DNA of 64,000 nt from Candidatus Pyrohabitans jungbluthii (lineage in GTDB: Archaea > Hydrothermarchaeota > Hydrothermarchaeia > Hydrothermarchaeales > BMS3B), in the NCBI GenBank assembly GCA_002010065.2, contig MTMD02000008.1:256001-320000 (forward strand), in the 5' to 3' direction. Shown here in pieces: positions 1 through 64,000 of the stretch (positions within the stretch are counted from its first letter, which is position 1; each line of letters opens with the position of its first letter). The notes below the pieces were generated by a model. The model searched no databases and was not told the origin of the DNA. It saw nothing but the letters and a program-made list of their open reading frames with translations. The position numbers and the translations under genes are program-made.

Positions 1-205
1 GAATGCGCTCCAGCCTTTCAAGGCTCGGTCCAGCGCCGAAGATGTTCACCCGCTTGCCGGAGATGAGGGAATCCAGAACGGTTAGAGGCAGACGGCTCTT
101 CACCAGCGAGGCGAGAAGCCTGGCAGCAGCTTTATCTTCCTCCTCGGAGAAGCCGAAGTCCACAAGAATTTCGCGGTATATGGTGCGCCATTCCTCGTAG
201 TGCAT
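1..205 (-). CDS. mptE: 6-hydroxymethyl-7,8-dihydropterin pyrophosphokinase MptE-like (DUF115), 5' part, truncated by window edge
   Basis: Manual minus-strand translation from ATG 205: MHYEEWRTIYREILVDFGFSEEEDKAAARLL...VNIFGAGPSLE, matching the typical MptE N-terminus (W..IY..I...FG..., GAGPSL). Confidence 0.75.
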   Translation of the reverse strand, partial: MHYEEWRTIYREILVDFGFSEEEDKAAARLLASLVKSRLPLTVLDSLISGKRVNIFGAGPSLERLERI

Positions 206-409
206 ATAACTCACCTTAAGGTGGGATGCTATCGAGGAAAAATAAAAGATGTTTTGATAGTCACTAAGGTTAGTGGAGTGCCCGAGTTCTGGAGCAGCTT
301 AAAATCTATCTCGCTGAACTCATGCATAGATAAGTGAATATTGCGGTACTTACCAGACTGCGACAAGATTATATATCGTTAATCTGTTAATAACGATAGA
401 GGGAAGAAA

Positions 410-736
410 ATGATAACTCTTCAAGTTATTGACGATATCGTCTCTGAAATAAAGAAATTTCTTCTCAAGCATTACGGAGAAAAGATAAAGAAGGTTATCG
501 TTTACGGCTCTTTTGCGAGAGGCGAAGCCACACCTGATTCTGATATTGACCTTTTAGTTGTGGTTGATGATTCTCTTGATCCAAGGAAGGTCGAAGAGAA
601 GCTCGATGATCTACTATTTGAGATTTTGCTGAACAGAAAGGAGCTAGTTTCTGTTATTGCAGTTAAGGAGACGATGTTTGAAAACTACAGGTCGCCTTTA
701 CTGCTGAATGTAAAAGAAGAGGGCATTACAGTATGA
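410..736 (+). CDS. Minimal nucleotidyltransferase (MNT antitoxin)
   Basis: YGSFARGEATPDSDIDLLVV (GS..RG....SD.D) motif, 108 aa. Confidence 0.9.
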   Translation: MITLQVIDDIVSEIKKFLLKHYGEKIKKVIVYGSFARGEATPDSDIDLLVVVDDSLDPRKVEEKLDDLLFEILLNRKELVSVIAVKETMFENYRSPLLLNVKEEGITV

Positions 737-820
737 GAGAAGTGGACGACCTCATTAATAAGGCAAAGAGGTTTTTGAGAACCGCCGAGCTTGCCTTTAA
801 TGACGGTGACTACGATTCCA
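733..820 (+). pseudogene. Truncated HEPN-domain gene (partner of MNT)
   Basis: MREVDDLINKAKRFLRTAELAFNDGDYDST is a HEPN N-terminus overlapping the MNT stop. Similarity ends near 820, where an opposite-strand gene remnant begins. Confidence 0.7.
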
Positions 821-1043
821 CTAAATCGGATATAATCTCTCTAATTTCTCTGAAAACCCCTCAATATCTGGCTTCTCACAATATTTATGCATTTCAGGAT
901 TTTCAACTGGATGCTTATGCCAGCCACCAAGATTATCATACCCAAATGTCCTTTTTCCTTCCATTATTAATGCAAAGTCAATTATCATTTGAAGAATTAT
1001 AGTAAATATCAAAATATAAACGTTCACGAAATTTTATTCTCAT
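821..1043 (-). pseudogene. Frameshifted DUF6516/TumE-like toxin remnant
   Basis: MRIKFRERLYFDIYYNSSND* then a frame change into DFALIMEGKRTFGYDNLGGWHKHP (YDN...H.H motif). Confidence 0.55.
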
Positions 1044-1335
1044 TAAGCAGTTCGAGCCACCTCTCTTTTTCCATCTCCAGCGCTTCCCATTCTATGTAAT
1101 CTGCCTCCACTTCATGGGAATATTTGTCTTTTATCTCCCCGGCTTCCCATGCATGTCGAAATTCTTCAAATTTCATCCTATATTTTGATTCAAAGTTTGC
1201 AATCAGCTCGTTGCATTCTTTTATTTTTGATTTTATTACTTATCTTGCGAGATTGCCCAGTTTTTCGCTATAATCTCGCTCTGTAAATAAATCAAGGATA
1301 TTTCTTGTTTTTTCATCAATAGTAAGTGTGACCAT
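1024..1335 (-). pseudogene. Antitoxin-like gene with an internal stop codon
   Basis: MVTLTIDEKTRNILDLFTERDYSEKLGNLAR*VIKSKIKECNELIANFESKYRMKFEEF...ADYIEWEALE: one in-frame TAA near 1240; FE.KY.M.F.EF and D..EW motifs of archaeal antitoxins. Confidence 0.65.
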
Positions 1336-1379
1336 TTTAGAACACCTCAACATTTCTAATTTATGTTTTTAGTTTTTAA

Positions 1380-1560
1380 ATTCATTAATTTTAACCTCAA
1401 AAGCAATTCATCAAAGCTCTGTGGCTGCCTCAAGTCTACCTCGCCAAATTCATACCTGAAAAAGTGAATCCCCTCCTCTTTAATCCTCCTCGGCACGCTC
1501 TCGGCTATCAGCACACCCGCAACGCACTCCTCGCCGAGGATTACGAAGTTTTCTGGCTGG
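1380..1560 (-). pseudogene. 3' fragment of an unidentified gene
   Basis: GC-richer stretch translating to QPENFVILGEECVAGVLIAESVPRRIKEEGIHFFRYEFGEVDLRQPQSFDELLLRLKLMNL, with no convincing start or RBS. Confidence 0.35.
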
Positions 1561-1650
1561 ACATGTCATAGGGTTTTGTATGTTAGATTAATAACCGTTA
1601 GTTTTTTAAGTAAGTTAAAAATATGATTGATAATATAGGGGGTATGGAAT

Positions 1651-2379
1651 ATGCCATTTACATCAAGATTCATTTGCATGTCCCCAAGAGAGACACCAAG
1701 TATAGAAGAAATACGAAGAATTATTGAAGAAAGAGATGTTATAAAAAGTAAAATAGAAAATGAATTTAAATTGGAATCTTGGATAAAACTTTCACCTACT
1801 TTAGTTTCTTATAAAGATGAAAAATTTTTAGAAGGTGTTATATTCCACCAACACATCCAAAAAATACCAGATTATGTAAGAAAGGGAAGAGATATAGAGG
1901 AGATCTATCAGCCTATAAGAAAAACTAGTAAAGTTCGGTTTTGGTTTTCATCAAATCCAGGAGTCGTTTTATTTAATAATAGGCAGAATGGAAACACTTT
2001 TGGGAGAAGGATCTTATCTTTAGCTATATTTAACATTGAAGATCGCATTCTTCCAGTGACTTTTAGGATTTCCGACATAGAAAAAGATTATTATGAGACT
2101 GTATGGACGCATAGTTTCCAGAATAGACAAGGGAATATAATTAAAGGTCAACATTATGGAAATCAAATAGTAAATGATCCTATGTATGGAGAAACAATAG
2201 GAGCGCCAAGAAACTTTATTGGTGTTCTTTCTAGTTCGACGAATCCTGCATTTAAGGTTAGAATTAATAGAAATGGCGTAATTACAATTTTCAAAGATTT
2301 AAATGACCCAGCAGAACTACCAACAGTATTCAGAATTATACATGAATTTTTACCTTATTCAGTTGCTACTTATTACTAG
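1651..2379 (+). CDS. Hypothetical protein (AT-rich island)
   Basis: 242-aa ORF with upstream GGGGG RBS-like sequence; no family recognised. Confidence 0.75.
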   Translation: MPFTSRFICMSPRETPSIEEIRRIIEERDVIKSKIENEFKLESWIKLSPTLVSYKDEKFLEGVIFHQHIQKIPDYVRKGRDIEEIYQPIRKTSKVRFWFSSNPGVVLFNNRQNGNTFGRRILSLAIFNIEDRILPVTFRISDIEKDYYETVWTHSFQNRQGNIIKGQHYGNQIVNDPMYGETIGAPRNFIGVLSSSTNPAFKVRINRNGVITIFKDLNDPAELPTVFRIIHEFLPYSVATYY

Positions 2380-2390
2380 TAGAGATAAAA

Positions 2391-3056
2391 TTAGTAAATA
2401 AGAACAATATATTTTTTAACAGCTTCTAGTACATTTAACAAGTTTTTAGAATTTATCTGAACTGTTTTTTTGCCTACAATTACATCAAGATCGAGTTGTT
2501 CATCTTTTATTCTTTTCTTTTCGAACCAATATTCATCTTCAGGTTCTTTTTTGATTTCTATATTTACATTTGTAAATTTTGGTGTTTTACTGATATGTTT
2601 TTCCAGAATTTCAATTATTCTCTCTATTCGGTTTAGGTATTTTCTAGTATATTCATCGTCTCGAAAGTGACAGGTTATAAAACCTTTTAGTTTTATTAAC
2701 ACTTCCGTATTATTAATATCGGTATTGGATGGTATCTCAGCAGAAAGAGATTCTAAATCAATTTCTGGATGAAGTTCAAGCGTTATAGGGATTTGCAGGT
2801 CTTTATACCAAACTTCTAGATGGTTTTCATTGTATATTATTTCCTTAACAGGAAATATCTCCCTAAAATCTCTGTGGATAGTTCGAAAATCTATATTATA
2901 CAATCCAATATAGATTCTCGTAACCTTAAGATAAAGTATAAATTTAGCATTTTTTATCCAAAGATAAAATTTTTTGTAGCTAAATTTAACTATTCTATAA
3001 ATTCTTCCAAGAATTTTCTCTAATATGATTTGAGAAATAATCTCCCAAATACTCAT
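2391..3056 (-). CDS. Hypothetical protein (AT-rich island)
   Basis: 221-aa ORF convergent with the previous gene, GGAG upstream. Confidence 0.7.
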   Translation of the reverse strand: MSIWEIISQIILEKILGRIYRIVKFSYKKFYLWIKNAKFILYLKVTRIYIGLYNIDFRTIHRDFREIFPVKEIIYNENHLEVWYKDLQIPITLELHPEIDLESLSAEIPSNTDINNTEVLIKLKGFITCHFRDDEYTRKYLNRIERIIEILEKHISKTPKFTNVNIEIKKEPEDEYWFEKKRIKDEQLDLDVIVGKKTVQINSKNLLNVLEAVKKYIVLIY

Positions 3057-3229
3057 ATATACAATTTCTCCTATACCTTCTCTGTTTTGGTTTGGTGCTA
3101 TTGTTAGATTCTTAAGTTACTATTAATTCATAATCTTTACCCCTCAAATAGGTAGTATGCCTAATATTTATATAGTAATTATGTAATAATTATATTAAAA
3201 TGTAACAATTGGTAATGGTGGTTGGAAAA

Positions 3230-3361
3230 ATGAACAAAATAAAGATGCAACCTAAAGAAGCGAGATGTCTAAACTGTGGTTCAACCTCACTTAAGTACAG
3301 GAAAAGGTTTGATGATTTTGTATGTCTTAAATGTGGTGATATTTTTGTACCAATGATGTAA
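3230..3361 (+). CDS. Small zinc-ribbon microprotein (CxxC...CxxC)
   Basis: Manual translation MNKIKMQPKEARCLNCGSTSLKYRKRFDDFVCLKCGDIFVPMM*, 43 aa, below the ORF-track cutoff; GGTGG upstream. Confidence 0.7.
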   Translation: MNKIKMQPKEARCLNCGSTSLKYRKRFDDFVCLKCGDIFVPMM

Positions 3362-3380
3362 ACAGACCTAAATTTATAAT

Positions 3381-3644
3381 TTATTTTGTTAATTTACTAA
3401 TCTCATTTAGTATTTCCTTTCCTTTTTTTGTGATTGTGTAGAGTTTCATTTTTCTCCTTTCAGGAGTTAAACACATTATCAGATTTTTATCTTCTAATTC
3501 TTTTAATGTTTTGCTAACGTGACTTCTGGGCACTTTTAGAGAAGATGCCAAATTTGACGGTGTCTTTTGTGAATTTTTCAATTCTACTAATATTCTAAAT
3601 CGAAGTTTTCCAGACATAACGAAACTTATAGAGTTCCAATCCAT
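3381..3644 (-). CDS. Winged-helix transcriptional regulator (ArsR/MarR-like)
   Basis: KTPSNLASSLKVPRSHVSKTLKELEDKNLI...LYTITKKG wHTH. Confidence 0.85.
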   Translation of the reverse strand: MDWNSISFVMSGKLRFRILVELKNSQKTPSNLASSLKVPRSHVSKTLKELEDKNLIMCLTPERRKMKLYTITKKGKEILNEISKLTK

Positions 3645-3734
3645 GCTTACACAATATTTATTACGATATTTTAAATTAGTTATACAATTTTGTAATTAAA
3701 CATTTAATCACCTTTTTCAAAAATGTTATGAATC

Positions 3735-4289
3735 ATGGACTTAAGTGACCTAATTGGTCCTAGAAAACCACCTAATATAGGAATTTCCCCAAAAAAATAT
3801 CGTGAAACATATATAAAGTCACCATCAGAGGATGAAGTATCAAAATTTTCTGAAAATCCGCGTAACGCTTATGGAAAATGGTATGAGCACGTTATAAATG
3901 AACAAATACGTAAAATTTGTTCAAAACGAAGATGGAATTTTGATACACATGTGGATATGGGATATAGCAAAGTTTATCTAAGCAAGCGATATGCTGATAT
4001 TGTAGTAAATGGTGAATTAGGATTAGAACTAAAATTTCTTAAAGGTGGAGGTTCTCTTATAAAACCGAAGTGTCTTGTTGATGCTATTGATTTTTCAAAT
4101 CGTCCTATTGATACGATATATTTAATTGATGGAGAGGGGTGGCTTATAGGTAAGAAAGTAAAATACATAGAATATTTGAATAAGTGGTGGACTTTTACCA
4201 ATTCTGCAAATCTCGAATATTCATTGGTTAAATATTTTAATAAAAAGAAAAATAGGAAAAAAACCAAAAAATATAAAATAAATTTTTAA
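3735..4289 (+). CDS. PD-(D/E)xK nuclease, DpnII-like restriction endonuclease candidate
   Basis: G..YE helix, ADIVV..ELGLELKF catalytic pattern, GGGS and IDGEGW motifs resembling the DpnII C-terminal domain. Confidence 0.6.
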   Translation: MDLSDLIGPRKPPNIGISPKKYRETYIKSPSEDEVSKFSENPRNAYGKWYEHVINEQIRKICSKRRWNFDTHVDMGYSKVYLSKRYADIVVNGELGLELKFLKGGGSLIKPKCLVDAIDFSNRPIDTIYLIDGEGWLIGKKVKYIEYLNKWWTFTNSANLEYSLVKYFNKKKNRKKTKKYKINF

Positions 4290-4376
4290 ATCTAAGTTCT
4301 CAAACATTTAGTAACATATTACTTATGATTTTTTGTAATCATTATTTTAAACTGCTTCTCAAGCATAATTGCATTG

Positions 4377-4934
4377 ATGCGTATCGAAGAAGCGTATCAA
4401 TTATTAAGAAGACTAGCTCCTAGGCAGAGAATAGAAGTATACAAAGGCTTTGATGGCACAATTATAACAGCTACAAGAACAGATAAAATATGTCCACATG
4501 ACTTCGCAGTTGGATTGGTAATACCTGGAAGAAGAGAATTTTACCCGACGCATGTGAGACTTCTTTTTGACCTTTACCTGAAAAGGATAACTGACGGTGA
4601 AAATGCAAAAAAGCTGTTCTGTGCACTTGAAGACGTTTTTAGAGGAGAAGATCCTGAAAAGTTGGCAAAGGATTTTGAAGGAGTTAAGTTTAGGATGCAA
4701 TTAGATAATTGCGATGTCAATTTGTATTATGCTCAACTTTTAATGATTGAGCAGGATTTCAATTATGGAAAAGATGGATGTAAAAGCAGCAAATATAACC
4801 CTGCAAGAACTTACCTAATGGGATATATAAGATGGGTTGCTTCTGGAGACGATGAAATAGATAAAATCATAACAGGAGCTGTTCGAAACTATCCACCTCG
4901 AGTGAAATATATAGAGCCATTAGATTGTGAGTGA
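4377..4934 (+). CDS. Hypothetical protein convergent with Dam-type methylase
   Basis: 185-aa ORF whose 3' end overlaps the methylase 3' end. Confidence 0.75.
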   Translation: MRIEEAYQLLRRLAPRQRIEVYKGFDGTIITATRTDKICPHDFAVGLVIPGRREFYPTHVRLLFDLYLKRITDGENAKKLFCALEDVFRGEDPEKLAKDFEGVKFRMQLDNCDVNLYYAQLLMIEQDFNYGKDGCKSSKYNPARTYLMGYIRWVASGDDEIDKIITGAVRNYPPRVKYIEPLDCE

Positions 4935-5777
4935 GTAATTTTCATAATTTAAAATTACTAACTCGTTAATAGCTCCTCTCTTATCAGCTTTACTATTAAT
5001 AGCTCTTCTTGCTTTTACTTTGTGTATTTTCAATCCATCATAACTATATAGATTTTTAATAAACTCCGTGTCACTATTACTTAGCATAAGTAGACAACCT
5101 CGTTCATCAAGCTTTCTATAAACTTCTGCAAGTTTTCTTTGCTCATCATCTAAGAAAGCATCCTTGGTATAACTTGTGAAATTGGCGGTTTTGGAAAGGG
5201 GGTAATAAGGTGGGTCAAAATATATAAAATCCCCGCTTTCTGCATCTTCTAATACCTTTTCAAAAGATTGAAGTTTAATAGTTACTCCCTGTAATAACTT
5301 GTGAGCTTTTCTGAGATTTTCCTCATTTACAATATTTGGGTTTTTATATCTACCAAAAGGAACGTTAAATTTTCCTTTAGAATTGACACGATATAAACCA
5401 TTGTAGCATGTTTTATTTAAATATAAAAATCTGGCAGCCTTCTCTACGTCTGAAAGTTCATTTACATCAATTTCTCTTATCTTATAATAATACTCTTTGC
5501 AGTGGTTTCTTTTATGTACCTTTAATAGCTTTATCAATTCTTCTAGATTATCCCTAACCACTATATAAGTATTTATCAAATCTTCGTTGTTATCAGAGAT
5601 TATAACTTTTTTTGGATTGTATTTTCGTTTTATATAAAAAAATACTGCTCCACTTCCCACAAAAGGTTCAAGATAACCATTAAACTTCTTAGGAAAGAAT
5701 TTCTTAAATTGATCAAGAAGCTGAGTCTTTCCGCCAGCCCACTTGACAAAAGTTGGGACTGTATTATTTCGAGGCAT
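4920..5777 (-). CDS. dam: Dam/DpnM-family DNA adenine methyltransferase (D12 class)
   Basis: KWAGGK, EPFVGSGAV, NGLYRVNSKGKFNVPFG, DPPY motifs. Confidence 0.92.
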   Translation of the reverse strand: MPRNNTVPTFVKWAGGKTQLLDQFKKFFPKKFNGYLEPFVGSGAVFFYIKRKYNPKKVIISDNNEDLINTYIVVRDNLEELIKLLKVHKRNHCKEYYYKIREIDVNELSDVEKAARFLYLNKTCYNGLYRVNSKGKFNVPFGRYKNPNIVNEENLRKAHKLLQGVTIKLQSFEKVLEDAESGDFIYFDPPYYPLSKTANFTSYTKDAFLDDEQRKLAEVYRKLDERGCLLMLSNSDTEFIKNLYSYDGLKIHKVKARRAINSKADKRGAINELVILNYENYSLTI

Positions 5778-5827
5778 GATTGATCTATTACACAACAATT
5801 AAAATGTTTCTACTCCTATATACTATC

Positions 5828-6751
5828 ATGAGTTATGATAGGTCAAAGTACAGAGAAATGCAGGAGGTCATCCACGAAGACTACCTCAACTTCCGCAAAA
5901 CTCACTCTTATGTCGTCATCGAAAATGTAAAGGTCGCTCTTCCAGAGCGTCATGTTATAAAAAAGTTCGCCCCAAAGGATTTTAAGCTTGAAACGACGAC
6001 GGTGTGGAGCTTCCCGGCGCGCGGGGACTGGGCGACGCACCGCGGAAATTACCGGGGCAACTGGTCCCCCTACATACCGAGAAACCTCATCCTGCGCTAC
6101 ACCAAGAAAGGCGAGCTTGTGCTCGACCAGATGGTTGGCTCAGGTACTACGGCGGTGGAATGCAAGCTTCTGCAGAGGCGCTGCATAGCCGTGGACATCA
6201 ACCCGGACGCGGTAATGGTTACCCGAAACCGCCTCGACTTCTCCTATGCCCACCTCGACGAGGAGTATGAGGAACCGGAGATAAGAACTTATGTGGGCGA
6301 CGCACGCAACCTCAACCTAATACCCAGCGAGAGTGTTGACCTCATTGCAACGCACCCGCCCTACGCTGGCATAATCGCATACTCTGCAAAACGCGTTCCT
6401 GGCGATTTATCCTCACTTAAGCTGGAGGATTACATAGAGGAGATGCGCAAGGTTGCTGAGGAGTGCTACCGCGTGCTCAAGCCGGGGAAGCACTGTGCCG
6501 TGCTAATTGGAGATACCCGCAAACACAAGCACTATGTGCCCATAGCCACGAGGGTGCTGCAAGCCTTCCTCGACGCTGGCTTTGTTCTGCGTGAGGAGGT
6601 GATAAAGCTTCAGTGGAAAATGAAAACAACGCGCGAAAGGTGGCGCGGCAGCTACGATTTTCTGCTAATTGCTCATGAGCACCTCTATATCTTCAGGAAG
6701 CTGGCAGAAGGGGAAAAGGCGAGCAAATACAAAGCGAGTGCGAGGTGGTAG
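5828..6751 (+). CDS. N4/N6 DNA methyltransferase (TRM11-like SAM-dependent)
   Basis: TTVWSFPARGDWATH, LDQMVGSGTT, THPPY motifs. Confidence 0.8.
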   Translation: MSYDRSKYREMQEVIHEDYLNFRKTHSYVVIENVKVALPERHVIKKFAPKDFKLETTTVWSFPARGDWATHRGNYRGNWSPYIPRNLILRYTKKGELVLDQMVGSGTTAVECKLLQRRCIAVDINPDAVMVTRNRLDFSYAHLDEEYEEPEIRTYVGDARNLNLIPSESVDLIATHPPYAGIIAYSAKRVPGDLSSLKLEDYIEEMRKVAEECYRVLKPGKHCAVLIGDTRKHKHYVPIATRVLQAFLDAGFVLREEVIKLQWKMKTTRERWRGSYDFLLIAHEHLYIFRKLAEGEKASKYKASARW

Positions 6752-6810
6752 GTAAAGTGTATCCTTTAAATGGTAGAATGTTAAGAAATAATATAGAGTG
6801 AGGCTAAGAT

Positions 6811-7056
6811 ATGGAGAGAATAGTTGTTGACCCGAAAATAATGGCAGGAAAACCTGTGATAAAGGGCACACGAATACCCGTAGATGCAATTCTCAGAGCT
6901 CTTGCTGAGGGACTGAACGTAGATGAGCTTCTGGAGGACTATCCACAACTAACCCGTGAAGACATGAGGGCTGCGTTGATTTACAGTGCAAAACTGGTGA
7001 GCTCAGAGGACGTGTTTCCCAATGTTGCTGGCGGGCAAGGTGAAAAAGCTTGGTGA
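6811..7056 (+). CDS. DUF433 antitoxin
   Basis: IVVDPKIMAGKPVIKGTRIPV...LEDYPQLT. Confidence 0.9.
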   Translation: MERIVVDPKIMAGKPVIKGTRIPVDAILRALAEGLNVDELLEDYPQLTREDMRAALIYSAKLVSSEDVFPNVAGGQGEKAW

Positions 7057-7406
7057 AGTTCCTGGTTGACGAAAGCTCCGGCAAGAAACTTTGCAATAAC
7101 CTTATTGCGAAAGGTTATGACGCAGTTTATGTCAGCGATGTAATTCCAGGCTCACCTGATGAGGGGGTACTTAAATTTGCCGAAAGAGAGGGCAGGATAC
7201 TGATAACCAATGACAAAGATTTTGCCGAGCTTGTTTTTAGGCTGCGCAAACCCAGCAGTGGGGCTATTCTCCTAAGACTAAAAAGAGATGTTCCCAAAAC
7301 AAGAACAGATTATCTGCTCTCTTTAATACAGGGTCAGGAAAATAAGCTGCCAGGAAGGTTTACCGTTCTAACAGAGATGGGTAATAGAGTTAGAAGAATA
7401 GAATAG
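7050..7406 (+). CDS. DUF5615 PIN-like (Mut7-C-type) toxin
   Basis: KFLVDES...D..VLKFAEREGRILITNDKDF; overlaps the DUF433 gene. Confidence 0.88.
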   Translation: MVKFLVDESSGKKLCNNLIAKGYDAVYVSDVIPGSPDEGVLKFAEREGRILITNDKDFAELVFRLRKPSSGAILLRLKRDVPKTRTDYLLSLIQGQENKLPGRFTVLTEMGNRVRRIE

Positions 7407-7431
7407 GTAAGCAGGCAGCGCGAGGTGGTAG

Positions 7432-8109
7432 CTACTCCAGCACCCTTATCCCCTCTCGCGTAAAGCCCAGGCGGAGTATATCTTTGGGATGCTCAGTGCC
7501 CTTGAGCTTGCGCACCTGCAGCCCCGGCTTAAATGTAGATGGCGTCTCCCCCTGCTGTAGGTAGAGGTATATAACACCGTCCGCCATGTAACTCTCAGGC
7601 GCAGTCGTCGCCTCGGGAGAAAACTCCGCCACAAGCAGGGTTAGTGTCTCCATCGCCTTGAGCACAGTAAAGAACTCATGCAGGAAGCGGCGGTACTCCT
7701 GGGGCTCGGTGAAGGTGTACGAGAAGGGGGTTATGGAGTCTATCACCACTCTGCGAGCATCGCTCCGGCGTATGAAGTTTATGGTCATGTCCAGCGCTTT
7801 GCGAGCACCTCTCTTCATGAGCACCTCGCTTATGTCCAGAAACTTCACCAAGCCCTCGTCGACGAGACGGCGGTCGTAGAAGCGGTAGCTCGCCATATAC
7901 TTGTGAATCTGGTCCACCGGCTCTGAGATGGCGGTGACGTATATCCCGAGTTCTCCCAGCTTTGCTCCACGAAAGAGGCACTGCATGCAGAAGGTGGTTT
8001 TCCCTGTGCCGGGCTCGCCCGCGACGAGAATAACACTGGGCGTTGGCAAACCGCCGCCTATGCGCTCGTCCAAGCCCTTAACTCCGGTGGAGGCTCTCTT
8101 TATTTCCAT
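7432..8109 (-). CDS. KaiC/RAD55-family RecA-superfamily ATPase
   Basis: STGVKGLD, GEPGTGKT Walker A, RVVIDSI, KLKG. Confidence 0.9.
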   Translation of the reverse strand: MEIKRASTGVKGLDERIGGGLPTPSVILVAGEPGTGKTTFCMQCLFRGAKLGELGIYVTAISEPVDQIHKYMASYRFYDRRLVDEGLVKFLDISEVLMKRGARKALDMTINFIRRSDARRVVIDSITPFSYTFTEPQEYRRFLHEFFTVLKAMETLTLLVAEFSPEATTAPESYMADGVIYLYLQQGETPSTFKPGLQVRKLKGTEHPKDILRLGFTREGIRVLE

Positions 8110-8512
8110 GGTAACACCCTGCTCTCTTTCAGCGAAGCATCATTACTTTTGAACAGAAGTAGTATTTAAGCCTTGATTTAGAGCGTTGTGAAAGTGAAAT
8201 ACGGATGCCACATGTGTGGAGCACGGACTTAATCAGATGGTGCCTCGCAGCAGAGAGGATTAGATTCAATTTGTTTGTAGTCCTTTCCTGACACAATAAC
8301 TAAACAACAATCTTACTTTTTTACAGTTTGAGAAAAATAAATTATTTGTATCATGCCGGATAGGAATAAACTGAGGTTCGCCCAGAGACTATGCTTAAGC
8401 CAACTGCCAGAGTCTTAGGCTTTGCTACCTCCTGGGCAACCTCCCTCCTCACCTTTAACACAGCGCTTAACCGTCATACTCAGTATGTATTTTATCAGGC
8501 TAACCTAGGAAA

Positions 8513-9556
8513 TCAGTGCCAGTGCCTGTGATGTGTATCCGGGCAGTGAGGGTGGGTGTGTATAACCTCCTCATGCACATGCGCATGGATGTGGTAACCC
8601 TCTATTCCCTCGCTGTGCTCGTGGGTGTGGTGCCCGTCGTCGTGGCGGTGGTAGTGCTCGTGCACAACCCTAGCATGGTGATGCTCATGCGCATGGCTTT
8701 CGCTCACCATGAGCAGAGCTCCAGCGATCATGAGCAGAGTAGCAGGGAGCATAACCCAGCCCATCCACTCACCCAGAATCAAGACTGACACGGCAGCGCC
8801 CACAAAAGGCGCGAGACTGAAGAACGCCGCCGCTCTCGCAGCGCCAAGCCCCTGAAGCGCCATGATAAAGAGCACCAGGCTGAGACCATAACTGAAGGCA
8901 CCGAAGAGCAGGGCGATAATTATCGTTCCGCTGAGGGACAGGCTAATGCCAAGTGAAGCTGCAATGCCCAGTGATATCAGCCCGCCAGCTAAGCCCTTGC
9001 TCATTGCTATAAAAATGGGGTCTCTATCAGATATCATGCCTGTTAAGTTGTTGTCCAGGCCCCAGAAAAACATCGCAAGGACCACGAGCAATGAGCCCAG
9101 AACATTAAACTGCCCCAGGCTGGAATCCCATGTTAAGAGCACTCCACCTATGCTCATGGAGAGGAGAGCCGCCCAGAAGCGTTTTCCCGCATGCTCTTTG
9201 AATATCATAAAGGCGATTAAGGCGGTGGCAATGCTTTCGAGGTTGAGCAGCAGGGAGGTGGCAAAACCTGAGATTAAACTCAGCCCCTTCATTAACAGGA
9301 TGGGGGCGAGCACACCGCCGGCAATTATGGCACCCCCTAGCCAGGGTATGTCCTGCTTTCTAAGGTAAATCTTCCTCTCCGCGCCAAGACTTCTTTTGAC
9401 AGCCCAGAATAGGAATAAGCCAAAGAAGGCGCCAAGATAGAGAAAACCAGCCAAAGCTACCGGTGGAATCTCTCTCACAAGGATTTTGGCTATTGGGGGG
9501 CTGATTCCAAATAAAATGGCTGATAATAATATGTAAGCCAGTGAACGCGCGTTCAT
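8513..9556 (-). CDS. DMT/EamA transporter with His-rich C-terminal tail
   Basis: About 10 TM segments followed by ~60 aa of HxH repeats ending HPHCPDTHHRHWH. Confidence 0.85.
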   Translation of the reverse strand: MNARSLAYILLSAILFGISPPIAKILVREIPPVALAGFLYLGAFFGLFLFWAVKRSLGAERKIYLRKQDIPWLGGAIIAGGVLAPILLMKGLSLISGFATSLLLNLESIATALIAFMIFKEHAGKRFWAALLSMSIGGVLLTWDSSLGQFNVLGSLLVVLAMFFWGLDNNLTGMISDRDPIFIAMSKGLAGGLISLGIAASLGISLSLSGTIIIALLFGAFSYGLSLVLFIMALQGLGAARAAAFFSLAPFVGAAVSVLILGEWMGWVMLPATLLMIAGALLMVSESHAHEHHHARVVHEHYHRHDDGHHTHEHSEGIEGYHIHAHVHEEVIHTHPHCPDTHHRHWH

Positions 9557-9686
9557 GACCACACCCTACTATCTTCTACTTGAAATCCCAGGCTCACATC
9601 AGTATAAAATTCTGCCTCACCTGTAATAAGATTGAGAGTTACCCGCTCAGTAAGGGATATAAGCATTGAAGTAAAATTTAAAACTT

Positions 9687-10628
9687 ATGCAAAAGCTTGC
9701 GGAAATCTTCAAAACCACCCTGGCGATTAAGCGTGAGGAAGAGGTGCTGCTTGTCACCGACAACGCCATGCTTGAGGTGGCTTCGCTCATAGAGAGCGCC
9801 CTGCGAGAGCTTAGCCAAGAGGTTCTCGTGCTTAAAATGAAGCCCCGCTCAATGCATGGCGAGGAGCCGCCCCGCGTGGTGGCTGAGGCAATGAAGCATG
9901 CAAGCGTCGTCGTCGCCCCAACGAGCAAATCTCTGAGCCATACCGCAGCAAGGAAGCGCGCCTGCGAGGCTGGGGCGAGAGTAGCCACGCTACCTGGGAT
10001 TACACTGGAGATGCTAACCTCAGGGGGGATGTTAGCGGACTACCGCGAGGTTAAGCGCCTTGCCGAAGCCGTCGCCGAGAGGCTCAGCAGGGCAGAGAGC
10101 ATACGGATAAAAACAGACCTTGGCACAGACTTCACCGCCAGCTTAAAAGGCAGAAAAGCCTTAGCCGACACCGGGATAATCACAAAGCCAGGCGACTTCG
10201 GCAACCTCCCAGCCGGAGAAGGTTTCATAGCACCGGTAGAGGGCGAGAGCGAGGGTGTGCTTGTCTTCGACGGCTCCTTCGGAATGATGGGGAAGCTTAC
10301 AAAGCCTTTAAAGATACGCGTAGCCGAGGGAAAGGCGGTTGAGGTTGAGGGCGACGATGGCAGGATAAGCGCGCTCTTTCAACGCTATGAGAATGCAAGC
10401 AACGTCGCCGAGATAGGGATAGGTGTCAACCCAATGGCACGGGTTATAGGCAACGTTCTCGAGGATGAGAAGGCTTTCCGCACCATCCACGTAGCCTTTG
10501 GAGACAACCACACCTTCGGCGGCGCGACGCGTGCTGAGGTGCACCTCGATGGGGTCATGCTTAATCCTGACGTCTGGCTCGACGATGAGAAGCTCATGGA
10601 AAAGGGGAAGCTGCTATGTTTCCAGTGA
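9687..10628 (+). CDS. Thermophilic aminopeptidase (M29-like)
   Basis: GNLPAGE, AEIGIGVNP, LEDEK, HVAFGDN, HLDG. Confidence 0.85.
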   Translation: MQKLAEIFKTTLAIKREEEVLLVTDNAMLEVASLIESALRELSQEVLVLKMKPRSMHGEEPPRVVAEAMKHASVVVAPTSKSLSHTAARKRACEAGARVATLPGITLEMLTSGGMLADYREVKRLAEAVAERLSRAESIRIKTDLGTDFTASLKGRKALADTGIITKPGDFGNLPAGEGFIAPVEGESEGVLVFDGSFGMMGKLTKPLKIRVAEGKAVEVEGDDGRISALFQRYENASNVAEIGIGVNPMARVIGNVLEDEKAFRTIHVAFGDNHTFGGATRAEVHLDGVMLNPDVWLDDEKLMEKGKLLCFQ

Positions 10629-11245
10629 TGCTCAACCTGCGCGATAGGCGAGTGGTGGTATTCGGCGGGGGTAAAGTGGCTGAACGAAGGGTGGCAAAGC
10701 TTCTCAGCGCAGGCGCTAGGGTTAAGGTAGTGAGCAAAAGCTTTACACGCACCATCAAAAAGCTCGAAGGGCAGAATCTAACCCTCATAAAGGCGGAGCT
10801 CAGCGAAGCAAACATAGCGCAACACCTGCGTGACGCTCTGCTTGTTTTCGCTGCCACCGATGATGCAGAGCTGAATGAAACCATAGCTAACTTGGCGAGG
10901 CGCGAGGGCAAGCTTGTGAACCGCGCAGATGGTGTTGCTGACTTTGTTGTACCTGCCTCCTTTGAGGTGGGCGACGTTATTATTGCAGTTTCTACTCATG
11001 GCAAGAGTCCTGCAACTGCGAAAATAATAAAAAGGAGAATAAAAAAAGCCGTGACACAAGAAGATATTCTCTTGGTAGAGTTACAAGAATTTTTGAGAGA
11101 AGCCTTGAAGCGCAGAATACCGAGCCAAGCTGAGAGGAGCCGCATGCTTAAGGCAATTGCTCATGATGAGAAAATTCTTGAGATGCTGAGAAGGGGCAAC
11201 TTAGAAGGGGCGAAAGCCCTGGGGCTCAAGTATCTGGAGGCGTGA
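10616..11245 (+). CDS. sirC: Precorrin-2 dehydrogenase / sirohydrochlorin ferrochelatase
   Basis: GGGKVAERR, AATDD, VST.GKSP; first gene of the hem cluster. Confidence 0.9.
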   Translation: MFPVMLNLRDRRVVVFGGGKVAERRVAKLLSAGARVKVVSKSFTRTIKKLEGQNLTLIKAELSEANIAQHLRDALLVFAATDDAELNETIANLARREGKLVNRADGVADFVVPASFEVGDVIIAVSTHGKSPATAKIIKRRIKKAVTQEDILLVELQEFLREALKRRIPSQAERSRMLKAIAHDEKILEMLRRGNLEGAKALGLKYLEA

Positions 11246-11246
11246 G

Positions 11247-12581
11247 ATGCACACGGTAAACATACGTGTAACCCACCACCGTGCGGACGTTGCAACGCTT
11301 GAGGTTTTTGCCTTTCCCGACGTAAAAAAGGCTCTCAAGGACATCCATGCTTTGCGCTCTGTTAAGGAGTGTGTCATAATCCAGACCTGCAATCGCGTTG
11401 AGATTTTCGCCGCCGCAGAGGACGTGAACCTCGCATACCACGACATCGTGGACTACCTGATGGAGGATGTAATCTCGCGAATGCGCACCCGCAAGCTCTT
11501 TGAACACAGCGATGCCGAATGCGTGCCTCCCGATCTGCTCACAAAGCACATTGTGGAGTTCTCTGCAAAGCTCCACGACGCCATGGAGGTGGAGTACCAC
11601 ACAGACGCGCTGCGCCACCTGCTTCGTCTTGCAGCGGGCATAGAATCGATGATTGTCGGCGAAGATCAGATTCTGGGACAGGTGAGGGATGCGTACAACC
11701 TTGCGAAAGCGCTGGGCACAGTAGGTCCCTTCTTTGAGAAGGTTTTCACCAAAGCGCTTCATGTGGGGCAGGTGGTAAGGACTAAGACGAATATAAACAA
11801 GGGTGCGGTTTCCATAGGCAGCGCGGCGGTAGAGCTGGCAGAGCAGGTCTTCGGGAGCTTAGAAGGAAAGACTGCTCTCCTCATAGGCGCTGGTGAGATG
11901 GGCAAGCTCGTTGCCAAGTCGCTGGCTGAGCACAAGCTTAAGTCTCTTCTAGTGGCAAACAGAACCTACGAGAGGGCGGAGAAGCTTGCCGAGGAGCTGG
12001 GTGGAAAGGCGATACCTTTCGAGGCACTGCAGAAGGCGATAGCTGAGAGCGACCTAATAATCACCGCCACAAGTTCGCCAAAGGCTATAATTACCAGGGA
12101 GCTTATTGAGACAGCGCGAAAGGATAATAAAAACCTGCTGGTGATAATCGACGTCGCCATTCCTCGCGACGTTAGCGAGGACGTTGCCATGCTACCAGGT
12201 GTGCGCCTTTTTAATATAGACGGCTTGCGCGAGGTTGCTGAGCGCAACAGGAAGGCGAGGGAGAAGGAGATAGTAAAGGTAGAGGAGATTATAGACAGGG
12301 AGATGGCGCTGCTTATCAAGCAGCTTTACCGCATCGACGTGGAAGGCATAATACGTGACTTATTCAAAGAGGCGGAGAAGGTTCGCCAGCGCGAGCTTGG
12401 TAAGGCGCTGCGCATGCTGGGAGACGGGTTGGGGGAGAGGGAGAAGCGCATTATTGACGACCTCACCCGCGTAATTGTGAACCGCCTCACATCGCCAATA
12501 GCTGAGAACATACGCAAGGCTGCAGAGCAAGGCGACCAAGAGGCGGTGAAGGTGGCTGAGAAGTGGTTTAGGGGTGCGTAG
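11247..12581 (+). CDS. hemA: Glutamyl-tRNA reductase
   Basis: [35 protein letters not shown]. Confidence 0.96.
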
Positions 12582-12582
12582 A

Positions 12583-13563
12583 ATGTTTCCAACACGGAGA
12601 ATGAGGAGGTTGAGGAGGACCGAGAAGATTAGAAGCATGGTTCGCGAAACTGTGCTTACAAAGAACGACCTCATCTACCCAATTTTTGTGGACGAGACCA
12701 TAGAGGAGCGCGTAGAGATCGGGAGTATGCCTGGTCAGTACCGCCTGCCTCTAAGCGAGGTGCGCGACGAAGCGCTGGAAGTGGTAAGCTTGGGCATACC
12801 TGCGGTTATCTTATTCGGCATACCTGAGCACAAGGATGAGGTGGGAAGCGAGGCTTACAACAGCGAGGGCATTATCCAGCGTGCGGTTAGCGAGATAAAA
12901 GACGAAGTCGGCGATGATCTTGTGGTGATAACCGACGTTTGCTTGTGTGAGTACACATCCCATGGGCACTGTGGTGTTGTAGAGGACGGGGAGATTCTTA
13001 ACGACCCTACCCTAGAACTGCTCGCAAAGGAGGCGGTTTCCCATGCTGAGGCGGGCGCAGACATAGTTGCGCCAAGCGACATGATGGACGGGCGCGTAGC
13101 GAAGATTCGTGAGGCGCTTGACGACGCCGGTTACAAAAATGTGGCGATACTGAGCTACGCTGCCAAGTACGCCTCTTCCTTTTATGGACCCTTCCGCGAC
13201 GCTGCAAAGAGTGCACCCGCCTTTGGGGACAGGCGAAGCTATCAGATGGACCCTGCCAATGCGAACGAAGCTCTGAGGGAGGTTTATCTGGACATTCAGG
13301 AGGGTGCGGACATGGTTATGGTAAAGCCGGCACTAGCGTACCTAGACATAATCACCAGGGTAAAGGAGCGCTTCCGCATGCCCACCGCTGCGTATAACGT
13401 GAGCGGCGAGTATGCAATGGTGAAGGCAGCCTCGGCGATGGGTTATGTGGATGAGAAGAGCCTAGTGCTGGAGATTCTCACCTCTATAAAGCGAGCCGGC
13501 GCTGATATGATTCTAACCTACCACGCTAAAGACGTGGCATCGTGGCTAGAAAGGAGTGAGTAG
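12583..13563 (+). CDS. hemB: Porphobilinogen synthase
   Basis: [29 protein letters not shown]. Confidence 0.97.
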
Positions 13564-13564
13564 T

Positions 13565-14836
13565 ATGACACGTTCTGAGGAACTTTTCAATGAGGCTAAG
13601 CGTTACCTCGTTGGCGGAGTTAATTCGCCGGTAAGGGCGATGAAGCCCTTCCCCTTCTTCACTGCTCGCGCAGAGGGAGCAAGGCTTTACGACGTGGATG
13701 GCAATAGCTACATCGACTATTGCCTCGCCTATGGTCCGCTGATACTTGGTCATGCCTACCCGAGGGTGGTGGAGGCGGTTAAGGAGCAGCTGGAGAAGGG
13801 CTCCGCTTACGGCACGCCCACGGAGCTTGAGCTGGAGTTTGCGAAGCGTATTGTTAAGGCGGTGCCCAGCGCTGAGATGGTGCGCTTTGTGAACACTGGC
13901 ACTGAAGCTACAATGGCGGCGATACGCTTGGCGAGAGGGGTAACGGGAAGGAAGAAGATTGTCAAGTTTGAAGGCGCATTTCATGGAGCCCACGATTATG
14001 TTCTTGTAAAGGCTGGGAGCGGCGCAACCACGCATGGCGTACCCACCTCTGCGGGCATACCCGAGGAGACCACGAGCAACACGTTGCTGGCGCCCTTCAA
14101 CGACGAGGCTGCAATAGAGAGACTCTTTAAGGAACAGGGCGAAGAGATCGCTGCGGTAATTCTGGAGCCAATAATAGGCAACGCTGGCTGCATCCTTCCG
14201 AAGGAGGGTTACCTGAAGTTCCTGCGCGAGGTTACCGCTGAGGCAGGAGCGATGCTGATTTTCGATGAGGTTATCACTGGCTTCAGGCTTTGCCTGGGAG
14301 GTGCGCAGGAGTACTACGGTGTTACGCCGGATATAACCACGCTTGGCAAAATCGCAGGCGGAGGGTTACCAATAGGCATAATCACCGCCTCACGTGAGGT
14401 TATGGAGAACTTCTCGCCGGTGGGTAAGGTTTACCAGGCGGGCACGTTTAACGGCAACCCGCTGAGCATGGCAGCCGGACTGGCGACGATAGAAGAGCTG
14501 GAGAAGGGCGAGGTGTACCGCAAACTGGAAGAACTCGGCAAGCGCATCCGCAGAGGTTTGGAGGAGGTTAGCCATGACGCCGGGTTTGAAACCAAGGTTT
14601 ACGGCGTTGCCTCGATGTTCCAGATGTACTTCACTGGCAGCGAGGTATACGACTACACTTCAGCGTTAAAGGCAAACGCCGAGCTGTTTCTGCGCTACCA
14701 GCAGGAGATGCTTCGCCAAGGCGTGTTCATCCCGCCTTCACAGTACGAGTGCAACTTCCTGAGCTACGCCCACAGTAAGGAGGAGATAGACTATACGCTG
14801 GAGAAGGCTGAAGAGGTACTGAGGTCACTCAAATGA
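13565..14836 (+). CDS. hemL: Glutamate-1-semialdehyde 2,1-aminomutase
   Basis: [38 protein letters not shown]. Confidence 0.97.
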
Positions 14837-15750
14837 AGCTCGTGATAGGCACCCGCGGGAGCAAGCTGGCACTGTGGCAGACGGACTACATTGCCTCTCT
14901 GCTCAAGGAGCGCTTCCCGGAGCTGGAGTTTGAGAAGAGGATAATTAAGACAACCGGCGACAAGCTTCGCGACGCTCCTCTTGCGAAGATAGGTGGCAAG
15001 GGTTTGTTCGTCAAGGAGATAGACGAGGCAGTCGCTCGCGGCGATGTTGACTTCGCTGTGCACAGCATGAAGGATGTGCCTACAGAGCTTTTACCCGAGC
15101 TCACCATCGCTGCTACGCCCGAGAGGGAGGAGGTGAATGACGCCTTAATATCGCGCGAAGGGCTGGGCATAGAGGAGCTACCTGAGGGCGCTGTAGTAGG
15201 CACCAGCAGCCTGCGCAGAATCGCGGAGGTGAAGAACTTCCGTCCTGACCTCGAAGTTAAGAACCTTCGTGGCAATGTGGACACGAGACTGAGGAAGCTA
15301 AAAGCTGGGGAGTACGACGCCATTGTCATGGCAAAAGCTGGACTTAAACGCCTTGGCTTTGAGCATGAGATAACCCAGACTTTGCCCGTGGAGCAATTCA
15401 CGCCCAGCGTGGGGCAGGGCGCCATCGCCGTAGTGGCGCGCAGAGATGGCGAGGTTATGGACTACCTCAGGGCGATAAACCACGAGGAAAGCCTGGCTCG
15501 TGTAAAAGCGGAGCGTGCTCTTCTCAGCAGCCTTGGTGGGGGATGCCAGGTGCCACTGGGCGCGTACACCGAGGTTAGCAATAATACCCTAAGTATCCAC
15601 GCAGTTGTGCTTTCGCCAGATGGAGGCGAGCGCGTGGAGGTAAGACTTAAAGGCAAGGTGAGCGATGCCGAGAGGCTGGGCAAAGCTGCGGCAGAGGCGC
15701 TTCTCGAGAAGGGCGCCAGGGAGATTCTGGATAGGGTTTATAGTCAGTGA
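14833..15750 (+). CDS. hemC: Hydroxymethylbilane synthase
   Basis: [35 protein letters not shown]. Confidence 0.97.
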
Positions 15751-15835
15751 GCCATTGAAAGATTCCAAAAAATTTTAAGTGGTTACCCCGTGGGGATTGC
15801 CTTGATTTCGCTCATTCTTACCGGAGGAAATTTTT

Positions 15836-16225
15836 ATGGCAAGATGGCAAGGCAGATCTGTAAGGAAAATCACTGGCGGCAGGTACAAGCGCTTCAGGAA
15901 GAAGCGCAAATATGAGCTTGGCAGAGAGCAGGCAGAGACCAGGATAGGCAAGGTGCGCGCCAAGGTTATACGCGTGCGTGGGGGGAACGTAAAAGTCAGG
16001 CTCTTCGAGACCCAGTATGCGAACGTCGTCGACCCAAAGACGGGCAAAGCCCAGAAGGTGGAGATAAAAAGAGTGGTCGAAAACAAGGCAAACCCCCACT
16101 ACGTGAGGAGAAACATAATAACCAAGGGGGCAATAATCCTCACAGAGCTTGGTGAGGCGAGGGTAACCTCGCGACCGGGGCAAGATGGAAGTGTTAATGC
16201 CGTTCTTCTTGAGAAGAAGGCATAA
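15836..16225 (+). CDS. rps8e: 30S ribosomal protein S8e
   Basis: RK.TGGR...[32 protein letters not shown]. Confidence 0.97.
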
Positions 16226-16311
16226 ATTTTTATATTCCCTTTTTCTTATTAAGTGTTATAAGATGCAAAACTGTCATAGAGGGGTTGCTCCTCCAGGAGG
16301 AATAAAGTAAG

Positions 16312-17568
16312 GTGCCTGAAGCACTCTGGTACGGTGAGATAGTAAGCCTAGCAGTGCTTTTCCTTTTATCAGCCTTCTTCTCGGGCTCTGAAACTGCCTA
16401 CCTTGCTGTGAGCAGGGCTAAGATACGGAAGCTTGCAAAAGATGGTGATCCCCGCGCTAAGGTTCTTCTCCATCTGATAGAGCACCCCAACCGCGTGATT
16501 GTTACAATACTAGTGGGCAACAACCTGGTGAATATCACCGCCGCCTCTCTCGCGACATCGCTGGCTATCGAAGCCTTCGGAAGCAAAGGGATAGGCATCG
16601 CCACCGGCGTGGTCACCCTGATAGTACTCATCTTTGGGGAAATAACGCCGAAGAGCTACTCTGCGACTAATGCCGAGAAGGTTGCGCTTTTTGTGGCAAG
16701 GCCAATATACCTGCTCATGAAGCTCCTTGCCCCGCTGGTGCTGCTCCTCTCCAAATTTGCGAAGCTGCTGGTGAAAAGCTTTGGTGGTGAGGTCAAGCTT
16801 GGTCCCTTTATTACAGAGGAAGAGCTGAAGATGCTGGTCGAGGTAGGCGAAGAGGTGGGGGCGATTGAGAAAGAAGAGAAGGAGATGATCTCCGGCATTT
16901 TTGAGTTTGGAGACACCGATGTCAAGGAAATAATGGTGCCGCGCATAGACATGAAGTGCATTGAGGCGGGAGAGAGCATTGAGACGGCGAGGAAGCTCAT
17001 TCTTGAGACGGGGCACTCGCGGATACCTGTGTATGAGGGGAGCATAGACAACATCATTGGCATCCTCTATGCTAAGGATTTGCTGAAGTATCTCAACTCA
17101 AAGGGTGCTAAACCGAAGTCGCTTCGCGAGATTATTCGCCCTGCGTACTTCGTGCCCGAGACCAAGAAGCTGGACGATTTGCTCCGAGAATTCCAGCAGA
17201 ACAGGGTGCAGATTGCAATAGTCGTCGATGAGTACGGTGGTACCGCTGGCATGGTGACGCTTGAGGACATTCTGGAGGAGATTGTGGGAGAGATAAAGGA
17301 CGAGTACGACATCGCAGAGGAGGAGCCACTGGAGCGCATAGATGAAAAGCAGGCTATCGTAGATGCGAGGATGAGCATCCACGACGTTAACGAGGCTCTG
17401 GATATCAACCTGCCCGAAGAGGAGTTCGACACCATAGGTGGGCTCGTGTTTAACACTATTGGCAGGATACCCTCGCCTGGAGATGAGGTGGAGATAGACG
17501 GTGTTAAGCTGAGGGTGGAGAAAATGAGGGGGAGGAGAATTATGAAGGTAAGGGTGATTAGGGAGTAG
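16312..17568 (+). CDS. CNNM/CorB (hemolysin-family) Mg2+ transporter, DUF21-CBS-CorC
   Basis: [48 protein letters not shown]. Confidence 0.93.
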
Positions 17569-17685
17569 GTCTGAAATATGTACTTAAGTCTTCTGGCCAC
17601 ATTCTGGCATTTTTAAAATCGCCACTTACACGTACAACTTTATAATGGCAAACCACTCGGCTTGCAAACCCTTTTGACAAAAAAT

Positions 17686-17724
17686 TTTAGTAACATCATG
17701 TTATAGTAACATTAGTTGTAAAAA
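17686..17724. promoter_or_regulatory. Phr-type operator pair upstream of the DIP operon
   Basis: TTTAGTAAC-ATCAT-GTTATAGTA overlapping TATAGTAAC-ATTAG-TTGTAAAAA. Confidence 0.65.
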
Positions 17725-17769
17725 ATTTTAGCATGTTACCTAGACTCTCACCATCTGGAGGCGGTGGAA

Positions 17770-18012
17770 ATGAGCGGGGAGATTGTAAAGATACTCTCAG
17801 GTGTGGTGCTGATCGTCCTGGGAATAGCGTGGTACTTTGTTCGCGTGCCGGTGCTCAGCGATGTGCTCAGTACTGGAACACTGGTGCCTTTCTGGCGCGC
17901 TTTGCTGGCCGCCTTCGCCGCTTGCTTCGGCATAGTCTTGTTGCTCGCTGGCCTTGTGATGGCCTGGATAGGTTATGACGATTACAGGGAGAGTCGAGAG
18001 GCAGAGACATAG
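17770..18012 (+). CDS. Small two-TM membrane protein
   Basis: Two hydrophobic helices, GGAGG RBS. Confidence 0.7.
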   Translation: MSGEIVKILSGVVLIVLGIAWYFVRVPVLSDVLSTGTLVPFWRALLAAFAACFGIVLLLAGLVMAWIGYDDYRESREAET

Positions 18013-18039
18013 CCGTACAATAAACCTTTCCTTTGATAT

Positions 18040-18062
18040 TAAAGTAACATGATGTGGAAAAA
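18040..18062. promoter_or_regulatory. Degenerate Phr-type operator overlapping the start of the ArsR gene
   Basis: TAAAGTAAC-ATGAT-GTGGAAAAA. Confidence 0.45.
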
Positions 18063-18646
18063 TGCGTGCGGATGAGTTACTCGACATACTGGGAAACCGC
18101 ACAAGGAGGGAGATAATAAAACTGGTGAGCGAGGAGCCCAAGTGCCTCTCAGAGCTGAGCAAAGAGACGGGCGTGGAGAAGATGGCGCTTGCAAGGCACC
18201 TCGACTCTATGACAAGGGCGAACATACTCACTGTAGAGGAGGAAAAGATAAAGCGGGGAAGGCCCAGGAAGTACTACGAGATAGCGGAGCATATCCAGCT
18301 CAAGGTGGACATCTCGCCAGAAGAGTTCTCAATGAAGCTCAGGACGCGCTCTCAGGGAGAGAGGGAGGACAGAGCTAGCAATGTGCACACCCTTCGCTTA
18401 GAGAGCGCAAAATCAATTTCTGACCCCCTCCAGAGGCTTGCAGCGCTTTCAAAAATTGCCGAAGATGTAAAAAAAGAGATAATGTATTACGAGGATGCCC
18501 TCCAGAAGGCGGAAGATGTGCTTGACGAAGTGAGGAGGGCAGGCAGGGAGGCTGTTGAAGAATTAAATCTGAATAAGTCTGAGAGACGTTCACTCCTCAA
18601 AGTTATCGGGTTAGGCGGTAAGTTTAACAATATATCCGAAACGTAG
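18062..18646 (+). CDS. ArsR-family regulator, Phr paralogue
   Basis: LLDILGNRTRREII...RGRPRKYYEI plus C-terminal coiled coil; clearly similar to 29736-30272. Confidence 0.85.
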   Translation: MRADELLDILGNRTRREIIKLVSEEPKCLSELSKETGVEKMALARHLDSMTRANILTVEEEKIKRGRPRKYYEIAEHIQLKVDISPEEFSMKLRTRSQGEREDRASNVHTLRLESAKSISDPLQRLAALSKIAEDVKKEIMYYEDALQKAEDVLDEVRRAGREAVEELNLNKSERRSLLKVIGLGGKFNNISET

Positions 18647-18731
18647 CTGTATTGTGCCTCTTTGTGGATATAGGAGGCACAATTGAAAACTCAGGCTAAT
18701 TTGTTAATTTAAAGATAGAGGAGGTGATGAA

Positions 18732-19835
18732 ATGGGTGAAGTGAGGGTAGCAATTGCTGGGGTAGGAAACTGTGCATCCTCGCTGGTGCAGGGTGTTGAG
18801 TACTACAAGAATGCAAAAGACGATGAGTTTGTCCCGGGCTTAATGCACGTGAACTTCGGTGGCTACCACATTCGCGACATCAAATTCGTCGCAGCTTTCG
18901 ACGTAAACGCAAACAAGGTGGGCAAGGACCTTAGCGAGGCAATCTTCACAGAGCCCAACTGCACAGCCAAGTTCTGCGACGTACCAGAGCTTGGCGTCGA
19001 GGTACTCAAGGCACCAGTGCTCGACGGCATAGGCAAGTACCTGCGCGGCACAGTGCCTGTGAGCAGTCGTCAGAAGCCAGTGGACGTAGCCAAGGTGCTG
19101 GAAGAGGTGAACGCCGACGTGCTGGTGAACTTCCTCCCAGTGGGCAGCGCCAAGGCAACGCGCTACTTTGCTCAAGCAGCGATAGACGCAGGGTGCGGCT
19201 TTGTGAACTGCATCCCTGAGTTCATCGCCAGCGACAAAGAGTGGGCTGAGAAGTTCACCCGCGCAGGTTTGCCTGTCGCAGGAGACGACATTAAATCCCA
19301 GGTAGGCGCTACCATACTACACCGAACCCTGGTGCAGCTTCTCAAGGACCGTGGGGTCAAAGTGGAGGAAACCTACCAGCTCAACATAGGCGGGAACACC
19401 GACTTCCTGAACATGCTCCAGGAGAGCAGACTGAAGTCAAAGAGGATAAGCAAGACAGAGGCTGTGACCAGCGTTGTGGGCTACGATATACCCACACGCA
19501 TTGGGCCCAGCGACTACGTGCCCTTCCTCAACGACAACAAGCAGGCGTTCATCTTCGTGAAGGGCAGAAAGTTCGGCGATATCCCCCTGACGATACAGGT
19601 GCACCTCTCCGTCGAAGACTCACCCAACAGCGCTGGCGTCGCTGTCGACGCGATACGCGCCACTAAGCTGGCGCTGGACAACGGCATCGCAGGCCCGCTA
19701 GAGGCAGTGAGCGCCTACTTCTTCAAGCACCCGCCAGTGCAGTATCCAGACAGCGTGGCAAAGCAGCTCGTGGAGGAGTTCATCAGGGAGAATGCACGCA
19801 GCAAGGTGGCGCCAGAGCTGGCGCTGAAGGAGTAG
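18732..19835 (+). CDS. ino1: myo-Inositol-1-phosphate synthase
   Basis: [43 protein letters not shown]. Confidence 0.96.
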
Positions 19836-19838
19836 GCG

Positions 19839-21107
19839 ATGAAGGCCGTAGTTCTCGCCGCTGGCAAAGGGGAGAGGCTTGGCTCAAGCCTCCCCAAACC
19901 CCTTGTTAAGATTCTGGGCAGAACGCTCATTGACAGGGTTATTGATAGCCTGGAAAAAGCCGGGATAAAGGATATTATCGTGGTGTACAGCGACCCACGC
20001 GTTAAGGCTTACCTTGAGGGCAGAGTGGAGCTGGTTTACAACGACAACGTGGAGAGAGAAGGCGGTTACTCCCTGCTCAAGGGCACAGAAGCTGCGGGAC
20101 ATGAGCCCTTTGTACTTGTGATGAGCGATCACATCTTCGACTCAACCATTGTCTCGAAGCTGCTTGAAGCAAAACCTGCGACAACCACACTTTGCGTTGA
20201 CAGAAGCTTTGAAGGTCGCGACCTGGAGGAGGCGACCAAGGTACTGGTTGGAGAAGATGGGAAAATATTAGACATTGGAAAAGAGATAGCGGAGTACAAC
20301 GCCCTGGACACGGGCATATTCTACTGCACCCAGGATGTGCTCGAGGCGGCGAGGAGCTTCACCGGCAAATTTACAGTTACCGACGTGATGAAAAAGCTTG
20401 TCGCTCAGAGAAAGCTGCACGCCTTCGATGTAACCGGTCACTTCTGGTGGGATGTTGACACCCAGAAGGAGCTCAAGCGCGCAGAGGACGCGCTCCTTCG
20501 CAGCCTGATTAAACCGGTTGACGGCATCATATCCAGGCACATCAACAGAAAAATTTCCCTGAGAATCTCCCGCATGCTGGTGACAACGCCTGTTACACCA
20601 AATGCGATTTCCATCTTCAGCTTCCTGCTTGGCGCATTATCAGGCGCTCTATTTGCCTTTGGTCACGCCGCCCTCGCTGGAATAATGGCGCAGGTTTCAT
20701 CTATCATAGACGGGTGCGATGGGGAGATAGCACGCTTAAAAGGCATAGCTTCGCCATACGGTGCCTTTCTCGATGCAACCCTCGACAGGTATGCGGACAT
20801 GCTCATCCTGCTCGGCATCATCGCCTCGCAGCCAGAGAAGTACTGGCTGGTGGGCGGCTTGGCTATGCTGGGCAGCTACTCCATAAGCTACACCGGCTCA
20901 AGGGCGGAGATATATGGCATTACCTTTGTCAACCTCACAGAGAATCTCATGAAACGAGACATGAGGCTTTTCCTGATATTCCTCGCTGGCGTGGCGAACC
21001 AGCTCTTCGCAGTACTTCTCCTGCTGGCGGTGCTCTGCAATCTGGTGGTGCTGAATCGCTTTATCCAGTTCCCCAAGCTCCTCGCAGCAAGGGGTGTAAA
21101 AATATAA
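19839..21107 (+). CDS. Bifunctional IPCT/DIPPS (di-myo-inositol phosphate synthesis)
   Basis: N-terminal NTP-transferase (LAAGKGERL..PKPL) fused to CDP-alcohol phosphotransferase (DGCDGEIAR...G..LD..LDRY); follows ino1. Confidence 0.92.
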   Translation: MKAVVLAAGKGERLGSSLPKPLVKILGRTLIDRVIDSLEKAGIKDIIVVYSDPRVKAYLEGRVELVYNDNVEREGGYSLLKGTEAAGHEPFVLVMSDHIFDSTIVSKLLEAKPATTTLCVDRSFEGRDLEEATKVLVGEDGKILDIGKEIAEYNALDTGIFYCTQDVLEAARSFTGKFTVTDVMKKLVAQRKLHAFDVTGHFWWDVDTQKELKRAEDALLRSLIKPVDGIISRHINRKISLRISRMLVTTPVTPNAISIFSFLLGALSGALFAFGHAALAGIMAQVSSIIDGCDGEIARLKGIASPYGAFLDATLDRYADMLILLGIIASQPEKYWLVGGLAMLGSYSISYTGSRAEIYGITFVNLTENLMKRDMRLFLIFLAGVANQLFAVLLLLAVLCNLVVLNRFIQFPKLLAARGVKI

Positions 21108-21249
21108 GGAGGTGGTAGCATGCAGCTTATTGCTCAGAAGCAGGCGCATGCTGAAAGGCTCATCACCACCACATCTTCATTATGCCCCGAATGTCATGCT
21201 CTGCTTAAAGCGGAGATTTTTGAGCGTGAGGGGAGGGTCTATATGCTAA

Positions 21250-21440
21250 CCAATTGTGCAAGAAGGTTTTCAAAAAGGAGGTCTACCACTTCAGAGGCGT
21301 CGCCGAAAGCGTGTTCGGAGCGATAGAGGTGAGATACGGAGCAAAAATCAGAGCACGAAAGAGAAAAACGAGAGCTATAGCTATGAACTTCGAGAGGGTA
21401 TTTAGGCAAAGGTCATTTGTTTTGGTGGTGATTCGTTGAC
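21250..21440 (+). mobile_element. Transposase C-terminal remnant (IS5/IS4-like DDE)
   Basis: VYHFRGVAESVFGAIEVRYGAKIRAR fits the Y..R...E..F...K/E...G signature; fragment only. Confidence 0.6.
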
Positions 21441-21491
21441 AACCCGTTTGGAGGGTTAAATATTTATAGGGCTTTTTAATCTTGAATAAGT

Positions 21492-22484
21492 ATGCGTCAA
21501 ATTAGCAATAATAATACGTATGAACGTTATAATTTACCTCGATTTATTTTAATATTAATCGCAATGAGTTCTATAACGCCTATTCTTGGAATTTTAAAGG
21601 AAATTTTCCCTAAAAGTCCTAATCTTTTCAATGTTGGTTATTTGTTCTCTATTGGTGTAATATTAATGTATGCATATAAGTCTGAGATTTTGGATGCATT
21701 ACGCTTTATTATTCCAAATAAAAAAATCCAAATGGAGAAGAGGTATACGACTCTTAGTATGATTTTATTTTTTACTGTTTTTATTTTATTAAATTCGTCC
21801 ATTTTAATAACTTCTTACACAGGAATCGATATGTATGGCTTTTTTGATAGATATTCAAAGTTAATTACCCTTACACTTAATGTAATAATAAATACATTGT
21901 TAGCTATTTTGGCGACTTTAATTTTTCAGTACCTTTACATACAATATGAGCGAAAAGATAAAAGTTGGAGGTCAATACCTATAACTTCAAGTACATTTAA
22001 ACTTGTTTTTATTCCATTAATCATTGTCTATATACCAATAGCTATAATGGGAAATGGAGGAATATATTATTTAGAAGCGTTCTTTCCTTTTGCATTAGCG
22101 TTTCTAGCTATTATTGGTTATACACATCCTTCAAATAAAGTTGAATTATTTATATTCAAACTACTATTAGTTACGTGTGTAATTTGTATGGTTTCTGGTT
22201 TTATTTTGGCTTCAATTGGGCTATTATTTGTTCTTAAGGATATTAAGACACCTACGAAGTGGGAAAGTATTATATCTTCCAAGGAGATTGATTGGGCAAA
22301 ACTTAATTACTCTCAAGAAAATTTTAAAGATGAATATAAAAATAAATTCAGAACAGGATTTTCCTGGAAAGTTATTATCGACATGATATATTTGGAATTC
22401 ATTGGAGTTATTACAACTTTAATAATCTACAGTCATCAACGCTCTTGCTTCCAACATAACTCAGCGGTGGTAAGAGACAATTAG
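21492..22484 (+). CDS. AT-rich orphan polytopic membrane protein (inserted cargo)
   Basis: 330 aa, ~8 hydrophobic segments, composition unlike flanking genes. Confidence 0.7.
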   Translation: MRQISNNNTYERYNLPRFILILIAMSSITPILGILKEIFPKSPNLFNVGYLFSIGVILMYAYKSEILDALRFIIPNKKIQMEKRYTTLSMILFFTVFILLNSSILITSYTGIDMYGFFDRYSKLITLTLNVIINTLLAILATLIFQYLYIQYERKDKSWRSIPITSSTFKLVFIPLIIVYIPIAIMGNGGIYYLEAFFPFALAFLAIIGYTHPSNKVELFIFKLLLVTCVICMVSGFILASIGLLFVLKDIKTPTKWESIISSKEIDWAKLNYSQENFKDEYKNKFRTGFSWKVIIDMIYLEFIGVITTLIIYSHQRSCFQHNSAVVRDN

Positions 22485-23750
22485 ACGGGGTTAAGGGTAT
22501 GTTCTCAATACTCCAATGAACTCTGGTATTACACCTAACTTAGAAATGGAAGCGTAGGACTTCTACTGGGGTGACAAACCGCTGCAACTTAGCGTGCTGG
22601 TATTGCTTCTACTACGCGGAGCGAGCGGGCTATGTTTACGAGCCCTCTCTCGAGGACATAGAGCGGATGCTGCGCTACCTTAAGGCACAGAAGCCTGTGC
22701 CGTGCAACGCTTTGCAGATCACCGGCGGCGAGCCCACGCTGCGTGAGGATATAGTGGAGATTATTAAGCTCGCAAAACGCTTAGGCTTTGACCACGTGCA
22801 GCTCAACACCAACGGCATAAAGCTTGCAGAAGATGCTGCGCTCGCGAAGGCAATAGTTGAGGCTGGGGCGGGAGTGGTGTACTTAAGCTTCGATGGTGTC
22901 ACCGCTAAAACCAATCCCAAGAACCACCGCTACATCCCTAAAATACTCTGGAATGCAAGAAGCGCAGGTATGAAGCTCGTGCTTGTTCCTACGGTGATAC
23001 GAGGAGTAAACGACCATGAGCTTGGGGATATAGTGGAGTTTGCCTTCACCAACCTCGATGTTGTACGCGGCGTCAACTTCCAGCCTGTTTCGCTTGTTGG
23101 TAGAATGCCCCAGGAGGAGCGGGAGAAGCACCGCATAACCATACCGGACGTTATTCGCGCTCTTGAGGAGCAGACCGGGGGAGCAATAGCGCGGGAGGAC
23201 TTCTACCCGGTGCCCAGCGTTTCCGCGATTTCCCACATTGTCGAGGCGCTCACAGGGAGAAAGCAGTACGAGCTTACAACGCATTTCGCGTGCGGTATGG
23301 CGACGTACGTCTTCAGAGACGGCAATCGCGTTGTGCCGATAACGCGGTTTATAGATGTTGAGGGGCTGCTGGAGTACCTCAACGAGAGCGCAGAGCGAAT
23401 CAATGGCGGAAGCAACAAACTGATGGAGAGGATAAAGCTTATCTCAGGAATAAGGCGCTTTATTGACGCGAGCAAAGCGCCAAAGGGGCTGAATGTGTAC
23501 TCGCTCCTCTTCGCTGCGCTGGTGCGCCACGACTACCGCGCCCTTGCGAAGTTCCACCATAACGCGCTGTTTATAGGGATGATGCACTTCATGGACCTGT
23601 ACAACTACGACATCGCTCGGGTCAAAAGGTGCTCCATCCATTACGTCACCCCTGACCTGCGCACCATACCCTTCTGCGCCTTCAACGTCTTGCCAGAGTA
23701 CTACCGCGATGCGATGCAGAAGGAGTACGTGGCGAAGAGGCAGGAATGAC

Positions 23751-24275
23751 TCAGTCTCCACCCTTGCCCGACTTTGAAAACTCACGGGGGTGACGCCTCT
23801 TACCCCTGCGCCTGAAGATGTCTCTCAGCTCCGTATGGATAAAGCCCTTCTCCTCTATGTCGGCGCGCTCCTCCTTTACAGTGAGCTTTATCACAACCAC
23901 AAGGGCAAGGATGAAGAAGGTTGCCATTCCAAGGGTGAGAGGTGGGATTTCAAGGGCGCCTGTGAGTATCACCTCCCTGAGCACGGCAACGAGCGCAATC
24001 TCTGCCATGAAGCTCACAGCAACGCGGTGCTCCTTAAGGTAAACTATGAGCATGCGGTAGGTCTCAACCAGTATCATTATGTACAGAATCTCTGAAACCA
24101 CGCGCTTGAATTCAAAGGCGTGGGATATCTCAAAGACTATCTTAAGGAGCACCTTCAGGCTTACGTAGAAAATTATGATGGAAAGGGCGATTATTATAAG
24201 GTCTTGGGTGGTCTCCAGAGTCTTCCTGAAAACATCGTGAACTCTGCGGTAAAGCACCTGTTGCTCCTCGCTCAT
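23751..24275 (-). CDS. Phosphate-starvation-inducible PsiE-family membrane protein
   Basis: LYIMILVETYRMLIVYLKEHRVAV..MAEIALVAVLREVI. Confidence 0.85.
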   Translation of the reverse strand: MSEEQQVLYRRVHDVFRKTLETTQDLIIIALSIIIFYVSLKVLLKIVFEISHAFEFKRVVSEILYIMILVETYRMLIVYLKEHRVAVSFMAEIALVAVLREVILTGALEIPPLTLGMATFFILALVVVIKLTVKEERADIEEKGFIHTELRDIFRRRGKRRHPREFSKSGKGGD

Positions 24276-25420
24276 TTTCTCCCACCCAGCTTTGCGCGCG
24301 TCGTCATAACCTCTCCGCCGCGAACGAAGGTTATCTCTATCTCCTGCCCCACCTGCTTGGAGGATATAATTTCCACCAGCTCCTCCATGGAGGCGACTTT
24401 CTCTCCATCTATCTCAACGATTATGTCGCCGCCTATTGTGAGAATGTAGCCCCGGTAAATTACCTGCACCTCGCCGCCGCGCAGACCCGCTTTATCTGCA
24501 GGACTGCCTGGCACTACCTCAACAACCATAGCACCCTCCTTTACGGGAAGGTTAAGCACCCGCGCGAGTTCCTCGGTGACTGTTATACCCGTTATGCCGA
24601 GCCACGGGCGACGCTTTATCTCTCGATCTTCCTGAATCATCCTCTCCATTATAACCTTAGCCTTGTTTATGGGTATCGCGAAGCCTATGCCTATGCTGCC
24701 TCCGCTTGTAGTGAGTATGGCAGTGTTTATCCCTATAACCTCCCCGCGAGAGTTCACCAGAGGCCCACCGGAGTTGCCAGGGTTAATAGAGGCGTCCGTC
24801 TGTATTAACCCCTCCATTATGTAGCCATGCTCGCTGCGTATACTCCTGTTCAAGGAGCTCACTATGCCCATCGTCGCTGTGCGGTCCAACCCAAATGGGT
24901 TACCTATCGCTATCACCAGGTCGCCCACGCGCAGCGTTGAGGAGTCCCCCAAGGGGGCTACTTCCAGGTTCTCAGGGGGGTTGAGGATTTTTATCACAGC
25001 TATGTCGTTGGCAGGGTCGCTCCCTATTAGCTCCGCCTCATAGCTCTCCCCGCTGCTCAGTGTTACCTCAATCTCGTCGGCATTCTCAATAACGTGGTTG
25101 TTTGTGAGCACGTACCCGTCCTTGGTGACAACTATACCAGAGCCTGTGCCGCGCTGAGGGATTACCTCAAAGAAGAATCCACGCCTGAGCACCGTCGAGG
25201 TTATGTGAACCACGCTGGGTGAAACTCTGTTGTAGGCGAGGTTGACCACATCCTCAATCGAGCCCGTGATGTTAATCACCGTATACTTCGTCTCCACCTC
25301 TGGCGCAGGCTTCTCCAGAGAGAGAGTGGCGAGATAGCCACCTGCAGCACCCGCAACAAGCGCAACGAGCATGTAGGAAAGGAGTTTCACCACTTTATTT
25401 GGCTTCAATTTACCCACCAC
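24272..25420 (-). CDS. htrA: HtrA/DegP serine protease with PDZ domain
   Basis: GTGSG, LTNNHV, IQTDASINPGNSGGPL, PDZ; N-terminal TM. Confidence 0.95.
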   Translation of the reverse strand: MVGKLKPNKVVKLLSYMLVALVAGAAGGYLATLSLEKPAPEVETKYTVINITGSIEDVVNLAYNRVSPSVVHITSTVLRRGFFFEVIPQRGTGSGIVVTKDGYVLTNNHVIENADEIEVTLSSGESYEAELIGSDPANDIAVIKILNPPENLEVAPLGDSSTLRVGDLVIAIGNPFGLDRTATMGIVSSLNRSIRSEHGYIMEGLIQTDASINPGNSGGPLVNSRGEVIGINTAILTTSGGSIGIGFAIPINKAKVIMERMIQEDREIKRRPWLGITGITVTEELARVLNLPVKEGAMVVEVVPGSPADKAGLRGGEVQVIYRGYILTIGGDIIVEIDGEKVASMEELVEIISSKQVGQEIEITFVRGGEVMTTRAKLGGRK

Positions 25421-25503
25421 CAGCCCAAAGAGGATTAAGTTGATTATGCTCTCTCTTACTATAAAAACCCTTCCAGGCGGAGCAGCATAACGAGGTCAGC
25501 ATT

Positions 25504-25526
25504 TTTAGTAACATGATGTTACTAAA
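25504..25526. promoter_or_regulatory. Perfect Phr-type palindromic operator
   Basis: TTTAGTAAC-ATGAT-GTTACTAAA between divergent htrA and hsp20. Confidence 0.8.
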
Positions 25527-25557
25527 ATTTTTGACAGCGTGAGGGTGCATGGAATGG

Positions 25558-25580
25558 TATAGTAACAAAAAGTGACTAAA
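25558..25580. promoter_or_regulatory. Second Phr-type operator before hsp20
   Basis: TATAGTAAC-AAAAA-GTGACTAAA adjacent to the RBS. Confidence 0.7.
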
Positions 25581-25594
25581 AGGAGGTGATGTGC

Positions 25595-26095
25595 ATGTGG
25601 AGGAGAAGGAGGATATTTGATGATTTCTTCCGCGAACTTGAGGAAGTTGACAGGCTCTTCGACAGGATGTTCGAATCAATGCGCTCATGGCAGGGTGTCA
25701 ACCTTGAGGAGCCTCTCTACTGGGGATTCTCAGTGCGAGTAGGACCAAGTGGTGTACCCGAGATTCAGACCTTCGGCAATGTGGAGACCTCGCCAACGCT
25801 TCGCGCAGGCGTTCGCGAGCCCTATGTGGAAACAATGGTGGACGAGAAGAACGGCGAACTCGTGGTCACGGCGGAGATTCCAGGCGTTACCAAGGAGGAC
25901 ATAAAAATCAACGCCACAGAGAGCAGCGTTGAGATAGAGGCAGAGCGCGATGACAGGAAGTACCATAAGGTTGTTGCCCTTGATGCTGAGGTTGATCCCA
26001 GCTCTGCGAAGGCAAGGTACAACAACGGCGTACTCGAGATCAAGTTCAAGCTCAAGGCTCCGCCCAAGAAAGGTGTTAACGTAAAAGTTGAGTAA
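25595..26095 (+). CDS. hsp20: Archaeal small heat-shock protein Hsp20
   Basis: WGFSVRVGPSG.P.IQTFGN, AEIPGV.KEDI, A.YNNGVLEI. Confidence 0.93.
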   Translation: MWRRRRIFDDFFRELEEVDRLFDRMFESMRSWQGVNLEEPLYWGFSVRVGPSGVPEIQTFGNVETSPTLRAGVREPYVETMVDEKNGELVVTAEIPGVTKEDIKINATESSVEIEAERDDRKYHKVVALDAEVDPSSAKARYNNGVLEIKFKLKAPPKKGVNVKVE

Positions 26096-26108
26096 GGAGG
26101 TGGTGGGA

Positions 26109-26549
26109 ATGATGCCAGCAGTGTGGGAGGAGATTCGCCGACTTGAGGACAGGATGAACCAGCTCTTCCGTGAGCTCTGGAGCAGCTTCCCCCGCGCAGA
26201 GGAGCGCTTCCCAACCATTGCGGGAGTACGCAGCCCCTTCTGCGATGTGCAGGAGACTGACAAGGAGATAATCATAACCGCAGAGCTTCCGGGGGTTAGC
26301 AAGGAGGACATAAAGATAAACGCCACAGAGCACGAGGTGGAGATAGAGGCAGAGGTAAAGCGTGAGGAGGAAGAGAAGAAAGAAGGTTACCTCCGCAGTG
26401 AGAGGCAGTACTCCAAGTTCTACCGCTGCCTTGCTCTGCCAGCGGAGGTTGATCCCGGCAAAGCCAAGGCAACCTACAAGAACGGCGTGCTTGAACTTCG
26501 CTTACCTAAGGTACATGCAGAAAAGAAAACCAGCATAAAAGTTGAGTAG
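26109..26549 (+). CDS. hsp20: Hsp20/alpha-crystallin protein
   Basis: AELPGVSKEDI, SER.YSKFYR, ATYKNGVLEL. Confidence 0.93.
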   Translation: MMPAVWEEIRRLEDRMNQLFRELWSSFPRAEERFPTIAGVRSPFCDVQETDKEIIITAELPGVSKEDIKINATEHEVEIEAEVKREEEEKKEGYLRSERQYSKFYRCLALPAEVDPGKAKATYKNGVLELRLPKVHAEKKTSIKVE

Positions 26550-26552
26550 TCT

Positions 26553-27329
26553 TTATTTCCTTTTTTCTTTCCACTGTTTGAGCATAGCCTCGTGTCTGAG
26601 GCAAAGCTCCGGCTCTGAGAACTGGGCTTCTATAAGTTCTTCCTGCCAGTGGGCATTGTAAAGCCTGCATCGCTTTTCTTCACAAAAAGCTTCGCCAAAG
26701 AGCTGGTAAAACAACACCTGCAACGCGTAGCCTTTAAGCACCTCTCCCATGCGCACATCGCCATAATCTAAAATTTTTTGCCTGAGCTTCTGCTTGAGCT
26801 GAGCCTCAGCAAGGGGGTCTTCTCCGAGAAGGCGACGCTGAAGGTAAAACTCCGGGGGCTTTGCAGGCGCTTCGACAATGCCCGAGGTGGAGATTATCGC
26901 AGGGTAGCCCAGGATAACAGCGCGCGCATGGTACCGCCTGTCGTCGGTGTCGTAAGTTGCAAGGAGGCGAGATGTTATCACCAGGTGAAGCTTATCAAGG
27001 CTGATTTCACGCCTCGGGAGAAGGCTACGCATATAGCTCTGCAATGCGAAGCCGTCGTACAGCACGCCTCCAGCCTTTGCTTTGCCAGCAAGTACGCGCT
27101 GCTCATATTTAATCTCGCCGTACAGAGGCTCCTCCTGTACTACTGGCTTAGCCGGGTCGAAGATGCGCATCTTCGCTAGAGCTTTCGCCACATCTTCCAA
27201 GCTATGAGCAAATCTCGAGAAGAATCCCCCTCTCACCTCCACCCTTGCGCCCTTCTCCTCGAGGTAGCGTGCCAACTCGTGAAAGTCCAGTTCCTCTCCA
27301 CTTACCTCATTGTAGATAAAAATTTCCAT
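26553..27329 (-). CDS. DUF6775-like putative metallopeptidase
   Basis: RYHAR, IISTSGIVEAPAKP, FCE..RCRLYNAHWQEEL. Confidence 0.75.
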   Translation of the reverse strand: MEIFIYNEVSGEELDFHELARYLEEKGARVEVRGGFFSRFAHSLEDVAKALAKMRIFDPAKPVVQEEPLYGEIKYEQRVLAGKAKAGGVLYDGFALQSYMRSLLPRREISLDKLHLVITSRLLATYDTDDRRYHARAVILGYPAIISTSGIVEAPAKPPEFYLQRRLLGEDPLAEAQLKQKLRQKILDYGDVRMGEVLKGYALQVLFYQLFGEAFCEEKRCRLYNAHWQEELIEAQFSEPELCLRHEAMLKQWKEKRK

Positions 27330-27330
27330 T

Positions 27331-28113
27331 TTACTCTCTTTCAAGCATCTCCAGCGCAACCTCTGCGGCGCGCTTACCCGAGAGAAGCATTGCTCCGAAG
27401 GTCGGGCCCATTCGCGGCAACCCGTACACGGTGGAAACCGCCATGCCAGCGACGATTAAGCCGGGATGAGCCTCGCCTGTGTGCTCCACCACGGCGTCTT
27501 CGCTGCGCTCCACCCACATGGCACCGTAGCCGCGCACTTTCATCAGCCCTCTCCTCACGAGTGCGTTGACCACCTCTGCATCGTGGCCAGTGGCGTCTAT
27601 AACCACCCTTGCCTGAAGCGATATTGGGTCGACACAGGTTATCTCACGAGGAAGCGCAGAGATGGGCGTCCAGTTGATCACAACGCCAGCGACGCGGTTG
27701 CCCTCGCGTAGCACCACATCATCGACCTTGGTCATGTTAAGAATTCTCGCACCTGCGTCGCAGGCGGCGGCGATAAGCTTTGAGCACGCATGCGGGCCGT
27801 CGGTTACGTAGAGACCCTTAACGTACTCCTGGTAGGGCACGCCTATCTCGTCTAGCACCTTTTCGCCAGGAGCGCGCACTGTAACCTTATTCATCAGATA
27901 ACCGCCTATCCAGAAGCCTCCGCCTAGGTAATTGTTCCTCTCAATTATGAGGGTCTTTACACCCTTTGAGGCAAGCTCCTTGGCTGCGGTCAAGCCTGCG
28001 GGGCCGCCTCCAACTATTATAACATCGCTTTCAGCATACTCGCTGAGCATGCGCGAGAACTCGCCAACTATTGCCTGAGTAACATCCTTTTCCTCTACCT
28101 TCTCGAAGATCAT
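27331..28113 (-). CDS. thi4: Thiazole synthase Thi4 (Cys-type)
   Basis: [37 protein letters not shown]. Confidence 0.93.
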
Positions 28114-28171
28114 GGCTATCAACCTCTGAAGCTTACTCTACCCTAACCTGCACAGCAATATTAAAAGAAGT

Positions 28172-28192
28172 CAGGGGTCTTGCGACCCCTCT
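28172..28192 (-). terminator. Hairpin downstream of tRNA-Met
   Basis: AGGGGTC-ttgc-GACCCCT inverted repeat followed on the minus strand by CTTCTTTT. Confidence 0.5.
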
Positions 28193-28195
28193 GTA

Positions 28196-28271
28196 TAGCG
28201 GGGGGTCGATTTGAACGACCGCTCTCCGGGTTATGAGCCCGGCGGGATGGACCTGGCTACCCCACCCCGCT
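28196..28271 (-). tRNA. tRNA-Met initiator (CAT)
   Basis: AGCGGGGTGGGGTAG...CCGGG-CTCATAA-CCCGG...GTTCAAATC...CCCCGCTA; A1-U72 pair and three G-C pairs in the anticodon stem. Confidence 0.93.
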
Positions 28272-28352
28272 ATGGTGCTGTTACTATGATATGGGGCAGA
28301 GATTACCATCATTATCCAAATATATAATCTTTTCCCTCGGGATGCGCTCGCC

Positions 28353-29348
28353 TCAGTGGGATATCATGCTGCGCAGGGGTATGTAGTACGCGTACTCATG
28401 GTAGGAAATCCCCGAGTTCCAGTGTCCCGTGAGCTTTGCTACGATTACGAAAAGGAAAAATGTGCCAAGGAGCAGAGCAGCGTAAGCGGTCTTCCGCAGA
28501 GGCAAGAAGCCAGTCACGGACATGGAAAGCGCCCCCTTAGGGCAGGCATCCACGCATGTGAAGCAGGCGTTGCACTCCGGGTTACGCACCACCTGCTTTT
28601 CATGAACCTTTATGCTGCTGTGGCATACGCGGGTGCATAATTTGCAGTTATTGCATCTCTCAACGTCCCTCCTAACGCCCGTTAAGCCAATAAAGCCCAG
28701 GATTCCGAGAAGTGCGCCGTATGGGCACAGATACCTGCACCAGAAGTTTCTTAATAACATGGACAGGAGCAGGAGGGCCGAAACGAAAATTATGGTATTT
28801 CTACCTGGATATATCCAGAAGTCCAGGAGCTTTGCATCCACCACTTTATAGTAAGGAGACTGGAGGAAGGCTGCGACAGCCTGTGGTGGCATGTCTATGA
28901 GCACCAACTTCAGGAAGAAGAGCAGGATAAGGTACTTTATAAGTCTGAGGGGCACATCTACCGCAGGAGGGAGCCTGAAGTTCCTTCCGAAGAGTCTGGC
29001 ACCAACCTTTCCCACCGCCTCGGAGAGCGCGCCCACTGGGCAAATCCAGCCGCAGAAACCTCTGCGGAAGAGCAGCGAAATCGTCAGAACGGCAAGGAAG
29101 ATTACAAGAGCCGCGGGATGGATTACGTCTATGGCGCGGTTAACCACGAGGTGCTTCAGTGCGACAAGCGCCCCCACTGGCATAAAGGCGTCCACGCTCT
29201 CAGGTCGAGGAACGTAGGGAGTCGTGCCCCCGGTATCGAAATGTCTGACGAAAAGGTAAAGGCGGTACCAGATGTAAATAGAGAATATAACAAAGAAAGC
29301 CTGGACGTAAACTCTCAGTCGCCCTTCATTTAATTTTACTTGCATCAC
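28353..29348 (-). CDS. Membrane 4Fe-4S binding protein (NapH/YccM-like)
   Basis: FCGWICP.G, WCRYLCPYG, CxxCxxCxxxC and CxxCxxCxxxCP. Confidence 0.88.
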   Translation of the reverse strand: MMQVKLNEGRLRVYVQAFFVIFSIYIWYRLYLFVRHFDTGGTTPYVPRPESVDAFMPVGALVALKHLVVNRAIDVIHPAALVIFLAVLTISLLFRRGFCGWICPVGALSEAVGKVGARLFGRNFRLPPAVDVPLRLIKYLILLFFLKLVLIDMPPQAVAAFLQSPYYKVVDAKLLDFWIYPGRNTIIFVSALLLLSMLLRNFWCRYLCPYGALLGILGFIGLTGVRRDVERCNNCKLCTRVCHSSIKVHEKQVVRNPECNACFTCVDACPKGALSMSVTGFLPLRKTAYAALLLGTFFLFVIVAKLTGHWNSGISYHEYAYYIPLRSMISH

Positions 29349-29436
29349 ATATAAGTTATTTTTATTAATTCATCTACGTTTCCTCGAACATGTTCGCACA
29401 AAAAACCTTTACAACGTTCCTTTCACAGCGCTGGGA

Positions 29437-29742
29437 ATGCTTGAAGTTTTAGTAAACGGAGATACCCACGAATACCTCTACTGGAGCACAGCCGAGGTTA
29501 TAGCTCGCGCTGTCGTGGTGGATCGCGAGGAAGAGGCTGAGATAAAGCTCATCAACGTTGCACGCCACCGCAGAGGCGAGGGGATAGGCAGCTTAATATT
29601 AGAGAGGATAATCTCAGACTTCGCCCACAAAAACCTAGTCACCTGGACGTTCAATGGAAGGACCTCGTGGTATGAGAGAAATGGCTTTGAAGTAGCGGAG
29701 GAGCGCGCATCTCTGTTAAAGATGGTGAGAAAAAATCAGTAA
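29437..29742 (+). CDS. GNAT-family acetyltransferase
   Basis: RRGEGIGS..L, WYERNGF. Confidence 0.75.
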   Translation: MLEVLVNGDTHEYLYWSTAEVIARAVVVDREEEAEIKLINVARHRRGEGIGSLILERIISDFAHKNLVTWTFNGRTSWYERNGFEVAEERASLLKMVRKNQ

Positions 29743-30272
29743 TAGAGAAGCTCCCTGAGCTCCTCAATGGCAACCTCTTTCTTTATCTCCTCGCGAATCT
29801 CGCGCTGGAGATACTCCACAACGCGCTTCGCCTCGTTTATCTTCTCGTGCTCCTTCATCAGCTCATGATAAAGCTCACGCAGCCTCTCCACGCGCTCCCA
29901 CCCTCTCATGCGAGAGGTTTCGTCCAGGCGGTGCATCACTTCTGCAAGCTTCGGGAAGGCTGTGAGCACTTCCTCATTGATCTCAGGCAGGAGGGTCTCG
30001 ATGTAAAAGTGATGCGGCGATATCTTCACCTCTATCAGGATGTCCTCGCTAATGTGGTAGTACTTCCTAGGTCTCCCTTTGTCGATCTTCTCCAAGCGAG
30101 TCTCCAGAATACCTGCCTGGCGCATCAACTCGAGGTGTTCAATAACCGCCTTCTGACCAATATTCAGTGTCTGAGAGAGCTCACTAACATAGCATGGCCT
30201 CTCAGACAGTAGCTGGAGAATCTCTCTTCGCGTTTCATTTCCGAGCATATTCAGGAGAATCTCCAGATTCAT
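29736..30272 (-). CDS. phr: Heat-shock transcriptional repressor Phr (ArsR family)
   Basis: LGNETRREILQLL..RPCYVSELS..L.IGQKAVIEHL...KGRPRKYY closely follows Pyrococcus Phr; divergent from hsp20. Confidence 0.85.
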   Translation of the reverse strand: MNLEILLNMLGNETRREILQLLSERPCYVSELSQTLNIGQKAVIEHLELMRQAGILETRLEKIDKGRPRKYYHISEDILIEVKISPHHFYIETLLPEINEEVLTAFPKLAEVMHRLDETSRMRGWERVERLRELYHELMKEHEKINEAKRVVEYLQREIREEIKKEVAIEELRELLYY

Positions 30273-30306
30273 GCCTATTAAAGCGGGCGTTAACAATGTA
30301 AAAAAT

Positions 30307-30329
30307 TTTATTAACAAATGGTAAGAAAA
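30307..30329. promoter_or_regulatory. Phr-type operator between phr and hsp20
   Basis: TTTATTAAC-AAATG-GTAAGAAAA. Confidence 0.6.
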
Positions 30330-30392
30330 AGTTCCTTTTCCGCAAGTTATTTATCTCCTGAGGCTTAAGATAAATATAGGGAGGTGGTAAGG

Positions 30393-30830
30393 ATGTGGAT
30401 AGACCCATTCGAAGAGCTTCGCAGCCTAGAGAGACGGATGAACAGGCTTTTTGAGGAGCTCCTCGGGGAGCAGAGGCAAACGCTGCTTCCGATGCGCGCT
30501 CCTGAAGTGCGCCAGCCATTCGCAGACATCATTGACACAGGGAAAGAAATTAAGGTGACCGTGGAGCTTCCAGGAGTGGACAAGGAGAACATCCAGATTA
30601 ATGCCACGGAAACAAGTCTGGAAATTAAAGCGGAGGTTAAGCGCGAGGAGGAAGAGAAACGAGGCGACTATGTGCGAAAGGAGCGGAGCTACAGCGTCTT
30701 TCAGCGGAGCTTTTCCCTTCCGGCAGAGGTGGACCCCAGCAAAGCGAAGGCAACTTATAAAAACGGGGTGCTGGAGATAACCCTGCCGAAGATTAAGGAA
30801 GAGAAAAAGACCAGCATAAAGGTGGAGTAA
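30393..30830 (+). CDS. hsp20: Hsp20/alpha-crystallin protein
   Basis: DPFEEL, VELPGVDKE.I, ERSYSVFQRSFSLP, ATYKNGVLEI. Confidence 0.93.
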   Translation: MWIDPFEELRSLERRMNRLFEELLGEQRQTLLPMRAPEVRQPFADIIDTGKEIKVTVELPGVDKENIQINATETSLEIKAEVKREEEEKRGDYVRKERSYSVFQRSFSLPAEVDPSKAKATYKNGVLEITLPKIKEEKKTSIKVE

Positions 30831-30843
30831 ACCTCCACCTTTT
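30819..30843 (+). terminator. Hairpin plus T-tract after hsp20
   Basis: AAGGTGGAG-taaac-CTCCACCTT followed by TT. Confidence 0.6.
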
Positions 30844-30846
30844 AAT

Positions 30847-30895
30847 ATTTCTTACTAAAGGTAAGGAAATTATTTAGTAACAAAAAGTTAGTAAA
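30847..30895. promoter_or_regulatory. Phr-type operators upstream of trx-cdc48-cdc48
   Basis: ATTTCTTAC-TAAAG-GTAAGGAAA (30847) and TTTAGTAAC-AAAAA-GTTAGTAAA (30873). Confidence 0.7.
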
Positions 30896-30907
30896 AGGAG
30901 GCCTGGA

Positions 30908-31168
30908 ATGGAGGAAGGTATACTCATCGAACTTTTCACCTCACCAACGTGCCCATACTGTCCGCGCGCCAAGGAGGTTGCAGAGAGGATAGTCAAGAGG
31001 ATGCCAAAGGTGCTTCTCATAGAGCGCGACGTTTCTCAGCCAGAAAACGCTGAGATAGCGCGGAGCTATGGGATTCAGGGCGTACCAGCGATGGTCATCA
31101 ATGGCAGATACAAGATTTTAGGGGTGCCGAGAGAGGAGCAGCTTCTGCACTACCTCTCCACCCTTTAA
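30908..31168 (+). CDS. Thioredoxin/glutaredoxin-like protein
   Basis: [21 protein letters not shown]. Confidence 0.92.
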
Positions 31169-31191
31169 AAAAATTAAGGAGGTGGTTTTTG

Positions 31192-33390
31192 ATGGCAAAG
31201 GAGATAGAACTTAAGGTAGCAGAAGCTAAGTCCAACGACGTTGGACGAGGCATAGCTAGGATTGACCCTCATGTTATTGAGGAACTCGGACTCACTTCTG
31301 GCGATGTCATCCAGATTATTGGTAAAAAGAAGACTGTGGCAATAGTGTGGCCCGGTTATCCTGAGGACGCTGGTTTCAAAATTATCCGCATCGACGGGTT
31401 TACGAGAAAGAACGCGGGCGTGGGAATAGACGATAAAGTAAAAATTCGCAAGGTTACAGCGCAGCCTGCAACTGTTGTGAAGCTCGCTCCAACTGAGCCT
31501 CTTCGCATCGTGGGAGGCGAGGCTTACCTCAGGCAGTACCTGGAGAACCGCGCTGTCTCGCGAGGAGATATGATAGAGCTCAACATAATGGGCAGGAAGA
31601 TAGGCTTAGTTGTGACCAGCGTGCAGCCACCCGCAGATGCAGTGATAATCAACTATGCAACGCGGGTTGAGATAAGCGAGAAGCCGGCGAAGATTACAGA
31701 GACCAAGATACCCCGTGTTACCTACGAGGATATAGGTGGACTCAAGGAGGAAATTCGAAAGGTTCGCGAAATGATAGAGCTTCCGCTGAAGTATCCCGAG
31801 ATTTTCGAGCGCCTAGGCGTTGAAGCGCCCAAAGGCGTGCTTCTCCATGGTCCACCCGGCACTGGCAAGACGCTCCTCGCTAAAGCGGTAGCCAACGAGA
31901 CCAACGCCAATTTCTACAGCATCTCCGGGCCAGAGATTATGAGCAAGTACTACGGAGAAAGCGAGGAGAGGCTCAGGGAGATATTCAAAGAGGCGGAAGA
32001 GAACGCTCCAAGCATTATATTCATAGACGAGATAGACTCTATAGCGCCGAAGCGCGAAGAGGTTACTGGCGAGGTTGAGCGCCGCGTCGTTGCGCAGCTA
32101 CTCGCCCTCATGGACGGGTTAGAATCTCGAGGACAGGTCGTTGTAATAGGTGCGACCAACCGTCCAAATGCTCTGGACCCTGCGTTGCGTCGCCCGGGCA
32201 GGTTTGACCGTGAGATAGAGATAGGCATACCCGACAGAAATGCCAGGAAGGAGATCCTGCTCATCCACACGCGGGGCATGCCATTGCCAGAGGATGAGGA
32301 GGAGCGTAAGCGCATCATAGAGGACTTCGCAGATAAAACCCACGGCTTTGTGGGCGCCGACTTAGAGGCTCTCTGCAAAGAGGCGGCAATGCGCTCCCTG
32401 CGCAGAATCCTGCCTGAGATTGACTTCGAGCTGGAGAGCATACCCGCAGAGATACTGGACAAGATACAGGTGACCTACCAGGACTTCGAAGAGGCCTTTA
32501 TGGACATTGAGCCCAGCGCCATGCGGGAAGTGCTTGTAGAAGTGCCCGACGTAAGGTGGGACGACATAGGCGGTCTGGAAGAGGCGAAGCAGGAGCTCCG
32601 CGAGGCTGTGGAATGGCCCCTCAAGTATCCAGAGGTGTTCTCCCACATGCGTGCCCAGCCGCCCAAGGGCATACTGCTCTATGGCCCGCCTGGCACAGGT
32701 AAGACGCTCCTCGCAAAGGCGGTGGCGAACGAGAGTGAGGCCAACTTCATAAGCGTCAAAGGCCCAGAGTTCCTGAGCAAGTGGGTGGGCGAGAGCGAAA
32801 AGGCGGTGAGAGAAACCTTCAGAAAGGCACGCCAAGCCGCGCCGTGCGTGGTGTTCATGGATGAGATAGATGCGATTGCACCTACGCGTGGCTCGGGCTT
32901 CGATTCTCACGTTACAGAGCGTGTGGTGAGCCAGATCCTCACAGAGCTCGATGGCTTGGAAGAGCTGCGCGGCGTAGTTGTAATCGCGGCAACGAATCGC
33001 CCGGATATAATCGACCCCGCTTTACTGCGCCCGGGTAGGTTCGACCGCTTGATATTCATCCCGCCGCCTGACAGGAAGGCGAGGGAAGAGATATTCAAGA
33101 TTCACACCCGTTCCAAACCCCTCGCTGAAGACGTGGATATTGCCAAGCTTGCGGAGATGACAGAGAACTACACCGGCGCTGATATCGCTGCGGTGTGCAA
33201 CGAGGCAGTGATGCTGGCGATACGCGAGTATATAAGCGAGGGCAAGCCCCTGGATAAGGAGACGATGAAGAAAGAGCTCAAGCTGAAGATGAAGCACTTT
33301 GAGGAGGCGATGAAGAAGATAAAGCCCATATCCAAGGAAGAACTGGAGCAGTACCTGCGAATAGCTGAGAAGTTTAAAACATCGGCATAG
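31192..33390 (+). CDS. cdc48: CDC48/VAT AAA+ ATPase (copy 1)
   Basis: N-domain [10 protein letters not shown]; two AAA modules with GPPGTGKT and LRRPGRFD. Confidence 0.96.
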
Positions 33391-33473
33391 GTGACGGAGG
33401 GCAAAGCCCTCCCCTTTACAACAACAAATTTTAAAGGCATAGCGATGAATATTAATTAGCGGTCGTGGTAAGT

Positions 33474-35657
33474 ATGGAAGTTGAGCTTAAGGTTGCAGAG
33501 GCGCTACAGAACGACGTTGGGCGAGGTATAGTTAGGCTGGATACCCGCACCAGGGAGATTCTGGGCATCTCCACAGGCGACATAGTAGAGATTTATGGTA
33601 AGCGTAAAACAGGCGCCATAGTGTGGCGTGCTTATGCTGAAGATGAAGGGCTGGGCATCATTCGAATGGACGGCATTATTCGTCAGAACGCCCAGATTTC
33701 CCTCGGCGAAAATGTGCGGGTGCGCAAGGCGAAGGTTAACGATGCTCGCCGCGTGGTACTCTCGCCCAACCAGGCAATACGCTTCTCCACCGGCTTCGGA
33801 GACTTCGTAAAGCGTAGGCTTCTGGGCAGGCCTCTCACCCAGGGTGATAAGATTGTGGTGGGCGTACTGGGCACAACCCTGCCCTTCACTGTGACGCAGA
33901 CTATACCAGCTGGTATAGTGCGCGTGGCTGATCGCACTGAGGTGATAGTGCGCGAGGAGCCGGTGAAGGAGCGCGCAGGGATACCCAGCGTCGCCTACGA
34001 GGACATTGGCGGGCTCAAGGACGAGGTGCAGAAGATTCGCGAGATGATTGAGCTGCCCATGAAGCACCCCGAGCTTTTTGAGCGCCTTGGCATAGAGCCC
34101 CCCAAGGGTGTGCTTCTCCACGGTCCGCCCGGCACTGGCAAGACGCTCATCGCAAAGGCTGTAGCAAATGAGACCAACGCCTACTTCATCCATCTCAACG
34201 GTCCTGAAATCATGAGCAAGTTCTATGGCGAGAGTGAGGAGAACCTGCGCAAGGTTTTCAAGGAGGCTGAGGAGAACGCTCCAAGCATCATATTCATAGA
34301 CGAGATAGACGCGATCGCGCCAAAGCGCGAGGAAGTGCACGGCGAGGTTGAGCGCCGCGTCGTTGCGCAGCTACTCGCGCTGATGGACGGGTTGAAGTCT
34401 CGTGGTAGAGTCGTGGTAATTGGCGCCACGAATCGCCCCGATGCCCTCGACCCTGCGTTACGTCGTCCAGGCAGGTTTGACCGCGAGATAGTAATCGGCG
34501 TGCCCGACCGCAAGGGGAGAAAGGAGATACTCCAGATTCACACGCGAGGAATGCCCCTCGCGGAGGACGTTAACCTTGACGAGTTAGCAGACATCACCCA
34601 CGGCTTTGTGGGCGCCGACTTAGAGGCTCTCTGCAAGGAGGCGGCGATGAATGCACTGCGCAAAGTGCTGCCCAAGATAGACTTAGAGGAGGAGAGCATC
34701 CCGCCGGAGATTCTGGAGAGCTTAGAGGTCACCCGCGAGGACTTCCTCGAGGCGTGGAAGGTGATGGAGCCCAGCGCACTGCGCGAGGTTTACGTAGAGG
34801 TGCCAGACGTAAGGTGGGACGACATAGGCGGGCTGCACGAGGTGAAGCAGGCACTGCGCGAGACTGTGGAGTGGCCCATAAAGTATCCCGAAGGTTTCAG
34901 CAAGCTCGGTATCTCTCCGCCTAAAGGTGTGCTCCTCTTTGGTCCGCCCGGCACAGGTAAAACGCTGCTCGCAAAGGCAGTTGCCACTGAGAGTGAGGCC
35001 AACTTCATAAGCGTCAAAGGCCCTGAGATTCTCAGCAAGTGGGTGGGTGAGAGTGAGAAGGCGGTGAGAGAGATCTTCAAGAAGGCGAAGCAGGCGGCGC
35101 CGACAGTGGTGTTCTTCGATGAGATAGACGCCATCGCAAGCATGCGCGGAATCGAGGTGGGAAGCAAGGTGGGCGAGCGGGTGCTCAACCAGCTCCTCAC
35201 TGAGATGGACGGCCTGGAAGAGCTTCACAATGTTATTATCATCGCCGCAACAAATCGCCCGGACATGCTGGATCCGGCGTTGCTGCGCCCGGGCAGGTTT
35301 GACAAGATATTACTCGTCCAGGCCCCTGACGCCGAGGCGAGGCGGGAGATCTTCAGGGTGCACACCCGCAAGATGCCCCTCGCTGAAGATGTGGACTTCG
35401 ACTTCCTTGTGAAGCAGACAGAGAACTTTTCGGGTGCGGATATTGAAGCACTCTGCCGTGAAGCTGCGATGCTCGCCTTTAGAGAGGCGGTGCTCAACAA
35501 GGAGAGCTTTGACGAGAAGAAGGTGGAGATGCGCCACTTCCGTGAGGCACTCAAGCACGTGAAACCGAGCTTGACAGAGGAGACAAAGAAGACCTACGAG
35601 CAGTTCCTCAAGCGCTACGAGACAAAGGAGCTGGAGCGGCTGGTGTATATGGGATAA
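33474..35657 (+). CDS. cdc48: CDC48/VAT AAA+ ATPase (copy 2)
   Basis: Same architecture; C-terminus LVYMG. Confidence 0.96.
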
Positions 35658-35672
35658 GCTTTCGCCACATAA

Positions 35673-36998
35673 CTATACTCCACCCATCCCCCGCATCATC
35701 CTCGCAAGCTGTGGGAAGCCCTTGCCTCTGCCCTTCTTGAAGCTTTTAAGTGCCTTCTTCATCGTGTTGTAGTACTTTAGAAGCTCCTTTACCTCCTCCA
35801 CCTTGGTGCCTGAGCCGAGGGCGATTCTCCTCATACGGGAAGAATTTATTATTTTCGGGTTCCTCTTCTCAGCGGCTGTCATTGAATCCATTATCACCAG
35901 AAAACGCTTCATCCTCGCCTCGGTTACATCAGCCGCCTCCTGAGGCAGCGCAAACCCAAGGCCAGGGATCATCTTGAGTATATTACCCAGTGGACCCATC
36001 TTTGTGAGGGACTCGATCTGGGCGTAGAGGTCTTCGAGGGTGAAATCTCCCTTGAGTATATCCCTTGCCTTTGATTCGTCTATGGTCTCCTTGGCCTTTT
36101 CCAGCAGGCTCTGCAAATCCCCCATGCCCAGCAAGCGAGAGATGAAGCGCTCAGCATCGAATGGTTCAAGCGCGTCTATACCCTCACCCGTGCCCACAAA
36201 GCGAATGGGCGCACCCGTTGCGGCGACCGCTGAAAGAGCACCTCCTCCGCGAGCAGAGCCGTCCAGCTTGGTGAGCACCACGCCGGTTATACCTATGTGC
36301 TCATTAAACGCCTTAGCCTGCGTACCCGCCTGCTGTCCCAAATTTGAGTCTATGACAAGAAACTTCTCGTCTGGCTTAAAGACCTCTGCAAGGGCAACCA
36401 TCTCTCTGAAAAGCTCTTCCTCGCTCTTGTGCCTACCTGCGGTGTCGAGGAGTATGATGTCGCTCTTACCTACCTGGGTAAGTGCCTCTCTGACCACCTC
36501 CACTGCGTCTTTGCTCTCGGGTGAGCCGAAGACTTTTATGTGGAGTGGTTCAACCAGCTGAGAGAGCTGCTCATACGCGGCAGGGCGATATGTATCTGCA
36601 GCTATAATCGATACCCTCAGCCCACGCTTCTGGAAGTACTTCGCCAGCTTGGCTACAGTGGTGGTTTTGCCAGAGCCCTGCAAACCCACTAGCATTATCC
36701 TCGCCTTCTGAGGCAGAGCATAAGCCTCACCTCCCCCGAGAAGATTTACAAGCTCCTCGTAGAGCACGCGTATGGTGTGCTCCTTTCTGCTCAGCCCCGC
36801 AGGAGGTTTCTCTTTCAGAGCGCGGCTCTCCACCTTCTTGGAAAGCTCCATTACGAGCTTCACATTAACGTCTGCACTCAGCAGAGCGCGCTGAATGTCG
36901 CGCACCACCTCGCGGACAAGCTTTTCATCCACCATTCCAGCGAGGGTTATCTTGCGTATCACCCCGCTCAGGGATTCGCCAAGCTTATCGAGCGCCAT
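35673..36998 (-). CDS. srp54: Signal recognition particle protein SRP54
   Basis: ALL.ADVN, GLQGSGKTT, DTAGR, TKLDG.ARGG, M-domain IMDSMT..E. Confidence 0.97.
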   Translation of the reverse strand: MALDKLGESLSGVIRKITLAGMVDEKLVREVVRDIQRALLSADVNVKLVMELSKKVESRALKEKPPAGLSRKEHTIRVLYEELVNLLGGGEAYALPQKARIMLVGLQGSGKTTTVAKLAKYFQKRGLRVSIIAADTYRPAAYEQLSQLVEPLHIKVFGSPESKDAVEVVREALTQVGKSDIILLDTAGRHKSEEELFREMVALAEVFKPDEKFLVIDSNLGQQAGTQAKAFNEHIGITGVVLTKLDGSARGGGALSAVAATGAPIRFVGTGEGIDALEPFDAERFISRLLGMGDLQSLLEKAKETIDESKARDILKGDFTLEDLYAQIESLTKMGPLGNILKMIPGLGFALPQEAADVTEARMKRFLVIMDSMTAAEKRNPKIINSSRMRRIALGSGTKVEEVKELLKYYNTMKKALKSFKKGRGKGFPQLARMMRGMGGV

Positions 36999-37107
36999 CG
37001 CAAGCTTATAAAATATTACCCTGAAAAAATCTTATGGTACAGAGGTTTAGGAAAATTTTAAATAATTGGTGGTGCTAAACACACCACAGAAGAAGGAGGT
37101 CGCTGAT

Positions 37108-37371
37108 ATGGTCGAAGTCGAGTTACCAGATGTTGGGAAGATAAATGTTGACCGCGTGGTGGACTGCCAGGGGATGGTGTGCCCGAGGCCACAGCTTGAG
37201 GTGAAGCGTGCCGCAACACAGATGAAAGAGGGAGAAGTTGCAGAGGTACTGATAACCAACCCCGCCTCTGTCGAGGCGATACCCGGAATTTTGAAGAAGA
37301 CGGGTTGCACCCTCCTGGGCAAGGTAAAGGAAGGGAACGTCTTCAAGCTGTACTTCAAGAAGGGCACCTAA
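37108..37371 (+). CDS. TusA/SirA-family sulfur carrier
   Basis: VDCQGMVCPRP (CPxP); GGAGG RBS. Confidence 0.88.
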   Translation: MVEVELPDVGKINVDRVVDCQGMVCPRPQLEVKRAATQMKEGEVAEVLITNPASVEAIPGILKKTGCTLLGKVKEGNVFKLYFKKGT

Positions 37372-37376
37372 ATTTT

Positions 37377-37826
37377 ATGTTTGAGGATAAAACAAGAAGG
37401 CGGACGTTTATCGCCAGGCTTACCAAGCTCTTCTTTGGCATTTTTTCTTTAATCTCTATTGTCTCCGCCTTCAAGCTTAAGCCAGGCGCACCCGAGCGTG
37501 TGGTTTCTCTGGAAGCTATGCCGGTGCGCGTGGCGAGCATGGCGGAGCTCATGCAGAAGGGCTATGTTGCCTTTAACTTAAGAGGGAGGCCAGGGATTCT
37601 GCTCTTAGTCGGGGAGGAAATACGCGCCTTCGACGCAACTTGCACGCACATGGGCTGCCCGGTGAGCGGAAAATCTCTCAATACCAAGGGTGTGCTGGAG
37701 TGCCCCTGCCACGGCTCCACCTACGACCCGGCTACGGGTGAGCGCCTCTCAGGGCCAGCGCCTCGTGGCTTGAGTCCCCTCGAATTTGAGGTTCGCGGGG
37801 AGGAGGTCTACATCCTTCCGCAGTGA
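37377..37826 (+). CDS. Tat-exported Rieske 2Fe-2S protein
   Basis: TRRRTFI twin-arginine + TM, CTHMGC, CPCHGS. Confidence 0.9.
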   Translation: MFEDKTRRRTFIARLTKLFFGIFSLISIVSAFKLKPGAPERVVSLEAMPVRVASMAELMQKGYVAFNLRGRPGILLLVGEEIRAFDATCTHMGCPVSGKSLNTKGVLECPCHGSTYDPATGERLSGPAPRGLSPLEFEVRGEEVYILPQ

Positions 37827-37828
37827 AA

Positions 37829-38566
37829 CTAAACCTCAAAAAACATAATCACGAGCTGGATAACCAGTATGCCCAAGAGGAGGGTGAGAAGCGACTTGAC
37901 CACATCTCTGGTTTCCCCACTTTTCTGAAGTTCCGGCATTAAATCGGTGGTAGCTATGTATATAAACCCACCCGCAGCAAGCCCCAGCAGGGCGGGTACC
38001 AAATCAGTGACTAAAGAGGAGGAGAGAAGCGCAGCCGCAGCGCCAGCGAAACTGGCGAGGGCAGAGAGGAAGTTGAAAAACAGAGCCTTTGCTCTGGTAA
38101 ATCCCCCGTAAATCAGGATTCCAAAGTCGCCTATCTCCTGAGGTACCTCGTGGAAAATAATCGCTATGGTGGTGACCACGCCCAGGTCGAAGCTGGTTAA
38201 ATACGCCGCGGCTATAATTGCGCCGTCTATAAAGTTGTGCACTCCGTCGCCTATAAGGTTGAGGTAGGTGAAGGAGTGCACCTCGCATCTCTCCTCATGG
38301 CAGTGGTGCCACCTTATCACCCCCTCCACTATGAAGAAGAGCACTATACCGAGGAGCGCATAGGTTAGAGTGAAATCTCCATGCTCCGTAGCCTCAGGAA
38401 GAAGGTCGAGGAAAGCCGCACCGAGGAGCGTGCCCGAGGCGAAGGCAACCAAGGTTTTAATCACCCGCCTGAGCACACCCTCCTGAAACATGAGGGTAAA
38501 TATCCCCACCAGGGAAACAAGGCTGGTGAGGAGAACACTTAGGAGAATGGCTACAACAACATCCAT
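37829..38566 (-). CDS. ZIP-family metal transporter
   Basis: DLLPEA, DGVHNFIDG, HEVPQEIGDFG. Confidence 0.93.
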   Translation of the reverse strand: MDVVVAILLSVLLTSLVSLVGIFTLMFQEGVLRRVIKTLVAFASGTLLGAAFLDLLPEATEHGDFTLTYALLGIVLFFIVEGVIRWHHCHEERCEVHSFTYLNLIGDGVHNFIDGAIIAAAYLTSFDLGVVTTIAIIFHEVPQEIGDFGILIYGGFTRAKALFFNFLSALASFAGAAAALLSSSLVTDLVPALLGLAAGGFIYIATTDLMPELQKSGETRDVVKSLLTLLLGILVIQLVIMFFEV

Positions 38567-38715
38567 GGCATTTATTATGCTGCCCTAACATTAAAAAGCA
38601 TGCGATAATAATAGCTAACTTCTCCATGCCACAAGCTTCACTTGCGGGTAACGCATATATACCATGTTAATCTTACACAACTAAGGCAAGTGGAATCGCA
38701 GACTGGTGGTGAGCA

Positions 38716-39348
38716 ATGCCTTCGGAGGCTAAGTGGAAGTCCCTTGCTCTGGCTTTTGCAGTCCTCTTTCTACTATCTGCAATATGGGGGTATGCAAGAG
38801 TACCCTCTGGCTCTATGGTGGTGCCGGAGGAGGAGTACACCATCCTGAAAAGCAGCATCTCAGCGCTTCAGAAGGAGAATGATAAGCTTAAAATCGAGCT
38901 GGCGCAGATCAAGAAGGAGCTTGAGCAGGTAAGAAAAGAAAAGGGGAAGACCGTTGGGGATTTTACATATACGGGAGAAGAGTTGTGCACCTCTGATGGC
39001 AAGCCCGTGGTCTATTTCTTCGGCACCAGCTGGTGCCCTCACTGCAGATGGGAGAAGCCCATAATAAAGCAGGTGGCGAGCGAGTTTTCCAACAGCATCG
39101 ACTTCAGGTTCTATGAGTTGGACCTGCAGAGCGCCCCCGAGGAGGACATGAAGGTGTTCCGCAAATTCAGTCCGAACGGAGCGGTGCCCACCCTTGTGTT
39201 TGGGTGCAGCTACTACCGCGTGGGAAGCGGGGAGAACTTTGGAGAGGAGGCTGAGGCAGAGGCGCTTAGAGCACTGCTCTGCAAGATAACCCAGAGTAAG
39301 GCAGAGGTGTGCAAGAAGTACGCGGGCATAATCGCGGGAATACCGTAA
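38716..39348 (+). CDS. Membrane-anchored thioredoxin-family protein with coiled-coil stalk
   Basis: N-terminal TM, coiled coil, WCPHC, VPTL. Confidence 0.82.
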   Translation: MPSEAKWKSLALAFAVLFLLSAIWGYARVPSGSMVVPEEEYTILKSSISALQKENDKLKIELAQIKKELEQVRKEKGKTVGDFTYTGEELCTSDGKPVVYFFGTSWCPHCRWEKPIIKQVASEFSNSIDFRFYELDLQSAPEEDMKVFRKFSPNGAVPTLVFGCSYYRVGSGENFGEEAEAEALRALLCKITQSKAEVCKKYAGIIAGIP

Positions 39349-39380
39349 AGGTATTATATGCGCGGGTATAACTTTCGTGT

Positions 39381-39785
39381 ATGCGCGTAGCTGTACTGCT
39401 TTTTCTGCTCCTGGTGCTGAGCGGGTGCACCGCACTGGGCTCAAAACATACGATTAAGCTTGAGAGTGAGGTGACGCCGAGCAAGGTGAGCATCGAGGAG
39501 CCTGAGGAGATTGTGGTCAAGGCGAAGACCACCAACATCGCCGATAAGATGGTGACAGTAGAGGTGAACGTGGTTGAAACTGAAGGGCTGAGCATTACCA
39601 GGCCCAACAAGACCACGTTCAGGCTTAAGCCCGGGGAGAGCAGGATAGTTGAGTTTAAGGTGAATCTCAACGAGGATGCGGTGCCAGGGGATTACAGGAT
39701 AGACGTCCAGGCAAAAACTACCGAGGGTGATGTGGTGCTGGACAAGGCAAAGCTCCGGGTCTACAGGAAGAAGGCGCTGCTGTAG
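39381..39785 (+). CDS. Lipoprotein with Ig-like domain
   Basis: Lipobox LSGC, beta-rich L.PGE....F.V...PGDY. Confidence 0.7.
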   Translation: MRVAVLLFLLLVLSGCTALGSKHTIKLESEVTPSKVSIEEPEEIVVKAKTTNIADKMVTVEVNVVETEGLSITRPNKTTFRLKPGESRIVEFKVNLNEDAVPGDYRIDVQAKTTEGDVVLDKAKLRVYRKKALL

Positions 39786-39830
39786 ATAAGATATTTATTT
39801 TACCTCGGGAATATAATCATATAACCCACA

Positions 39831-39904
39831 GGGCCCGTAGTCTAGCTGGTTATGACGTCGCCTTGACACGGCGGAGGTCCGGAGTTCGAATCTCCGCGGG
39901 CCCA
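39831..39904 (+). tRNA. tRNA-Val (GAC)
   Basis: GGGCCCGTAGTCTAGCTGG...TCGCC-TTGACAC-GGCGG...GTTCGAATC...CGGGCCCA. Confidence 0.93.
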
Positions 39905-40081
39905 CTTTTAACAAAATTTCATGGCACCTACACAACCTCTCTTTTTAGAAATGTAAACTAAAAGGTGCATGTATGTAAACTAAAAGATTATCTTTCAGAA
40001 TATGTATAATTTATATTGCCCAGGGAGGTAAGAATCCTACTTCTTTTTCTTCATCATCCCTGGGCCTCCTCCCTCCCAACC

Positions 40082-40651
40082 CTATTCCATCTGTTTCATG
40101 GAATAGACCATCCTGTGGAAAGCGGTAAAGAACCCCATGAGTGCAAGAAAGACTAATAGGTAGTAAACCTGCCCTAAGAGGAGCCCTAATATTATTGCCA
40201 GTATCCTGAAATCCCGTGTGGCGAGACCTACTCTGCACTCTGCTCCAACAGCCTCTGCCCTGGAGCGGGTATAGCTCACAAGGAAAGTCCCCACAATCGC
40301 AAAGACACCCGGGAACCAGTAGTCAGCAGGGGCTAAGGCGATTAGAGCGATTATTAAGCCTGCGTCCACAAATCTATCCAGCACGCTGTCAAGATATGCT
40401 CCCCTCCTAGTTGTCTGTCCTTTTAGCCTTGCCAGGTCACCATCGGCGCAATCCAGAATCTGAGAAATAAAAAGCACAACTACGCCTGCGATTACCTCTC
40501 TGATTGCTATGAGATATGCGGCAAAAAATCCCACGAAGGCTGCAAACCAGGTAACTGCATTTGGAGAGACGCCCGTATGCTTCAGCAATTTTGCTATAGG
40601 GATGGAAAATCTCCTGTAAACGTAGTTTGTCAGCGGATACTTAAATTCCAT
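40082..40651 (-). CDS. CDP-alcohol phosphatidyltransferase (archaetidylinositol-phosphate synthase-like)
   Basis: SPNAVT, DCADGDLAR...G.YLDSVLDR; start placed at MEFKYP, downstream of the tRNA. Confidence 0.88.
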   Translation of the reverse strand: MEFKYPLTNYVYRRFSIPIAKLLKHTGVSPNAVTWFAAFVGFFAAYLIAIREVIAGVVVLFISQILDCADGDLARLKGQTTRRGAYLDSVLDRFVDAGLIIALIALAPADYWFPGVFAIVGTFLVSYTRSRAEAVGAECRVGLATRDFRILAIILGLLLGQVYYLLVFLALMGFFTAFHRMVYSMKQME

Positions 40652-40722
40652 CCCTAAGCACCACTTAATATACTCCCTATTTTTACAGATGAACGCAACA
40701 CCCACCCAATATAAGCAAGTTA

Positions 40723-40794
40723 TGGGCCCGGAGGGATTCGAACCCACGACCGCCCGGTTATGAGCCGGGCGCTCTACCGCTAAGCTACGGGCCC
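40723..40794 (-). tRNA. tRNA-Ile2 (CAT anticodon, agmatidine-modified type)
   Basis: GGGCCCGTAGCTTAGCGG...CCCGG-CTCATAA-CCGGG...GTTCGAATC; the acceptor stem is of the Ile type rather than Met. Confidence 0.8.
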
Positions 40795-40916
40795 GCAGGT
40801 GTAAGATTGCATTGAAAATATTTATCATTTTCTCTATACTAAGGAACGACAAAAAAGGATTATGTAAGGGTGTGATATTTATACCTGGGATGGCAGAATA
40901 TACTTGGGGAGACGTA

Positions 40917-41843
40917 ATGAACTACGAGCTGGTTAAGGAGACGGCAAGCAAAATTGCACGCATGGAGATTCGGGGCGCGGCGAAGATTGCCCAGAGCGCG
41001 GCTCAGGCTCTTCGCGATTTCGCCCTTAATTACCAGGGAGAGAGCGCGGCAAAGTTCCTCTCAGAACTTGAGAAGGCTGGCACCATCCTCAAGGAGGCGA
41101 GGCCGACTGCGGTAAGCCTTCCCAACGCAGTGAACTATGTGCTCCTTGCTGCTAGAGGAAAGGGCGAGGTAGAGGAGATTAGAAGGGCGGTGGTTAACGC
41201 AGCAGAGGACTTCATTGCCCGCTCAAAGAAAGCGCTCGGCAGAATAGGAGAGATAGGAGCCAGACGTATAAAGAGCGGCGACATTATACTTACCCACTGC
41301 AACTCCCAGGCGGCGCTTTCTGTGATAACTACCGCCTTTCGTCAAGGCAAAGATATAGAGGTGATTGCCACCGAGTCGAGACCACGCTACCAGGGGCATA
41401 TTACAGCGAGGCAGCTCGCCGAGCAGGGCATACCGGTGACGCTTATCGTCGACTCTGCTGTGCGCACATTTATGAAAGAGGTGGATAAAGTAATAGTGGG
41501 CGCGGACAGCATAGCCGCGAACGGGGCGGTGATTAATAAAATTGGCACCTCGCAGATAGCGCTCGCTGCCCACGAGGCGAGGGTGGTCTTCATGGTGGCT
41601 GCCGAAACATACAAGTTCCATCCCAAGACGCTGATAGGCGCGCTGGTGGAGATTGAGGAGCGCCCCAGCGAGGAGGTTGCCAACCCAGAGGAATTCCCTG
41701 GGGTAAAGATTCGAAACCCCGCCTTCGACGTCACCCCGCCCGAGTACATAGATTTGATAATCACTGAGAAGGGCGTAATTCCACCACAGGCGGCGATAAT
41801 GGTGTTAAAGGAGGAGTTCGGGCTGGAGCTTGAGAAGGAATAG
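40917..41843 (+). CDS. Ribose-1,5-bisphosphate isomerase (eIF2B-like)
   Basis: [47 protein letters not shown]. Confidence 0.9.
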
Positions 41844-41902
41844 TTACCCGCAACCGCAGGTTGCGGCATGACGAAGTTACCAAGAGCTTCGCTCCGGGTA
41901 AC
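41843..41902. other. Branched inverted-repeat element between convergent genes
   Basis: Outer GTTACCC/GGGTAAC; inner CCGCAACC-gca-GGTTGCGG and CGAAG...CTTCG. Confidence 0.5.
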
Positions 41903-41906
41903 GAAG

Positions 41907-42356
41907 CTACTCCATTACCCGAACCACATCTATCCCACTCTTTTTCAAAACCTCTATGCCGTGCTTGTCGCTGTAGTCCGCGAACACAACCACTCGCTTA
42001 ATGCCCGAGTTTACTATAGCAAGAGCGCACCAGAAGCACGGGTCAACCTGGGTGTAAAGAGTCCCGTCCTTGATGCTCACCCCGTGGTAGGCTGCGTTGA
42101 TAATAGCGTTCATCTCCGCGTGCACAGAGGGACAGGAGTAGTCTATTACGCCTGAAGGTATGCCGTACTTATCCTTGTAGCACGGCACCTCGTCGCCACA
42201 GTTCTCCCACCCGCGGGGCGCACCGTTGTAACCCGTCGCCACGATGCGATCGTCCTTTACGATTATCGCTCCCAGCTTTCGCCTCGAGCATGCGCTTCTC
42301 GAGGCTATTGCATCGATAATCTTCTTGTACATCTCTATCTTTGTGGCTCTTCCCAT
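41907..42356 (-). CDS. dCMP deaminase family (ComEB-like)
   Basis: RS.C.RR.LGA, TGYNG.P, HAE.NA, PC..C. Confidence 0.92.
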   Translation of the reverse strand: MGRATKIEMYKKIIDAIASRSACSRRKLGAIIVKDDRIVATGYNGAPRGWENCGDEVPCYKDKYGIPSGVIDYSCPSVHAEMNAIINAAYHGVSIKDGTLYTQVDPCFWCALAIVNSGIKRVVVFADYSDKHGIEVLKKSGIDVVRVME

Positions 42357-42360
42357 GCTA

Positions 42361-43515
42361 TCACCCGTAATTTTCTAAAGCCTTTTCAATTCTATCCATT
42401 GCCTCGGCAATATTCTCCAGAGAGTTGGCATAGGATATGCGGAGGTGCCCCTCGCCACGCCTGCCGAAGGCAGCGCCAGGGGTAACCGCAACCTTCGCGG
42501 TGTCGAGAATATATTCCGCCAGGGCAGAGGAGTCTGTGGAAATCTCACTCACGTCGGGGAAGACATAGTACGCTGCCTTGGGCTCATGGACCTCGAAGCC
42601 GGGGATATCCTTAAGTCTCTTAATAATATACTGCCTGCGCCTGTCGAACTCCGCCTTCATCGCTTTAACCTCGTCGCGAAGAGACAGCGCCACCACGGCG
42701 GCGTGCTGCGCAAAAGAGCTCGGGGAGATATAGAAGTTCTGCTGGAGCTTGAGCACCTGCGCTATTAGCTGCTTCGGTGCAACGACGTAGCCCAGGCGCC
42801 AGCCGGTCATGGCGTAGAGTTTGGAGAAACCGTCCAGCATAACAGAGCGCTCATAGCCTGCTTTGAGGATGCTTGGGCTTCGCTCTGCATCGTAGACTAA
42901 GCCCGAGTATATTTCATCGCTTATAACCCAAGCTTCAGCCTCGGAGGCAACTTCGCATAGCGCGCGAAGCTCTTCCATGGTGAGGTATGTACCAGTGGGG
43001 TTGGCTGGGGTGTTTATGAGTATCGCCTTTGTGCGCCTGCTGAGCTTCTCCTTAAACTCTTCCAGGTCAAGGGAATAATCCTCTCGCAGGTTTACGCTCA
43101 CAGGCTTGGCGTCGAAAAAACGAATAAAGTTGGGGTAGCACGGGTAGCTTGGATCTGTGATGAGCACTTCATCTCCGGGCTCAAGGAGAGAGGCGAGCAC
43201 AAACTGCAGCGCCAAGCTAACGCCGCCCGTAACGAGTACCTCCTGCGATGGATCCACCTCAACGCCCAGAGTTTCAGATATATGCTCACTAATCGCCTCT
43301 CTAAGTTCGCGGATTCCTCTCGCATCGGTGTAGTGGGTATCCCCACGCTGCATTGCCCTGTACGCCTCATCCACCACCTTTTTAGGCGTTGGAAAGTCAG
43401 GTTCGCCTATCTCCAAATGGATAACCCTCTCGCTCTGCCTCTCAAGACGCTGCGCCTTTGCCAAGATTTCCATCACCTGAAAGGGCTCAATCTGAAGCAC
43501 TCGCCTTGAGAACAT
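42361..43515 (-). CDS. Class I/II PLP-dependent aminotransferase
   Basis: IGEPDF, NPTG, SDEIY, FSK.YAMTGWRLGY. Confidence 0.93.
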   Translation of the reverse strand: MFSRRVLQIEPFQVMEILAKAQRLERQSERVIHLEIGEPDFPTPKKVVDEAYRAMQRGDTHYTDARGIRELREAISEHISETLGVEVDPSQEVLVTGGVSLALQFVLASLLEPGDEVLITDPSYPCYPNFIRFFDAKPVSVNLREDYSLDLEEFKEKLSRRTKAILINTPANPTGTYLTMEELRALCEVASEAEAWVISDEIYSGLVYDAERSPSILKAGYERSVMLDGFSKLYAMTGWRLGYVVAPKQLIAQVLKLQQNFYISPSSFAQHAAVVALSLRDEVKAMKAEFDRRRQYIIKRLKDIPGFEVHEPKAAYYVFPDVSEISTDSSALAEYILDTAKVAVTPGAAFGRRGEGHLRISYANSLENIAEAMDRIEKALENYG

Positions 43516-43516
43516 G

Positions 43517-45421
43517 CTACTTCCTCCTGCGCAACGCGTCTATCTTCTCGCCCACGTAGGCTTCGTCTCTGCCCGTCTTCATCGGCTTAACCTGCGACCT
43601 TCTCTTCAGAAGCCTTTTTAACCTCTCTACCTCTATTCTGAACAGCTCCACCTCCTCGCATACCTCCGCATAGCGACGCTCCAGCTCACTTTTCGCCACC
43701 TTTTCTTTCGAAAGCTCTGCCTTGAGGTCTTTAAGCTTTTTCTCTGCGTCTATCCTCAGTCTCCTTTCATTGATTAGTTCCTTTTTAATATTCTCCTCGA
43801 GCGTTAGCTTTTCTGCAAGAACCTCTTCGATTCTAGCTTTTAGCGAATATATAACCTCTTTTTTATCCTTCAATTCCTTCTCAAGTCTTTCATTTTCCTT
43901 CATCACCTGCTTTAGCCTGCTCAACTCCTCCTCTGTGGCATCCTTTTCCTTCAGAAGTTTTTCAATTTGACTTTTTAATCCGTTGATCTCCCCATCTTTT
44001 TCTTTTAGCTTTGCATTTATGGCAGCAATAGTTTTTTCAAGCTTAGCTTTTTCTGATTCTTCTTCTTTCAATACACCCTCAATTTTGCTTTTTTCTATTT
44101 CCGCAGCCTTTCTCAAATCTTTTTCTCTCTTTATCTCCTCTTTCAATCTGTGCAGTTCCTCTGCAAGTGCTGATTTTTCTTTTTCTAGCTTTTCAAGCTT
44201 TTTATGCATTTTTTTAGACTCTATTTTTAAATTCTCTATTTCTGATTTGAGGGCACTTTTTTCCTCCTCAAGAAGCACAAGCTCTTTCTCAAGCTTCTCA
44301 GCGCTTTTTATTTTCTTCTCTGCCTCTTTAAGCCGCTTTTCAGCCCGCTCAAGCTCTGCAGTGCGCTTTCTGAGCTCCTCCCTGAGTTTCCGCTTTTCAG
44401 CGTCGTCCTCCTCCGGAATGTAGTCTCTGAAGTCTTCCTCCAGAGCAAGAAATAGCTTTTTTCTCGCCTCTGTGGCAGAGTTTAGTATGCTGAGGTAATC
44501 TTCGCGCAGAGATAGTATTCTGCTGTAGCTGTTGAATCTTTCCCCCAGTGCCTCAGCGCGCTTTCGAAGTTCTTCAAGGCTCTTCTCAAGCTCTCTTTCT
44601 TTTTCTACAGCCTCTTTAAGCTCCTCCCTGAGACCTTCGCAGGTGCTGGATGCGCGCTCAACTTTGCGCTTCTCTTCCTCGAGCTTTGCAAGCTTTCTCC
44701 TCTCCTCCTCAAGGAGTGGAGGAATCTTCCTCGCCCCCTCGTCTGCAAGCTCTTTTATTGCATGCCGTAAGGGATCTTTATTCAACACCAGCCCAGTGAT
44801 TCTTATTCTCTCATGGTAGCCAGGGTCCTTAATAAGGTGCTCAAAAAGCACTTCCAGAGGCAGCTCCTCTCCAGCATCGCTGTAAACTCTGCAACCGCGA
44901 AGCAGACGACGAGCTTCTATCAAGAAGCTGTCCCTTATCTCAGCCAGCCTTTCATCTGTCTGGGCTCTTATCTCAGCTACCTTCTTCTCGTACGCATCTC
45001 TGAGCTTCTCTGCCTTATCGCATGCCCTTTGCACCTGCAGCTCAAGCTCCTGGCGATGCCCCTTATGAATTCCCAGCTTCCTCTCCTTTAACCTTATCTC
45101 CTCGGCGAGTTCCAGGTAGAGACGCAGCTTCTCTACGTCGTCTTCAACCGCCTGAGAGAACTTTTCAATCGCAGAGCCAACCTTCTGCATCGCCCCGTCG
45201 AAAAAGTCACGCCTCTCTGGAACAAGACGCATGGCAGAGGTGCAAACAAGGTCAAGATAGCGCTTAGTCTCTGCCGCAAGAACAGAGAGTTCAGCAAGAG
45301 AACTTTCAAGGCTTTCGCTGGCGGAGCGATGCTCTTTCAGAGCTTCCACGCTTTCGACGAGTTTGAACCAGCTTTCTGGAAGGCTCCTAAACTCCTCAGG
45401 GGGTAAAAATTCTGTGCCCAT
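43517..45421 (-). CDS. Uncharacterised long coiled-coil protein B
   Basis: 634 aa, E/K/L heptads, no Walker motifs; paralogous to 45437-47005. Confidence 0.85.
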   Translation of the reverse strand: MGTEFLPPEEFRSLPESWFKLVESVEALKEHRSASESLESSLAELSVLAAETKRYLDLVCTSAMRLVPERRDFFDGAMQKVGSAIEKFSQAVEDDVEKLRLYLELAEEIRLKERKLGIHKGHRQELELQVQRACDKAEKLRDAYEKKVAEIRAQTDERLAEIRDSFLIEARRLLRGCRVYSDAGEELPLEVLFEHLIKDPGYHERIRITGLVLNKDPLRHAIKELADEGARKIPPLLEEERRKLAKLEEEKRKVERASSTCEGLREELKEAVEKERELEKSLEELRKRAEALGERFNSYSRILSLREDYLSILNSATEARKKLFLALEEDFRDYIPEEDDAEKRKLREELRKRTAELERAEKRLKEAEKKIKSAEKLEKELVLLEEEKSALKSEIENLKIESKKMHKKLEKLEKEKSALAEELHRLKEEIKREKDLRKAAEIEKSKIEGVLKEEESEKAKLEKTIAAINAKLKEKDGEINGLKSQIEKLLKEKDATEEELSRLKQVMKENERLEKELKDKKEVIYSLKARIEEVLAEKLTLEENIKKELINERRLRIDAEKKLKDLKAELSKEKVAKSELERRYAEVCEEVELFRIEVERLKRLLKRRSQVKPMKTGRDEAYVGEKIDALRRRK

Positions 45422-45436
45422 AATAACAGCAATGCC

Positions 45437-47005
45437 TTAGCTCCTGATTTTCTCAAGTATATCGAGCAGAGACCTCTCAACCTCAGCCCTGAGGCGGGCA
45501 ATTTCCTCCTCAAGTGCTTTCACTCTGCTCTTTTCCTCTTCAAGCTCTTTCTCGAGTTTTGCCTTCTCATCCTCAAGCTTCTCAGAGGCATTTGTAAACT
45601 TCTCCAGCTCTGCCCTGAGATTCTCAACTTCCCCAGCTAGCCTCAGATTCTCTTCCTTAAGAATTTCAGCTTTCTCCGACTCCCTCCGGCGGAATTCCTC
45701 ATACTCCTTCTCCAGCTCTGAAAGCTTCCTTTCCAGCTCTGAGTTCTTATCCTTTAGACTCGCTATGATGCTATTCCTATCCTCAAGTTCTCTGGCGTAC
45801 CTGCTCACCTTCTCCTTCAGCGCCTCCCTCTCCTCTTTCAAGCTTTCCAGCTGTGAAGCGAGTTTTTGCATCTCCTTCTCAAGCTCTCCTATTCTGGAGA
45901 GCAGGCGCCTCTTCTCAGGGTCGTGCTCTATCTCGAGGTCTCCGAATGTTGCTGCGATGTACTCAAGAAAACCTCTTATCTCAGGGTCAATAGAGTCGAA
46001 GACAGAGGTGAACTCCTCTTTTATTGACAGAATCTCATTGTAATCATCAAAATTTCTGTTTATCCTCTCCTCAAACTGTGCTATCTTATCCTCAAGCTCA
46101 TTTCTGTAATTTTCGAGTTCCTCTCTGCGCTTTTCCACATCTCTGCACGCTTTCTCCAAAGAGTCCAGGTCAGCGAACTCCCTGCTGAGGTTGCGCGCAT
46201 TCTCCATCTCCACCTCTTTTATTCGCCTAGCCTCTTCGATGAGCTCCTGGGCTATGTACCTGAGCACCTCCAGCCTCGCCTCCTCCCCAAGCCCCTCGCG
46301 CTTTAGCCTTATTCCCAGGAAGCTCCGCGAAGGCCTAGCCTCGCGAAGGTATACCTTCTCAATCGCGCTAGGGTCGCGAAGCATAGCCTTAAAGAGCTGC
46401 TCTGGCGTTGTGGGCTCACCCGCATAGTAAAGCTCGTAGTCCCCCACAATGCCAGTAGCCTTTTCCTCAAACTTCGCCTGGAGATCGTACAACCCCTTTT
46501 CCACCCGCGCCTTAATCTTCTCCTTCGCAAGCTTAAGCTCGCGCTGCCTCTCAAAGAACCTCGTGCACAGTGTCGCGACGCGAGCATCCACTTCTTTAAA
46601 TTCTTTATTTATCTTCCCTATTTCCTCCCTCAGCGCAGAAACTTCTCGCTTAATTGCAATGAACTTCTCAAGCTTCTCAAGCTCCTCCTTAACCTTAGAT
46701 GCCAGATCCTTCAAACCCTGCTCTATGCCCGCGGTTCTGTGGTCCACCTCGGCGCGAATCTCCGGCATGTGCCTCTTCGCTGAGCGCGCAAGCACATCAA
46801 GCTCAGTTAACAGATGTTCGAGATTTTTATTTATCTCAGCCAAAGTGCGTCTGAACGCAGGCTGCTCACCTGAGCTGAACTCTGCGATAGCGTCTATTTG
46901 CCTAGCTACCGCGTACCACTCCTCCTTAAAATCAGCACACCGCCTCTCAAGCTCAGCTGGTGATAATAACGCGTCGGTCACTCTCTCCCTCACATCCTTT
47001 TTCAA
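45437..47005 (-). CDS. Uncharacterised long coiled-coil protein A
   Basis: 522 aa, TTG start, heptads, no Walker motifs. Confidence 0.85.
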   Translation of the reverse strand: MKKDVRERVTDALLSPAELERRCADFKEEWYAVARQIDAIAEFSSGEQPAFRRTLAEINKNLEHLLTELDVLARSAKRHMPEIRAEVDHRTAGIEQGLKDLASKVKEELEKLEKFIAIKREVSALREEIGKINKEFKEVDARVATLCTRFFERQRELKLAKEKIKARVEKGLYDLQAKFEEKATGIVGDYELYYAGEPTTPEQLFKAMLRDPSAIEKVYLREARPSRSFLGIRLKREGLGEEARLEVLRYIAQELIEEARRIKEVEMENARNLSREFADLDSLEKACRDVEKRREELENYRNELEDKIAQFEERINRNFDDYNEILSIKEEFTSVFDSIDPEIRGFLEYIAATFGDLEIEHDPEKRRLLSRIGELEKEMQKLASQLESLKEEREALKEKVSRYARELEDRNSIIASLKDKNSELERKLSELEKEYEEFRRRESEKAEILKEENLRLAGEVENLRAELEKFTNASEKLEDEKAKLEKELEEEKSRVKALEEEIARLRAEVERSLLDILEKIRS

Positions 47006-47061
47006 TTAGGTGGTAAGCAGAAATATATATACGTTTAGGTAGAGTAAAATAGGGTGGGATA

Positions 47062-48276
47062 ATGGGAGAAGTTATCGCAAGCTACAGAATAGACGCAGAT
47101 GACATAAAAGTAGCTGCCCGCGCAATAGCAATGGAGCAGAGCACGGGCACGTGGACGAAGGTTAGCACCGCCACGCAGGAGATTCACGAGAAGTACGGCG
47201 CCAAGGTTGTGGAGGTGGATGAGGAGGCGAAGGTTGCAAAGATCGCATTTCCCGTGGAGGATTTCAGCCTGGAGATAGGCGGCATACCCAACATCCTGAG
47301 TATAATCGCAGGCAACCTCTTCGGCTTGCGGGAAGTTCGCGCTGTTAAGCTTCTCGATGTCGAATTTCCCCGCGAGATTGTAACCTTTTTCCAGGGACCC
47401 AACTTCGGCATAGAAGGTGTGAGGAAGCTTGTGGGAACCTCGCAAACGAAGCGCCCGCACGTGGGCACAATTATAAAGCCCAAGATAGGCCTGCCCCCTG
47501 AGCGCTTTGCAGAAGTTGCATATGAGGCTGCGATGGGCGGCTTGGACTTTATCAAGGACGATGAAACCCTGGCGAATCAGGATTTCTGCCCTCTTGAGGA
47601 TAGGGTATCCCGCACCATGGAGGCGCTGGACAGGGCAAAGGAGGAGACGGGCAAAACCTGCCTCTATGCCGTCAACGTCACCAGCGAAGACATAGTTGAG
47701 ACTGCACAGCTTGCCGTGGACAATGGCGCCAATTGTTTGATGATCGACGTCCTTACATGCGGCTTTCCCGGGCTGAGGGCGCTTAACAGAAACTTCAAGC
47801 TTCCCATACATGTGCACCGCACAATGCATGGAGCAATAACGCGAATGAAGAACCACGGCATCGCTATGCTGGTGTTCGCCAAGCTTGTACGCTTAGCGGG
47901 TGGAGACCAGCTCCATGTGGGCTGCGCCATGGGTAAAATGGAGAGTGAGAACTTCCAGGCGAACTACAATGCGCTTAGAAGCGAGTGGTACGGCTTAAAG
48001 CCGGTGTTCCCAGTCTGCTCCGGCGGCGTTCACCCCGGCTACGTGGAGGGCAATGTCAGAGCTGGAGGCACGGATATAGTGATTCAGGCAGGAGGCGGCG
48101 TGCACGGGCATCCTCTGGGAACGAGAGCGGGAGCTAAAGCGATGATGCAGGCGGTGGAGGCTGTGATGAAGGGCATTCCTTTAGAGGAATACGCCAAGGA
48201 GCATGAGGAGCTGAGGCTTGCGCTGGAGAAGTGGGGTACGCAGCAAATCACGAGGTACTACAGTGAGGAAATGTAG
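47062..48276 (+). CDS. rbcL: RuBisCO form III large subunit
   Basis: EQSTGTWT, GN.FG, KPK.GL, DFIKDDE, HRTMH, loop-6 GKM, SGG, GGG.HGHP. Confidence 0.9.
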   Translation: MGEVIASYRIDADDIKVAARAIAMEQSTGTWTKVSTATQEIHEKYGAKVVEVDEEAKVAKIAFPVEDFSLEIGGIPNILSIIAGNLFGLREVRAVKLLDVEFPREIVTFFQGPNFGIEGVRKLVGTSQTKRPHVGTIIKPKIGLPPERFAEVAYEAAMGGLDFIKDDETLANQDFCPLEDRVSRTMEALDRAKEETGKTCLYAVNVTSEDIVETAQLAVDNGANCLMIDVLTCGFPGLRALNRNFKLPIHVHRTMHGAITRMKNHGIAMLVFAKLVRLAGGDQLHVGCAMGKMESENFQANYNALRSEWYGLKPVFPVCSGGVHPGYVEGNVRAGGTDIVIQAGGGVHGHPLGTRAGAKAMMQAVEAVMKGIPLEEYAKEHEELRLALEKWGTQQITRYYSEEM

Positions 48277-48957
48277 ATGGAGTTTCTTATTAAACTCATT
48301 CTCGCCCTGCTGGTGCTCTTCTACGCCTCTCTGCTCGACTGGCGGTATCGCGAGATAAACGATGCCTCCTGGTTAGCGCTGGTTTTCATGGGCATTGTGT
48401 TCATAGCTGTAGACGTTGCAAGAACTGGAGTTACAACCCCGCTCCTCTACTTTCTGATTTCTGTAGGTGTAACCTCTGCGCTCATGCTTGCGTTCTCCTA
48501 TTTTAACCTTCTCGGAGGCGGCGATGCGAAGATATTCATCGGCATAGCATCGCTATTCCCCTACTACCACCGCGAGGTAACGACGGTTTTTCCAATCTTC
48601 GCCCTCTCCGTCTTTGCAAACGCGATAACACTTTCGCTCGCTTTGCCGGTGTACTTCTTCTTGAGGAATCTTCCTCATCTTAAGCGGGTGAGGAGCGCTA
48701 AGGAGTTTTACGCCCTATTTCTGGGCTACAAAAAGAATGCCTCTGAGATCAAGCCCTATGAGGCGGTTTATGGCAACGGAAAGAGCTTCACCTTCCTTCT
48801 CCGCACAGATGCTGAGCTGGGAAAGGCTGAAGGAGAAGGTGAAGTGTGGGTAACGCCGGCGGTGCCATTTGTAATCCCGATAACTATTAGTGTGCTGCTA
48901 AGCGCGCTGTACGGTGATATAATAAGTGCGATTATACTATTTCTGAGAGGAAGCTAA
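48277..48957 (+). CDS. A24 prepilin/preflagellin peptidase (FlaK/PibD-like)
   Basis: AS.LD...REI.D, GGGDAK, VWVTP.VPF. Confidence 0.9.
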   Translation: MEFLIKLILALLVLFYASLLDWRYREINDASWLALVFMGIVFIAVDVARTGVTTPLLYFLISVGVTSALMLAFSYFNLLGGGDAKIFIGIASLFPYYHREVTTVFPIFALSVFANAITLSLALPVYFFLRNLPHLKRVRSAKEFYALFLGYKKNASEIKPYEAVYGNGKSFTFLLRTDAELGKAEGEGEVWVTPAVPFVIPITISVLLSALYGDIISAIILFLRGS

Positions 48958-48981
48958 TTATATGTCCGGAGGGGTAATATA

Positions 48982-50532
48982 TTGGCGAGGGAGATGAACA
49001 GCACCGCCAGAGATATTGCCACAATCCTCGCCAGCCTAATAGTACTCATCTTGGCAAGCACACTGTTAATAATGAAGTTCGAGAACCTCTCTCTCCTCGA
49101 CGCCTTCTATTTTGTAATAGTTACCATAACCACTGTAGGCTACGGCGACATAACCCCAGCCACCACCGAAGGGAGGATAGTAAGCCTGGTGCTCATAATT
49201 TTCGGCGTGTTCTCTGTTCTTGCCATTATCCCGGTCATATCCTCTCACCTCATCCAGCGGGGCATAAGCCGTACCCTTGGCATCGCCGGAATTAAGCGCC
49301 TGAAAGACCACATCATTATCTTTAAATATAACGACCTTGCGGAGCAGGCCATTCAGGAAATAAAAAGCTATGGAATACCCTTTATAGTAATCGAGGATGA
49401 CGCTGAGGTGCTGAGGAAACTTCAGGAGCTTGACCTGCCCTTCGTTGCCGGCGATGCCACGGATGAAAGGATACTCAGGAAAGCCAGCGCTGATGCTGCC
49501 CTGGGGATAATACTCACATCTCGAAAGGATGCGGAGAACGCTTTCGTAGCTATGGCTGCCAAGGAGCTCAACCCATCGCTAATCGCCGCCGCCAGGCTGG
49601 AAAAACCTGAGGATGCCAAGCTGCTTAAGAGGGCGGGGATAGACTACCTTGTCGACCCGCGTGAAGCAGCGCTTAACTTGCTGGTTAGGAGTGTGCTCTC
49701 CCCCTACAGCGCCGAGTTCCTGGACAGGATGTCCATCTTCAGGGGGATAAGCCTGGGGCAGTACAGGGTGTGTGGCGATTCTCCTGTAGCCGGAAAGAGG
49801 ATCGCTGAAACTAGGCTCAGGAGCAAGACGGGAGCAAGTATAGTAGCAGTGTGGAAGAAAGACACGCTCATCACCAACCCCCCTGCGGAGATGCTGCTTG
49901 AGGCTGGCGACGTGCTTCTCCTGCTGGGCACAAAAGAGCAACTTAAAAAGGCTAAAAGGCTTATAGAGAGGAAGACGAGAAGGAGAGTTAAGGTAGGGGA
50001 AGTAGAGGAGTCACGGGAGAGCGAAGCCCCTGAAGTTAGGGCGAGGTTCTCCAGGGTTATCTTCAACTCGGCTCTAATTTTCATGCTCCTCATAGCCTCG
50101 GTTGTGCTACTTCCCTACCTCTCGCGGATTTTTGAGGTTCTTCCCTACTCGATTGCAAGCTTCATGGGCACCCTACTTCCCCTTGCACTCTGGCTCGCGA
50201 TACTCGGCTTAACTCTAAAAATGCTGGAAGACCTCAAAGTGATTATCTCAATCTTCTCAGGCATCCTCACCTCCGCTGCTCCGGGAATACAGCGCAAGAA
50301 GGACTTGAACCGCGCCATGAAGGACATCACCTACGCCGCCCTTCTTGGCATTGCCTTCGCTGCGGTCGCCCCATTCTTATCCGGCATACCTAGGGCAAAG
50401 GCGGCGCTGACATACGTTGGCTTCGCAATTTCAGTACTCTTCCTCTACGACGCGGGCAGGATACTCTACAGCTACCTTCAGGGAATAGCAGGTCTCATAG
50501 CCGAAAAGATTGCACGCGAGGTTGAGAGATGA
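48982..50532 (+). CDS. Potassium channel with RCK domains and an extra C-terminal TM domain
   Basis: TITTVGYGD selectivity filter, TrkA-N/TrkA-C, then ~4 further TM helices. Confidence 0.88.
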   Translation: MAREMNSTARDIATILASLIVLILASTLLIMKFENLSLLDAFYFVIVTITTVGYGDITPATTEGRIVSLVLIIFGVFSVLAIIPVISSHLIQRGISRTLGIAGIKRLKDHIIIFKYNDLAEQAIQEIKSYGIPFIVIEDDAEVLRKLQELDLPFVAGDATDERILRKASADAALGIILTSRKDAENAFVAMAAKELNPSLIAAARLEKPEDAKLLKRAGIDYLVDPREAALNLLVRSVLSPYSAEFLDRMSIFRGISLGQYRVCGDSPVAGKRIAETRLRSKTGASIVAVWKKDTLITNPPAEMLLEAGDVLLLLGTKEQLKKAKRLIERKTRRRVKVGEVEESRESEAPEVRARFSRVIFNSALIFMLLIASVVLLPYLSRIFEVLPYSIASFMGTLLPLALWLAILGLTLKMLEDLKVIISIFSGILTSAAPGIQRKKDLNRAMKDITYAALLGIAFAAVAPFLSGIPRAKAALTYVGFAISVLFLYDAGRILYSYLQGIAGLIAEKIAREVER

Positions 50533-51188
50533 AGAACCACATAATAATATGTGGCTACGGCTATCACGGCAGGAGAATCGCCGAAGCGCTGGAAAAAGAG
50601 AAGATTCCCCACGTTATTATAGACCTCACCGCTGAGGATGAGAAAGAGAACCTGATAAAGGGCGATGCCAAGGATGAGGAGAATCTGCTCAAGGCTGGAA
50701 TAAAGGAGGCGAAGGAGATTGTGATTGCGGTGAGCAACGACATTGATGCTGTGTTCATATCCCTGCTCGCAAGAAACCTTAACCCCGACATCAGGATAGT
50801 GGCAAAGGCAGACAGGCTTGACTCCATGAAGAAGATCTACATGGCTGGGGCTAACAAGGTTATTTCCCCCTACGTTATAGGGGGGAGGCTTTTAGCAAGG
50901 GCAGTTGCTAAGCCTCTCGTAGCTGAGTTCTTTAAGCGGGTAACAATCGCCAAGGACTTAGAGGTGGCGCAGGTCGCGATAGGTGCAGAGTCGAAGTTCG
51001 CAGGCAAGAAAATCAGGGACATGGACCTCGCCTCTCGCGGCTTGGCTATTCTTGCAGTTTACCGCGCCGGGGAGCTGATACCTAACCCACCGGCTGATTT
51101 TCTGGTGGAGGAAGGCGACCATCTGATAATCCTGGGCAGCAACGAGGAGATAATGAAGCTCAGGAGCAGGGAAAAGCTTCTTGGCTAA
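50529..51188 (+). CDS. Soluble TrkA/RCK protein
   Basis: HIIICGYG..G, GDA, AGA.KVISP, TrkA-C. Confidence 0.9.
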   Translation: MKNHIIICGYGYHGRRIAEALEKEKIPHVIIDLTAEDEKENLIKGDAKDEENLLKAGIKEAKEIVIAVSNDIDAVFISLLARNLNPDIRIVAKADRLDSMKKIYMAGANKVISPYVIGGRLLARAVAKPLVAEFFKRVTIAKDLEVAQVAIGAESKFAGKKIRDMDLASRGLAILAVYRAGELIPNPPADFLVEEGDHLIILGSNEEIMKLRSREKLLG

Positions 51189-51403
51189 GGTTTCTTTGCA
51201 TAGCTCTCTATCAGGGTCTTAATTCCCACCGCCAGACCGAGGAAGATACCCACCACCATGCCTATAAAGGCTGCAGCATCCCCATAGCGTTTTCCAAGGT
51301 AATAGCCGGCTAAGCCGAGGAGCACCGCTGGGGTGGCAAGCTCTATGCTCGCCCCCAGCGCTGCGATGGCGCCTTCAAGGGTCTGAGGCCTTCTATCTCC
51401 CAT
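51185..51403 (-). CDS. AtpZ/AtpI-like small membrane protein
   Basis: G.SIELA.P.VLLGLAGYYL...G..LGLAVG pattern. Confidence 0.55.
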   Translation of the reverse strand: MGDRRPQTLEGAIAALGASIELATPAVLLGLAGYYLGKRYGDAAAFIGMVVGIFLGLAVGIKTLIESYAKKP

Positions 51404-51650
51404 CCACCCCCACCTTCCTCTCGAGATAACGCAGCAGCGCATAGGCTAAGGAGAGAGAGAGCAGGAGAATCGCCAGGTCGTCGAGCTTATAATGGTAAAC
51501 CCACCTCCAGAAGCCCATAGCTTGAACTGCAGAATTCCAGAAAAACCACGACAGGGAAGCCTTTAGCACCAGACCTACAAAAACCACTCCAAGAAGGGCT
51601 AAAAGAGCAACAAAGGCTGCGTTGCTCCTCTTCACATCTCCAGCTTCCAT
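51393..51650 (-). CDS. Small membrane protein
   Basis: Two hydrophobic helices, overlapping its neighbours in the operon. Confidence 0.55.
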   Translation of the reverse strand: MEAGDVKRSNAAFVALLALLGVVFVGLVLKASLSWFFWNSAVQAMGFWRWVYHYKLDDLAILLLSLSLAYALLRYLERKVGVDGR

Positions 51651-52123
51651 ATCCTGTCGCCCACGTGGTGAAGGTTCTTCACACACTTACCTTTCTCCTT
51701 TTCCCCAAACTCCTCGCCGCTCCACAGCGCCTTGCCTATGGCTATGGGCTTGCGGTGCCTCTCCTCGAGCACCACTACTAGGTCCCCCTTCTCAATCTTC
51801 TCATCGTAGTCAATCACGCCGGGACGCATTATGTCCGCACCGTTAACCACATAGGGCACAGCGCCTGCGTCAACCACGACGTAGAGACGATCCACACCAA
51901 CTTCAAGCGCACCCTTCAACGTTGGAAAGTACCTGCCCTCCACTTCAAAAATTTTCGGCTCACCATTAATCAGAAAGAGGGTTATCCCCTCTTCTGTCTT
52001 TGCAACCTCCACCTTCGCCTTATCTCCGAGAAGCTTTGCAAACGATGGCGAAGCCTTGGAAAGCTCCTCCCTAAGAGCCCTCACAACCTTCTGCTTTGCG
52101 AAGTACCTCTCTTTAATCTTCAT
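51632..52123 (-). CDS. PUA-domain RNA-binding protein (Tma20/MCT-1-like)
   Basis: FPTL, VVVDAGAVPYV.NGADIM.PG, KGK.VKNLHHVGD. Confidence 0.9.
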   Translation of the reverse strand: MKIKERYFAKQKVVRALREELSKASPSFAKLLGDKAKVEVAKTEEGITLFLINGEPKIFEVEGRYFPTLKGALEVGVDRLYVVVDAGAVPYVVNGADIMRPGVIDYDEKIEKGDLVVVLEERHRKPIAIGKALWSGEEFGEKEKGKCVKNLHHVGDRIWKLEM

Positions 52124-52185
52124 CTCCCCTACTCCCCAAGGCTAACGCAGAAAATCTTTTTTAGCTACCCCGTGAAAAGAGCAGC

Positions 52186-52902
52186 ATGGCAGAGATACAG
52201 GACAAGGAGATGCCTCTTGAGGAGCACTTAGCTGAGCTCAGAAAGCGACTGCTCATCTCCCTGGCGGCGGTAGGTGTGCTCTCCGTTGTGGCTGCGCTCC
52301 TCTTTGGCAGGGGGTTAATAAGGCTGCTCATCTCCCACTTTCTACCCGCGGAGGTTAAGGTTATCGCCCTGAATCCGGTGGAATACGCCTATACGTGGTT
52401 CTTAATCTCCCTCTTCTTTGGAATATACCTGGCTCTGCCGATAATAATATACGAGATCTTCAGATTCGCTGAACCCGGGCTTTATCCCAACGAGAGGAGA
52501 TTTCTAATCAGGGTAGTGCCCACCTCCTTCATCCTCTTCACCCTAGGAGTGCTCTTCTCCTTCTTCCTCCTTACCCCTTTCTCAGCCAAGTTTCTGGTGA
52601 GCTATGCTGAGGCTACCGCTGAGCCTATGCTCTCGTTGCACCGCTTCGCGAGCTTCATAGGCTTCATGCTCATCAGCGCGGGCATAATCTTCCAAATACC
52701 TCTCATCGTAGCCTTTCTGGTTAAAAGTGAGCTTGTGAGCATGGAGCAGCTCAGAGACAAAAGGAAGTACGTGTACATCGCCTTTATCGCCATCTCCATG
52801 ACCCTCGCTCCAGACCCAACGCCTGTGACGCCACTGGTAATCGCGGGTACGCTTATTTTCATCTTCGAGCTAAGCTTGGTGCTCTCACGATACCTGCTTT
52901 AG
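52186..52902 (+). CDS. tatC: Twin-arginine translocase subunit TatC
   Basis: MPLEEHLAELRKRL, F..PGLY..ER, FQIP, PDP. Confidence 0.93.
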   Translation: MAEIQDKEMPLEEHLAELRKRLLISLAAVGVLSVVAALLFGRGLIRLLISHFLPAEVKVIALNPVEYAYTWFLISLFFGIYLALPIIIYEIFRFAEPGLYPNERRFLIRVVPTSFILFTLGVLFSFFLLTPFSAKFLVSYAEATAEPMLSLHRFASFIGFMLISAGIIFQIPLIVAFLVKSELVSMEQLRDKRKYVYIAFIAISMTLAPDPTPVTPLVIAGTLIFIFELSLVLSRYLL

Positions 52903-54161
52903 CGCCGTGAGAGGAGCACTATGTTCTCCACGTGTGGTGTGTGGGGAAACATATCAAAAGCCAAGAGCTTCACCAGCTCATAACCTTCGAGCTTCCTTAT
53001 GTCCTCTGCTTGGGTATAGGGGTTGCAGGACACATAGATTATAACCTCTGGGCTCAGCTTATTAAGCGCGGCTATAACCTTTGGGTGGAGACCTGCACGG
53101 GGCGGGTCAACTAGGATTGCGTCGAATCTTCCTTCCACCTTCGCCAGCGTTGCCTCAGCCTTTCCAGCGATAAAGCTGGCGTTGTTTATATCGTTCAGCT
53201 CTGCATTGAGCTTTGCCGCTTCAATCGCTGTCGCATCTTCCTCGATACCCACCACCTCGCTTGCCAAATCCACCAAAGCCAGGGAGAAGGTTCCCACACC
53301 GCAGTAAAGGTCGAGAAGCCTATCCACGCTTCCGAGCCAGGATTTAACGCACGCAAGAAGGCGCTCCGCCTGGTAGGGATTTGTCTGGAAGAAGGAGAAA
53401 GCTGGGATGCGGTAGGTTATTCCGCCGAGCCTTTCTTCAAGATACCCTTCTCCTGTGTGGGCGCGGATCTCACCAAAGGAAACATCCGCAAGCGAGTCGT
53501 TGACAGCCCACACAATGCTGTCGGCAAGCTCGCCAAGCGCTCCTGCATACTCCTCAACAGGAAACTCACCCTCTGTGGTCACAACGTTTATCAGCCTCTG
53601 CCCTGTGAACTTCCCCTCCCTCACCACGAGATAGCGCAGAAAACCTTTCTTTGCTAGGATGTCGTAAGCCTCAAGCTTTTTTTCCTGAAAGAACTTCCGC
53701 GAGAGGCGGAGAATCTCGTCGCTCTCTTTGGATAGGAGGAGGCAGCCCTCTGCGCTCTCCACCTCCGCAAAGCTGGAGTAGCGCCGCATGCCTATGGCCT
53801 CTCTGCTTATTGTGAAGTCCATGCGGTTTCTGTAATACCATATCTTTGGACTCGAGGTAATCCCCACCTCCTGCGCGAAGAGCTTTTCAACCACTCTCCT
53901 CTTAAACCTGAGCTGGGCTTCGTAGGCTAAGCCCTGCCACCTGCAGCTTCCGCAGCGAGAGAAGTGCTCACAGCGCGGCTCAACTCGAGCCTCGCTCGCC
54001 TCAATGACCTTCACCAGCCTTGCTCTGCCCCTCCCTATGGGCACAGCAAGAACCTTATCTCCAGGGTAGGCGTAGTCTACGCGATAACGTTTTCTCCCTA
54101 TCCTTCCCACACCTGCGCCGCGCTTATCCAAGGCAACAATCTCCAGCTCAAGCTCCCGCAT
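52899..54161 (-). CDS. rlmD: RlmD/RumA-family RNA m5U methyltransferase
   Basis: CEHFSRCGSC..Q, YRNRM, SFFQTN, LDLYCGVG, VDPPRAGL, YVSCNP, DMFPHTPHVE. Confidence 0.88.
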   Translation of the reverse strand: MRELELEIVALDKRGAGVGRIGRKRYRVDYAYPGDKVLAVPIGRGRARLVKVIEASEARVEPRCEHFSRCGSCRWQGLAYEAQLRFKRRVVEKLFAQEVGITSSPKIWYYRNRMDFTISREAIGMRRYSSFAEVESAEGCLLLSKESDEILRLSRKFFQEKKLEAYDILAKKGFLRYLVVREGKFTGQRLINVVTTEGEFPVEEYAGALGELADSIVWAVNDSLADVSFGEIRAHTGEGYLEERLGGITYRIPAFSFFQTNPYQAERLLACVKSWLGSVDRLLDLYCGVGTFSLALVDLASEVVGIEEDATAIEAAKLNAELNDINNASFIAGKAEATLAKVEGRFDAILVDPPRAGLHPKVIAALNKLSPEVIIYVSCNPYTQAEDIRKLEGYELVKLLAFDMFPHTPHVENIVLLSRR

Positions 54162-54281
54162 GCTACTGCCTCGTTTGCGGTAGGCTTAAAGTTTTTTGTA
54201 TATGAGAATCACCTGCTTAGGGGGAGTGTAGAGAAGGGTTCTTCCGAAACCCTTATTAGCCCGCGGTGAGAATCGCTAGCT

Positions 54282-54848
54282 ATGCAGGCTCAGGTTAAAA
54301 GGAAAACCAGAGAGACAGACATAACGGTACACTTAAAAATCAATGGCAGCGGCGAATACGAAATCTCCACCACCCTGCCCTTCTTTGACCACCTGCTTGC
54401 GAGCTTCGCAAAGCATGGCAGGTTTGACTTGAAGGTTAAAGCTCAGGGCGACCACGAGCATCACATTGTGGAGGACGTGGCTATAGTGCTTGGGCAGGCT
54501 TTCAGAGAGGCAGTGGGAAGCAAGGAAGGGATAAGGCGCTTTGGGCATGCAATTGTGCCCATGGATGATGTTCTTGTGCTGTGCGCCGTGGATATAAGTG
54601 GAAGAAGTTACTGTTCTAACGGCGTTAAGTTTCGCTACAAGCATGTGGAAGGTCTAAGCACTGAGCTTTTAGGCCACTTCCTCGAGAGCTTCTCCAATGA
54701 GTTCAGGATCAACCTGCACACGAAACTGCTTGACGGCAAAAATGAGCACCACAAGGCTGAAGCGCTATTTAAAGCTCTAGGCATGGCACTGAGCATGGCA
54801 CTTGAAAAGCGCGGCAAGGGCGTGCCCAGCACCAAAGGCGTGCTTTAA
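54282..54848 (+). CDS. hisB: Imidazoleglycerol-phosphate dehydratase
   Basis: RKTRETDI, FFDHLL, HHIVED, N.HH.AEA.FK, PSTKG. Confidence 0.96.
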   Translation: MQAQVKRKTRETDITVHLKINGSGEYEISTTLPFFDHLLASFAKHGRFDLKVKAQGDHEHHIVEDVAIVLGQAFREAVGSKEGIRRFGHAIVPMDDVLVLCAVDISGRSYCSNGVKFRYKHVEGLSTELLGHFLESFSNEFRINLHTKLLDGKNEHHKAEALFKALGMALSMALEKRGKGVPSTKGVL

Positions 54849-54924
54849 TGCTGCTTTCGACGGAGCAGAAAAGAGAGTCGAAAAGTTTAAATATGATTGA
54901 GACGAGTTCTAACTGGTGGTAGTG

Positions 54925-55263
54925 ATGGCAAAGACACTGAAAGTTGGAGATAAGGAGTTGGAGCTGGACGAGGACGGATTTCTGAAGGACCCAACCCAGT
55001 GGAACAAGGAAGTCGCCGAAGCCTTTGCTCGCGAGGAGGGCATTGAGCTCACCGATGAGCACTGGGAAATTATAAACTTCCTCAGGCAGTACTACGAGCA
55101 GTACCAGATAGCTCCCATGATTAGAATCCTTGTAAAAGAGGTGGGGAAGAAGCTCGGTCCCGAGAAGGGCAACCTCAAGTACGTTTACAAACTGTTCCCC
55201 AACGGTCCTGCAAAGCAGGCGTGCAAGATCGCCGGTCTGCCAAAGCCAACTGGCTGCGTGTAG
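54925..55263 (+). CDS. dsrC: DsrC sulfur-carrier protein (two-Cys form)
   Basis: DEDGFL, LTDEHW, LFP.GPAKQACKIAGLPKPTGCV (C-X10-C). Confidence 0.88.
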   Translation: MAKTLKVGDKELELDEDGFLKDPTQWNKEVAEAFAREEGIELTDEHWEIINFLRQYYEQYQIAPMIRILVKEVGKKLGPEKGNLKYVYKLFPNGPAKQACKIAGLPKPTGCV

Positions 55264-55333
55264 ACATCACGCCCGAAATTACTCGGGCATCTCCGCTAAT
55301 TTTATTTTTTGTTATTTTGAAAAATTTAAAAAA

Positions 55334-55615
55334 TCAGGGCTTTATTTCTTCTTTTGCCCTATCTGCCATTTCTTTAAGTCTCTTGGCTATACTTCTGGGC
55401 ACTATCTCATTATTTTCTGCAAGCACATCAGAAATCTCAGACGCTAGCAAAAAAACAGCATATTTATGCTCTGCTTTTGTTCTGTGGATGTGGTGGGGGC
55501 TTATGCCCAGCTCAGTGTACTCCCTGAAGTACTCCTTAGAGACACCATTCTCCACCAGGAATTTCATTAAATATATAAACAGCTGATGGAGGTAAATCAG
55601 CTCATCCTTATACAT
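55334..55615 (-). CDS. UPF0058-family protein
   Basis: M.KDELI.LH, Y..L.ISP.HIHRTK.EHKYAVF.L. Confidence 0.88.
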   Translation of the reverse strand: MYKDELIYLHQLFIYLMKFLVENGVSKEYFREYTELGISPHHIHRTKAEHKYAVFLLASEISDVLAENNEIVPRSIAKRLKEMADRAKEEIKP

Positions 55616-55687
55616 CTCACCACGCAAGTATGCTCATCGTTGAAGAATAAAAAGTTTACTGGTGGGCATAGCGCAGTGCTAAAAGCC

Positions 55688-56917
55688 TTACGCTATGCCC
55701 AGGTCATTTGCGGTGAGCAGGCGTATGTTCGCCGGCTTCTTTGTGAGGTTGCCCACCTTCGCTCCTACGAGGTACTCCACTTCCTTCTCTGCGGCTATTT
55801 CAACCAAGCGCTGGGTTATCACACCATCGAATATCACCACTGACACCACATCTTTTGAGTTCTTGAGCGCCATGGCGAGGTCTCTCACCGCCACCTCTTT
55901 TATTATGTTGGAATCCTGGTCGAGAAGGTAGGCCTTGAGGGTGCCCGATAGGTCGGTGAAGAACTTCTTGAAGGTCTCTAGCTTGCCGTCCTTCTCCACA
56001 GGCTTAGGAGCAGGCTTTTCCTCTGTCTTCTTCTGCCTCTGTGGCCTGCGGCTCAGGAAGGGCTTGGGCTCCTCCTTCTTCTTTATTGAGAGGTAGTCCA
56101 TCACCTGCTCCGCAGGCACCTTGTTGCGAAGCGCCTTGAATATCTCCTTCTTTGTCAGGTCCTCTACTTCCTTGCCGTCCGGAGCACGAGCAACGAAATC
56201 CACCTCTGCAACCTGCAGGAGTTCTCGCAGTATGAGCTCGCCTCCGCGGTCGCCATCCACGAATGCGGTGACGGTCTTCTTCTTGCTCAGATCGATGATC
56301 GTCTTGGGAACGCTGGTGCCTTCGACGGCTATTGCATTCTTAATGCCGTACTTGAGCAGGAGGAGCACGTCGGCTCTTCCCTCGACTACGATTATGGCAT
56401 CGCTCTCGTCGATGTTGGGGCCAGCCGGCAGCTTATCAGGACCATACTCCTGAATTTCCCTAAGCCTTATAGCCTCTTTGACCTCCTCGGTTATCTCCAC
56501 GCTGTCAGGGGTAATCTCCTCCACCATTGTAGCAAGAATTTCCTTGGCTCGTTCAATCACCTGACGACGCTTGCTAATCCTCACATCCTCTATGCTATCC
56601 ACCACAAGCTTCGCCTCACAGGGTCCAACACGATCTATGGTTTCGAGAGCTGCAGCGAGTATCGCTGTCTCAACCTTGTCCAGGCTGGAGGGAACCTTGA
56701 CTGTGCCTCTCGACTTACCACCCTTTGTCTCTATTTCGACCTCTATCCTGCCTATTCTGCCAGTCTTCTGGAGTTCCCTCAGATCAAGGTCATTCCCGAG
56801 TAAACCCTCAGTCTGACCAAAGATTGCCCCAACTACGTCGGGCTTCTCAACAACACCATTGGTTTCAATTCTCGCATGAATAACATACTTGGTGGTGCCC
56901 AAGTCAATCTTACCCAT
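55688..56917 (-). CDS. dnaG: Archaeal DnaG (exosome-associated, TOPRIM)
   Basis: [35 protein letters not shown]. Confidence 0.96.
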
Positions 56918-56937
56918 GGTAATGACCTCCTTTTAAC

Positions 56938-57093
56938 TCCCCAAAAAAGCAACTGCTCAGTTGGAAATCTCACTACCTCTCCCCAAACTTAGGCACAAAC
57001 TGTGGCAAATGAGCTATCAGGATGACATTTACCTTCATACTTCCATACCTTGGTGAGTAGTGAGATTCCAGTGAGCAATCACTTTTTTGGGGA
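56938..57093 (-). ncRNA. Putative structured 5' leader RNA of dnaG
   Basis: Long imperfect stem TCCCCAAAAAAGTGATTGCTCA-C-TGGAATCTCACTAC / GTAGTGAGATTTCCA-AC-TGAGCAGTTGCTTTTTTGGGGA, with G-U pairs valid only on the dnaG strand, plus inner stem GGTAAATG/CATTTGCC. Confidence 0.6.
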
Positions 57094-57374
57094 TTATTAC
57101 TACTAGTTCCAATTTTTAGTAACATCTGTAATTTTTAGAAAACAATGTTAAAATTTGTTTTAATATTTAAAAAGTTTTAACTTATGTTTATAAGAAATGT
57201 CTGCGGACTCACACATGAACAAAAGCGTTACATTTTTATATGTGAAGGTTGATAAACTTACTTGCCACCCTCCAAAAGCCCCAGGGCCTGTGTTACTACT
57301 TCCCCCACAGGCCCCTTATTTTAATAGTTAATTTTTTATTCTCAGCCCCCCAATTTTCTCTGGGTGTGTGTTTT

Positions 57375-57707
57375 ATGTTTCCAGGCAAAATCAACCCGAG
57401 GCAAATGAAGAAGATGATGAAGCAGCTAGGCATGGAGATGGAGGAGCTCGCAGCTAAGGAAGTGATTATCAAACTGGAGGATAGGGAGATTGTTATTGAG
57501 AACCCTTCCGTGAGTGTTGTAAAGGCGATGGGGCAGAAGACTTATCAGATAGTTGGGGAAGAGAGGGAGGTCCTCGCTATACCTGAGGAGGATGTGAAGC
57601 TAGTGGCTGAGCAGGCAGGCGTTAGCTTAGAGAAAGCCAGAGAGGCCCTGGAGAAAACTAAAGGCGACCTGGCTGAGGCGATAGTGCTCCTCACACAAGA
57701 AGGATGA
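57375..57707 (+). CDS. nac: Nascent polypeptide-associated complex protein
   Basis: [33 protein letters not shown]...GDLAEAI. Confidence 0.95.
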
Positions 57708-57717
57708 GCTGAATATC

Positions 57718-58119
57718 ATGGTGAGCGCTTCCCGCAATCTGGTGGAACTCTACAAAAATGCCGGAGAGGAGGAGCTTCTGGAGCTTTTCAGACGCAGGGT
57801 TACCTTTTACAGAGACCTCTTTCTTCTACTAACACTCTCATCCATAGCGGCGGCGCTGCTTGTGTTTCTGAGCTTCGGTTCCAGGGTGCTTATCCCCCTG
57901 CTGCTTCTGATTTTCCTGCCGGTTGCCGCATACTGGAGGTATCACCCCCGTATTATCTTGGAAGAGTTGGCTGCGCTGACGGAGGCAAAGGGGAAGCTTT
58001 CGCCCAGAAAACAGGAGGAGGAAGTTAAGGCCGCAAGCGTTGGCGTCGACCCCATGATGCTTCTAGGATACGAGGGCTACCTCCAGGCGTTGAGGGATAT
58101 GGTTAAGAGGAGGGAGTGA
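57718..58119 (+). CDS. Hypothetical two-TM membrane protein
   Basis: 133-aa ORF in operon with nac. Confidence 0.65.
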   Translation: MVSASRNLVELYKNAGEEELLELFRRRVTFYRDLFLLLTLSSIAAALLVFLSFGSRVLIPLLLLIFLPVAAYWRYHPRIILEELAALTEAKGKLSPRKQEEEVKAASVGVDPMMLLGYEGYLQALRDMVKRRE

Positions 58120-58120
58120 G

Positions 58121-58846
58121 TTGCCCGCGATAGGCGACGAGTATCACGAGTTTACAAAGCTCCGTCGTGGGTCACCGCCAAAGCAGCGATCGAAGTGGTG
58201 GTCACCGCCGGAGCTTTACAAGATTTATGAGGATGCGCCCCTCATAAAGCTCCCAGAGCCAGAGAAAAGCGGGGGGATGCCCATATGGGAGGCGATCGCA
58301 AAACGGCGCTCTCGCAGAGAGTATTCTGGCGAAGCGATAAGTGGTAAGGAGGTTTCCCAGCTTCTCTGGGCTACGCAGGGTATAACTGGCGAGATAGACG
58401 GCTACTACCTGCGCGCTGCACCGAGTGCTGGGGCGCTGTACCCGATAGAGACCTACCTGGTGGTAAACCACATAGATGGGCTGGAGCGAGGCATCTATCA
58501 CTATGCGGTGCTGCGGCACGCGCTTGAGCAGCTAAAAACTGGCGACTTCAGGCAGCGCATAGCGAGCGCGGCTTTAGAGCAGGAGTTTCTTGCTCGCGCG
58601 AGCGTGGTGTTTGTGTGGAGCGCTGTAGCGGCGAGGACCAAGTGGAAGTACGGTGAGCGGGGATGGAGGTATATTTACAAAGATGCGGCCCACGTATGCG
58701 CCAACCTTTACCTCGCTGCCACCGCTCTGGGGCTGGGGTGCTGCGCCGTGGGAGCGTGCTTCGACGACGAGGTGAATGAGCTTATAGGCTTAGACGGAAA
58801 GGAGGAGACCGTCGTATACTTGGCGGCGGTGGGTAAGCTTCTATAG
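58121..58846 (+). CDS. SagB/ThcOx-family nitroreductase-like dehydrogenase
   Basis: RRS.R.Y, LLWATQG, R.APSAGALYP.E.Y, KYG.RG.RY. Confidence 0.9.
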   Translation: MPAIGDEYHEFTKLRRGSPPKQRSKWWSPPELYKIYEDAPLIKLPEPEKSGGMPIWEAIAKRRSRREYSGEAISGKEVSQLLWATQGITGEIDGYYLRAAPSAGALYPIETYLVVNHIDGLERGIYHYAVLRHALEQLKTGDFRQRIASAALEQEFLARASVVFVWSAVAARTKWKYGERGWRYIYKDAAHVCANLYLAATALGLGCCAVGACFDDEVNELIGLDGKEETVVYLAAVGKLL

Positions 58847-58914
58847 CCTGGGCATGCAGGGCTTTCATAAATACTCACCTCAGCTAAAGCTATCTAAAAG
58901 GGTGGCAGGTTGAT

Positions 58915-60201
58915 ATGAAGGAAATTGAAGAAGAAAAACTCGGCTTAAAAGAGCTGGTTGCCATAGGTGTTGGGGGAATGATAGGAGGAGGTATCTTCTC
59001 AGTTATTGGCATCGCAGGCGAAATAGCAGGTAATGCCACGCCTTTTGTATTCGTTGTGGGTTCACTGGTGGCATTTTTCACCGGTTACAGCTATGTAAAG
59101 CTTGCACTGACTTTTAAGGAAGATGGGGCAAGCTACATCTACCTGAAGCACGCGTTTCCCGCTGAGCAGGAAATTGCCGGTTTCACGGGGTGGAGTGTAA
59201 TTACAGGGTATGTAGGTACCTTGGCTTTATATTCGTACACCTTCGGTGCCTATGGCGCGGCGATGCTAGGCTTTGAAAACAACTACGCCGTGAGAACCCT
59301 TCTGGGGCTGTTCATCCTCTCAGCGTTTCTGTACATCAATTTGAAAGGCGTAAAAAGCGCTGGAGAAAGCGAGGACATCCTAGTTTATCTCAAGATATTC
59401 ATACTTCTCATTTTTGGGGTTGTTGGGCTCTTCTTGGTTAATCCTGAGCACTTCAAACCCCTCTTTAACCATGGCATTCCTTCGGTATTCTTAGGAGGAG
59501 CAATAGTATTCGTTGCCTTTGAGGGCTTTCAGCTTATCACAAACTCTGTCGTAGAGGCGAGAGAGCCGGAGAAAAACCTGCCCCTGGGGGTTTACCTTTC
59601 AATCGGCATAGTTTCTGTGATTTACATTCTACTCGCAATTACAGTTATGGGGGTTTTGAGCTTTGAGGAGATTTTAAGGGCAAAGGAGTTCGCCGTGGCA
59701 GAGGCGATGAAGCCAATTTTTGGAGATTACGGCTTTGCAATCGTTTCTCTCGCGGCTCTGCTCGCAACGTCCTCTGCGATAAACAGCACTCTCTTCGGGG
59801 CGAGCAGGATGATGGCAGATATAGCGAGAGACAGGTACTTCCCACCCATTCTCGCTAGGAAAACAGAAACACTCATCCCAAAAAATGCTCTGCTGTTCTT
59901 ATTTATCCTCTCTGCCCTTTTCCTGATATTTGGCAGGCTTGAAGCGATAGTAGCCTTTTCAAGCATGACATTTCTACTTGTATCTCTTGCTGTTGCGATT
60001 GCAAACTTCAGGTTGAGGGGAGTTACCAACGCTAACCTTGGCATTGTGCTTGCTGCTATTGCTCTAATAACAACCACGATTGTCTTAATGATTATCTATC
60101 TTTTAAAACACGAAATAGACACTCTCCTTAAAATCCTGTTCATATACATCTCTGCGGCGACTGCTTTTGTTGTTTATAGAATAAAAATCGCACAAGCCTG
60201 A
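58915..60201 (+). CDS. APC-family amino-acid permease
   Basis: GVGGMIGGGIF, FVAFEGFQ, ~12 TM. Confidence 0.9.
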   Translation: MKEIEEEKLGLKELVAIGVGGMIGGGIFSVIGIAGEIAGNATPFVFVVGSLVAFFTGYSYVKLALTFKEDGASYIYLKHAFPAEQEIAGFTGWSVITGYVGTLALYSYTFGAYGAAMLGFENNYAVRTLLGLFILSAFLYINLKGVKSAGESEDILVYLKIFILLIFGVVGLFLVNPEHFKPLFNHGIPSVFLGGAIVFVAFEGFQLITNSVVEAREPEKNLPLGVYLSIGIVSVIYILLAITVMGVLSFEEILRAKEFAVAEAMKPIFGDYGFAIVSLAALLATSSAINSTLFGASRMMADIARDRYFPPILARKTETLIPKNALLFLFILSALFLIFGRLEAIVAFSSMTFLLVSLAVAIANFRLRGVTNANLGIVLAAIALITTTIVLMIIYLLKHEIDTLLKILFIYISAATAFVVYRIKIAQA

Positions 60202-60232
60202 ATGGAAAAGGTGTCCATGGACCCCTGCAATT

Positions 60233-60694
60233 TCAAGCCTCTTTCTTACCCTCGAGCAGGTGCTTTCCCACGTCGGGTGGTACAACCATCACAGGCACGG
60301 GAGAAATGCCTATCACTCGCTCCGCCACGCTACCGAGGAGAATCTTCTCTAACCCAGAGTGGCCATGGCTCCCCAGAATTATTAGGTCACAGTGGAGTCG
60401 CTTCGCGGCTTCAACGATTTTGAGGTAGGGCACACCCTCTTCAAGCAGTGTCTCGGCGTCTATGCCCTCAAGGTCGCAGTGCTCCTTCACCTCCTCCAGT
60501 ACCTTCTCTCCTTCATCCCTGTATCTCTTCTTCATGTCATGCCACAGCACCTCGACGTAGCCATGCACATTGGCAACGTGGATAATAGTGAGCTTTGCCC
60601 CCGTAGCCTTGGCGAGGCGCATGGCATAGCACACCGCTGCCTCGCTGAACTTTGAACCATCGGTGGCTACAAGAATATGGGAGTAGATCCCCAT
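60233..60694 (-). CDS. Universal stress protein
   Basis: ILVATDGS, DLIILGSHG...LLGSVAERV. Confidence 0.93.
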   Translation of the reverse strand: MGIYSHILVATDGSKFSEAAVCYAMRLAKATGAKLTIIHVANVHGYVEVLWHDMKKRYRDEGEKVLEEVKEHCDLEGIDAETLLEEGVPYLKIVEAAKRLHCDLIILGSHGHSGLEKILLGSVAERVIGISPVPVMVVPPDVGKHLLEGKKEA

Positions 60695-60706
60695 GCCTAT
60701 CACCCC

Positions 60707-61777
60707 CTAATGGTGACTCGGCGTCGGGGCTTTTTTATTTACCGCAGCCGCGTCCCTGACCTTCTTGAAAATCACACCTATCGCGAGCAGCGCACCACCG
60801 AAGAGCAAAGCCATGCTGACGAGACTAAGCACATGGCCAGTGCCCTCACTTAAACTTATGTATCCCATCCTCCTGAGATACTCTGGTATCATCACCACTC
60901 TGCCCAGGTCGGAGGTTGCTATCACCGTCACCAGCGCCATCTTTGCCACGCGCTGCTCCACTATCTCAGTGGCTATCGCCCCAATCTGCACACCTATGAG
61001 GGAGCCCAGGTAGAGAAGCACCACAAGGCGTAGGTCCACATAACCGCGAAGAGCGTAGTTTATCGCTCCCCAGGCGCCTGAGAATATTGCCAAGAAAAGC
61101 TCAGTGCCAGCTGCCACGCGGGTGCTTATCCCAAGCAGGTAGATCATCGCAGGCACGCCTATGAAGCCACCTACACCTATTGTGCCAGCAAGGTAACCTG
61201 TGGCGAAGGCAACTATGAGGGGGAACCACAGTGAGACAGTTATCCTGGCAACATCAAAGTGCACCATTGGTGGGAGCTTAATACTCTGAATCTTCTTCGC
61301 AAGCTCTGAGCTTCCTGACTTAGTCTCCTTCTCACCCCTCCGCAGGTCTCTGATAATAACGATGGTTATGGCGGTGAGCACTATTATGAAGATGGCGCTG
61401 ATATACAGGTTAGAGGCAGCCTTGCCCATGGACTCGAAGATGTGGGAGTTGACCTTTACTGCCGCCTGGACGCCGGCAAGCAACCCTATTACCATCATTA
61501 TCGCCAGCTTTTTATCCACGTGCCCAAGCTCGCCGTGGCTGCGAGAGCCGACGATAGCCTTGCCAAATTTGTGGGTTATGTTGGAACCGACGGCAAGTAT
61601 ACCTGGCACACCAAGGTTCATCATGCCAGGGGTCATTATGAATGCACCCCCGCTGCCCAGGAAGCCGCTCAGCGTGCCGCCTATAAAACCCAGAAGAGCT
61701 ACAGCTAATGCTTTGCCAAGGGTGAGGTCTATAAACTCAACCTCAAAACCACTGGGTGGTGGTACAAACCCGCCCAT
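60707..61777 (-). CDS. TauE/SafE sulfite exporter family
   Basis: SGFLGSGGAFIMTP, GTIGVGGFIGVP, AAGTEL. Confidence 0.88.
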   Translation of the reverse strand: MGGFVPPPSGFEVEFIDLTLGKALAVALLGFIGGTLSGFLGSGGAFIMTPGMMNLGVPGILAVGSNITHKFGKAIVGSRSHGELGHVDKKLAIMMVIGLLAGVQAAVKVNSHIFESMGKAASNLYISAIFIIVLTAITIVIIRDLRRGEKETKSGSSELAKKIQSIKLPPMVHFDVARITVSLWFPLIVAFATGYLAGTIGVGGFIGVPAMIYLLGISTRVAAGTELFLAIFSGAWGAINYALRGYVDLRLVVLLYLGSLIGVQIGAIATEIVEQRVAKMALVTVIATSDLGRVVMIPEYLRRMGYISLSEGTGHVLSLVSMALLFGGALLAIGVIFKKVRDAAAVNKKAPTPSHH

Positions 61778-61790
61778 TCAAGTCGCCTCC

Positions 61791-62390
61791 TCAGTGCGCT
61801 TTTGGCTTAATGCCCAGGTACTTCAAAGCGTGGGCAATTGTATTGCCGTATATGTATGCCACCGCAAGCACTGTACCGAGAATGAGAGCCACTGAAACAA
61901 AGCTCTTCTGAGTGAGTATTCCCTTGATTACCCCGAAGGATGTGAATATCGCCGCATATAGCAAGAATGCCGCCGCTCCGTAGGCTGCAGAGACTCTGAG
62001 CTCCTTTTTCCTCGGGTTGGGATACTCCACCTGCAGCCCAATTATATCCTTCTTGAGGTGCTTAGCCAGCTTTGAATCTGTGAGAAAAACAACCTCTGGC
62101 TTAAGTGCATTTACCTCCTTGGATAAGCGCTCAGTTGAGCAAACCCGCACGAGAGGCTCAGCCTCTATATCACGCTTTTCAAAGGCTGGAGCAAGCCTCT
62201 TCAGCAGGCTTTTCGCATTATCCAAGTCCTCAGCCGACTCCACCACGTACAGTAACGTTGCCCTGTTCCTCATGCCTGTCTTGGCATGCCTGCTCAGCCA
62301 CTCAGCGCAGAATTCTGCAAACTCTAGCGCAAAAGCAGAATCACCAGCATCTAAAGCGGTATTCACCACAACAACTGCGTTTCTCTCCAT
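61791..62390 (-). CDS. Degenerate USP-like domain fused to a two-TM membrane domain
   Basis: A.LLYVVE USP-like N-half; C-terminal LLYAAIF...AYIYGN...LGIKP helices. Confidence 0.6.
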   Translation of the reverse strand: MERNAVVVVNTALDAGDSAFALEFAEFCAEWLSRHAKTGMRNRATLLYVVESAEDLDNAKSLLKRLAPAFEKRDIEAEPLVRVCSTERLSKEVNALKPEVVFLTDSKLAKHLKKDIIGLQVEYPNPRKKELRVSAAYGAAAFLLYAAIFTSFGVIKGILTQKSFVSVALILGTVLAVAYIYGNTIAHALKYLGIKPKAH

Positions 62391-62405
62391 GTTCACAGCC
62401 CTCCT

Positions 62406-62909
62406 TTAACTCTGCTCCAGCGCCGCACTGGCGCTGAGCCTCTTTATCCTAGAAGAAAGAGTGAGTGCAATCTTGTCGGTGAACCTCAGCAGCTTGGGTT
62501 TGAACACCACCACAGGACAGGGAGCGCGCTTTATCACCTCTTCAATCACGCTTGCTGCAAGCACCCTAGACAAGCCTGCTCTACCGTCGGTGCTCATAAG
62601 TATGGCAAAAGCTCCAGTCTCCCTTGCCTCGCGCACTATCTCCCTGGCGAGCCTTCCCGCTTTCAGCTTGATTTTTGCCTCTATCCCGTGCTGCGCAAAC
62701 TCTTCTGCTAGCTCCCTTAGCTGAGCCTCTTTAATCCTCATGTCCTCCAGCACGGGTGTGGCTGCCTCCATATCATGAACCTCTGCGACGTAGAGCAGCG
62801 TAGCTTTAACATTTCCGCTCAACTTATTCGTCCACTCCACTATGTTAGGCAGAGCCTTTCTCAACACCCTTACATCGGTGACCGCAATTACCACATTTTT
62901 ATCGGTCAT
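62406..62909 (-). CDS. Universal stress protein
   Basis: TLLYVAE, G.LAREIV, SVIEEVIKRAPCPVVV. Confidence 0.88.
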   Translation of the reverse strand: MTDKNVVIAVTDVRVLRKALPNIVEWTNKLSGNVKATLLYVAEVHDMEAATPVLEDMRIKEAQLRELAEEFAQHGIEAKIKLKAGRLAREIVREARETGAFAILMSTDGRAGLSRVLAASVIEEVIKRAPCPVVVFKPKLLRFTDKIALTLSSRIKRLSASAALEQS

Positions 62910-63069
62910 TCCTCAAATCCTCCAAATTTAATTTAAATTATACTAAAAACAACGTAGTATTTATTTATTTTCCAAATATTTTAAAGAAAAAATCTTAAAA
63001 CCGTCCCAAAAATATTTGAAACTTTTCCCAACTCTCTCCCAACATCTACCAAACTGGCTGGTGCTGCTC

Positions 63070-63363
63070 CTATCTGGTGCTCAGGTAGATGAAGATAGAG
63101 AGCGCAAGGGTTTCAAAGACATCTGCTATGAGCCTGTAGTGGTCCACCACGTTGGAAGTTTCCACACCGAACACAAACACCTTTATAATTGGCGCTGCAA
63201 AAAATGTTCTGAAGAACAGCGCCAGGGCGAAGAGCAGAAAACCCAGGGTGAAGGTGGACTTTAGCTCAAGGTAACGCTTAAAAAAGATGTAAACCAATAC
63301 GCTGAGAATGGCGAGGTTTATTATGCTGAACACCAGCCTTGCGGTAAGAATAAAGTCTTCCAT
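63070..63363 (-). CDS. Small three-TM membrane protein
   Basis: MEDFILTA...KSTFTLGFLLFA...ETLALSIFIY; archaeal type often found beside wHTH genes. Confidence 0.7.
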   Translation of the reverse strand: MEDFILTARLVFSIINLAILSVLVYIFFKRYLELKSTFTLGFLLFALALFFRTFFAAPIIKVFVFGVETSNVVDHYRLIADVFETLALSIFIYLSTR

Positions 63364-63436
63364 ATCCTTCAGGAAAGAGATGTTGAGGATTAATATATAA
63401 GCTTTATCGTATAGATTGTGCAACAGGTAGTTGACC

Positions 63437-63730
63437 ATGAATAAAAAGCTCCTCTGGTGGATTTTCGGCGTGACCAAGGGCGGGGTTGTGAGAGCAAAAA
63501 TAGTAAAGATACTCCACGAGAGGCCTAGCAACGCCAATCAAATAGCCCAGAAGCTCAAGATGGACTACACAACCGTGAGATACCACCTGAATATCCTGTT
63601 AAAGCACGGGATAGTTGAAACCTCAGAGCACACCTACATAGTTATGTACTTTCTCACCGACAAGATGCTGGAGCACTGGGATGAGTTTCTCAAGATTTAC
63701 GAGAAGATCACAGGAGGAGGGAAAGAATGA
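63437..63730 (+). CDS. Winged-helix (ArsR-like) regulator
   Basis: LLWW....TKGG..R.KI...L.ERP.NANQIA..L.MDY.TVRYHL. Confidence 0.88.
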   Translation: MNKKLLWWIFGVTKGGVVRAKIVKILHERPSNANQIAQKLKMDYTTVRYHLNILLKHGIVETSEHTYIVMYFLTDKMLEHWDEFLKIYEKITGGGKE

Positions 63731-64000
63731 AAATACTCGTGCCTACCGACGGCTCCTGGGCGGCATATGCCGCGGAGAAGTATGCCGTGGAGCTCTGCCG
63801 CAGATGTGGGGGTAAGATTATTGCGCTCCACGTGTATGACCCGGAAATCTCCCTGGAAACCTGGAAGGTGAAGATAAAGAGAGAGCTTCTAGGGAGGATG
63901 CAGACAGAAAGTGACACCCTTGAGATCGTCGATAGGGTGAAGAAGCTGGGGGAGGAAAAGGGCGTAGAAGTGGAGAGTGTCATAATAAAGGGGAAGGGCA
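63727..64000 (+). CDS. Universal stress protein, partial (window edge)
   Basis: Manual translation MKILVPTDGSWAAYAAEKYAVELC...IIALHV. Confidence 0.85.
   Translation, partial: MKILVPTDGSWAAYAAEKYAVELCRRCGGKIIALHVYDPEISLETWKVKIKRELLGRMQTESDTLEIVDRVKKLGEEKGVEVESVIIKGKG

Follow-up and report, generated by a model that had tools for sequence, protein, structure and literature searches.

The window analysed here, meaning the whole stretch of 64,000 nucleotides, carries on its minus strand an operon headed by two adjacent genes, A (522 aa, 45437..47005, with a TTG start at 47005) and B (634 aa, 43517..45421), followed by a class I/II aminotransferase gene (third in the operon, 42361..43515) and by a gene of the dCMP/cytidine deaminase family (fourth, 41907..42356). 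Positions and lengths of ORFs A and B agree, in the ORF list and the translations, with those of the first-pass annotation. An alternative GTG start for gene A is found at 46991-46993, the same point where the homologue P0003 begins; homologues of A show 40-85% identity, and homologues of B were found as well. The operon is indeed tight, as had been proposed, with 15 nt from the A stop to the B start, a B stop codon (43517-43519) located 1 nt off the aminotransferase start at 43515, and a 4-nt spacing between the aminotransferase and the deaminase. On the other side, an AT-rich divergent intergenic region of 56 bp (47006..47061) separates A from a RuBisCO gene, at the distance previously reported, and a pattern scan of these 56 bp found no Phr box.

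Sequence comparison indicates that A and B are true tandem paralogues. BLASTP aligned them over 475 columns at 25% identity (E 3e-13), and the N-terminal parts only (residues 1-365 of A and 1-345 of B) gave a Smith-Waterman score of 241, compared to 62 +/- 11 for whole-sequence shuffles (z 15.6), while local 15-residue shuffles yielded a z of 12.6 and a reversed control scored 87. Because the alignment stands against both kinds of shuffles and the reversed control, the paralogy is not an effect of coiled-coil composition, and the collinearity claimed earlier is borne out over about 350 N-terminal residues; the blocks expected to match (EEWY/ESWF, LDVLARSAKRHMPE/LDLVCTSAMRLVPE, AGE..LF, FDDYNEILS/FNSYSRILS, and DPEK/DAEK) do align. 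The idea of a two-component system needs to be amended, as the pair is real but a third paralogue, C (1102 aa, G000:C1:62859-66167), resides elsewhere in the genome and brings the paralogues here to three.

The N-domain of A (residues 1-365; 45911..47005, minus strand) was modelled by AlphaFold2 with a pLDDT of 88.9 and a pTM of 0.67, and the arm alone with a pLDDT of 91.6. In the model, a four-helix bundle can be read from helices 16-42, 49-79, and 322-354 plus the initial portion of helix 81-187, the split between bundle and arm being a reading of the predicted helix list and not of a measured contact map. An arm made of two antiparallel helices, about 75 residues or roughly 110 Angstrom long, is predicted to project from this bundle, with residues ~113-187 paired with 241-313. 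The tip of the arm is occupied by a knob (residues 188-240; 46286..46444, minus strand), defined by AlphaFold2 and the alignment consensus and predicted to consist of a strand (190-194), two helices (201-210 and 212-217), and a second strand (218-222), plus a flexible Gly-aromatic-basic loop (226-237, pLDDT below 50). Two knob motifs, G..LF..L...P and GF.G, are conserved in the consensus of a 29-row alignment. The N-domain of B (residues 1-345; 44387..45421, minus strand), whose paralogy to that of A is supported by BLASTP, Smith-Waterman, and the 29-row alignment, has a knob devoid of this loop. A fold-back antiparallel hairpin with a small globular tip, as originally envisaged, is therefore what AlphaFold2 predicts; the “hinge” proposed for these proteins corresponds to a knob of ~50 residues capping an arm that grows from a four-helix bundle, and is not of the SMC type. 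When the N-domain of A was compared to solved structures with VIA-align, only generic four-helix bundles were matched, with no specific match to the predicted shape.

Cysteines are found at positions 23, 147, and 287 of A and 60, 134, 177, 261, and 588 of B, and in the 29-row alignment C147 of A shares a column with C134 of B, and C287 of A with C261 of B. The codons of the A pair map to 46565..46567 (Cys147, on the outgoing arm helix) and 46145..46147 (Cys287, on the returning helix), and those of the B pair to 45020-45022 (Cys134) and 44639-44641 (Cys261), all on the minus strand. The second Cys closes EFxDLxxLExxC, the most conserved motif of the family. Cys occupies the first column in 48 of 58 sequences, with paralogue C also carrying one that is shifted by one column, and the second column in 49 of the 57 sequences having a residue there. 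Overall, 48 of the 58 family sequences hold both residues, eight hold neither, one (P0014) retains the second Cys only, and one is a fragment, in line with the symmetric Cys pair noted earlier. The pair, as read from the alignment, is thus conserved and evolutionarily coupled, being kept or lost together, even though the five independent contrasts on the tree (four in the same direction, none opposite, and one unchanged) are too few for significance in a sign test of co-loss (p 0.125). By residue count, which gives an estimate of how far the two Cys are in register, the partner of C147 on the returning helix would be found at ~279-284, that is, 3-8 residues from C287 along the arm. A PDO-type oxidoreductase encoded in this genome, scoring above the cut-off of the PDO family model (194 vs 185 bits), makes a disulfide plausible.

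Both proteins end in long heptad tails, as had been noted, with a hydrophobic periodicity of 3.5 residues that exceeds shuffles by a z of 10.4 in A and 7.7 in B. The A tail (residues 366-522; 45440..45910, minus strand) contains no Pro and ends in a conserved ...SLLDILEKIRS, while the B tail (residues 346-634; 43520..44386, minus strand) contains a single Pro and has DEAYVGEKIDALRRRK as its conserved end, both tails having been delimited by periodicity and by comparing homologue ends. The shortest relatives (about 300 aa) have no tail, whereas it measures 157 aa in A, 289 aa in B, and 755 aa in C, and tail modules have been exchanged between A and B types. These features are shared with crescentin and FilP, bacterial intermediate-filament-like coiled-coil proteins that likewise form long heptad rods, do not bind nucleotides, and are confined to certain lineages. 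It could be envisioned that A, B, and C form polymers by way of their tails, as a cytoskeletal, intermediate-filament-like system that shapes or partitions the cell and has no stress role, with any adjacency to the heat-shock regulator gene phr simply reflecting inherited gene order. Heptad-periodic tails of very different length among the three paralogues, the tightly coupled tandem pair seen in 15 of 30 genomes, and the lack of a Phr box at A, B, and C in this genome would all agree with such a role. Unlike crescentin and FilP, however, the family conserves a folded 350-residue N-domain, and the rod is optional, since members of about 300 aa are tail-less; in addition, the Pfam Filament model (PF00038) reached only 20.2 bits for A against a cut-off of 40 and did not match B, and four good-quality genomes of the phylum lack the family. 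On balance, we regard a filament of this type as unlikely.

A family match was obtained in 30 of 38 Hydrothermarchaeota genomes, including 17 of the 21 of good quality, and A-B tandem pairs, with ORFs that overlap or nearly abut, were seen in 15 of these 30. No match was found in the good-quality genomes G012, G018, G020, and G036, and the family is therefore dispensable. A profile search of 1.84 billion representatives returned 45 proteins at E<=1e-30, and about 47 proteins matched most of the family profile, the remaining matches being partial and of coiled-coil nature. No Pfam or NCBIfam model reached its cut-off with A or B, and no solved structure was specifically matched. The suggestion that these proteins had not been described before stands: A, B, and C belong to an undescribed protein family, so far found only in Hydrothermarchaeota.

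The best sequence and structure rows for A and B, albeit weak, are those of SMC and Rad50, with which the family shares a long intramolecular antiparallel two-helix arm carrying a small domain at the distal tip. One could therefore postulate a head-less SMC/Rad50-like protein, or another DNA-associated coiled coil, that organises the chromosome, given also that SMC_prok_A (E 4e-15) and ASRP (E 2e-12) are the best NCBIfam rows, that an Smc coiled coil from Pyrococcus heads the VIA-align rows of the arm (Z 11.2, rmsd 7.0, 157 aligned), and that PADLOC returned JetC and LmuB rows. The two NCBIfam scores, however, are 54.5 bits against a cut-off of 729.4 for SMC_prok_A and 46.7 bits against 300 for ASRP, both rows covering mostly coiled-coil parts; the SMC-type rows lie mostly on the tail, and only some also take in part of the arm. 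Rad50 models reached at most 32 bits against cut-offs of at least 700, and the VIA-align list is flat, declining from Z 11.2 to 9.2 across 50 unrelated coiled coils. In Rad50, Cys residues at the arm apex form the zinc hook that holds chains together. The Cys positions of A and B leave no room for a CxxC hook, no hinge match stands out, and neither G-x4-GK[ST] nor [AG]-x4-GK[ST] (Walker A) occurs in A, B, or C. The family thus differs from SMC/Rad50 in having no ABC ATPase head, Walker A, CxxC, or SMC hinge fold, and in an arm that grows from a four-helix bundle and is followed by an extra tail, presumably a parallel coiled coil. The absence of the ATPase head agrees with the view, already put forward, that A and B are not SMC/Rad50 ATPases, and we consider a chromosome-organising role highly improbable.

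Rows for the dynein stalk were among the top Foldseek matches (5ayh with an E of 0.028, and 8i3j). This stalk, too, is an antiparallel coiled coil, comparable in length and ending in a small helical knob; the likeness is one of shape only, with TM-scores of 0.23-0.38 and an rmsd above 15 Angstrom. The family knob has two strands, and the family proteins have no AAA+ ring. Closed syntaxin was considered as well, as the N-domain of the family also contains a four-helix bundle, and the family profile matched N-terminal three-helix-bundle (Habc) chains of syntaxin-1A with E of 2e-5 to 4e-4. That match looks compositional, because de novo designed coiled coils were matched with a lower E (1e-7) by this profile, and the syntaxin/SNARE assignment was rejected, as the profile matches were weak and restricted to Habc (E 1.9e-5), with no membrane anchor and no evidence of SNARE layers.

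ESCRT-III and PspA-Vipp1 are helical-hairpin proteins, with a core of about 220 aa, that form homo- and heteropolymers, and PspA is stress-induced and encoded in an operon with its regulator. Local hairpin superposition places the family arm on the hairpins of CHMP2A-CHMP3 (Z 10.7) and Loki CHMP4-7 (Z 10.1), with an rmsd of 1.4-1.5 and 77-79 aligned, and the family might thus provide a polymer that remodels or protects membranes in a genome with no match to either family. In fact, Snf7 (PF03357) and PspA_IM30 (PF04012) were not among the Pfam matches listed for A (best 25 of 61 and 74) or B, and a search of the whole genome with these two models returned no match. The stress-operon link seen in relatives, the Gly-aromatic-basic loop of the knob, and the ends of B and C (EKIDALRRRK and KTSALRRV), which we take to resemble the MIT-interacting motif (MIM), a C-terminal element that binds an AAA+ ATPase with an MIT domain, would also fit. 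The MIT domain (PF04212), however, was not found in this 99.95%-complete genome by a search that recovered it in control genomes; the hairpin matches are short and generic, the family hairpin is much longer and comes with a four-helix bundle and a knob, and there is no amphipathic N-terminal helix. Neither is there a hydrophobic segment suitable as a membrane anchor (maximum hydropathy 0.39-0.84), and the highest 19-residue values of 0.39 for A and 0.72 for B uphold the earlier statement that neither protein has a TM segment. A membrane-acting polymer seems very unlikely to us.

The gene neighbourhood raises yet another option, namely a scaffold for enzymes of the archaeal pentose-bisphosphate (AMP salvage) route, type III RuBisCO and ribose-1,5-bisphosphate isomerase. 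A RuBisCO gene divergently adjoins the family gene in seven loci, including this one, and an IF-2B-family gene is a neighbour in six; here the latter lies 3.6 kb from A, and its score on the ribose-1,5-bisphosphate isomerase model is 457 bits (cut-off 314). This isomerase gene runs convergently, however, and is not co-transcribed, four loci (L007-L010) keep the A-B pair without a RuBisCO gene at that position, and no known RuBisCO-binding motif was identified. Because the region is a conserved block that also contains FlaK peptidase and K+ channel genes, the linkage may be one of inherited order, and we give this scaffold very little credence.

Among the gene contexts, the most telling is the adjacency to phr in relatives, and not the aminotransferase/deaminase operon. 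Known members of the archaeal heat-shock regulon are, to date, mainly Hsp20, an AAA+ ATPase, and Phr. The family gene lies co-oriented directly behind phr in six of the 24 genomes having both genes, at seven places (G011, G021, G022, G023, G024 with two pairs, and G025), while in 16 of the 24 the two are on separate contigs. The phr-adjacent copies are single, short, and tail-less in most cases, and 455 aa long in one; in five loci (L017, L018, L019, L027, and L033) the upstream neighbour is a wHTH protein of ~197 aa, and phr and the co-oriented short form are 0-48 nt apart. G011 has phr, the family gene, and an aminotransferase gene in that order, which links this arrangement to the A-B-aminotransferase operon of the window. 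Here, the orthologue of the phr gene found upstream of the family gene in those six genomes maps to 29736..30317 (minus strand), 15.6 kb away. Its product matches PDB 2p4w, which we take to be P. furiosus Phr, with an E of 6.2e-26 over residues 15-179, and resembles Phr/HSR1 in having an ArsR-type wHTH and a helical C-terminal part; among NCBIfam models Phr_regulator ranks first (114.5 bits, under the cut-off of 320 of this narrow model), and Pfam HTH_5 scores 51.7 bits.

Phr-box-like sites were searched with a pattern whose exact form reportedly goes back to Keese et al. 2010, and which we take to be valid here because of its enrichment at heat-shock genes. Three palindromes were found in the window (25504-25526, 30307-30329, and 30873-30895) compared to 0.10 expected, all at promoters, in the phr/hsp20, thioredoxin-cdc48, and htrA/hsp20 intergenic regions, so that a Phr-type operator palindrome is present at the promoter of the Phr-like gene itself as well as at those of hsp20 and the AAA+ ATPase gene. 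Among relatives, L017 has the palindrome TTAAGTAAC-N5-GTTACTAAA 29-51 nt ahead of its phr ATG, and comparable ones are present in L019, L027, and L033, giving a Phr-box-like site upstream in four of the five phr-linked loci scanned. At up to four mismatches, L018 has phr upstream yet no such site, and 16 of the 20 family loci scanned lack one; at up to three mismatches, none was seen in this genome in the vicinity of A, B, or C. To assign a heat-shock role here is thus to extrapolate from three of 12 family-level groups in the phylum. Passages of PMC10746257 and PMC6316755 describe Phr as a palindrome-binding repressor of heat-shock genes, and the site at 30307 holds the TTTA, TGGTAA, and AAAA elements quoted in those of PMC6316755.

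Based on the phr adjacency in six genomes and the palindrome upstream in four of five loci, the root function of the family was probably in the response to heat or oxidative stress. A direct partnership with Phr, whose helical C-terminal part would be bound by the N-domain so as to adjust how the repressor leaves DNA, while the Cys pair senses heat or redox state, would account for the co-oriented short forms and for the coupled Cys pair, and a thioredoxin-like gene is indeed found inside the putative Phr regulon here. Nonetheless, most genomes of the phylum do not have the family gene beside phr, and a one-to-one regulator would hardly explain the long tails or a set of three paralogues; we find such a partnership improbable. 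The explanation we tentatively favour, well short of certainty, is that of a family of coiled-coil scaffolds stapled by Cys and rooted in heat stress. The Cys pair would staple the arm through a disulfide or a shared metal site, the tails would pair as parallel coiled coils, and the tightly coupled operon would yield A and B in equal amounts for them to co-assemble into an elongated scaffold. The root function would probably be that of a stress-made structural or holding scaffold, and in the genus represented by the window the gene would have moved away from phr, without a recognisable Phr box, and expanded into three long-tailed forms. A more specific proposal, which we view as improbable, is that of a new archaeal class of coiled-coil stress polymers, produced upon heat shock under the control of Phr and locked or released by a redox-sensitive Cys pair across the arm, in which a tail-assembled A/B (and C) scaffold holds damaged proteins or membranes for the co-regulated Hsp20/CDC48. 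It may be added that this lineage has no PspA or ESCRT-III model match.

For an uncultured phylum such as Hydrothermarchaeota, whose cell biology is uncharted, a conserved multi-paralogue coiled-coil system, with a predicted architecture that is confident yet unmatched, offers a concrete entry point. If the disulfide or metal staple is real, it would represent a clear natural case of covalent stabilisation of an antiparallel rod in a thermophilic organism, and might double as a redox switch. Should the linkage to phr be functional, a structural component would be added to the small archaeal heat-shock regulon. Should none of this hold, a clean new family definition for annotation would still be gained, which would also correct existing labels: at least one source calls a family member a “chromosome segregation ATPase”, which is wrong for a protein without an ATPase motif.

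The two adjacent ORFs that the first-pass annotation had described as a tandem pair of coiled-coil genes lie exactly where it had placed them and have exactly the lengths reported, gene A (522 aa, TTG start) occupying 45437-47005 and gene B (634 aa) 43517-45421, both on the minus strand. As had also been claimed, they head a tight same-strand operon that continues with a class I/II aminotransferase gene and a dCMP-deaminase-family gene (successive gaps of 15, 1 and 4 nt), with the start of a type-III-like RuBisCO gene 56 bp upstream of A on the opposite strand; a ribose-1,5-bisphosphate isomerase gene (457 bits; cut-off 314) is convergent on the operon end. The start of A is uncertain within 46991-47005: the longest frame begins at TTG 47005, and GTG 46991-46993 corresponds to the first position of the homologue P0003. 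A scan for promoters and terminators of the bacterial type, which is unsuited to archaea, gave results at or below shuffle expectation. The RuBisCO gene (47062-48276) encodes a divergent form III-like enzyme beside a clear ribose-1,5-bisphosphate isomerase gene, and scores 423 bits with the type III model (cut-off 497) and 414.5 with the general large-subunit model (cut-off 438).

A and B are indeed paralogues. Their likeness goes beyond coiled-coil bias, as composition-adjusted BLASTP aligns them at an E value of 3e-13, and Smith-Waterman comparison of their N-terminal parts only gave a score of 241, to be compared with 87 for reversed B, 62 +/- 11 for whole shuffles of B (z 15.6) and a z of 12.6 when shuffling was confined to blocks of 15 residues. 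The motif blocks and both cysteine columns named in the first-pass annotation are matched in the alignment, and the other features it had listed were found as well: neither protein has a Walker A motif or a TM-like stretch, and both end in long tails that are Pro-poor and heptad-periodic (z 10.4 for A, 7.7 for B). The sequences of A and B contain no CxxC motif.

The family to which these proteins belong is without a curated model, in agreement with the earlier suggestion that it is undescribed. No Pfam or NCBIfam model reached its cut-off with whole A and B or with their N-domains alone (the approximately 350 N-terminal residues; A 1-365, B 1-345), the rows returned being all coiled-coil families far under threshold, and our literature search found no paper on the family. 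Among the candidates rejected were SMC_prok_A (54.5 bits; cut-off 729), ASRP (46.7; cut-off 300) and Filament (20.2; cut-off 40), as well as the tape-measure, SbcC, JetC and LmuB matches that were all PHROGs and PADLOC returned, and that we regard as coiled-coil noise. A profile of 29 N-domains run against PDB sequences retrieved designed coiled coils as its leading matches, followed by syntaxin Habc (E 2e-5), and also apolipophorin, matches judged to be compositional, and comparison with a protein atlas peaked at a score of 0.79, under the useful range.

The family is also small. Word-indexed searches found six A-type and five B-type relatives, whose only names are 'Candidatus Pyrohabitans sp.' and 'Euryarchaeota archaeon', with a single source label reading 'chromosome segregation ATPase'. 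Pyrohabitans is placed in Candidatus Hydrothermarchaeota, and family matches are present in 30 of the 38 genomes of this phylum that were examined (17 of the 21 of good quality). When 1.84 billion representatives were searched with the profile, 212 proteins matched at E<=1e-3 and 45 at E<=1e-30; only about 47 of the 212 cover most of the profile, and the remainder, whose matches are confined to profile positions of about 35-175, have the look of unrelated coiled coils. In a tree of 57 N-domains there is a B clade (20 rows, SH-aLRT 99), a C clade (5 rows, 95) and a clade containing A (12 rows, 97), with the other A-like proteins and the short forms poorly resolved. The tandem coupling recurs: in 15 of the 30 positive genomes, spanning four family-level groups, a B-like gene comes directly after an A-like one on the same strand, the two frames overlapping or nearly abutting. 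The third paralogue, C, resides elsewhere in the same genome (G000:C1:62859-66167, locus L004:7860-11168, minus strand, 1102 aa), and combines the same N-domain and both cysteines with a heptad tail of 755 aa ending in ...LLERYIEQKTSALRRV. A methyl-accepting chemotaxis gene, itself followed by two HEAT_PBS-repeat genes, is its divergent neighbour, and open frames of 1055-1157 aa with C-type matches were found in five further genomes (G007-G010 and G035).

AlphaFold2, run on A 1-365 with an alignment of 29 rows, returned a model with mean pLDDT of 88.9 and pTM of 0.67, in which helices are predicted at 16-42, 49-79, 81-187 (the long one), 241-276, 280-313 and 322-354, and a tip element comprises a strand (190-194), two helices (201-210 and 212-217), a second strand (218-222) and a disordered loop (226-237). 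This predicted arrangement agrees with the fold-back antiparallel hairpin with a small globular insert proposed earlier, which we read as an arm of two antiparallel helices and a knob at its tip; folded alone, arm and knob reached a pLDDT of 91.6. Based on helix lengths and on the best VIA-align superposition of the N-domain, to the de novo four-helix bundle 6egc (Z 15.1, about 139 of 365 residues, from both chain ends), the first two helices, the beginning of the third and the last one may be read as a four-helix bundle base; from it would project a two-helix antiparallel arm of about 75 residues with the knob as its cap. For the arm, VIA-align gave a flat list (Z 11.2 to 9.2) in which Smc/Rad50 coiled coils, CHMP hairpins, chemoreceptors and dynein stalks are mixed. 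Neither the Z of 15.1 nor that of 11.2 marks a specific relative, both being inside the tool's range for unrelated helical models, and Foldseek against the PDB gave no match at E<=1e-3 for the whole N-domain or the arm alone. The predicted shape is thus of a familiar kind, with no specific relative found in these searches. A head-less, SMC-like organiser of DNA would be in keeping with the Smc/Rad50 entries and with the SMC_prok_A and ASRP rows; given the flat list, the scores far under cut-off and the lack of a Walker A motif, it strikes us as very improbable. The knob itself varies, as about 15 residues of its loop (the G-F/L-F/L-G...K-K segment) are missing from B (N-domain at 44387-45421) and from the B-type rows of loci L007 and L010, and are kept in A (knob at 46286-46444), in C and in most other B types. 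If A and B pair, there would be only one such loop per complex; prediction of the complex of the two N-domains with two alignments (score 0.00, mark 0.32) was uninformative on binding either way.

Each arm helix carries one cysteine, C147 and C287 in A, and the pair is conserved among relatives. In a profile alignment of 58 family sequences, the C147 column holds Cys in 48 of 58 (in paralogue C the Cys lies one column off) and the C287 column in 49 of 57; the pair is present in 48 of 58, both residues are absent in eight (P0027, P0036, P0045, P0046, P0051, P0052, P0054 and P0058), one sequence has the second Cys alone (P0014) and one is a fragment. The two cysteines co-vary on the tree, where the five independent contrasts comprise four in the same direction, none in the opposite one and one unchanged (sign test p 0.125, the lowest value possible with this number of contrasts). 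C287 closes the family's most conserved motif, EFxDLxxLExxC, which spans residues 277-279, the one place where the returning arm helix is interrupted; C147 is roughly opposite this interruption. An i+j register scan of the arm helices gave C147-279 as the best co-hydrophobic register and a lower score for C147-C287, but is indecisive, because the return helix is broken at 277-279. We infer that the pair would act as a staple across the arm, either as a disulfide or through a shared metal. The genome encodes a PDO-type oxidoreductase, above its model's cut-off, and PDO reportedly (Beeby et al. 2005) goes with cytoplasmic disulfides in thermophiles.

Pfam scanning of the neighbours of family genes in 32 loci showed RuBisCO divergent in seven (that of the window included), an IF-2B-family gene adjacent in six and an aminotransferase in three, neighbours that form one conserved block. 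That the family might provide a scaffold for RuBisCO or the salvage pathway would suit this block; the isomerase gene being convergent, and the block being one whose linkage may simply be inherited order, we give the idea little credence. A more telling association involves phr, the gene of a Phr-like heat-shock repressor. Five loci (L017, L018, L019, L027 and L033) have one family copy each, of about 300-320 aa except in L018 (455 aa) and nearly or entirely tail-less, which is directly preceded on the same strand, at gaps of 0-48 nt, by a gene encoding an ArsR-type wHTH protein of about 197 aa. A pure cytoskeletal filament, which would make good use of the long heptad tails of A and B and less of such short forms, is in our opinion unlikely. 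The orthologue of this regulator in the window (29736-30317, minus strand) matches PDB 2p4w at E 6e-26, with Phr_regulator as best NCBIfam model, and is divergent to hsp20, beyond which lie a thioredoxin-like gene and two cdc48 genes. Direct adjacency of phr and a family gene occurs in 6 of the 24 genomes with both (G011, G021, G022, G023, G024 twice, and G025); in G027 and G000 the two share a contig, 5.7 kb and 15.6 kb apart, and the remaining 16 genomes have them on separate contigs. The two pairs of G024 (G024:C199:9380-10624 and G024:C170:7265-8739; genome 70% complete, 2% contamination) stem either from a duplication or from two strains binned together, and a third family fragment is found there at a contig end.

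We searched for a palindrome that we take to be the Phr operator, following the consensus reportedly given by Keese et al. 2010. Three sites occur in the window (0.1 expected), all at heat-shock-type promoters: at 25504-25526, between an HtrA-like protease gene (24272-25420, minus strand) and two hsp20 genes (25586-26549), at 30307-30329 in the divergent phr/hsp20 promoter, and at 30873-30895, before the thioredoxin-like gene (30908-31165) and the two cdc48 genes. The whole genome holds only seven sites with up to 3 mismatches, a further one being at G000:C8:281558, and the palindromes in the window can be read as a putative Phr regulon. Immediately before phr, L017, L019 and L027 have a close variant and L033 a weaker one; none was found at L018 with up to 4 mismatches. 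Phr is described in PMC10746257 and PMC6316755 as a palindrome-binding repressor of hsp20, of the AAA+ ATPase gene and of its own gene. Taken together with the adjacency and the upstream palindromes, this indicates that in three family-level groups phr and the family gene very probably share a transcript under Phr control. No Phr-box-like site with up to 3 mismatches was seen near A, B or C, and of 20 family loci scanned with up to 4 mismatches 16 gave none, which counts against extending such control to the window. In G011 the order phr, family gene, aminotransferase links the phr arrangement with that of A, B and the aminotransferase. The adjacency would also accommodate a family protein acting as co-regulator of Phr, a role we find distinctly unlikely, considering that in most genomes of the phylum the family gene does not adjoin phr, and that long tails and three paralogues fit such a regulator poorly.

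The reading we favour, tentatively, and regard as quite possible, is that of a co-assembling A/B scaffold in which the cysteine staple would stiffen or gate the arm, the tails would pair as coiled coils, and A and B would assemble together; ancestrally the scaffold, structural or holding, would have served the response to heat or oxidative stress. Long coiled-coil proteins that carry a folded end are already known as a kind; new here is the combination of a predicted four-helix bundle with a Cys-coupled arm, a knob, a tail that is optional, and linkage to phr.

The C-terminal ends of B- and C-types share a conserved basic peptide (EKIDALRRRK in B, whose end is at 43520-43570; KTSALRRV in C; EKLKNLRDRK in P0013), which presumably resembles the MIT-interacting motif of ESCRT-III proteins. 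An ESCRT-III- or PspA-like membrane polymer would agree with this likeness, with the CHMP hairpins in the arm list and with the lack of any match to the Snf7 and PspA_IM30 models in the G000 genome, where it could fill their role; the MIT model found no match there either, so that a partner domain for the motif was not found, and we consider such a polymer improbable. Tail modules also move between A and B genes. Residues 388-498 of the A-type P0006 are 100% identical over 111 aa to residues 341-451 of the B-type P0012, and in P0009, which is 95% identical to B, an extra 60 aa match the A tail at 63.5% identity (E 4e-25). Runs X8 and X9 gave contigs that come from related strains and not from that of the window, as their placement at 85% likeness indicates; these connect 44359 with 45666 and lead from 45766 back to 44349 (approximate window positions 44349-44359 and 45666-45766), and thus contain the same insert as the natural relatives.
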